Shown: in pieces, positions 1 to 31,615 of the stretch
How positions within the stretch are numbered: position 1 is the stretch's first letter
Layout of the letters: the number at the start of each line of letters is the position of its first letter
NCBI GenBank assembly: GCA_038896575.1
Contig: JAWACX010000001.1
Location: forward strand, 1 to 31,615
From: Thermoplasmata archaeon
Lineage (GTDB): Archaea; Thermoplasmatota; Thermoplasmata; Lutacidiplasmatales; SKW197
Length of the DNA: 31,615 nucleotides
Reading direction: 5' to 3'
Translations under genes and position numbers: made by a program
Notes under the pieces: model-generated
Seen by the model: only the letters and a program-made list of their open reading frames with translations
Database searches by the model: none
What the model was told of the DNA's origin: nothing

Positions 1-80
1 GTTACCTCATTCAGAAGGTTCTGCTCACCCACTCTCACAACATAAACTTTGGATAGCTTCCATATGTCCCTTCCGTTCAT
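1..80 (-). CDS. Possible 5' end of a gene running off the left edge (MNGRDIWKLSKVYVVRVGEQNLLNEV...)
   Basis: ATG at 80 on the minus strand, frame open to position 1, purine-rich upstream. Only 26 codons are visible. Confidence 0.3.
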   Translation of the reverse strand, partial: MNGRDIWKLSKVYVVRVGEQNLLNEV

Positions 81-187
81 CTATTGCAATTCCCTTCTTT
101 TTGGCTCGTTTGACCCATCAAAATCTCATTGTGCCTATTACGCAATCTTTGGGAAGTTAGTGTGGTCTCTCCCCCTGTGAGCCGTAA

Positions 188-195
188 TTTATTTA
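188..195 (+). promoter_or_regulatory. TATA box (TTTATTTA) for the C/D box sRNA
   Basis: Lies 23-24 nt upstream of the sRNA 5' stem (219/220), the same spacing seen for the other promoters in this window. Confidence 0.6.
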
Positions 196-218
196 TCCTG
201 ACAGAGTTATTCTTGTTG

Positions 219-279
219 TGCCGCAATGATGTAAAGTTCATAGCTGAGGGATGATGACTGATGGGCGATCAGAGCGGCA
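219..279 (+). ncRNA. Archaeal box C/D 2'-O-methylation guide sRNA
   Basis: Terminal stem TGCCGC(219-224)/GCGGCA(274-279); C box ATGATGT 226-232; 11-nt guide; D' CTGA 244-247; GGG spacer; C' ATGATGA 251-257; 12-nt guide; variant D box CAGA 270-273. TATA upstream and oligo-T downstream. Confidence 0.8.
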
Positions 280-280
280 A

Positions 281-294
281 TTTTTTCTATTTTT
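281..294 (+). terminator. Oligo-T terminator of the C/D sRNA
   Basis: TTTTTTCTATTTTT starts 2 nt after the 3' stem; archaeal terminators are T-rich tracts. Confidence 0.5.
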
Positions 295-3200
295 CAGAGC
301 GGATGGATATTGGCACCGCAGGAAGGACATGTGGTCAGTCTAGAGGCACAGGCGGGATGGAGAACTGCACCGCAGGAAGGGCACACAAAGGCCTGGTTGA
401 CAATCTCATGTGGTATAGGATAGTTACAGCTTGCGCACTTCACTACAGGCGGCGGTTTTGGCTTTTCTTCCTTCTTCTCCTTTTTCTTCGGTTTTAAGAG
501 GAGAACAAAGTCGTCCCAGTAATCAAGGTATTTCAGAACCACGAAGAGAATTACAAGAATGAGAGGAATCAACAGGAGGAGGTACCAGTAATTGAGATGG
601 ACTGATATGAAGTACGGGGTATCGGAACCTCCAGATGGGGCTCTAGCGACATTGCCTGCCCTGTCCTTGGCCTCTATATAGTACTGAAGGCCATCCAGTG
701 TCACATCGTCTTTCGGGATTCTGGCAGTGTATGTTTCTCCATCGGCGCTGCTCATACTCACCTCTCTGTACGAAGCCCATCCTGGATTTTTGTAGTAGAG
801 TCGGACATCCGCAACTCCGCTTCCATAGTCGGAGACCTTCGCAGAGACAAGGACCTCCTCAGAATACAACCATTCACTGATCTGAGCATGTGTTATCTCT
901 GGTGCCCTCGTATCTATTTTGAAGGAGATATTTTTCTCTTCTTCCTTATTTCCAGCAGTATCCTCAGAGTAGAAGAAAATTTCGTAAGAACCGTCATTAA
1001 ATTGGCGTTCGGAATCATACCTCGCCCAGTTACCTGAAGATCCTATCTTGATCCATGTGACAGAAAGACCTGATGTGTGGTCCTGTGGGAGGAGTTTAAG
1101 CGTCACGCTACTCGTGTACCAATTGTTGCTTCCCATTTTTCCTGAAATGTTGTATTGAGTTGTAGGTGGTGTGGCATCAATTTTGATGGTCATAGAATGG
1201 ACTTCCTCAATATTTCCTGCAGCATCAACCGCACGATATTCTAGAGTTATGATACCATCTGTGGAAAGGTAGATTTCCTCGGAATATATCTGCCAGTCAT
1301 AGCCCTCACCGAACCTGTATGCAATTTCTCCAATGCCTGAGATATCATCTTCTGCACTGAGATTCACCCAGACATTGGACTTATACCATTCATATTTCCC
1401 CAACTCTCCTTTAAGTTTTGCAGTTGAAACTGGCTTCTGGATATCCATTTTTATTTCTGTTGAGTTAGCAGTGATAAGACCTGCACCGTTTTTCACCTGG
1501 TATTCAAAAGTGTGAATTCCTGGTGAAATTTTCACTCCACCTGTGTAATTCTCCCAGTTCCCATCATCAATTCTATACCTAATTTGGGAGATTCCTGAGA
1601 GGTCGGTAGAATTTATCTCAACCGTGGTGTTTGAATTGTACCAGCCACTGTATGAAAGGTTGCCAATAATTTTTAATTCCACCTCTGGCGGCGTAAGGTC
1701 TATTTTTACGGTAGTGTTCCTGATTACCTCGTTTATGCCAGCATTGTCCACAGAGTAATACTCAAGGTAGTAAATTCCTTCATCAGAGAGAACAAACTCC
1801 TGTGTGTATAGTGTCCAGGTATCTGAGGAGTTTAATCTGTAGTAGGTTTCCGAAATACCTGAACCTGCGTCATTCGTGAGAAGTTTTACAGTTACTTCTG
1901 ACACAAACCATCCAGGCTCTGCAGAGGTGCCTGTGAGCATACATGTGGTATTCGGAGCGGTTTTGTCAATCTTGAAACTTATGCTTTTGATATTTTCTGT
2001 TCTCCCTGCAAAGTCAACAGAATAGAACTCAACAGTGTAGTAGGAATCGTTTGAATAGGTAAGAGGAGATGTATAGAGGGACCATTGAACTGAGGTATTG
2101 AGTTTGAAGTATGTTTTGTTCACCCCTGATGCAGAATCAGAAGGTTGGAGCGTAAGTGTAACAGGTGAGACATACCACTCATTTGCACCGATTGTTCCTG
2201 TGAGATAGGCTTCTGTGTTAGGTGATAGGAGGTCAATCTTTACTACCACGCTTTTTGTGGCTTCTGTGTTCCCTACCTTATCCACAGCGTAGTAGCTTAT
2301 GTTGTAAACATCCTCTGAGGAGAGCGAGAGATTACCTGTATACTCCTGCCAAGCCCCACTGTTTATCCTGTAGTAAATTTTATCCACACCCCTCCCTGAA
2401 TCTGTTGCAGAGAGGTTGAGAGTGACTGGTGAGGTGTACCATCCATTCGCACCCTGCGTGCCAACAACTGTTGCAGTGGTAACAGGTGGAGTGGTATCAA
2501 TGAAATATGTCACCTCAATCTTTGGCCAGTATTGCTGGATACCACAGTCAGAAGAATAAAAGTATTTTCCGCTTCCCCAGTTTGTCTGGAGTGCTAGCCC
2601 ATAGTTTGGAGAGAGCCCATAAACCCATTCCCTGAAAACAGATGTGATGTTCCAGGAATACCAGATTGCTGCTCCACCTACATTTGCAGAAGCAACAGGT
2701 GTCCCGTCATAGTCCGTTCCATTACCCATCCCCGGACTCTGCCAGTTATTACTTGCGTCTCTCACATACCATGTGGCCCCAGGTGACTGTGTCCCATTTC
2801 CATATCCTTCCTCCCAGGACCGCAGCATCTTGTATGCACCTATGGTAGCAGTGTAGCTGGGATCTTCCACATAATAGCAGTAGAGCTTGAGAGTTGCCGA
2901 AGTAATCACGCTTCCAGAGGGCATTGAAATCGGGAAATTGAGGAGAACCTTTTCTGGATTGGTGCCATTTACCTTCAGGGTAGTGTTGATTCCATAGTTG
3001 AGGGTTGGGTTGGAAGCCGAGATATAGGTGTCCTCCATGTCTGCTGGTGTCGGTTGAATCACCATAGAATCCCTTGGTGAATCTGGCAGTAATTTTTCAG
3101 TTGGAATTTCGTAGCAAGTTGAACACGAGGAAAAATGAAGCATGTTTCCGGCAAAGAGAGCACAAATCAGAAATGCCACCAGATACCTTCCCACTTTCAT
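294..3200 (-). CDS. Large cell-surface glycoprotein: signal peptide, DNRLRE-like domain, 6+1 Ig-like (OmpL47-type) repeats, single TM helix, cytoplasmic C4HC3 zinc finger
   Basis: N-terminal MKVGRYLVAFLICALFAG signal; DTYIS..NPTLNYG...SATLKLY (DNRLRE-type) motif; repeats D..pP.T...G..G.n.WY.S.V...L...D..SG; many N-x-S/T sequons; TM YWYLLLLIPLILVILFVVL; tail C-x2-C-x14-C-x2-C-x4-H-x2-C-x6-C-x2-C. ATG at 3200 is preceded by a GGTGA SD (the ORF track starts at GTG 3209). Confidence 0.85.
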   Translation of the reverse strand: MKVGRYLVAFLICALFAGNMLHFSSCSTCYEIPTEKLLPDSPRDSMVIQPTPADMEDTYISASNPTLNYGINTTLKVNGTNPEKVLLNFPISMPSGSVITSATLKLYCYYVEDPSYTATIGAYKMLRSWEEGYGNGTQSPGATWYVRDASNNWQSPGMGNGTDYDGTPVASANVGGAAIWYSWNITSVFREWVYGLSPNYGLALQTNWGSGKYFYSSDCGIQQYWPKIEVTYFIDTTPPVTTATVVGTQGANGWYTSPVTLNLSATDSGRGVDKIYYRINSGAWQEYTGNLSLSSEDVYNISYYAVDKVGNTEATKSVVVKIDLLSPNTEAYLTGTIGANEWYVSPVTLTLQPSDSASGVNKTYFKLNTSVQWSLYTSPLTYSNDSYYTVEFYSVDFAGRTENIKSISFKIDKTAPNTTCMLTGTSAEPGWFVSEVTVKLLTNDAGSGISETYYRLNSSDTWTLYTQEFVLSDEGIYYLEYYSVDNAGINEVIRNTTVKIDLTPPEVELKIIGNLSYSGWYNSNTTVEINSTDLSGISQIRYRIDDGNWENYTGGVKISPGIHTFEYQVKNGAGLITANSTEIKMDIQKPVSTAKLKGELGKYEWYKSNVWVNLSAEDDISGIGEIAYRFGEGYDWQIYSEEIYLSTDGIITLEYRAVDAAGNIEEVHSMTIKIDATPPTTQYNISGKMGSNNWYTSSVTLKLLPQDHTSGLSVTWIKIGSSGNWARYDSERQFNDGSYEIFFYSEDTAGNKEEEKNISFKIDTRAPEITHAQISEWLYSEEVLVSAKVSDYGSGVADVRLYYKNPGWASYREVSMSSADGETYTARIPKDDVTLDGLQYYIEAKDRAGNVARAPSGGSDTPYFISVHLNYWYLLLLIPLILVILFVVLKYLDYWDDFVLLLKPKKKEKKEEKPKPPPVVKCASCNYPIPHEIVNQAFVCPSCGAVLHPACASRLTTCPSCGANIHPL
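915..2498 (-). repeat. Six tandem ~88-aa Ig-like protein repeats within the surface protein
   Basis: Units begin DTTPP, DLLSP, DKTAP, DLTPP, DIQKP, DATPP. 1584 nt = 528 aa = 6 x 88 on average. Conserved W-Y/F, SG and W..Y, with a D..G motif in most units. Diverged at the DNA level. Confidence 0.85.
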
Positions 3201-3305
3201 TTTCTTCACCTTTTTTCAGATGTTTGTTTTCCTCTCCCTAAATATCTAAATGGTATATATATTTTTATTACCACCAACCCGATGCCACTTTCTCAATCCT
3301 TTCCC

Positions 3306-3313
3306 TTTATATA
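3306..3313 (+). promoter_or_regulatory. TATA box TTTATATA, leaderless gltX promoter
   Basis: 23 nt before ATG 3337. Confidence 0.65.
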
Positions 3314-3336
3314 TTCCGTGTTTCTTTTCCCTAAAT

Positions 3337-5007
3337 ATGGAAGAAAGGGTAAGGAGAGCAATACGGAACTTCGCACTCCAGAATGCGGTGCAGCACGGTG
3401 GAAAGGCGGAGCAGAAGGCAGTGGCTGGAAGAGTAGCGAGCAGTTTCCCGGAGCTAAGGCCAAAAATGAAGGAACTCCTGGCAGTGATTGAAAAAATTGT
3501 GGAAGAGGTAAATGCCCTTTCCCTTGAGGAGCAGACTGAAGAACTGAGACAAAATGCTCCGGAGCTTCTGCAGAGGGAGAAAAAGGAAAGGGAGTTTGTG
3601 CTGCCAGAATTGCCAGATGTTAAAGATACTGTGGTGATGAGGCTGGCACCGTTCCCTTCTGGTGCACCGCATATAGGGAATGCAAGAAGCTTCATCCTTA
3701 ACCATGAATATGTGAAAAAGTACAACGGGAAGCTTTACCTTGTCTTTGATGATACAATCGGTTCTGAGGAAAAAATTCCGCAGGCTGATTCCTATGACCT
3801 AATAAGGGAGAGCCTGGCATACCTGGGTATCAAATACGAGAAGGAATTCTTTAAGTCCGACAGACTGGAAATTTTCTATGACTGGGCAAAGAAAATTATA
3901 GAGAAGGGTTATGCCTATGTCTGTCATTGTGACGCCCAAACCCTGAGAAAATACAGGGAGGAGGGGAGAGAGTGTGAACACAGGGGCCAGAGCGTTGAGG
4001 AGAACCTTGAGAAATGGGAAAAAATGCTTGCCAATGCCTACGCTGAAGGTGAGGCAATCCTGAGAATAAAAACAGATATGAGACACAGAAACCCTGCATT
4101 TAGAGACAGGGTTCTATTTAGAATCTCTGCAAGGGAACATCCGAGGGTGGGTAGAAAGTACACGGTCTGGCCGTTGCTTGAGTTTTCTTGGGCGGTGGAT
4201 GACCATCTGCTTGGAATCACCCACATACTCAGGGGTAAAGACCTCATGATGGAGGACATGATGGAGCAGTATATCTGGGATATTTTCGGGATAAAAGGGC
4301 CTGTTTTCATTCATTACGGAATGCTGATGCTTTCAGAGATGAAGCTGAGCAAGAGCAAATCAATGAAGGAAGTGCTTTCAGGCACTTACTCAGGCTGGGA
4401 CGACCCGAGGACCTGGAGCCTGCTTTCTCTGAGGAGGAGGGGAATTCAGGCCAGTGCAATAAGGAATTTTATCACATCTTTTGGTGTGAGCCTTGCTGAT
4501 ATTGAAGTTCCAGCAGAAAATCTGTATGCTGAAAACAGGAAAATTGTGGACTGGATTGCGCCAAGATTCTTCTTCGTGCCTGAGCCTGTGAAAATAAGAA
4601 TAGGGTTAGAGGGTATGAAGGAAATTGAACTTCAAAATCACCCTCTGAATAAGGCACTCGGAACAAGAAAGCTCAGCGTTGGCAACGAAGTTTTCCTTTC
4701 AGGAACAGATTTTAAAAATTATCATGGACAGGAAATCCGACTAAAGGACTTCTGCAACATTCTCTGCCAAGAAAACGCGGTAATCACATCCTGGGAAAAC
4801 AAGAATATTCCCAGAATTCAGTGGGTTCCCTGCAATGAGGCAGTAGAGATTGAGGTTATCCAGATAGATGGTTCCTCGGTAATGGGGGTGGCTGAGAGAA
4901 ATCTGTTGAGTGTAAATCCAGGTTCTGTTGTCCAGCTTGAGCGGTATGGTTTCGTGCGGATAGATGAAAGGGGAGAAAAGATAAAGGGATATTTTGCCCA
5001 TAAATAA
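3337..5007 (+). CDS. gltX: Glutamyl-tRNA synthetase (archaeal type)
   Basis: RLAPFPSGAPHIGN (HIGH motif), DDT, CxC zinc site, RGKD, KLSKS (KMSKS motif), N-terminal YqeY-like helices and C-terminal QLERYGF. Start moved from 3250 to 3337 (MEERVRR). Confidence 0.97.
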   Translation: MEERVRRAIRNFALQNAVQHGGKAEQKAVAGRVASSFPELRPKMKELLAVIEKIVEEVNALSLEEQTEELRQNAPELLQREKKEREFVLPELPDVKDTVVMRLAPFPSGAPHIGNARSFILNHEYVKKYNGKLYLVFDDTIGSEEKIPQADSYDLIRESLAYLGIKYEKEFFKSDRLEIFYDWAKKIIEKGYAYVCHCDAQTLRKYREEGRECEHRGQSVEENLEKWEKMLANAYAEGEAILRIKTDMRHRNPAFRDRVLFRISAREHPRVGRKYTVWPLLEFSWAVDDHLLGITHILRGKDLMMEDMMEQYIWDIFGIKGPVFIHYGMLMLSEMKLSKSKSMKEVLSGTYSGWDDPRTWSLLSLRRRGIQASAIRNFITSFGVSLADIEVPAENLYAENRKIVDWIAPRFFFVPEPVKIRIGLEGMKEIELQNHPLNKALGTRKLSVGNEVFLSGTDFKNYHGQEIRLKDFCNILCQENAVITSWENKNIPRIQWVPCNEAVEIEVIQIDGSSVMGVAERNLLSVNPGSVVQLERYGFVRIDERGEKIKGYFAHK

Positions 5008-5066
5008 CCAATAGGAGTTCACCCGTATGAAGTAAGAAGAGTCAAAGGAAAGCATACCCAGGCAAC

Positions 5067-5231
5067 TCAATTGGAGAGCCCGAAAGACTGAAAGGAGTAT
5101 AGAATAAATCTTTGCACCTGGCCATGAACGACTCCCACCGGAGATTTTTCTTGCGATTGCAGGTTCTCATCCTGCATCTTTTCCAGTTCTTTTCGGATTT
5201 CGCATCCCTCGCAACCCAACCCTTCAGGCAT
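5067..5231 (-). CDS. Small hypothetical protein, 54 aa, with a CxxC motif (MPEGLGCEGCEIRKELEKMQDENLQ...)
   Basis: Absent from the ORF track (<60 aa). ATG is 6 nt after the S2P stop in the same frame, behind a GTGA SD-like sequence. Fills most of the gltX-S2P gap. Read manually. Confidence 0.4.
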   Translation of the reverse strand: MPEGLGCEGCEIRKELEKMQDENLQSQEKSPVGVVHGQVQRFILYSFQSFGLSN

Positions 5232-5237
5232 TGTCCA

Positions 5238-6761
5238 TCACAACTCTTTCTGCCCTCCCGTGGTTACAGTAACCTCAAATTCTTTCACAAAAGAGGTACC
5301 TGCAGGCACCACCTTAAACCCGACTTTTGCGGATTCCTGCCCGGAGTAATTCTCGCTGAAGTGAAGTGTAACAGTGCAGTTAACCTTTTCCCCGGGCTTC
5401 AATCTAGGTGTGAAGGCTGTGTAGTTCGAAATTATACTCTTTTGCTCGTTGTGGGCAAAGGAATACTCCACTGTGAGATTATCTCTGTAGTTTTTATCAG
5501 AAATCGTGGTATTGTTTGTTTTGAGCTTCACATACTCTATGGAAATTTCGTATCTTGCATAAATCTCACCATGGTTTTCTATCTGGATTACAAAACTCAC
5601 ACTTCTGTTTGCATCCAGGGATAGAGGCCACTCATCGGATTTCAAGCTGAATTCCATGTCGGCCTCCCTTAATGGCACAACGACAAAACTGCTGATGAGT
5701 ATCAGGCCAGCTACAACACCAACAATCTTCCTTTTATTATCCAGTTTTGAGATTGTGTTCAAAGGAGGAGGATGTCTCAAACCTAGAATTACCACAAGAA
5801 AAGCGAAGAACAACCATCCCGGGTAAAAGAAACTCAGGACAAGCATTCCGAGCACAGCCGCATACCCCAGATACCTTGCATTTCCCCCAAACAGAGCATT
5901 GACAATATGCCCTCCGTCAAGCTGCCCTGCAGGCAAGAGATTGATTGCCGTTACAAAAAGCCCGACCCAGCCTGCGATTGCAGTGGGATGGAGACCCTCA
6001 GGTGCAAAAGGAAGCATTGAGGAAATGAGTTGAAAGAAGAGGGAAGAGCCTAGCACAAGGCCACTGCCATCCATTATCACAGGGGGATAGAGTGTAGAGA
6101 GGTAAAGGCCGATACCTGTAACAGGAATTGCAACAAGAAAACCGCAGATGGGCCCGGCAAACCCTATGTCTATTAGTGCTTTTCTATCTGGAATTGGCTC
6201 TTTGATGCTTATGAAGGCCCCCATCGTGCCAAAGAGGAATGGTGGTGGCACTGGAATAAAGTAAGGGAGTGTGGCACTCACCCCATGTTTCCTTGCTGCA
6301 AAGTAGTGGCCAAGCTCATGAACCCCGAGAATCAGCATGAGAGGGAGAGCAAAAAATAGAATGCCAGAAAGCACAACACTTGAGGTAAATAGAGCGCCCA
6401 CATCTGTGATGCCAACATAACCTCCCCACAGGGTCATGCCTGCAAAAGCTGTGGTTCCAATTGTAGCCAGAAGTAAAAGGATGTTCCAGAGAATGTTTGA
6501 GGGTCTTGTTGGAGGTTTTTTCAACACATGGATAACATGCTCTCCGTTTTCAAGGGTAAGGGTGGGAACATAGTTCTGGGGCACTAACTCCTTCCTCAAC
6601 TCATCAAAATTTCTATCTATAGAGTCCATAGGGGCGCGAATGAAAAAAGCTACTTCGGCTGGAGAAACCCTTATCTCATAGATTGAGAAGTATTTACCCA
6701 CAACCCGTTTTAAGTGCTCGATTTCCGCAGACGGTTCCTGACTCTGCTGTGGAATGCTCAT
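5238..6761 (-). CDS. Site-2 protease (peptidase M50) with an extra C-terminal Ig-like domain
   Basis: LGVHELGH (HExxH), NLLPAGQLDGGH (NxxPxxxLDG) and multiple TM segments; ~140-aa beta-rich C-terminal extension. Confidence 0.92.
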   Translation of the reverse strand: MSIPQQSQEPSAEIEHLKRVVGKYFSIYEIRVSPAEVAFFIRAPMDSIDRNFDELRKELVPQNYVPTLTLENGEHVIHVLKKPPTRPSNILWNILLLLATIGTTAFAGMTLWGGYVGITDVGALFTSSVVLSGILFFALPLMLILGVHELGHYFAARKHGVSATLPYFIPVPPPFLFGTMGAFISIKEPIPDRKALIDIGFAGPICGFLVAIPVTGIGLYLSTLYPPVIMDGSGLVLGSSLFFQLISSMLPFAPEGLHPTAIAGWVGLFVTAINLLPAGQLDGGHIVNALFGGNARYLGYAAVLGMLVLSFFYPGWLFFAFLVVILGLRHPPPLNTISKLDNKRKIVGVVAGLILISSFVVVPLREADMEFSLKSDEWPLSLDANRSVSFVIQIENHGEIYARYEISIEYVKLKTNNTTISDKNYRDNLTVEYSFAHNEQKSIISNYTAFTPRLKPGEKVNCTVTLHFSENYSGQESAKVGFKVVPAGTSFVKEFEVTVTTGGQKEL

Positions 6762-6806
6762 TCCTGCACCAGGATAATCTTCACCTAAATAATACTTTTT
6801 AAAGCC

Positions 6807-8654
6807 TCACTTTTCATCTACCTTCTTATATTCCGCATCCACATACTCCTTCTTCCCCTCCTCCTTCTTTTCCCCCTGCTCCTCCCCTGCTGCACCTGAA
6901 GGCGGTGCACTTTGCTGGTAGAGTCTTGTGCTTATGCTTCCAACAGTGTTAAGGAGCTCATCCATGCCCTTCTTCATCGCCTCCACATCCTCTTTTTCAA
7001 CAGCCTTATTCAGATTTTCCATCGCCTCCTCAATCCTCTTCCTCTCCTCCTCTGTAATCTTGTCCTTGAACTCATTCAGCATCTTCTTTGTATTGTAAAT
7101 CAATCCCTCTGCTTTGTTCTTGGTCTCCACTTTCTCCAATACCTTTTTGTCCTCAGCCGCATACTTCTCTGCCTCTTTTATCATTGCATCAATCTGCTCC
7201 TTTGTGAGCTTTGTTGAGGCTGTGATTGTGATGCTCTGAGATTTGCCAGTGGCTCTGTCCTTCGCAGAAACATGGAGAATGCCATTTGCATCAATGTCAA
7301 AGGTAACCTCTATCTGGGGAACACCTCTTGGTGCGGGAGGAATCCCGGAGAGCAAAAACTTTCCTAATGAAGTGTTATCCTTAGCAAGTGGTCTCTCACC
7401 TTGGAGCACATGAATTTCCACGGTGGTCTGGAAGTCAGATGCGGTTGTGAATACCTCTGTCTTCCTTGTTGGTATCGTGGTATTCCTTTCAATTATTTTC
7501 GTGAACACGCCTCCAAGTGTCTCCACACCAAGGGAAAGTGGTGTCACATCAAGCAGGAGAATGTCCTTAACCTCGCCCGCGAGCACAGCACCCTGGATTG
7601 CAGCACCGATTGCAACGCATTCCATCGGGTCAACACCCCGCTCAATTTTCTTACCTAAAACCCTCTCAACAAAATTCTGAACAGCTGGCATTCTTGTAGG
7701 TCCTCCAACCAGAATTACCCTGTCAATATCCTCCTTTGTGAGTTTTGCATCCTTCAATGCCTGCTGAATTGGAATCTCACACCTCTTCAGAATTGGCTCA
7801 ATCAATTCTTCAAGCTTCGCCCTTGTAAGTTTCATCTGGAGATGCTTGGGTCCAGTGCTATCTGCTGTGATAAATGGAAGGTTTATTTCTGTCTCCAGGA
7901 CTGAGGAGAGTTCTATTTTGGCTTTTTCAGCGGCCTCCTTCAGCCGCATCATTGCCATCTTGTCCTGCCTTAAATCTATTCCAGTCTCCTCCTTGAATTT
8001 TCCTGCTACATAATCTATTATTGCATTGTCCATGTCTGTGCCGCCAAGCTGGGTATCCCCTGATGTAGAAAGCACCTCAAACACACCATCTCCAAACTCC
8101 ATAACAGTCACATCAAGCGTTCCTCCTCCAAGATCAAATACCAGGATTTTCTGCTCTTTCCCTGCTTTATCAATCCCATAAGCCAGGGATGCAGCAGTCG
8201 GCTCATTAATGATTCTAACAACTTCAAGACCAGCAATTGTTCCTGCATCTTTAGTTGCCTGCCTCTGGTTGTCATTGAAATATGCTGGAACAGTAATCAC
8301 TGCCTTCTCAATTTTCTCCCCAAGAAATGCCTCGGCATCCTTTTTTATCTTCTGGAGTATGAATGCAGAAAGTTGCTGGGGTGTAAATTCCTTGCCGTAA
8401 ATCTTGTATTTGTAGTCAGTGCCCATTTTTCGTTTTACTGCATATACAGTCCCCTCAGGGTTTGTGATTGCCTGCCTCCTTGCAGGTTCTCCAACAAGCA
8501 ACTGCCCGTCCTTTGTGAACGCAACATACGAGGGAAACGCCTTGCCTCCAACCGTGGTTCCCTCTGCACTCGGTATTATAACTGGCTTACCTCCTTCAAT
8601 CACAGCAGCTGCAGAGTTACTTGTCCCCAAATCAATACCTATAATTTTGCCCAT
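6807..8654 (-). CDS. dnaK: Molecular chaperone DnaK (Hsp70)
   Basis: [48 protein letters not shown]. Start MGKII at 8654 behind a GGTGA SD; 8660 is an alternative start. Confidence 0.98.
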
Positions 8655-8687
8655 ACGCATCACCAAAAATCGGTATGAATGCACTAC

Positions 8688-8695
8688 TATATAAA
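8688..8695 (-). promoter_or_regulatory. TATA box TTTATATA for dnaK
   Basis: Reverse strand reads AAAAAGTTTTATATA, with an A-rich BRE-like element upstream; 27-33 nt before the candidate starts. Confidence 0.6.
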
Positions 8696-8740
8696 ACTTT
8701 TTATTATGTCTTCTGGCTACCAGCCAACATCCTCAAAAAA

Positions 8741-8748
8741 TTTATATA
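8741..8748 (+). promoter_or_regulatory. TATA box TTTATATA, leaderless promoter of the zinc-ribbon/TPR operon
   Basis: Preceded by CAAAAAA (BRE-like); 23 nt before ATG 8772. Confidence 0.65.
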
Positions 8749-8771
8749 ATCACACATAAATATAGATGCTG

Positions 8772-11039
8772 ATGCCAAATAAGGTTGTATGCCCTAAATG
8801 CGGGAAAAATAACGAGCCAAAGGCTCTAAAATGCAGTTCCTGCGGTTATGAAATTGTGCCAGTGCAGTTAAAATTTCTTCTTGATGTTCCTGATGTTGAT
8901 GCTTCAATCATACAAAAAATTTACATGGCCGGGTTTAAAAATGTGGAGGCATTGAAAAACGCCAGTGTAAAAGACCTTGCAAAAATAGATGGAGTTTCAA
9001 AAATTGTTGCGGAAAGAATTAAACAGCACATATTGAAACTTATTTTAAAACATGAGTTTGTGGAGACAGAGCAAAAGGCAGCTTTGTACATCTGCTCAAA
9101 CTGCGGAGCACTTCTTGGCCCCTCATCTACAAAATGTCATAATTGCGGTGCTGTGGTAATTTCAGACGAGGCATCTACAGTTCCGATAGAAAGAAAAGTG
9201 GAGGAGGAAGAAAGGCTGATAAAAGAGATGGAGAAGCCAAAGATTTCCCTTTTCCTCTGCTCTAACTGCGGTGCATTTGTTTCAAGTGAGGCAAAATTCT
9301 GTCCAAACTGCGGGGCCCTGATGGAAGAAACTGGAGAGAAGGCTGCTGAAGAAGCAAAGGAAGCACCGGAACCCTCTCTAATGGTTGCCCAGGAAGAGAT
9401 GGATGGTGCAATAATCGGGGTTTGCAATGCCTGTGGGGCATTTCTCTCAAGGACAGCAAAGACCTGTCCGGTATGCGGGAGCCCTAGTGAGGAAAATATT
9501 ACCGTGGCAATTAGCTCTGGTGGCCCTGGCGAGAAGATTGAGACCGAAAAGGCTCGGGAGATTTATGGTTTTGACCCGAGGCTTGAAACCCAGGGAAAAA
9601 TCTTTCTCTGCGAGGTCTGCGGTGCCTTTGTTTCTCAGGGTGCTGAGACATGCCCAATCTGCAACTCTCCAACTGCAAATATGAAAAAGGAGGTAATCAG
9701 GATTGGTGAGGGAGTGGAGATGAGCAGTGATGAGGTGATAAATCTACTGGAGAAGGAGATAATTCATGCAATGGAGAGTGCTGATGGTGGAAAGAGGGAG
9801 AGGGAGGTAGAGGTTAGGCAGGAACCAGTGCTGGAAGAGAAAGTTGAACCAGAAATCGTGGAGCTCCCATCATTTGAGGATGTTGAGAAGGAATTGAGAG
9901 AATCATTGCCAGAACATCAGCCAGATACAGGCAAAGAGGAAGAGATGGAGCAGGTGAACCATCTGGTGGATGTGCATTCTGCTGTAACCTCAGAGATTGG
10001 AGACATTCTTGTTGAAAGTGTAGTCAGGGAAAGGTTTACAGTTGAAGAGACAGAAACTCCAGAAAAAGTGGAGCACACGCACGACCCTGTTGCTGATGTG
10101 GAGAGCGAACTCTGGGAATATCTTCTTGAGAGCGAAGAAGAAATGCCAGTTAAGGAGAATGAGTGCCCGATCTGTGGGTATAAAAATTCGCCAGATGCAG
10201 AAAAATGTGAAATTTGTGGTTCAACAATTAAGGAGGAGAAGGTGGAAGAAATTCCAGGTGCTGAGGAAAAGGAGAAAGTGAAAAAAGAGGTTGTGGAGGA
10301 GCAGGCCTTGCCTGAGACAAAATTCAAGGAGGTAAAGAAAGAGACGCCCCTGCCCCTGGTCAGTGCAAGGGTGAAGCCTCTCCCTCTAGAAAAGAAAGGT
10401 GCTCTGGAATCTATGCTGGAAAAAAATTCTCACATCCTGCTTGCAGTTTCCCTTGCGCTCGTTGGCATAGGCGGTGTCCTTGCCTTGGGTCTCACAATCC
10501 AGGCTGCAGGAGTGATTGCCCTGGGCTTTCTGATAGTTGGCGCTTTCTTCTCATTTTTAATTCTGAGGAGCCAGAAAAAGCCACAAAAATCTGTGAGAGT
10601 GTCCCAGCCCTCCAGGCCCAGCGAAATTGCGCTTTTTAACATGGGTTCCACCTATTTAGCCACGGGCAGATTTGCAGAGGCGGTTAAGGCATTTGAGGAG
10701 GTTGTGAAAATAAATCCAGGAAACGAGGTAGCATGGAACAACCTCGGAAGTGCACTTTCAAAACTGGAAAGGCATGAGGAAGCTTTGAAATGCTATGAAA
10801 AAGCACTTGAAATAAAGCCGGATTTCGAAATTGTCTGGAATAACAAGGGGAACGCCCTTGCCAGGCTGGGAAGGTTTGAGGAAGCCCTCAAGTGCTATGA
10901 TAAAGCAATTGCGCTGAGAAGGGACTATCATGATGCATGGGTGAACAAGGGGTATGTGCTGGTAAAGACAGGGAGATACAACGAGGCAATTGCCTGTGCA
11001 AATGAGGCAAATAAAATTTTGGAGCGAGCCTATGGCTGA
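8772..11039 (+). CDS. Membrane-anchored multi-zinc-ribbon / helix-hairpin-helix / TPR protein
   Basis: Six CxxC-x10-CxxC ribbons; HhH segment (VKDLAKIDGVSKIVAERI); long acidic linker; two hydrophobic helices; four TPRs of the AWNNxG type. Confidence 0.85.
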   Translation: MPNKVVCPKCGKNNEPKALKCSSCGYEIVPVQLKFLLDVPDVDASIIQKIYMAGFKNVEALKNASVKDLAKIDGVSKIVAERIKQHILKLILKHEFVETEQKAALYICSNCGALLGPSSTKCHNCGAVVISDEASTVPIERKVEEEERLIKEMEKPKISLFLCSNCGAFVSSEAKFCPNCGALMEETGEKAAEEAKEAPEPSLMVAQEEMDGAIIGVCNACGAFLSRTAKTCPVCGSPSEENITVAISSGGPGEKIETEKAREIYGFDPRLETQGKIFLCEVCGAFVSQGAETCPICNSPTANMKKEVIRIGEGVEMSSDEVINLLEKEIIHAMESADGGKREREVEVRQEPVLEEKVEPEIVELPSFEDVEKELRESLPEHQPDTGKEEEMEQVNHLVDVHSAVTSEIGDILVESVVRERFTVEETETPEKVEHTHDPVADVESELWEYLLESEEEMPVKENECPICGYKNSPDAEKCEICGSTIKEEKVEEIPGAEEKEKVKKEVVEEQALPETKFKEVKKETPLPLVSARVKPLPLEKKGALESMLEKNSHILLAVSLALVGIGGVLALGLTIQAAGVIALGFLIVGAFFSFLILRSQKKPQKSVRVSQPSRPSEIALFNMGSTYLATGRFAEAVKAFEEVVKINPGNEVAWNNLGSALSKLERHEEALKCYEKALEIKPDFEIVWNNKGNALARLGRFEEALKCYDKAIALRRDYHDAWVNKGYVLVKTGRYNEAIACANEANKILERAYG

Positions 11040-11433
11040 GAAAATAAGCGAGCAGGAAAGGGAGGCACTCCTTTACGAAATCAGGCGCTCCTTCGCTATT
11101 TTAAATGCCGAGATTCCGGAAAAGATTGAGCTGAAAGGTTTCAAGGAAGTGCCCCTGCGGGAGATAGTGCTGGAAATCAGGAAAGGGGGAATAAAAAAGA
11201 GAGAATATCTGCTGGCACTTATTGAGGCCATCAACCAGAAAACAAAGGAGCTGGAGGAAAAAATTCATGGAGAGATTACGCTGGAGGAAGGGATTGCACT
11301 GAAAGACACAATTCTCGGGCTGAGAAGGGCAAGGGCAGAACTTGAGAGTGAGTTGAACGGGAATTCAAACAGGGAGATTGAGGACACGAAGCGCTTCTTT
11401 ACTCTGCTCCGTGAGTTGAGGGGAGAGAAATGA
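11032..11433 (+). CDS. Conserved archaeal helical protein (DUF5788-like)
   Basis: ER..LL..I.R......A.IPE.I pattern and EEG..L...ILGL.RA, recalled as DUF5788. ATG overlaps the upstream stop by 8 nt. Confidence 0.7.
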   Translation: MAEKISEQEREALLYEIRRSFAILNAEIPEKIELKGFKEVPLREIVLEIRKGGIKKREYLLALIEAINQKTKELEEKIHGEITLEEGIALKDTILGLRRARAELESELNGNSNREIEDTKRFFTLLRELRGEK

Positions 11434-11924
11434 GATATACAACGAGGCATGCCATGATAGTTGGAATCTGGTTTGCAATTTTTGTTTATGCACTTCTCAT
11501 CTTTCAACTCTCATCAGCACCCATGAATGCCCAGCCAGAACCTATTCAGACCACATACCAGACAATAAATGAAACAGTTAAACAGACAATTGTTGTTCCA
11601 ACTGGCCAACCCCAGAGATACACTCCGGATTATCTGCATCTTTTCCTTTTTGTGGGTTTTGGGCTCTTGCTTTACTGCGGGTTTTTTGTGATTGGAGGTA
11701 GCGCAAGACACTTTGCAGTGAATCTTGCATGGTGCCTTGGCACGGTGTACGCGGCAACTGATGAGTATCACCAGAGCTTTGTGCCTGGCAGAAGTGCGGA
11801 CTGGAAGGATGTGGTTGCTGATGCAAGCGGTGTGTTCCTGGGCATTCTCATCGCAATCCCTCTGGTTTTTGCAATAATCTGGCTCAGAAAAAGGCTCCGC
11901 TCAAAGTGGCTGGATTATGTTTAG
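11430..11924 (+). CDS. VanZ-family membrane protein
   Basis: ATDEYHQSFVPGRSADWKDVVAD signature; hydrophobic helices; ATGA overlap with the upstream gene. Confidence 0.85.
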   Translation: MRYTTRHAMIVGIWFAIFVYALLIFQLSSAPMNAQPEPIQTTYQTINETVKQTIVVPTGQPQRYTPDYLHLFLFVGFGLLLYCGFFVIGGSARHFAVNLAWCLGTVYAATDEYHQSFVPGRSADWKDVVADASGVFLGILIAIPLVFAIIWLRKRLRSKWLDYV

Positions 11925-11926
11925 GA

Positions 11927-11954
11927 GAGGTTCTCATCCGAAGGTCCGAACCTC
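11927..11954. terminator. Stem-loop after vanZ (possible terminator or processing hairpin)
   Basis: GAGGTTC(11927-11933)/GAACCTC(11948-11954) perfect 7-bp arms, followed by an A/T-rich tract. Confidence 0.35.
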
Positions 11955-11989
11955 AACAAAATTTGAATTGCCAATTTTTCATTGTAAGT

Positions 11990-11997
11990 TTTATATA
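11990..11997 (+). promoter_or_regulatory. TATA box TTTATATA, leaderless promoter of the V4R gene
   Basis: 23 nt before ATG 12021. Confidence 0.65.
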
Positions 11998-12020
11998 TCC
12001 CGAAGCCATATTGAAATCGG

Positions 12021-12536
12021 ATGCAAGGAGTGTATGTTAGAGGGAGGTTTCTCAATCTCTATCTCTCCTATATTAGTTCCAGATGGGGTCCCCTGGGCTA
12101 CAACTCCTGCATAAAACAGACTGGGTTGCAGAAGTATGGGAAAATTGAGGATGGAAATGATTACCCTGTTTCTGCCTTCTGCGAGGTAACCACATGGCTC
12201 ACTCTTGAGAAAGGGAAGGAGCATGTGGAGAATGCAGGAAAGCATGTGGCGCAGTATTATTCCCAGAAAAACCAGGAGAAGGACATAAAGAAGGCGCTCC
12301 AGCGAACTGGATATGCACTCTCCGAATCCTTCAGACATGCCCACATTTCAGTGCACATTGAGGAAAAATCTGCCAAGCTTTATGTGGGCAACATAAATTT
12401 CCGTGGAGAATGCTGTGCATTCTGGCTTGGAGTTTTGAAGGGCCTGGCAGAGCAGACGGGGGCAAATACAGAAATTGCAGAGATTGAATGTCAGATGCAG
12501 AACGGAAAATTCTGCTGCTTTTCTCTTAACTGGTAG
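12021..12536 (+). CDS. V4R (4-vinyl reductase) / H-NOX-like small-ligand-binding protein
   Basis: C-terminal CCAFWLGVLKGL...EIECQMQNGKFCCFSLNW matches the V4R pattern; N-terminal V.G..L..Y..YI...WG helix. Confidence 0.7.
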   Translation: MQGVYVRGRFLNLYLSYISSRWGPLGYNSCIKQTGLQKYGKIEDGNDYPVSAFCEVTTWLTLEKGKEHVENAGKHVAQYYSQKNQEKDIKKALQRTGYALSESFRHAHISVHIEEKSAKLYVGNINFRGECCAFWLGVLKGLAEQTGANTEIAEIECQMQNGKFCCFSLNW

Positions 12537-12984
12537 ATTTTCTCATTGCAAGCACAGGACAGGGTGCATTTTTTATCACAGCCTCAGCCACACTTCCCAA
12601 CAGGAGCCTGTCAATTCCTGCCCTTCCTCTTGTGCCCATCACTATCATTCCAACCTTCAGCTTTTTTGCTGTCTTTACAATTTTCTCTGCAGGGTTCCCC
12701 TCCTCAACAATGGCCTCAACCTCAACCCCTGCCCTGACTGCCTTTTCCTTCAGCTCTCTGAGAAGGTTCCAGCCCCGCTCATAAAGCCTTGCTTTTGCCC
12801 GGAGAAGAAGGGCATCCTCAGGCAAGCCATCAAAAGGTGAGAGGTCCACAACATAGAGGGCGAAGAGCTTTGCATTCAGGTTTTTTCCAAGGTCAAATGC
12901 CATTCTGTAAACCTCCTCCATTTCCTCAGACCCATCCGTGGCAATTAAAATGCTCTTTATCCCCTCAAAAACCTTCCCTGGCAT
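12526..12984 (-). CDS. Universal stress protein (UspA family), ATP-binding type
   Basis: ILIATDGS, EGNPAEKI, GTRGRAGIDRLLLGSV (G-2x-G-9x-GS), PCPVL. Start at 12984 behind a GGAGG SD. Confidence 0.93.
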   Translation of the reverse strand: MPGKVFEGIKSILIATDGSEEMEEVYRMAFDLGKNLNAKLFALYVVDLSPFDGLPEDALLLRAKARLYERGWNLLRELKEKAVRAGVEVEAIVEEGNPAEKIVKTAKKLKVGMIVMGTRGRAGIDRLLLGSVAEAVIKNAPCPVLAMRKSTS

Positions 12985-12985
12985 T

Positions 12986-13495
12986 TTATCCCTCCCTGAA
13001 AATGGGCACTGCCAGTACATCACAATGTGCCCCTTCTATCACCTTCTCTGCAGTGCTTCCGAATAGCTTTCTTGATAGCGCCATCCGTATGGCTGCAAGT
13101 TCTGTGGTGAGCTTTTCACCTGCTGTAATTGTGGGCAGAAATTCCTCTGGAGTGGAATGTCTCGTGCCCATGACTATAAGCTCTGTCCCGAGTTTCTTTG
13201 CCACCTTTATTATTCTCTCCGCAGGATTCCCCTCCTCAATCAGAACCTCAACCTCAGCCCCTTTTTCCTTACAGTATTTCTCAAGGCTTTTGAGGGCATT
13301 CCAGCCCTCCTCGTAAAGCTTTGCCTTGATCATCTGGATAACCTCATCTTCCGGGAAATCAATGAAAGGAGTGATGTCCACAACATAGAGACCATAGAGC
13401 TTTGCTCCCATTGTTTTTGCAATCTCCAGAGCTATTGAGAGCACCTGTTCCATCTCCTCGGAACCATCTGTTGGCACCAGAATTCTCTTTTCCAT
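12986..13495 (-). CDS. Universal stress protein (UspA family) with an inserted loop
   Basis: ILVPTDGS, EGNPAERI, GTRH-x32-GST. Close paralog of the downstream USP. Confidence 0.92.
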   Translation of the reverse strand: MEKRILVPTDGSEEMEQVLSIALEIAKTMGAKLYGLYVVDITPFIDFPEDEVIQMIKAKLYEEGWNALKSLEKYCKEKGAEVEVLIEEGNPAERIIKVAKKLGTELIVMGTRHSTPEEFLPTITAGEKLTTELAAIRMALSRKLFGSTAEKVIEGAHCDVLAVPIFREG

Positions 13496-13496
13496 T

Positions 13497-14447
13497 TCAA
13501 TCAAACCTCCAGAGTTCTTTTATCAGTGCCCTGACAGTTCTTCTGACAGCTTCTTCCGAAGTATGCACCGGTTTCCAGCCCAGCGCTCTGATTTTTTCCG
13601 TTGAAAGAAGCATCCTCGGGACATCACCGGCCCAGCCCCTGTCACCACCAGTATATCTGAATTCCACATTTGAAAGTCCAAGCTCCTCAACCACAATCTC
13701 CGCAATCCTTGTCACATTTATCCAGTCATCAGAGCCGAGGTTGAAAATGTTCACAGGCTCATTCGCATGTTCCAGACCAAACAGCATTCCCTCCACAGTA
13801 TCCTCAACGCTCAGGTAGGATTTTGTCTGTCTCCCATTACCCAGAATTTCCAGTTCCTTCTGATTTTTCTTCAGTTTGTTTATAAAATCCACAATCACAC
13901 CATGGGTTCCCCTGGGCCCAACCACATTTGCAAACCTGTAAATCCAGGCCTGGAAGCCATAGGAACCGCAGTAGGCCATGATGAATCCCTCAGCACCAAG
14001 TTTTGCAGCACCGTAAAGTGAGATTGGCATCAGGGGCCCGTAGTCCTCAGGTGTCGGGATTTTCTTTGCCTCGCCGTAAACCACAGAACTGGATGCAAAA
14101 ACAATTTTTTTCACACTCTTTTGTCGCATTGCCTCAAGCAAATTATGGGTAGCCACAACGCCCTGGTTCAAGTCAACATCTGGATTTGCGGTTCCATGTC
14201 TTATGTCAGGATTTGCAGCAAGATGGAAAACAATTTCAACATTCTCCATTGCCCTGAGAATATCATTCCTGTCCAGTAAATCTCCCCGAATAAACCTTAC
14301 CTTCCCTGCATCAATATGCCCCTGGATGAACTCTGCCCTGCCTGTTGAGAGATTGTCTATCACGGTGACACCATGGCCCCGTGCAACAAGGGCATCCACA
14401 AGATGGCTTCCTATGAATCCTGCACCACCAGTAACCAGGCAGTTCAA
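13497..14447 (-). CDS. NAD-dependent epimerase/dehydratase (UDP-glucose 4-epimerase-like extended SDR)
   Basis: TGGAGFIGS, HLAA, ASSSVVYG, YGAAK (YxxxK), RFANVVGP. TTG start at 14447 behind GAGGTG; GTG 14456 is an alternative. Confidence 0.9.
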   Translation of the reverse strand: MNCLVTGGAGFIGSHLVDALVARGHGVTVIDNLSTGRAEFIQGHIDAGKVRFIRGDLLDRNDILRAMENVEIVFHLAANPDIRHGTANPDVDLNQGVVATHNLLEAMRQKSVKKIVFASSSVVYGEAKKIPTPEDYGPLMPISLYGAAKLGAEGFIMAYCGSYGFQAWIYRFANVVGPRGTHGVIVDFINKLKKNQKELEILGNGRQTKSYLSVEDTVEGMLFGLEHANEPVNIFNLGSDDWINVTRIAEIVVEELGLSNVEFRYTGGDRGWAGDVPRMLLSTEKIRALGWKPVHTSEEAVRRTVRALIKELWRFD

Positions 14448-14457
14448 AGGGAACACC

Positions 14458-15783
14458 TCATTTTGATACATCCTTTATGCAGGACTCAAGCACCTCAAGA
14501 CCCTTTTCCAGATACTCCTCTTCAATTGTGAGCGGGGGTATGTATCTTATCCCAGACTTACCACAGGGCAGGAGAATGAGCCCTCTCTTGTATCCCAGTT
14601 CAACAATCTTATCTCTTTCCTTCTTTGCATACTCCTTTGTTTTTCTGTTCTTTACAAACTCGGTTGCCTGCATCAATCCAAGTCCTCTGACATCTCCAAT
14701 TAACTCATACTTTTCCATCATCTCTTTTAACCGCTTGTTCATAATTTTTCCAAGTTTATCCGCCCTTTCAGCCAGCCTCTCTTTCTCAATCACCTGAATG
14801 TTTGCAAGAGCTGCTGCACAGGCAATCAGGTTGCCACCGTAGGTGTTGGAGTGGGAACCCTCAACACCCCAGTCATACTTTGCATTGAACACAATTGCAC
14901 CAATTGGAATCCCAGCGCCCATTGCCTTTGCCATTGAAACAATGTCCGGGACAACGCCAAAGTGCTCTATGCCAAACATCTTCCCAGTTCTTCCGAACCC
15001 GGCCTGAACTTCATCATCAATGAACAGAAAATCATGCTTCTCTGCAATCTTTTTCAATTCTCGCATAAACTCACCTGGGGGCACCACATACCCTCCTTCT
15101 CCCTGCACGGGCTCAACAAAGATTCCTGCAACCTCGTCTGGTGGAATGTAGGTGTCCAGATAAACCTCATCAAGAATTTTTGCACACCAGATATCACATG
15201 AGGGGTATTCTAGCTTGTATCTGCACCTGTAGCAGTATGCATAAGGGATGTGATTGACACCTGGCATCATCGGGAAATACCTGTCCCTGTGCACTGGCTT
15301 GCTCGCTGTAAGTGCGAGGGCACCCATTGTCCTTCCATGGAAGGCATTGATGAAGGCAAAGAACTGCTTTCTCTGGGTGCTCCACCTTGCCAGCTTTAGT
15401 GCAGCTTCGTTGCTCTCTGCACCGCTGTTCGTGTAAAACACCTTCTTCGCAAATTTCCCAGGTGTTATGCTACAGAGTTTTTTGGCAAGTTCAACCTGAA
15501 TTTCATAATAGAAATCCGTGCCTGCAAAATGAAACAGTTTCTCAGCCTGGGATTTAACCGCCTCAACAACTGCAGGATGACAGTGGCCAATATTCAGAAC
15601 CCCAATTCCAGAACTAAAATCAATGTAAATGTTCCCATCTACATCCTCAACAATCGCATTCTTTGCCCTTGCAGCAACAACTGGGGATGTTTTTGTGCTT
15701 GTGGCAATGTATTTTGCATCCTCCTCTACAACCTTTTTTGCCTTCTTGCCCGGGGGCTCAACAATTATTTTTGGAACTTCCAT
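14458..15783 (-). CDS. Class III PLP aminotransferase (acetylornithine / 4-aminobutyrate / ornithine omega-aminotransferase family)
   Basis: FHGRT, VEPVQGEGG, DDEVQAGFGRTG, SMAKAMG (PLP lysine), SNTYGGN; GAGGTG SD. Confidence 0.93.
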   Translation of the reverse strand: MEVPKIIVEPPGKKAKKVVEEDAKYIATSTKTSPVVAARAKNAIVEDVDGNIYIDFSSGIGVLNIGHCHPAVVEAVKSQAEKLFHFAGTDFYYEIQVELAKKLCSITPGKFAKKVFYTNSGAESNEAALKLARWSTQRKQFFAFINAFHGRTMGALALTASKPVHRDRYFPMMPGVNHIPYAYCYRCRYKLEYPSCDIWCAKILDEVYLDTYIPPDEVAGIFVEPVQGEGGYVVPPGEFMRELKKIAEKHDFLFIDDEVQAGFGRTGKMFGIEHFGVVPDIVSMAKAMGAGIPIGAIVFNAKYDWGVEGSHSNTYGGNLIACAAALANIQVIEKERLAERADKLGKIMNKRLKEMMEKYELIGDVRGLGLMQATEFVKNRKTKEYAKKERDKIVELGYKRGLILLPCGKSGIRYIPPLTIEEEYLEKGLEVLESCIKDVSK

Positions 15784-15870
15784 GATTTCACCTCAAAACA
15801 CCTCAATGGCTTGGTGGATAAAATGATTTCCATCCAAATTCCTATATACCCTCCGCACTTTCCTTCAAAC

Positions 15871-17145
15871 ATGAAAATTCTGCTGAAGGATGTGCTTGTG
15901 GTTTCCCAGAACCCGAACAGAGAGATTTTCCAGGGTAATATTCTGATTGATGAAGGCATTGTCAGGGAAATTTCAAGGCAGAAAATTGATGCTGGTGCCG
16001 ACCTTGTGATTTCAGGGAAACTTGCAGCCCTGCCTGGATTCATAAATTTGCATACGCATGTAGCAATGAGCGTTTTCAAGGGGATGGCTGACGATGTACC
16101 GCTAGAAAAATTCCTTGAGATAACATTTGGACTGGATGCCAGAAGAGATTGTGGTGATATTTATGCCGGTGCCATGCTAGGCATTCTTGAGATGCTCCAT
16201 TCAGGCATAACCACATTCGTGGATTTCTACTACAGCGAGGATGTGATTGCCAGAGCAGTTGAGAGGGCAGGAATAAGAGGTGTGCTCTGCTGGGCAACAT
16301 TGGATGAGAGATGGACCACACAGAAGGGCAACCCATTGCGAAACGCAGAAAATTTCATCAGGGAGTTCAGCGGGAAAGGGTTGATAAAGCCAGGAATTGC
16401 TGTTCAGGGCGTCTATGTTGCCTCTGAAGAAACCTGGCTCAGGGCAAAAGAGATTGCAGAAAGTTATGGGGTTCCATGCACCTATCATCTGGCAGAAACA
16501 AAGAAGGAGGTTTATGAGTTTATGGGAGCCAGAAATGAGAGACCCTGTGAGTATCTCGGCAGAATTGGATTCCTCGGGAAAAACCAGATCGCTGTGCATT
16601 GCTGCTATTTGCTCAGGAGGGAGATAAAAATGCTGGCTAAAAATAATGTGAGCATAGCCCATTGCCCCGCCTCAAACATGAAACTTGCTTCCGGGGTTGC
16701 TCCTGTCCCGGCGTTTGTGGAGGCAGGGGTGAATGTGGGCATTGGAACTGACAGCAGTGCCTCAAATAACACCCTGGACATTCTGAGAGAGGCGAGAATT
16801 GCAGGTTTGCTCCAGAAGGTGATGTTCGGAAATCCAGTGCTTTTGCCTGCCCAGAAATTGCTGGACATGCTCACAATAAATTCTGCCATGGCATTGGGAA
16901 TGGAAAATGAGATAGGGTCAATAGAGGAGGGGAAGAAGGCGGATATTGTGCTCTTCAATCTGGCCCATCCTTCACTTGCACCTGCAGATGCTGGAAATAT
17001 AGTTTCTGCAATCATCTACAGTGCAAGCCAGGCAGCAATAGAGTATGTGATTCTGGACGGGAAGTTGAGGGTTGAGAAGGGCAGGGTTTTTGGAGAGGAG
17101 GAGGCTGTGGAGGAGGCTGAGAATGCAAGGAAAAAATTCACATGA
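15871..17145 (+). CDS. Amidohydrolase, MTA/SAH deaminase (MtaD/DadD)-like
   Basis: PGFINLHTH, HLAET, HCPASNMKLASG, GTDSSASNNTLD, GSIEEGKKADIV. Start moved from 15529 to 15871 (MKILL), 22 nt after TATATA. Confidence 0.9.
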   Translation: MKILLKDVLVVSQNPNREIFQGNILIDEGIVREISRQKIDAGADLVISGKLAALPGFINLHTHVAMSVFKGMADDVPLEKFLEITFGLDARRDCGDIYAGAMLGILEMLHSGITTFVDFYYSEDVIARAVERAGIRGVLCWATLDERWTTQKGNPLRNAENFIREFSGKGLIKPGIAVQGVYVASEETWLRAKEIAESYGVPCTYHLAETKKEVYEFMGARNERPCEYLGRIGFLGKNQIAVHCCYLLRREIKMLAKNNVSIAHCPASNMKLASGVAPVPAFVEAGVNVGIGTDSSASNNTLDILREARIAGLLQKVMFGNPVLLPAQKLLDMLTINSAMALGMENEIGSIEEGKKADIVLFNLAHPSLAPADAGNIVSAIIYSASQAAIEYVILDGKLRVEKGRVFGEEEAVEEAENARKKFT

Positions 17146-17716
17146 ATTCTCAAATCTTGCGGACGCGAGAATGCAGGAGGCACTCTTTTCAATCTTTGAA
17201 AGGCCCTGCATCAGGCTGAGGAGCCTTGCAGAACACTGTGGAATTCCAAGGAGCAGTTTGCAGAGAAAAATTGCAGCTTTAGAGTATGTTGTTGTAATTC
17301 CCTGCGGTGGTCTCCTGATTAAAGGTATGGTTGTAGATACCGCCCTCTTTTCCCTGCTTGAAAGAGACTCCTATTACACTATCCTCCTCGCTATTAAGAA
17401 ACCCCTGTCTATTGAAAGGCTTTGTCTCATCACGGGAAGGGAGAAAGCCTCGCTCTACGGGACATTGAGGAGGTTGGCTGTGGCAGGAGTGATTGTAAAG
17501 GAGAGAGAGGGCTACAAACTTAACCCGGAGCTTGAGGTGAGATACAAAGAGCATCTCCAGAACCTTCCTGCCCTGCTTGGAATTCTTGACTCTATTCTGG
17601 AGAAGGAAAACATCAAGCACAGAATAATGAGCAAGAGGGAAATCTTTGTGGAATGCTTTGGAAGGAAGAGAATTCTCAGGCCCTACAGGAGGCTGGCAGA
17701 ACTGCTGGAACTATAG
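17123..17716 (+). CDS. Putative tandem winged-HTH DNA-binding protein
   Basis: Two HTH-like segments (LRSLAEHCGIPRSSLQRKI; LSIERLCLITGREKASLYGTLRRLAVAGVI.KE..GY). ATG 17123 is behind GGAGG; 17171 is an alternative start. Confidence 0.6.
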   Translation: MQGKNSHEFSNLADARMQEALFSIFERPCIRLRSLAEHCGIPRSSLQRKIAALEYVVVIPCGGLLIKGMVVDTALFSLLERDSYYTILLAIKKPLSIERLCLITGREKASLYGTLRRLAVAGVIVKEREGYKLNPELEVRYKEHLQNLPALLGILDSILEKENIKHRIMSKREIFVECFGRKRILRPYRRLAELLEL

Positions 17717-18931
17717 CATCATCCTTGCAAAAACTGCGGCATCGCCAAGAATGTTCTTGATCCAGGCGTACTCATTGACCTCATGTGCCCTCTCGTCCAG
17801 TGTTTCCCAGACCACGGAGGGAATTCCTTGCTTTCGGAGGATTGCTGCACAGGTGCCACCACCCACACCTACAGGCCTTGGCTTAATACCTCTTAACTCT
17901 GTAATTGCATTTGCCAGCCTTACATAAACCTCAGTTTCTGGCGAGGTTGGTGGTGCTGCAGGCTCCTCATTTACCACCTCAACACTCACCTTCACCCCAA
18001 ACTTTTTCTGGATTTTCCTGCACTGGGTGTTCACATAGGCAACCACATCCTCTGGTTTGTACTCTGGTAGGATTCGCATATCAAAATAGAAAATATCCTG
18101 GCCCGGTATGGTGTTCACATTTGGCACATTCGCCTCCTTTTTTGTCACCTCAAAGGTTGAGGTTGAAGGCTGAAATATTTTGTTTCTGGCATTGAACTTT
18201 CTTTTCAGACCCCTGTCAAGGGCACAGATCAGATATGCACCTGCACGATGGGCATTAATCCCTGTGTCTGGCCTTGAGCCGTGGGTCTGCTTCCCGAGAA
18301 TGCTGAATTTGAGCCAGAGAATAGACTTCTCCGCAACCTCAATCACGCTCCCATCCGAATTCCCGTAGTCAGGCACAACTGCCATGTCCTGGGGTGAGAA
18401 AATGCCCTGGGAGGCAAGAAATTTGAGCCCGTATTTGCTTCCCTGCTCCTCATCCGCTGCAAAAACCAGGCCCATGTTATACTCTGGCTCCAGGTTCAAA
18501 TTTTTAAGAATTCTGGCTGCCATTATTGTGGATACAATCGCCTGTCCATTGTCCTCTGTTCCCCTCCCGTAAAGCTTTCCCTCCTTTTCAGTGCATTGAT
18601 AAGGAGGAGTTTCCCATTTTGAGAGGTCGCCAGGCGGAACAATGTCAAGATGTGAGATAAACCAGATTGTTCTTTCCCTGTTCCTTCCATAAACCTTTGC
18701 CACAAGGTTTGGGCGGTAGTTGTTGCTCACACGCACATCCTTGGCATCATACCAGTTCAGCTCATCAAACCCGAGCTTATCCAGATAATTCACGAGAAAC
18801 TTTGCCTTCGTGTACTCTCCATCCCCTCCGTTCTCCGGTGCAATTGCTGGAATTGCAACGAGGCGGCGCATTAACTCAATACTCTCTCCTCTCAAACTTT
18901 CCGCTGCGGAGAGAATCGCCTCCTTCATCAT
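17711..18931 (-). CDS. M20 family metallo-hydrolase (DapE/ArgE-like peptidase)
   Basis: SHLDIVP, GRGTEDNG, ADEEQG, EKS, HGS, and C-terminal AHEVNE metal ligands. Confidence 0.93.
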   Translation of the reverse strand: MMKEAILSAAESLRGESIELMRRLVAIPAIAPENGGDGEYTKAKFLVNYLDKLGFDELNWYDAKDVRVSNNYRPNLVAKVYGRNRERTIWFISHLDIVPPGDLSKWETPPYQCTEKEGKLYGRGTEDNGQAIVSTIMAARILKNLNLEPEYNMGLVFAADEEQGSKYGLKFLASQGIFSPQDMAVVPDYGNSDGSVIEVAEKSILWLKFSILGKQTHGSRPDTGINAHRAGAYLICALDRGLKRKFNARNKIFQPSTSTFEVTKKEANVPNVNTIPGQDIFYFDMRILPEYKPEDVVAYVNTQCRKIQKKFGVKVSVEVVNEEPAAPPTSPETEVYVRLANAITELRGIKPRPVGVGGGTCAAILRKQGIPSVVWETLDERAHEVNEYAWIKNILGDAAVFARMML

Positions 18932-19473
18932 TCTTCCCCGGCTGTGATCATCTTCAAAAACTCTCTTGCGGTCTCAAGCTTCTTCTTCTTAGGCTGGGGA
19001 TAATCTTCCTTTATTATTTTTATCTCTTCATCCTTTGCCAGCTCAGCCCGCCAGGCCTTTATCTTTGTTTTTGCCCTCTGAATTGCCTTCTCAAACTCAT
19101 TTTCATAACAGGCAGCGCAGAGGGGTGTGGGCAGGTTCTCCGGAAAATGTGCCACATCCACGAACCATCTGGTCTCGTGGTAAAATCTGTATCGGTATTG
19201 AACATCCACTGTGATTTTGTCTGGCTCCGGGGGTATGTGCGGCTCAGGGCATTGATCACAGAATTCGCCACCGCAAACTGAGCATTTATGTCGCCTGTTC
19301 TCCAGCGAGATTATGTTTCCGCATTTCCCGCATCTATCCAGGTCTTCCGTTGGTGCCCCTGTCTCTTTCACATTTATTGGTGAGCCGCAACCTAGGCAAA
19401 ACACCCTCTCAAGATGGTCTGGTGCATCCATTTCCATTCCGCATTTCGGACATTTTACTTTAACCGTCGCCAT
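18928..19473 (-). CDS. Zinc-ribbon plus FYVE-like zinc-finger protein with a C-terminal helix
   Basis: CPKC-x14-CLGC, then CGKC-x12(..RRHK)-CSVC-x4-CDQC-x43-CAAC-Y. Stop overlaps the M20 ATG (ATGA). Start moved from 19548 to 19473 (MATVK). Confidence 0.75.
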   Translation of the reverse strand: MATVKVKCPKCGMEMDAPDHLERVFCLGCGSPINVKETGAPTEDLDRCGKCGNIISLENRRHKCSVCGGEFCDQCPEPHIPPEPDKITVDVQYRYRFYHETRWFVDVAHFPENLPTPLCAACYENEFEKAIQRAKTKIKAWRAELAKDEEIKIIKEDYPQPKKKKLETAREFLKMITAGEE

Positions 19474-19853
19474 TTTCCCAAGCTCCCAGCCTGCATAGAC
19501 AACCATGTAAATAAAATTTTTGGAGATGGGTATTTTATTCACCAACATGATGCTATGGTTGTTTTACGGATTGCTGGCACATCCTTTTTGCCCCACACTG
19601 CTGAACTCTTACTGAAAAAAAAGTAAATTAAACGCAGGATAATAAAATAAAAAATTATTATGCAGGAAGCGATTGCATGGAAAGTTGGCTTTGTAATCTT
19701 TATATACTGCGAAACTCCAGTTATAATCACAAAAGAGTTTCAATCATCCAGCAAGGTATGCATCCCGTTACCTGAGGCAAAAGGGGCCTTTGACACCTAA
19801 AACTCTCTTTTCCGTGAAGGCTTTTTGGGGTGCGAAGCACCCTGAAAGGGTTC

Positions 19854-19926
19854 TGCCGAGGGAGGGAGTTGAACCCCCAAAATGCAGATCTGCAGTCTGC
19901 CGCATTAGCCGCTCTGCCACCTCGGC
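19854..19926 (-). tRNA. tRNA-Cys (GCA), no intron, CCA not encoded, discriminator A73
   Basis: GCCGAGG/CCTCGGC acceptor stem; GCAGA-CTGCAGA-TCTGC anticodon arm; GGGGG-TTCAACT-CCCTC T arm. Confidence 0.95.
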
Positions 19927-19951
19927 ATCAAAAAGAAGAATACAATCCCGG

Positions 19952-19959
19952 ATTATAAA
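19952..19959 (-). promoter_or_regulatory. TATA box TTTATAAT for tRNA-Cys
   Basis: Preceded by purine-rich GAACAAAA; 25 nt upstream of G1. Confidence 0.6.
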
Positions 19960-20023
19960 TTTTGTTCCCTTTCGTGAATTCTAGACTTAATGGGAAAAGA
20001 ATATCTACACCCGGAGATTTAGG

Positions 20024-20575
20024 ATGAATGTGCGGGGCAGTATTTACGAGCGGGAATTGAAGAGAATTCTGGAAGCTGACGAAAAAGAGTTGGAGAGAAT
20101 ATCTCGGCGATGTGGATATGAAACCAGGGCAAATTATCTCTTGCTCAAAAAAATCCCATTTGTGGTTCTCCGTGCTGCTGGCTCTTTTGGAATAGATCTG
20201 GTTGCTGTCCGTGGTGAATTCTCCTTTCCAGTTGAGGTAAAGTCCTCAAGCCAGAAAACTTTCCTTTTCACAGCCCAGTCTGGCAGAGCAAGGGAGCAGG
20301 CAGAGGAAATGGAAAGGGTGTGCAGAAACTCAAATTTGATTCCGCTTTATGCCTATCGCCTGAAGGACGGAAACATTGATGGCGACTCCTGGACGATTTT
20401 TACCCTTGACGGTCTGAATTTTACTGAGGGCAGGAACAGATACCTTTACACAAAGATTCCGAAGGTTGAGAGAACCTCTTCTGGTAACCGTGTGATGTAC
20501 TGGGACCATGGCCTGCCCCTGAATCAATTTGTGAAGTATCTTCACTCCCTGATTTTCCCGGATGAGAGATTATAA
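20024..20575 (+). CDS. hjc: Archaeal Holliday junction resolvase
   Basis: G...ERELK, RAAGS, DLVA, VEVKSS (PD-(D/E)xK nuclease motifs). Confidence 0.88.
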   Translation: MNVRGSIYERELKRILEADEKELERISRRCGYETRANYLLLKKIPFVVLRAAGSFGIDLVAVRGEFSFPVEVKSSSQKTFLFTAQSGRAREQAEEMERVCRNSNLIPLYAYRLKDGNIDGDSWTIFTLDGLNFTEGRNRYLYTKIPKVERTSSGNRVMYWDHGLPLNQFVKYLHSLIFPDERL

Positions 20576-20600
20576 TGGAAAGTCTGAGAAAGGGTTTAAG

Positions 20601-20685
20601 TGCAGGGGGTGAGATTTGAACTCACGAACCCCTATGGGACCAGACCCTCATTCTGGCGCCTTTGACCAAGCTTGACTACCCCTGC
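20601..20685 (-). tRNA. tRNA-Leu (GAG), long variable arm, CCA not encoded
   Basis: GCAGGGG/CCCCTGC acceptor stem; CCAGA-ATGAGGG-TCTGG anticodon arm; type II variable arm; GTGAG-TTCAAAT-CTCAC T arm; A73. Confidence 0.95.
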
Positions 20686-20795
20686 ACAGCAGGGTCCTAA
20701 TTTTACATAAATCCTTTTTGGTATTTATTTTTTACACCGCCTCACCGCACAGAAAACCCCAAATATTTTTCCAATTTCTGTATGGGTGTGCAAGA

Positions 20796-21731
20796 ATGAA
20801 ACTCCGAAGCAACCATGGTGCAGGAAAAAAGAAAAATGCTGCCTATGTCTCAGTTGCATCAAATTCATTTCTCACATTCTTCAAGCTCATTGTGGGAGTA
20901 TTCTCGGGTTCAATCAGCATCATTTCCGAGTCACTCCACTCCCTTAATGACCTTGTAGCAGCATTGATTGCCACCTACGCTGTAAGAATTTCCTCAAAAC
21001 CACCGGACAGGGAACATCACTATGGCCATGGAAAAATAGAGAATGTTTCTGCGTTGCTTGAGGCCTCGCTCATAATTTTTGCGGCAATTTTTATAATCCA
21101 TGAGGCAATAGACAGGATAATTACTCCAAGAGAAATAGTTCTGATGGAGTTGGGGATAGGAGTAATGCTTGTTTCCACACTCCTCAACCTCTTCGTTTCG
21201 GTTTACCTCAGGAAGGTGGCAAAGGAAACAAACTCTGCTGCACTGGAGGCGGATGCCGCCCATCTCAGTGCTGATGTTTACACCTCGCTTGGCGTGTTCC
21301 TCGGACTGGTGGCAATAAGGATTACTGGCTATGTGCTTCTCGACCCAATCATCGCAATTCTTGTTGCTCTCTACATAGTAAAGATTGGAGTTGAGTTAAT
21401 AGTGAGAGCCTCAAAAGAACTCATGGATACTGGGCTGGGCAAGGCGGAGGAAAAAAAGGTGATGGCGATTGTAAATGCTCACAAGGAGAGTTTTGTGGAA
21501 TGCCATAAATTTCGCTCAAGGAAATCAGGGAGCGAGACCTATCTTGACATGCACATTGTTGTTGCAAAGCATCAAACAATCCAGGCTGCCCATGCCCTTG
21601 CAGACCATATAGAGAAAGAAATAGCGAGAGAAATGCCAGGCACCCATGCGATGGTCCACATAGAGCCATGCAACGGCAATTGTGAAGGATGTTCACAAAA
21701 AACCAGATGTGAGAGAAAACTCCAAGGCTAA
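20796..21731 (+). CDS. Cation diffusion facilitator (FieF-like) transporter
   Basis: SESLHSLND, PPDREHHYGHGKIE, ADAAHLSADVYTS, cytoplasmic domain H...D......VHIEP, Cys-rich tail. Start moved to 20796. Confidence 0.92.
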   Translation: MKLRSNHGAGKKKNAAYVSVASNSFLTFFKLIVGVFSGSISIISESLHSLNDLVAALIATYAVRISSKPPDREHHYGHGKIENVSALLEASLIIFAAIFIIHEAIDRIITPREIVLMELGIGVMLVSTLLNLFVSVYLRKVAKETNSAALEADAAHLSADVYTSLGVFLGLVAIRITGYVLLDPIIAILVALYIVKIGVELIVRASKELMDTGLGKAEEKKVMAIVNAHKESFVECHKFRSRKSGSETYLDMHIVVAKHQTIQAAHALADHIEKEIAREMPGTHAMVHIEPCNGNCEGCSQKTRCERKLQG

Positions 21732-21775
21732 GGTTAATATAGGGTAAAGGTATCACAGGATGAGGAGATGAAAAA

Positions 21776-22915
21776 ATGGATGTGTTGATAATCCTGCTTG
21801 CAGTTGTGTTGATTTTGGTGGTGCTAGCAGTTGCAGCCAGTGGTGTGAAAATCATTGCACCTTATGAGCAAGGAATAAAGGTTGTTTTGGGGACCTACAG
21901 GGGTATAATGCAGCCTGGTGTCAACTTTGTAATTCCGCTCATTACCGATGTTATCAGGATGGACCTGAGAACCCAGGTGCTGGATGTCCCGAGACAGGAG
22001 GTGATCACGAAGGACAACTCGCCAACAAATGTGGATGCAATAATTTACATAAAGGTGATTGACCCGAAAAAGGCCTACATGGAGGTTACAAACTACAGGA
22101 TGGCGACAGTCGCCCTTGCCCAGACCACACTCAGGGCGGTTATTGGTGACATGGAACTTGATGAGATTCTCTACAACAGGGCAAAGATAAATGCGAGATT
22201 GCGGGACATTCTGGACGAGGAGACAGACAAGTGGGGTGTTAAAGTTGAGGCCGTGGAAATCCGGGAGGTAGACCCTGTTGGACCCGTGAAGTCAGCAATG
22301 GAGGAGCAGACAGCTGCAGAGCGACAGAGAAGGGCAGCAATCTTGCGTGCTGATGGAGAGAAACGCTCAGCAATTCTTGTGGCTGAAGGTAAGAAAAGGG
22401 CAAAAATTCTTGAGGCAGAGGGCATCAGACAGGCAAGAATCCTTGTTGCCGAGGGCAACAGAATTGGAACAATTCTTGAGGCCCAGGGTGAGGCCCAGCG
22501 GCTCAGAATACTCTCGGTTGGTGCGCTCCCGCTTGACCAGAAATCTCTTACAGTGCTTTCCCTTGAAGCTGTGAAGAAACTCGGAGAGGGTGCCTCTACC
22601 AAGTTTATAATTCCATTTGAGGTGACGAAGCTTGTTGAGGGAGCAGCAGAGTATCTGGGAATTGGCAGGAAAGTTCCTGAGAGGGAGCCAGTTAAAGTTG
22701 AAGAAATTGAGAAAACAGTGGGCAAGGTAGAGGATGTCCTCGGCCCGATTCCAAAGCACTCCGAAATAGAGAGCGAAATAAGTGAGCTTGACAGAGAATT
22801 CAAGAGGGAAGCGGAACAGACAGACCTGCTAACAAAAACAGGGCCAGAGAGATTTCGTCCCCCCGAGGAGATACCAGAGAAAAAGCCTGTGAAAAAGGAG
22901 AGGCTCTCAAGTTAA
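21776..22915 (+). CDS. SPFH / band 7 (stomatin/QmcA-like) membrane protein
   Basis: N-terminal TM helix, DLRTQVLDVPRQEVITKDN, AER.RRA.IL.A.G repeats; GAGGAG SD. Confidence 0.93.
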   Translation: MDVLIILLAVVLILVVLAVAASGVKIIAPYEQGIKVVLGTYRGIMQPGVNFVIPLITDVIRMDLRTQVLDVPRQEVITKDNSPTNVDAIIYIKVIDPKKAYMEVTNYRMATVALAQTTLRAVIGDMELDEILYNRAKINARLRDILDEETDKWGVKVEAVEIREVDPVGPVKSAMEEQTAAERQRRAAILRADGEKRSAILVAEGKKRAKILEAEGIRQARILVAEGNRIGTILEAQGEAQRLRILSVGALPLDQKSLTVLSLEAVKKLGEGASTKFIIPFEVTKLVEGAAEYLGIGRKVPEREPVKVEEIEKTVGKVEDVLGPIPKHSEIESEISELDREFKREAEQTDLLTKTGPERFRPPEEIPEKKPVKKERLSS

Positions 22916-23901
22916 TTTCCCTTTTCAATCTCTTTTATTAGAATCTCTGTGAATTTCTTTGTTCCCGTCTCTCCCCCTATATCCTTTGTTTTTACTCCTG
23001 AAGCATAAACAGCTTTGATTGCTCTGCGAATCCTATTTGCCTCTTTTTCCATCCCGAGATAGTCCAGCATCATTGCACCAGAGAGTATCATTGCTGTTGG
23101 ATTAGCCATATCTTTCCCTGCAATATCTGGTGCACTTCCATGAACAGGTTCAAACATTGCATAGCCCTCACCAATATTTGCAGAGGGGGCAAACCCGGGA
23201 CCACCAGCAAGTCCTGCAGCAAGGTCGGAGAGAATATCTCCGTAGAGGTTCAGGGTAACAATAACATCAAATGTCTCGGGAGAGGTAACGAGTTTGAGTG
23301 CGCAGGTATCCACATACATCTCCTCCCATTCTATCTCCGCTCTCGCCATCCTCTCCCTGAAAATCTGGGAGAAAAGACCATCTGTCTTCCTTAGCACATT
23401 GCTCTTGTGCACACAGGTAATTTTTCTCCTCCCATGGTTTCTTGCATAATCCAGCGCAAAATCAATTATCCGCTCACAAGCCTCACGAGTTACAATTTTT
23501 GCGGCCAGTGCATAGCTCCCATGAAACTCTTCCAGCCCCACATAAAGGTCTTCTGTGTTCTCCCTGATTATCACGATATCTATCTTTGGTCTTCCGGGAA
23601 TCAGGGGAACCACCGGACGGAGATTTGCATAAAGTTTCATTCCCTGGCGAATTGCCAGAAGAGGAGAGCGGTAATCCTGGGTTTGGGGTGTGGTTAGAGC
23701 CCCAAAAAGACAAGCATCTGTTTCATGCAAGAGCTGCACAGTCTCCTCTGGCAGATATTTCCCGCACCTTCTATAGGCACTTATTCCTATTTCTGCAGGA
23801 AAAAATTTCAGCCTATCCGTTACTGTTTTCAGCACTTTAAGGCAAGCACTCATTACCTCAGGACCGATGCCATCACCAGGAAGCACGCAGATCTTCTGCA
23901 C
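22912..23901 (-). CDS. Beta-decarboxylating dehydrogenase (isocitrate/isopropylmalate family), homoisocitrate-dehydrogenase-like
   Basis: PGDGIGPEV, LFGALTTP...Y.SP...IR...LYANLRP, RENTEDLY, HKSNV, NLYGDILSD, EPVHGSAPDIAG. Confidence 0.88.
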   Translation of the reverse strand: MQKICVLPGDGIGPEVMSACLKVLKTVTDRLKFFPAEIGISAYRRCGKYLPEETVQLLHETDACLFGALTTPQTQDYRSPLLAIRQGMKLYANLRPVVPLIPGRPKIDIVIIRENTEDLYVGLEEFHGSYALAAKIVTREACERIIDFALDYARNHGRRKITCVHKSNVLRKTDGLFSQIFRERMARAEIEWEEMYVDTCALKLVTSPETFDVIVTLNLYGDILSDLAAGLAGGPGFAPSANIGEGYAMFEPVHGSAPDIAGKDMANPTAMILSGAMMLDYLGMEKEANRIRRAIKAVYASGVKTKDIGGETGTKKFTEILIKEIEKGN

Positions 23902-23956
23902 GGAAATACCAAAAACCGTATATATTCTTATGTCTTACTGATAAACGGTGTAAGAA

Positions 23957-25216
23957 ATGGGTGACAGATTTCAGGAATTATTTTCCCAAAGGGCAAGACA
24001 GATGAAAGCGTCTGACATAAGGGAACTTTTGAAGCTTGTCCAGCAGCATGACATAATCTCCTTTGCAGGAGGTCTCCCAAATCCCCAGGCTTTTCCAGAG
24101 GAGGAAATAAAGGAGATTGTGAAGGATATTATGAACAATAATGCAGGAGTGGCTCTCCAGTACGGGCCAACAGAAGGGATTAAGCCCCTGCGCCAGAAAA
24201 TTGCCGAGAGAATGGAAAGGAAGGGTGTGAAATGCGAGGAATCCGATGTCCTTGTTGTTTCCGGAAGCCAGCAGGCACTTGACATAATTTCAAAGATATT
24301 TCTGAATAGAAAGGATATAGTAATTACAAGTGCACCAAGCTATCTTGCAGGGCTGAGCGCCTTCATGAGCTACGAAGGGAATGTGGAGCAGACTCCAATG
24401 GACAGCCAGGGTGTTCTGACAGATGTGCTCCGTGATAGAATCCATGCAATTCACAGACATGGTGGCAACATAAAGTTCATCTATGCGCTCCCCACATTCC
24501 ACAATCCTGCTGGTGTCACAATGCCAGAAAAGAGAAGAAAGGAAATGCTGGACATCGCAAAGGACTATGACCTGCTGATTGTGGAGGATGACCCCTACAG
24601 CGAACTCAGGTATGTGGGTACCGACATAAAGCCAATAAAGGCATTTGATGACGAAGGAAGGGTAATCTACACGAGCACTTTTTCCAAAATTCTGACACCA
24701 GGATTGAGGGTTGGCTGGGTTGTTGCAGACCCAGAAATCACAAGGAAACTCACGATTGCAAAACAAGCTACTGACCTCTGCACGAGCACTTTCAACCAGT
24801 ACATTGCATATGAGTACCTTGCAAGGGGCTACATAGATAAGCACATTCCAAAGATAAAGGAGCTTTACGGAAGGAAGATGAAAATCATGCTGGATGCAAT
24901 GAAAAAATATTTTCCGAAGAGCGTGAAATGGACAGAACCAGAGGGTGGGATGTTTCTCTGGTGCAGCCTACCAAACGCAGGGAAAACTGACACGAGGGAA
25001 ATGCTGAAAGAGGCACTTGTGGAGAAGGTGGCCTTCGTACCGGGTAGCGGGTTCTATGTGGATGGAAGCGGAAAGAACTGCATGAGGCTGAATTTCACAC
25101 ATCCAAGAGATGAGGATATTGTGGTGGGTGTAAAGAGGCTGGCAAAGGTGATTGAGAAGGAACTTGCGAAGGCAAAAGAGTACAAGTTTCTGGATACCAC
25201 ACCAATTGGTGTTTAA
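23957..25216 (+). CDS. Class I/II PLP aminotransferase (2-aminoadipate / aromatic aminotransferase, LysN-like)
   Basis: ISFAGGLPNP, QYGPTEG, PTFHNPAG, EDDPY, TFSKIL.PGLRVGW, GGMFLW, RLNF. Confidence 0.9.
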   Translation: MGDRFQELFSQRARQMKASDIRELLKLVQQHDIISFAGGLPNPQAFPEEEIKEIVKDIMNNNAGVALQYGPTEGIKPLRQKIAERMERKGVKCEESDVLVVSGSQQALDIISKIFLNRKDIVITSAPSYLAGLSAFMSYEGNVEQTPMDSQGVLTDVLRDRIHAIHRHGGNIKFIYALPTFHNPAGVTMPEKRRKEMLDIAKDYDLLIVEDDPYSELRYVGTDIKPIKAFDDEGRVIYTSTFSKILTPGLRVGWVVADPEITRKLTIAKQATDLCTSTFNQYIAYEYLARGYIDKHIPKIKELYGRKMKIMLDAMKKYFPKSVKWTEPEGGMFLWCSLPNAGKTDTREMLKEALVEKVAFVPGSGFYVDGSGKNCMRLNFTHPRDEDIVVGVKRLAKVIEKELAKAKEYKFLDTTPIGV

Positions 25217-26187
25217 ACTCCTTCTTTGTACTTTTTTGTCTCCCTGAACTTTTTCTTTATTTCCTCAAGTAACTCCCCAATCCCATCACCAGTCTCCGCA
25301 GAGATTACAAGCCTTTCTGTTTTCCTCCTTGCGAGGTCCGCTTTCGTTTCCGCAACAATGAAAATTGCATCCCTGAACTCTTCCTGCAAGTTTCTCAAAA
25401 GTGCTTCCTGCGCCTCCACCTCTCCTGAGTAGCCAGTAGGGTCTATCAGAAAGAGAATTATATCCGCGAGGTGCCTGAGGGCAAGAATTGTCTGCTTCTC
25501 AATGTTGTTTCTCTCATTTAATTGCCTATCCAGAAGCCCGGGTGTATCTATGAACTGGTATTTTACAAGGTTGAGGGTGGCATGACCCATTATCAGACCT
25601 TTTGTTGTGAAGGGATATGGTGCAATCTCTGGCTCTGCAGAAGAAATCTTTTTCACGAGTGTGGATTTACCCACATTCGGAAAACCAGCAATCACAACTG
25701 TTGGAAGCGTGACATCAATATGTGGGATTTGTAGGAGAGCATCCCGGGACTTGTTCAGAAAATCCAGTTCTGGAGCAACCTGTTTTATCACTGAACTAAC
25801 CCTCCCGTAGTATTCCTTCTTTATTTTTCCTATATCCCCTGCTGCATCTGCACGCCTAAGCTTTTCCTTTGTCTCCTTCGCTATCTTTTCCACTGTCTGG
25901 CTGCACCACTTAATTGCCGCGAGGGCGTGATGAAGTTTTTCACATCCAATCAGTATCTCCACTAGTTCCTTCTCAAAGGGTGAGAGCTTTTCAATAATTG
26001 GGAAGGTTTTTTCGTAGCGTGCCAGTGTCTGGACTACATTTGCCTCCACACAATCAATCTTGGCATTTACAAGATTTTTTGCATCGGCGACCCTGTTCCC
26101 TGTATGCTTTACAGTGACTGATGCGGCCTTCCTCAGAACTTTCCCAATGAGTTCATTGCTCCTGAGCACGGTCGGGATTTCCTTCAT
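25213..26187 (-). CDS. NOG1/GTPBP4-family GTPase
   Basis: GFPNVGKST, PYPFTTK, DTPGLLDR, N.IE.Q..LAL, TKAD; helical N-terminal domain. Start moved to 26187. Confidence 0.93.
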   Translation of the reverse strand: MKEIPTVLRSNELIGKVLRKAASVTVKHTGNRVADAKNLVNAKIDCVEANVVQTLARYEKTFPIIEKLSPFEKELVEILIGCEKLHHALAAIKWCSQTVEKIAKETKEKLRRADAAGDIGKIKKEYYGRVSSVIKQVAPELDFLNKSRDALLQIPHIDVTLPTVVIAGFPNVGKSTLVKKISSAEPEIAPYPFTTKGLIMGHATLNLVKYQFIDTPGLLDRQLNERNNIEKQTILALRHLADIILFLIDPTGYSGEVEAQEALLRNLQEEFRDAIFIVAETKADLARRKTERLVISAETGDGIGELLEEIKKKFRETKKYKEGV

Positions 26188-26218
26188 CGCACACCCTTTG
26201 GATGCAACTAACACCAAG

Positions 26219-26226
26219 TATATAAA
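26219..26226. promoter_or_regulatory. Single TATATAAA/TTTATATA element between divergent nog1 and arsC
   Basis: 22 nt before the arsC ATG (26249) and 31 nt before the nog1 ATG (26187) on the other strand. Confidence 0.5.
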
Positions 26227-26248
26227 TGAGTGCCTCCTTTTTCCTCTC

Positions 26249-26671
26249 ATGCCAAAGAAAAAAGTGCTCGTGCTCTGCGTCCATAACTCCGCCCGCTCCC
26301 AGATGGCTGAAGGGTTTATAAGGGCAATTTATGGTGTTGATGTTTATAGCGCTGGCTCTGAGCCCACATATTTGCATCCCCTTGCTGTTGAAGTTATGAA
26401 AGAAGTTGGGATTGATATTTCAAACCAGCGTGCAAAGCATCTCTCAGAGTTCAAAGGAATGAAATTTGACCTCGTGCTAACGGTGTGTGGGCATCCCGAT
26501 GAAACAGGTGAAGAATGCCCTTTTTTCCCGGGTGCGAAGAAGTATATTCACAAAAGTTTTGAAGAACCAGACAGAAAGGAGTTAAGTGATGTGGAAAAGC
26601 TGGAGAAATTCAGGAAGGTAAGGGATGAACTCAGGGAGTGGGTGATGGAACTGGAACATGAATTTGTTTGA
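26249..26671 (+). CDS. arsC: Arsenate reductase ArsC / low-molecular-weight phosphatase family
   Basis: CVHNSARSQMAEG (CX5R), SAG, V..MKEVGIDIS, TVC...CP. Start moved from 26060 to 26249. Confidence 0.88.
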   Translation: MPKKKVLVLCVHNSARSQMAEGFIRAIYGVDVYSAGSEPTYLHPLAVEVMKEVGIDISNQRAKHLSEFKGMKFDLVLTVCGHPDETGEECPFFPGAKKYIHKSFEEPDRKELSDVEKLEKFRKVRDELREWVMELEHEFV

Positions 26672-26743
26672 GGCCTACCCTGGAATTGGGGTCTCAGTTA
26701 TGTTTATAAGTAAGGGAAGTATGTAGGATTAAAGGTGCATGAA

Positions 26744-27508
26744 ATGGAAGAAGTGGTAGTAAAACTGAGCAAGAGGCCAAAGCTCAAAAAACCTATATTT
26801 CTGGAGGGCTTGCCCGGGATCGGGAGCGTCGGGAAGATTTCCGGGGAATACATCAAAAACTCACTGGATGTGGTCAAATTCGGGACAATAATTTCAAAGC
26901 ATTTTCCGCCCCAGGTATTCCTGAGAGAGGATGGAACTGTAAAGATTGTGGACAATGAGTTGTTCTATTACAGGGGCAAAACCAGAGACATAGTTTTACT
27001 TGTTGGAGATTATCAGGGTCTCACACCTGAAGGGCAATATGAGATTACAGATAAACTTCTTACCCTACTCCAGAGTCTCGGTGTTAAAGAGATTTACACT
27101 GTTGGTGGCTATGGTGTTGGCAGGTTTGTTGAGAAACCAAGGGTGTTCGGTGCCGCCACAAACCCGGAAATCGTTGAAAAATTAAAGAAGTATGATGTGG
27201 TGTTTTCAAGGGATGAGCCAGGCGGTGGAATAGTTGGAACAATCGGTCTCCTTGTTGGCTTGTGCAGTGATTATGGAATGGAAGGGCTCTGCCTGATGGG
27301 TGAAACCCCTGGCTTTTACGACGACCCTGTTGCAGCCTACTCCGTGCTTTCTGTGCTCGTGCCCTATCTTGGCCTTGAGGTTGACCTGGAGCCACTGCGA
27401 AAGTTAAGCGAAGAAACACTGGAAAGATTGAAACAGATGCCTTTCGAGCCGAGGCCGGGAAAGGAGCCACCAATCCCGCCAAGAGAGGACCTCTCTTACA
27501 TCGGGTAA
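26744..27508 (+). CDS. PAC2-family proteasome assembly chaperone
   Basis: EGLPGIGSVGKI, FPPQV, LLVGDYQ, TVGGY, GIVG..GLL, CLMGET, DP.AA. ATG 26744 behind AGGTG. Confidence 0.9.
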   Translation: MEEVVVKLSKRPKLKKPIFLEGLPGIGSVGKISGEYIKNSLDVVKFGTIISKHFPPQVFLREDGTVKIVDNELFYYRGKTRDIVLLVGDYQGLTPEGQYEITDKLLTLLQSLGVKEIYTVGGYGVGRFVEKPRVFGAATNPEIVEKLKKYDVVFSRDEPGGGIVGTIGLLVGLCSDYGMEGLCLMGETPGFYDDPVAAYSVLSVLVPYLGLEVDLEPLRKLSEETLERLKQMPFEPRPGKEPPIPPREDLSYIG

Positions 27509-28167
27509 ATCAGGGAGGCCTTTTTCCCATTCACGAGTACCCTTGCAATTTTTTCTGGCAGTGCGGCAATATCTCCTTTCCTGTAAAACAGGTCCTTTTC
27601 AGGCAGGGCAATGGAGCTCTCGGTTAAAAACACCACTACAAGGTTCTTCTTTTCAGATTTCTTAATTCCTTCAAGGTTCTCTGGCTGTGGTAGTGTTTTC
27701 ATCTGGGGGCTCGCTGGTCCAGTAATTTCCATGGCCTTAACAGGAGGTGGCTGAATAACTGGTCTGGCCTGCAAGGATTTATCCCATAGCCAGACATTTG
27801 CAACAAACTGGGCAATCACAGCCATGATTCCCTCAAGGAATCTCTTTTCCTCTTCTGTCAAGGAGTTCTGGAATTCGGGGTCAGGGTGAAGGTAGTGGTC
27901 CAGGCTCTGCTTCAGAATCTTTATTGTTCGCATGTGCACAGTGTTCTCAAGGTCCTTCCTTGCTCTCTCATACTCCCTTCTTGCCATTTCTGTACTCTTT
28001 GACTCAGGATTTGCAGCAAGTTCTTTCTGATACCTTTCCCGCAGTTTCTGGATGCATTCCATGGATGCCTTGTAAAAATCCTTCCTCACCTTTGTCAGTA
28101 TTTTTGATTTTTTCTCCTTATCATAGATGAGTGCAAGCTCTGAAACTGTGAGTTCTTTCTCATTCAT
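27496..28167 (-). CDS. DNA replication GINS subunit (Gins51-type, A-domain then B-domain)
   Basis: L......E.....L..V..DFY helical A-domain, LTEEE..F, Pro-rich linker, C-terminal V.FL......L.....Y.KGDIA.LP...A..LV B-domain. Confidence 0.78.
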   Translation of the reverse strand: MNEKELTVSELALIYDKEKKSKILTKVRKDFYKASMECIQKLRERYQKELAANPESKSTEMARREYERARKDLENTVHMRTIKILKQSLDHYLHPDPEFQNSLTEEEKRFLEGIMAVIAQFVANVWLWDKSLQARPVIQPPPVKAMEITGPASPQMKTLPQPENLEGIKKSEKKNLVVVFLTESSIALPEKDLFYRKGDIAALPEKIARVLVNGKKASLIYPM

Positions 28168-28256
28168 TCAAACAGGGAACGGTGCAGGGATATTAGATTT
28201 TTCGCCACATTTGAAAGGGTGGACAGGGTGGGGATAAAAGCCTCGCAACAAATGCC

Positions 28257-28264
28257 TTTATATA
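28257..28264 (+). promoter_or_regulatory. TATA box TTTATATA, leaderless galT promoter
   Basis: 24 nt before ATG 28289. Confidence 0.65.
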
Positions 28265-28288
28265 ATAGATGTGAATTAGTATTCCCCA

Positions 28289-29290
28289 ATGCCCGAACTG
28301 AGGAAGGATTATATCACGGACTGCTGGGTTGTAATCTCCACAGAGAGAGCCCAGCGGCCCTCTGATTTCAGGAGAGAGCCAGAGATTCCGACTTCAAAAG
28401 ATACCTGTCCTTTTTGCCCTGGCAGGGAGCACATGACCCCACCGGAGGTTCTCGCTTATAGGCCTGGTAATACGGCGCCCAACACACCGCAATGGTGGCT
28501 CCGTGTTGTGCCAAACAAATTCCCGGCCCTGAGAATTGAAGGTGATGTTAACCATAGAATTGTCCAGGTTTTCAACAGGATGAACGGAGTTGGAGCCCAT
28601 GAGGTGATAATAGAGAGCCCTGACCATGATGCCACAATTGCCACAATGCCTTTGAAGCAGGTGGAAGAGATTGTGAATTCCTACAAGGATAGATACCTGG
28701 ACTTGAAAAAGGATACGAGGTTTAAATACATGCTTATCTTCAAAAATCATGGCAGGGGTTCAGGGGCCTCACTCTCGCATCCTCACTCACAACTGATTGC
28801 CACACCGATGATTCCCAAGCACATTATGGAAGAACTCAGGGATGCTTACAACTACTACAGCTTTACTGGAGGCACCTGCATTTACGACGAGATTGTTTCT
28901 ACTGAGATGGAGGAGAGGGTGAGGATAGTCCTTGAAAACGAGTATTTCATCACACTCTCTCCCTTTGCACCCAGATTTCCATTTGAACTCTGGATTCTCC
29001 CGAAACGCCATGACCCCTATTTTGAGGACATGGACGACACCGAGCGCAGATACTTTGCAAGCATCCTCCAGGAAACACTTGTTAGATACTACAGGCTCCT
29101 GGATAATCCACCCTACAATTTCTACATCCACACAGCGCCATGCGATGGCAAGGATTACCGTTTTTATCACTGGCATCTGGAGATTACTCCGAGGCTCACA
29201 AATCCAGCAGGGTTTGAAAGAGGTACTGGTTTCTACATAAACCCGATGCCTCCAGAGGAAGCTGCAAGATTTCTGAGAGAGGGAAAGTAA
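28289..29290 (+). CDS. galT: Galactose-1-phosphate uridylyltransferase
   Basis: ELRKD, RAQRP, CPFCPG, VVPNKFPAL, HEVIIESPDH, GASLSHPHSQ (HPH catalytic motif), HWHLEI. Confidence 0.95.
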   Translation: MPELRKDYITDCWVVISTERAQRPSDFRREPEIPTSKDTCPFCPGREHMTPPEVLAYRPGNTAPNTPQWWLRVVPNKFPALRIEGDVNHRIVQVFNRMNGVGAHEVIIESPDHDATIATMPLKQVEEIVNSYKDRYLDLKKDTRFKYMLIFKNHGRGSGASLSHPHSQLIATPMIPKHIMEELRDAYNYYSFTGGTCIYDEIVSTEMEERVRIVLENEYFITLSPFAPRFPFELWILPKRHDPYFEDMDDTERRYFASILQETLVRYYRLLDNPPYNFYIHTAPCDGKDYRFYHWHLEITPRLTNPAGFERGTGFYINPMPPEEAARFLREGK

Positions 29291-29291
29291 C

Positions 29292-29843
29292 TTAAAGGTA
29301 TTCCTGCTGGACTTTCAGAACCTCACCGCTATCCCTTGAACTCGCATATCTCTCCAGCAACTCAAGGTTCATCTCAATGAATTTTTCTCCCCAGGTATAG
29401 ATGGAGAGTAACTTCTTTGCCCTCTCTTTTTCACCGATTATCCAGAGTGCAGCGGCACCAGCCTCAACGGTTGAGAGGATTGTTGGCATCCCGAAGTGCA
29501 CAGGATTTGCTGGAACAAGGAATGGAAGCACTCTCCTGCATCCAAAAACTGCATGAATCTTCTCAAGATTTTCTGGTATTCTGTTCTCCTCCCGTGCCCT
29601 CAGAATTTTTCTCCAGGAGCAGTCAATCAGTGTGATGCCCCCTCTCTCACAAATCTCCCTGTCTTCTGGCGAAAACGCGGTTTCGGCAAAAGGAGTGAGG
29701 AGAACTCCTTGCCTTGCTTTAATTCTAAACCTCTCAGCAAACCCAAACCTCTCCATTTTCCTACCCGTGCATTTCTTTGCATCGCACTCATGGAGATGCA
29801 CTATGTAAATCCTTACTTCAGAGCCTCTCACCGTCTCCCACAA
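29292..29843 (-). CDS. tsr3: 16S rRNA aminocarboxypropyltransferase (DUF367)
   Basis: ECDAKKCTG, LLTPF, IDCSW, R.LPFLVPANPVHFG, LSTVEA.AAAL, WGEKF..MN.ELLERY. Start uncertain (TTG 29843 or GTG 29831). Confidence 0.92.
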   Translation of the reverse strand: MWETVRGSEVRIYIVHLHECDAKKCTGRKMERFGFAERFRIKARQGVLLTPFAETAFSPEDREICERGGITLIDCSWRKILRAREENRIPENLEKIHAVFGCRRVLPFLVPANPVHFGMPTILSTVEAGAAALWIIGEKERAKKLLSIYTWGEKFIEMNLELLERYASSRDSGEVLKVQQEYL

Positions 29844-30792
29844 CCTTTTCCAGGATTACCTTTCCCTCAGAGATTTTTACCCCGTTTCCAATGATGCTTC
29901 GCTCTATCCTCACATTGTTTCCTATCTCAACATTATCAAAAATGACGCTCTCTGAAACAACTGTGCCTTCACCAATACTGCAATCATTTCCAATGCATGT
30001 ATTTGGCCCGAGCCTGTAACCCCTCCCCCTCAGATTCTTTCCCACTGCAACAGGCTCAAGCACATAACCCTCAATTGCCGATTCAATTTTCCCGAGACCC
30101 TGGGCGAGCAGAAATCTGTTTGTATCAAGAAACTCTGCGGGCTTTCCACAATCAATCCAGTAGCCACCGAATTCAAAACCATAAAGGCCATACTCAATCA
30201 CAGATGGAAAAACTGTTCGCTCCAGAGATACCTCACCATCTGGTATGAAATCCAGAATCTTCCTGCTGAATATGTAGATGCCTGCATTTATCTTTTTAGA
30301 AGGTGCCTCGGCAGGCTTTGGCTTCTCCTTGAATTCAAGAATTCTGCCGCTTTCGCCAAGCCTTACAACTCCATAGCTTTCTGGATTCTCAACCTCCCAG
30401 AGTGCGATTGTGCCTATGCCCCCATGCCTCTTATGAAAACCTTCCATCTCCTTAATGTTGACTGAAGAAAAATTATCTGCATTGAACACGAAGAATGGGT
30501 CTGTGAGGTAATCCCTGACATTCTTTATGGCACCACCAGTGCCAAGAGGTTTCTCCTCGTTCACCACCACAATCTCCCTTCCACAATCCAGATGTGCAAA
30601 AAATTCCCTTATCTTCTCAGCCATGTAACTCACTGCAAGCACAACCCTTGTCACATCCTCTGGAAAAGTGTCAATAAGGCGGAGAATCATTGGCCTATTT
30701 AAAACTGGCAAAAGGGGCTTTGGAGTGGTGTAGGTCAAGGGCCTCAACCTTGTGCCAAACCCTCCTGCCAGAATAACAGCTGTCTTTCCCAT
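29818..30792 (-). CDS. NDP-sugar synthase (mannose-1-P guanylyltransferase / sugar-1-P nucleotidyltransferase family) with a C-terminal left-handed beta-helix
   Basis: ILAGGFGTRLRPLT...PKPL, EEKPLGTGGA, NAD, EFKEKP, INAGIY, WIDCG, hexapeptide repeats. Confidence 0.92.
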   Translation of the reverse strand: MGKTAVILAGGFGTRLRPLTYTTPKPLLPVLNRPMILRLIDTFPEDVTRVVLAVSYMAEKIREFFAHLDCGREIVVVNEEKPLGTGGAIKNVRDYLTDPFFVFNADNFSSVNIKEMEGFHKRHGGIGTIALWEVENPESYGVVRLGESGRILEFKEKPKPAEAPSKKINAGIYIFSRKILDFIPDGEVSLERTVFPSVIEYGLYGFEFGGYWIDCGKPAEFLDTNRFLLAQGLGKIESAIEGYVLEPVAVGKNLRGRGYRLGPNTCIGNDCSIGEGTVVSESVIFDNVEIGNNVRIERSIIGNGVKISEGKVILEKVVGDGERL

Positions 30793-30798
30793 TTCCAC

Positions 30799-31020
30799 TC
30801 ATTCAGATTTGGGCATTATCGTGACAATGTTGTTTCCTCTCAGAATTATCGTGCCAAGTTTCCGCACATTTCCCTGATTGTTCTCTTCTGTGTCCTCCAG
30901 CACCATGTTCATGTATTCATCATACCCAATCAGCTTTCCCTCTATTATCCTATTATCCTTTAGCAAGAGAGCCACTCGCTTGTTCATTGTTTTTTCCAGG
31001 ATGTTTAGCGGCATCACCAT
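30799..31020 (-). CDS. Sm-like archaeal protein (SmAP/Lsm)
   Basis: PL..L......V...LKD.R...GKL.GYDEYMNMVLED, ILRGNNIV (Sm1 and Sm2 motifs). Confidence 0.96.
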   Translation of the reverse strand: MVMPLNILEKTMNKRVALLLKDNRIIEGKLIGYDEYMNMVLEDTEENNQGNVRKLGTIILRGNNIVTIMPKSE

Positions 31021-31071
31021 GGTAATCCCTGATTACTCCCAAACATACGGATAATTTAAAGGTTTTGGAAG

Positions 31072-31614
31072 CTAACCCCTTTTCCTTGCCAAAATGTAAA
31101 CACTTATTCCCCGCAGAAAAATTGAAGAGGGGATTTCAGAAAACAATTCCCGGATTTCACTTAACCTCAGACTGTGTTTGAGTGCTTCTTCCAGAACACC
31201 ATACTCTTCCCTTTTCCTACAAATTTCTGGCAGGAGGGAGAGACCCTCATAGTATGTATCAGAAAAGCACATCTTACCGCCGGGCTTAAGCACCCGGCAA
31301 CATTCATCCAGAAGCTTCACCGGACTTGAAACAACCTTCAAAAAACCCCTGCACACAATCAGGTCAAAGAGTTCGGTTTTGAAGGGCAGCGCAAGGGCAT
31401 CTCCAATAACGAACTCCAGGTTATTGCACCCCTTTCTCCTCGCCCTCTCCTTTGCATACTCTATCATCTCCATAGAGATATCAAGACCGACAATTTTTGC
31501 ATCTTTCCACCGCTCCGCAAGGGCACAGGAGAGTATTCCCGGCCCCGATGCAACATCCAGCACTATTTTTGGCTCCTCTGCATTCAAAAAAATAAAATCT
31601 GCAAAGACCCTGTA
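31072..31614 (-). CDS. Class I SAM-dependent methyltransferase (UbiE-like), 5'-truncated by the window edge
   Basis: VLDVASGPG, GLDIS.EM, GDALALPF, FDLIV, RVLKPGG. The frame stays open from 31587 to the window end (YRVFADFIF). Confidence 0.88.
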   Translation of the reverse strand, partial: YRVFADFIFLNAEEPKIVLDVASGPGILSCALAERWKDAKIVGLDISMEMIEYAKERARRKGCNNLEFVIGDALALPFKTELFDLIVCRGFLKVVSSPVKLLDECCRVLKPGGKMCFSDTYYEGLSLLPEICRKREEYGVLEEALKHSLRLSEIRELFSEIPSSIFLRGISVYILARKRG

Positions 31615-31615
31615 A

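Follow-up and report, generated by a model that had tools for sequence, protein, structure and literature searches.

A box C/D sRNA gene in a hot-spring Thermoplasmatota genome, with a pan-archaeal guide predicted to target rRNA

Structure and genomic context

Positions 219-279 on the + strand of the window (here, the whole 31,615-nt stretch of DNA that was analysed) almost certainly hold a genuine box C/D sRNA gene without prior annotation, with an RNA length of ~61 nt predicted from the span of the locus. The source genome is a hot-spring Thermoplasmatota MAG of 1.77 Mb in 244 contigs, 81% complete. An earlier note on this DNA had placed a box C/D layout at these positions, and it is confirmed here from the sequence and by a strict box grammar, which picked out two loci in the whole assembly and no locus in its reversed-sequence control. 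The elements of the locus are listed below, with G000 as the genome of the window and G001 and G003 as two of its congeners; guide positions are given as N+1, N+2 and so on, counted upstream from the box.

186-198 (conserved core 189-197), + strand: promoter, with a BRE-like purine run and a TATA element; core CTATTTATC kept in G000, G001 and G003, flanks divergent
219-224, + strand: 5' strand of the terminal stem, UGCCGC, which pairs with 274-279
226-232, + strand: C box AUGAUGU, of the same sequence in G001 and G003, aligning to the C box of the Rfam archaeal C/D models
233-243, + strand: D' guide AAAGUUCAUAG, 11 nt, orphan or decayed, different in G001 and G003
244-247, + strand: D' box CUGA, conserved in G001 and G003
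248-250, + strand: D'-C' linker (K-loop) GGG, 3 nt, of conserved length and variable sequence (GGG, ATT, TCT)
251-257, + strand: C' box AUGAUGA, with GAUGA invariant in all four genomes of the genus
258-269, + strand: D guide CUGAUGGGCGAU, 12 nt, with the core UGAUGGGCGA at N+11 to N+2, invariant in the four congeners
270-273, + strand: variant D box CAGA, invariant in the four congeners
274-279, + strand: 3' strand of the terminal stem, GCGGCA, complementary to 219-224 and invariant in the four congeners
281-286, + strand: oligo-T terminator T6, present as a run of 5-6 T in all four genomes

The TATA core (189-197) has its centre ~26 nt upstream of position 219, and both the TATA box and the oligo-T tail that had been described earlier were found to be conserved in congeners. 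The 6-bp terminal stem was recovered by ViennaRNA fold prediction. The geometry of the C/D K-turn is textbook: A225, A226 and U227 make up the 3-nt bulge, followed by the sheared pairs G228-A273 and A229-G272, a U230-A271 pair replacing U-U, and G231-C270. The spacers are 11 nt (D' guide) and 12 nt (D guide) long, a layout kept in G001 and G003. As had been stated before, the gap around 219-279 contains no credible ORF that covers the locus; its sole neighbour of any size is a convergent gene for a 971-aa protein with Ig-like domains, whose stop at 294 lies 8 nt beyond the T6 tract (281-286).

At the gathering thresholds, Rfam gave no match to the locus. In E-value mode, the best match was snoPyro_CD (RF00095) with 21.5 bits (E = 0.023, cut-off 45), and nearly all of the sub-threshold matches over the locus were to C/D box families. 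The box layout and length are shared with snoPyro_CD (RF00095), sR1, sR2 and sR3, and their sub-threshold scores of 17.7-21.5 bits fall so far below the gathering cut-offs of 41-45 that the locus is not annotated by the current Rfam models.

Conservation within the genus

The locus was found in three congeners, having the full layout in G001 and G003 and only the 3' half in the third, G002, where the end of an unrelated ORF takes the place of the 5' half; the RNA may therefore be dispensable. In the alignment, G001 and G003 keep the TATA core, the 5' strand of the stem and the C and D' boxes, and 27 consecutive columns, which include the GAUGA of the C' box, the D guide, CAGA and the 3' stem strand, are identical in the four genomes. 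In the same alignment, the D' guide is different in each congeneric species and the flanks are divergent. A strain in a second metagenome carries A233G within the D' guide, with the D guide unchanged. Conservation of the boxes in related genomes had been named as a test of the locus in the earlier note, and the boxes, the stem, the TATA element and the T-tract are indeed kept in G001 and G003. On the aligned genomes, this pattern marks selection that acts only on the boxes, the stem and a single guide.

Complementarity of the D guide to rRNA

The target regions of the organism's own rRNA are unassembled, with the 16S absent from the assembly and the 23S ending before H92 and the 2069 region, so the pairing was computed on the rRNA of the congeners. 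Against ACCGCCCGUCAA of the 16S rRNA (natural target segment ..ACCGCCCGUCA..), the D guide forms a duplex of 9 bp with an A-C mismatch at N+2 and a G-U pair at N+8, and N+5 falls on C1402, which agrees in the 16S of three congeners with the pairing that the earlier note had proposed. Against UUCGCCCAUUAA of the 23S rRNA, the same guide forms 10 contiguous pairs (N+2 to N+11, with G-U at N+10), and N+5 falls on C2558. This site is part of the A-loop stem: it occupies U2554 to A2565 in the 3' strand of helix 92. The numbers were taken from the E. coli line in the alignment of Dennis et al., to which the segment compares without gaps, and from the published A-loop numbering. Use of the 23S site requires the opening of helix 92.

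The duplex energies are -17.6 kcal/mol for 16S vs. -17.0 kcal/mol for 23S, the guide being energetically neutral between the sites. The guide duplex with rRNA, by which the earlier note proposed to check its reading, was thus recovered on the congeners' rRNA with 9 bp (16S) and 10 bp (23S), but the complementarity alone is non-significant: among shuffled guides searched against rRNA and tRNA, the 23S score was reached in 14% of the trials and the 16S score in ~50%. Because neither match is significant by itself, the argument for the target must be comparative. No tRNA target of the D guide scored above 7. Counting the antisense of the gene itself, the genome has three occurrences of the perfect complement, TCGCCCATCA, against 3.4 expected by chance, and in the 81% of the genome that is assembled no hidden perfect target came to light. 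Another 16S site, GCGGCCUAUCAG, was rejected because N+2 and N+3, beside the methylation site, are mismatched. A search with an H92 pattern in five MAGs of other phyla gave no match, the pattern being too strict or the rRNA missing.

Distribution of the guide and comparison with known guide RNAs

The core of the D guide, UGAUGGGCGA, is a pan-archaeal guide, of which the window holds the local copy. The family pattern, which joins box, guide and D box (TGATGA, N, TRAYGGGCGR, N, CWGA), was found in 57 of the 401 genomes of the window's phylum, with 0 in the reversed control, and in more than 120 contigs that include Archaeoglobi, Methanobacteriales, Thermoplasmata, Methanomassiliicoccales, Altiarchaeota, Hydrothermarchaeales and DPANN groups. 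The core UGAUGGGCGA is present in 121 of the 143 unique parsed copies of the family. In 109 of 114 copies with the guide in the D slot, the terminal stem has 4 bp or more, with 57 different stem sequences, and the terminal stems covary across the guide family. In the phylum to which a Methanobacterium MAG belongs, 71 genomes were sampled; every one has a single copy, its core invariant, with variation at N+1 and N+12 only. A phylum scan with N allowed at N+2, N+8 and N+10 returned the same 58 copies, in which N+2 is A (54 copies) or G (4 copies) and never a pyrimidine, and N+1 takes all four bases. By these counts, the guide ranks with the best conserved of the box C/D guides that this analysis could trace across Archaea.

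Like the locus in the window, sR26 of P. furiosus (PMC4836650, PMC7089733) has the C-D'-C'-D layout with a terminal stem and the identical 10-nt core UGAUGGGCGA, with spacers of 12 nt. It has the core guide in the D' slot, a partner guide matching the 3' end of the 16S rRNA and CUGA, whereas the window has it in the D slot, beside an orphan partner and with CAGA as the D box. sR26 is the standard in vitro model guide, assayed so far only with an artificial, perfectly complementary substrate, and its natural target is not stated in PMC4836650 or PMC7089733. The RNA-seq-supported sR114 of M. kandleri and sR122 of S. acidocaldarius (PMC4644070 supplement) carry GAUGGGCGG guides in the same register to the box. 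They differ from the window by a G at N+2 that pairs with C1399 of the 16S, by the D' slot and by their D' boxes, CCGA and UUGA; judged by this base, they are the 16S-optimised form of the guide and the window has the A-at-N+2 form. The sR64 of M. kandleri (D guide AUAGUGGGCGAG) and the UAAUGGGCGA guides of the Thermoplasmatota genus g55 share the 3' part GGGCGA and the register of the window, and they too match the 3' strand of helix 92, with N+5 on C2558. These guides favour 23S over 16S by 4-5.5 kcal/mol and are specialised for it, whereas the window's guide is neutral.

Outside Archaea, snR70/SNORD43 (U43) and RsmI place a 2'-O-methyl group on the same decoding-site cytidine (yeast Cm1639, human Cm1703 and E. 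coli Cm1402). The snR70/SNORD43 RNAs are, in contrast with the sRNA of the window, longer and nucleolar, without detectable homology outside the guide (the Rfam SNORD43 model matches the window weakly, with 13.5 bits), and RsmI is a stand-alone protein enzyme.

Variant D box and D' guide

The CAGA D box had been pointed out before, and it proved to be real and conserved throughout the genus. It is also specific to the genus, all genuine copies of the guide family outside having CUGA. Two other CAGA matches outside the genus were discarded as not being sRNAs. CAGA keeps the GA of the sheared pairs, and its A is able to pair with U230 of the C box, in line with what had been suggested for it. 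CAGA D boxes have a precedent in Sulfolobus, where Sac-sR14 and Sac-sR120 are abundantly expressed by read counts (Dennis et al. 2015, PMC4644070).

In a sister family of the same order (f2), the D box is CUGA and the D' guide ends in ..AGAACCAG, complementary to 23S CUGGUUC. It follows that the genus inherited a double guide; its D box became fixed as CAGA through a U-to-A change, and its D' guide decayed. The D' guide of the window is, on this comparison, an orphan that has lost the ancestral 23S complement. Searched against rRNA and tRNA, it has no target better than those of shuffled guides; its best match consists of 10 bp in a 48-nt insert of the 16S of G001 and G002, equalled by 31 of 300 shuffles. 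The D' guide of G001 itself has no match at the 48-nt insert, and the 16S is missing in G000.

Candidate methylation sites and alternative explanations

The D guide most likely directs the methylation of the decoding-site cytidine C1402 of the 16S rRNA. The guides of Methanomethylophilaceae and two other families read UGACGGGCGA, with which the U-G pair at N+8 becomes C-G and the pairing on 16S is perfected; the same base gives a C-A mismatch on 23S, although the H92 of these organisms is unchanged. Sac-sR122 has a C at N+11, which fits the crenarchaeal G1408 and not the 23S A2564. The G at N+10, invariant in 71 of 71 genomes, fits 16S C1407, and the 23S of the same set has U there, with which A would make a Watson-Crick pair. 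The partner guide of sR26 is the complement of the 16S 3' end. Finally, Cm1369 of P. abyssi is tabulated in a 2024 review, from Gaspin et al. 2000, as the equivalent of E. coli Cm1402, yeast Cm1639 and human Cm1703, and sR26 would be the guide behind this methylation. As the D guide is a conserved decoding-site guide, the main inference of the earlier note stands.

The chances are about even that the D guide also serves C2558 of the 23S rRNA, in helix 92 beside the A-loop. The invariant A at N+2 is unexplained by 16S C1399 (A-C) and explained by 23S U2555, its only pairing partner at the two sites, and the longest uninterrupted duplex, exactly N+2 to N+11, is the one on 23S. In several lineages, the partner guides also point to this part of the 23S: those of Altiarchaeota and DPANN are complementary to GGUUGUUCGC, with N+5 on U2552 of the same hairpin, and others match ~2505-2520 and ~2575. 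The D' guide of the sister family is likewise aimed at 23S, and Dennis et al. (PMC4644070) place two labels of M. kandleri sR64 in this block of the 23S. The same observations could be taken to mean that the RNA is an LSU-only guide that methylates C2558, its match to C1402 being a coincidence of similar C-rich conserved segments. Such exclusive use of 23S is unlikely, as it leaves unexplained the G kept at N+10 opposite U, the variants with C at N+8 and the C at N+11 of Sac-sR122, and it does not agree with the 16S-directed partner of sR26 nor with the listing of P. abyssi Cm1369. In the literature, no experimental report was found of Cm at the equivalent of C2558, and the 23S of H. marismortui and H. 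volcanii carries Gm1950, Um2587 and Gm2588 only. Dennis et al. 2015 (PMC4644070) give no label for Sac-sR122 or Mka-sR114 at C1402 or C2558.

The positions that stay invariant suggest that one guide is under constraint from two rRNA targets, one in each subunit. A bispecific guide serving both 16S C1402, at the decoding and P site, and 23S C2558, in the A-loop helix, one functional-centre cytidine per subunit, is a plausible reading, held at somewhat less than even probability. It would depend on U at N+8 and G at N+10, the only bases that could pair with both alternatives (A or G at the first, U or C at the second). Such bispecificity would explain the ten positions that are invariant across phyla next to the drifting N+1 and N+12. 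It would also explain the lineages with two guides, which carry one optimised for each site, as in genus g55 (UAAUGGGCGA and UGAUGGGCGG) and in M. kandleri (sR64 and sR114); these site-specialised guides prefer their own site by 3.5 to 5.5 kcal/mol. Lineages with a single guide and a change at N+8 or N+10 would, by the same reasoning, have become specific for one site. A search of the literature found no description of one guide serving both 16S and 23S.

Two other explanations take the D' guide or the variant D box as their starting point. According to the earlier note, the RNA would be a double guide, with the D guide on 16S C1402 and the D' guide on the equivalent of 23S G2069 through a bulged duplex. 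The half concerning the D guide agrees with the 16S pairing, the core of sR26 and the listing of Cm1369, and for the other half a 9-bp duplex of GUAAAGUUC with 23S GGAGCUUUAC (-11.4 kcal/mol) can be drawn. However, this duplex is limited to N+5 to N+13 and extends into the nucleotides of the C box, leaving N+1 to N+4 unpaired and N+5 opposite G2070 at the end of the helix. The 23S of the genus reads CCCCGUGGAGCUUUAC and not the CUAUGGAGCUUUAC given in the earlier note, lacking the CUAUGG on which the proposal relied. The D' guide varies among congeners and even between strains, those of G001 and G003 being unrelated in sequence and without a match at the site, and shuffled guides score equally well, all of which makes the G2069 assignment very improbable. 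Somewhat less remote, and still improbable, is that the RNA is a decaying or non-methylating relic, or a transient chaperone of rRNA folding, whose conservation reflects the short divergence within the genus. The non-consensus D box, the lost target of the D' guide and the retention of the 3' half alone in G002 are compatible with it, as is the lower in vitro activity reported for M. jannaschii sR8 with one box pair mutated. Short divergence does not fit the contrast within the alignment, where the D' guide, linker and flanks have changed and an unbroken block of 27 positions, reaching from the C' box to the 3' stem, is invariant; moreover, the promoter and the terminator are kept, CAGA retains the GA pairs with a possible U-A in place of U-U, and the Sulfolobus sRNAs with CAGA (Sac-sR14 and Sac-sR120) are abundantly expressed.

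C/D machinery and proposed mode of action

The genome encodes fibrillarin (partial, cut by a contig end, 91 bits) and L7Ae (55.7 bits). Nop5 was not found in the 81%-complete assembly; it is present in the three congeners, adjoining the 16S gene, in a region that is unassembled here. Taken together, the locus is probably an independently transcribed C/D sRNA of ~61 nt, with a D guide acting on C1402, and perhaps on C2558, and an orphan D' guide. Among RNA data sets, no run was found to contain the stretch, and the one metatranscriptome from the same study as the genome gave no match to it. As inferred from the sequence, transcription would be followed by RNP assembly, in which L7Ae would bind the terminal C/D K-turn and the internal C'/D' K-loop, and Nop5 and fibrillarin would then assemble on the sRNA. 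The 12-nt D guide would pair with the rRNA, and fibrillarin would 2'-O-methylate the nucleotide facing the fifth guide base upstream of box D, at either of the two sites.

The locus itself is of small importance, adding a guide RNA without annotation to a hot-spring Thermoplasmatota MAG and one more copy to an already known archaeal C/D guide type. The guide would link the archaeal methylation of C1402 with bacterial RsmI and eukaryotic snR70/U43. Points of added interest are the genus-specific CAGA, the decay of one half of an ancestral double guide and the hypothesis of a bispecific guide enabled by wobble pairing.

The second locus returned by the strict grammar, at positions 304-352 of contig C98, is another C/D sRNA with textbook targets. 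Its D guide makes 12 of 12 pairs with the intron-containing tRNA-Met, with N+5 on C34, and an sRNA for Cm34 of tRNA-Met is documented in H. volcanii. Its D' guide pairs with 23S ..AUGACCCUCUU.., with N+5 on the equivalent of C1920 (by the authors' own count). With targets so well understood, this sRNA indicates that the C/D system of the lineage is small but functional. It keeps only a handful of guides, directed at central positions: 23S C1920, C34 of tRNA-Met, and the decoding centre and/or the A-loop helix.

Surroundings of the sRNA gene

The predicted box C/D sRNA gene (219-279) lies between a repeat at the start of the contig and a convergent protein-coding gene:

window 294-3209, - strand: gene for a 971-aa protein, convergent to the sRNA

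This presumed surface protein carries several bacterial-type Ig-like domains (Big_13, Big_7, and Big_3_2). The stop codon of its gene is separated from the T-run of the sRNA (281-286) by 8 nt, an arrangement also present in the congener genomes. On the other side, positions 1-162 of the window correspond to a multi-copy repeat, with at least eight long copies at 88-96% identity as well as end fragments elsewhere in the assembly of this genome (G000), and metagenome contigs branch at about 106-162 of the window. The repeat probably represents the terminal part of an IS-like element, the insertion lying some 25 nt upstream of the sRNA promoter, and probably also explains why the contig stops at this point.

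In the congener G002 (locus L004:1501-1743), the sRNA gene is reduced to its 3' half, which is identical in sequence and keeps the GAUGA of the C' box, the D guide, the CAGA box, the stem strand, and the T-run. In place of the 5' half stands the terminal part of an unrelated ORF, the stop codon of which lies inside the C' box; a synteny breakpoint is located within the sRNA gene in G002. A strain in a second hot-spring metagenome from the same study differs by A233G, which falls in the D' guide, and by C300T, with the remaining sRNA being identical.

A second C/D sRNA and the C/D machinery

The genome also encodes a second box C/D sRNA, of canonical type, outside the window:

G000 contig C98:304-352, + strand: further box C/D sRNA, canonical

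The D guide of this sRNA, GCCCUAUGAGUU, forms pairs at 12 of 12 positions with an intron-containing tRNA-Met on contig C6, placing N+5 at C34, and the duplex spans the exon-intron junction of this tRNA. The D' guide pairs with the 23S segment AUGACCCUCUU, which puts N+5 at about C1920. The tRNA-Met guide and the UGAUGGGCGA guide, the pan-archaeal family to which the D guide of the window sRNA belongs, are combined within a single sRNA in Methanobacteriales and Hydrothermarchaeales.

As for the C/D machinery, the nop5 gene of all three congeners (L172-L174) lies no more than about 1.1 kb from their 16S gene; both genes are missing from the G000 assembly, in which the fibrillarin gene (C88:6792-7088) is cut by a contig end.

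Inserts in the rRNA genes of congeners

The 16S genes of G001 (L009) and G002 (L010) contain a 48-nt insert between GUGCC and AGCCGCCGCGGUAA, and a second one, of 72 nt, between GGAUUAGAU and ACCC, both at universally conserved functional sites; the G003 16S has neither. They resemble small rRNA introns, the exon GUGCC being able to form pairs with GGCAC at the insert end. The D' guide of the window sRNA has a 10-bp match inside the 48-nt insert, equalled by 31 of 300 shuffled guides. The 23S of G002 (L013) exceeds those of G001 and G003 in length by about 115 nt and diverges directly after GACCCUCUU, in the H69-H71 region, which suggests an insert or intron at this conserved site.
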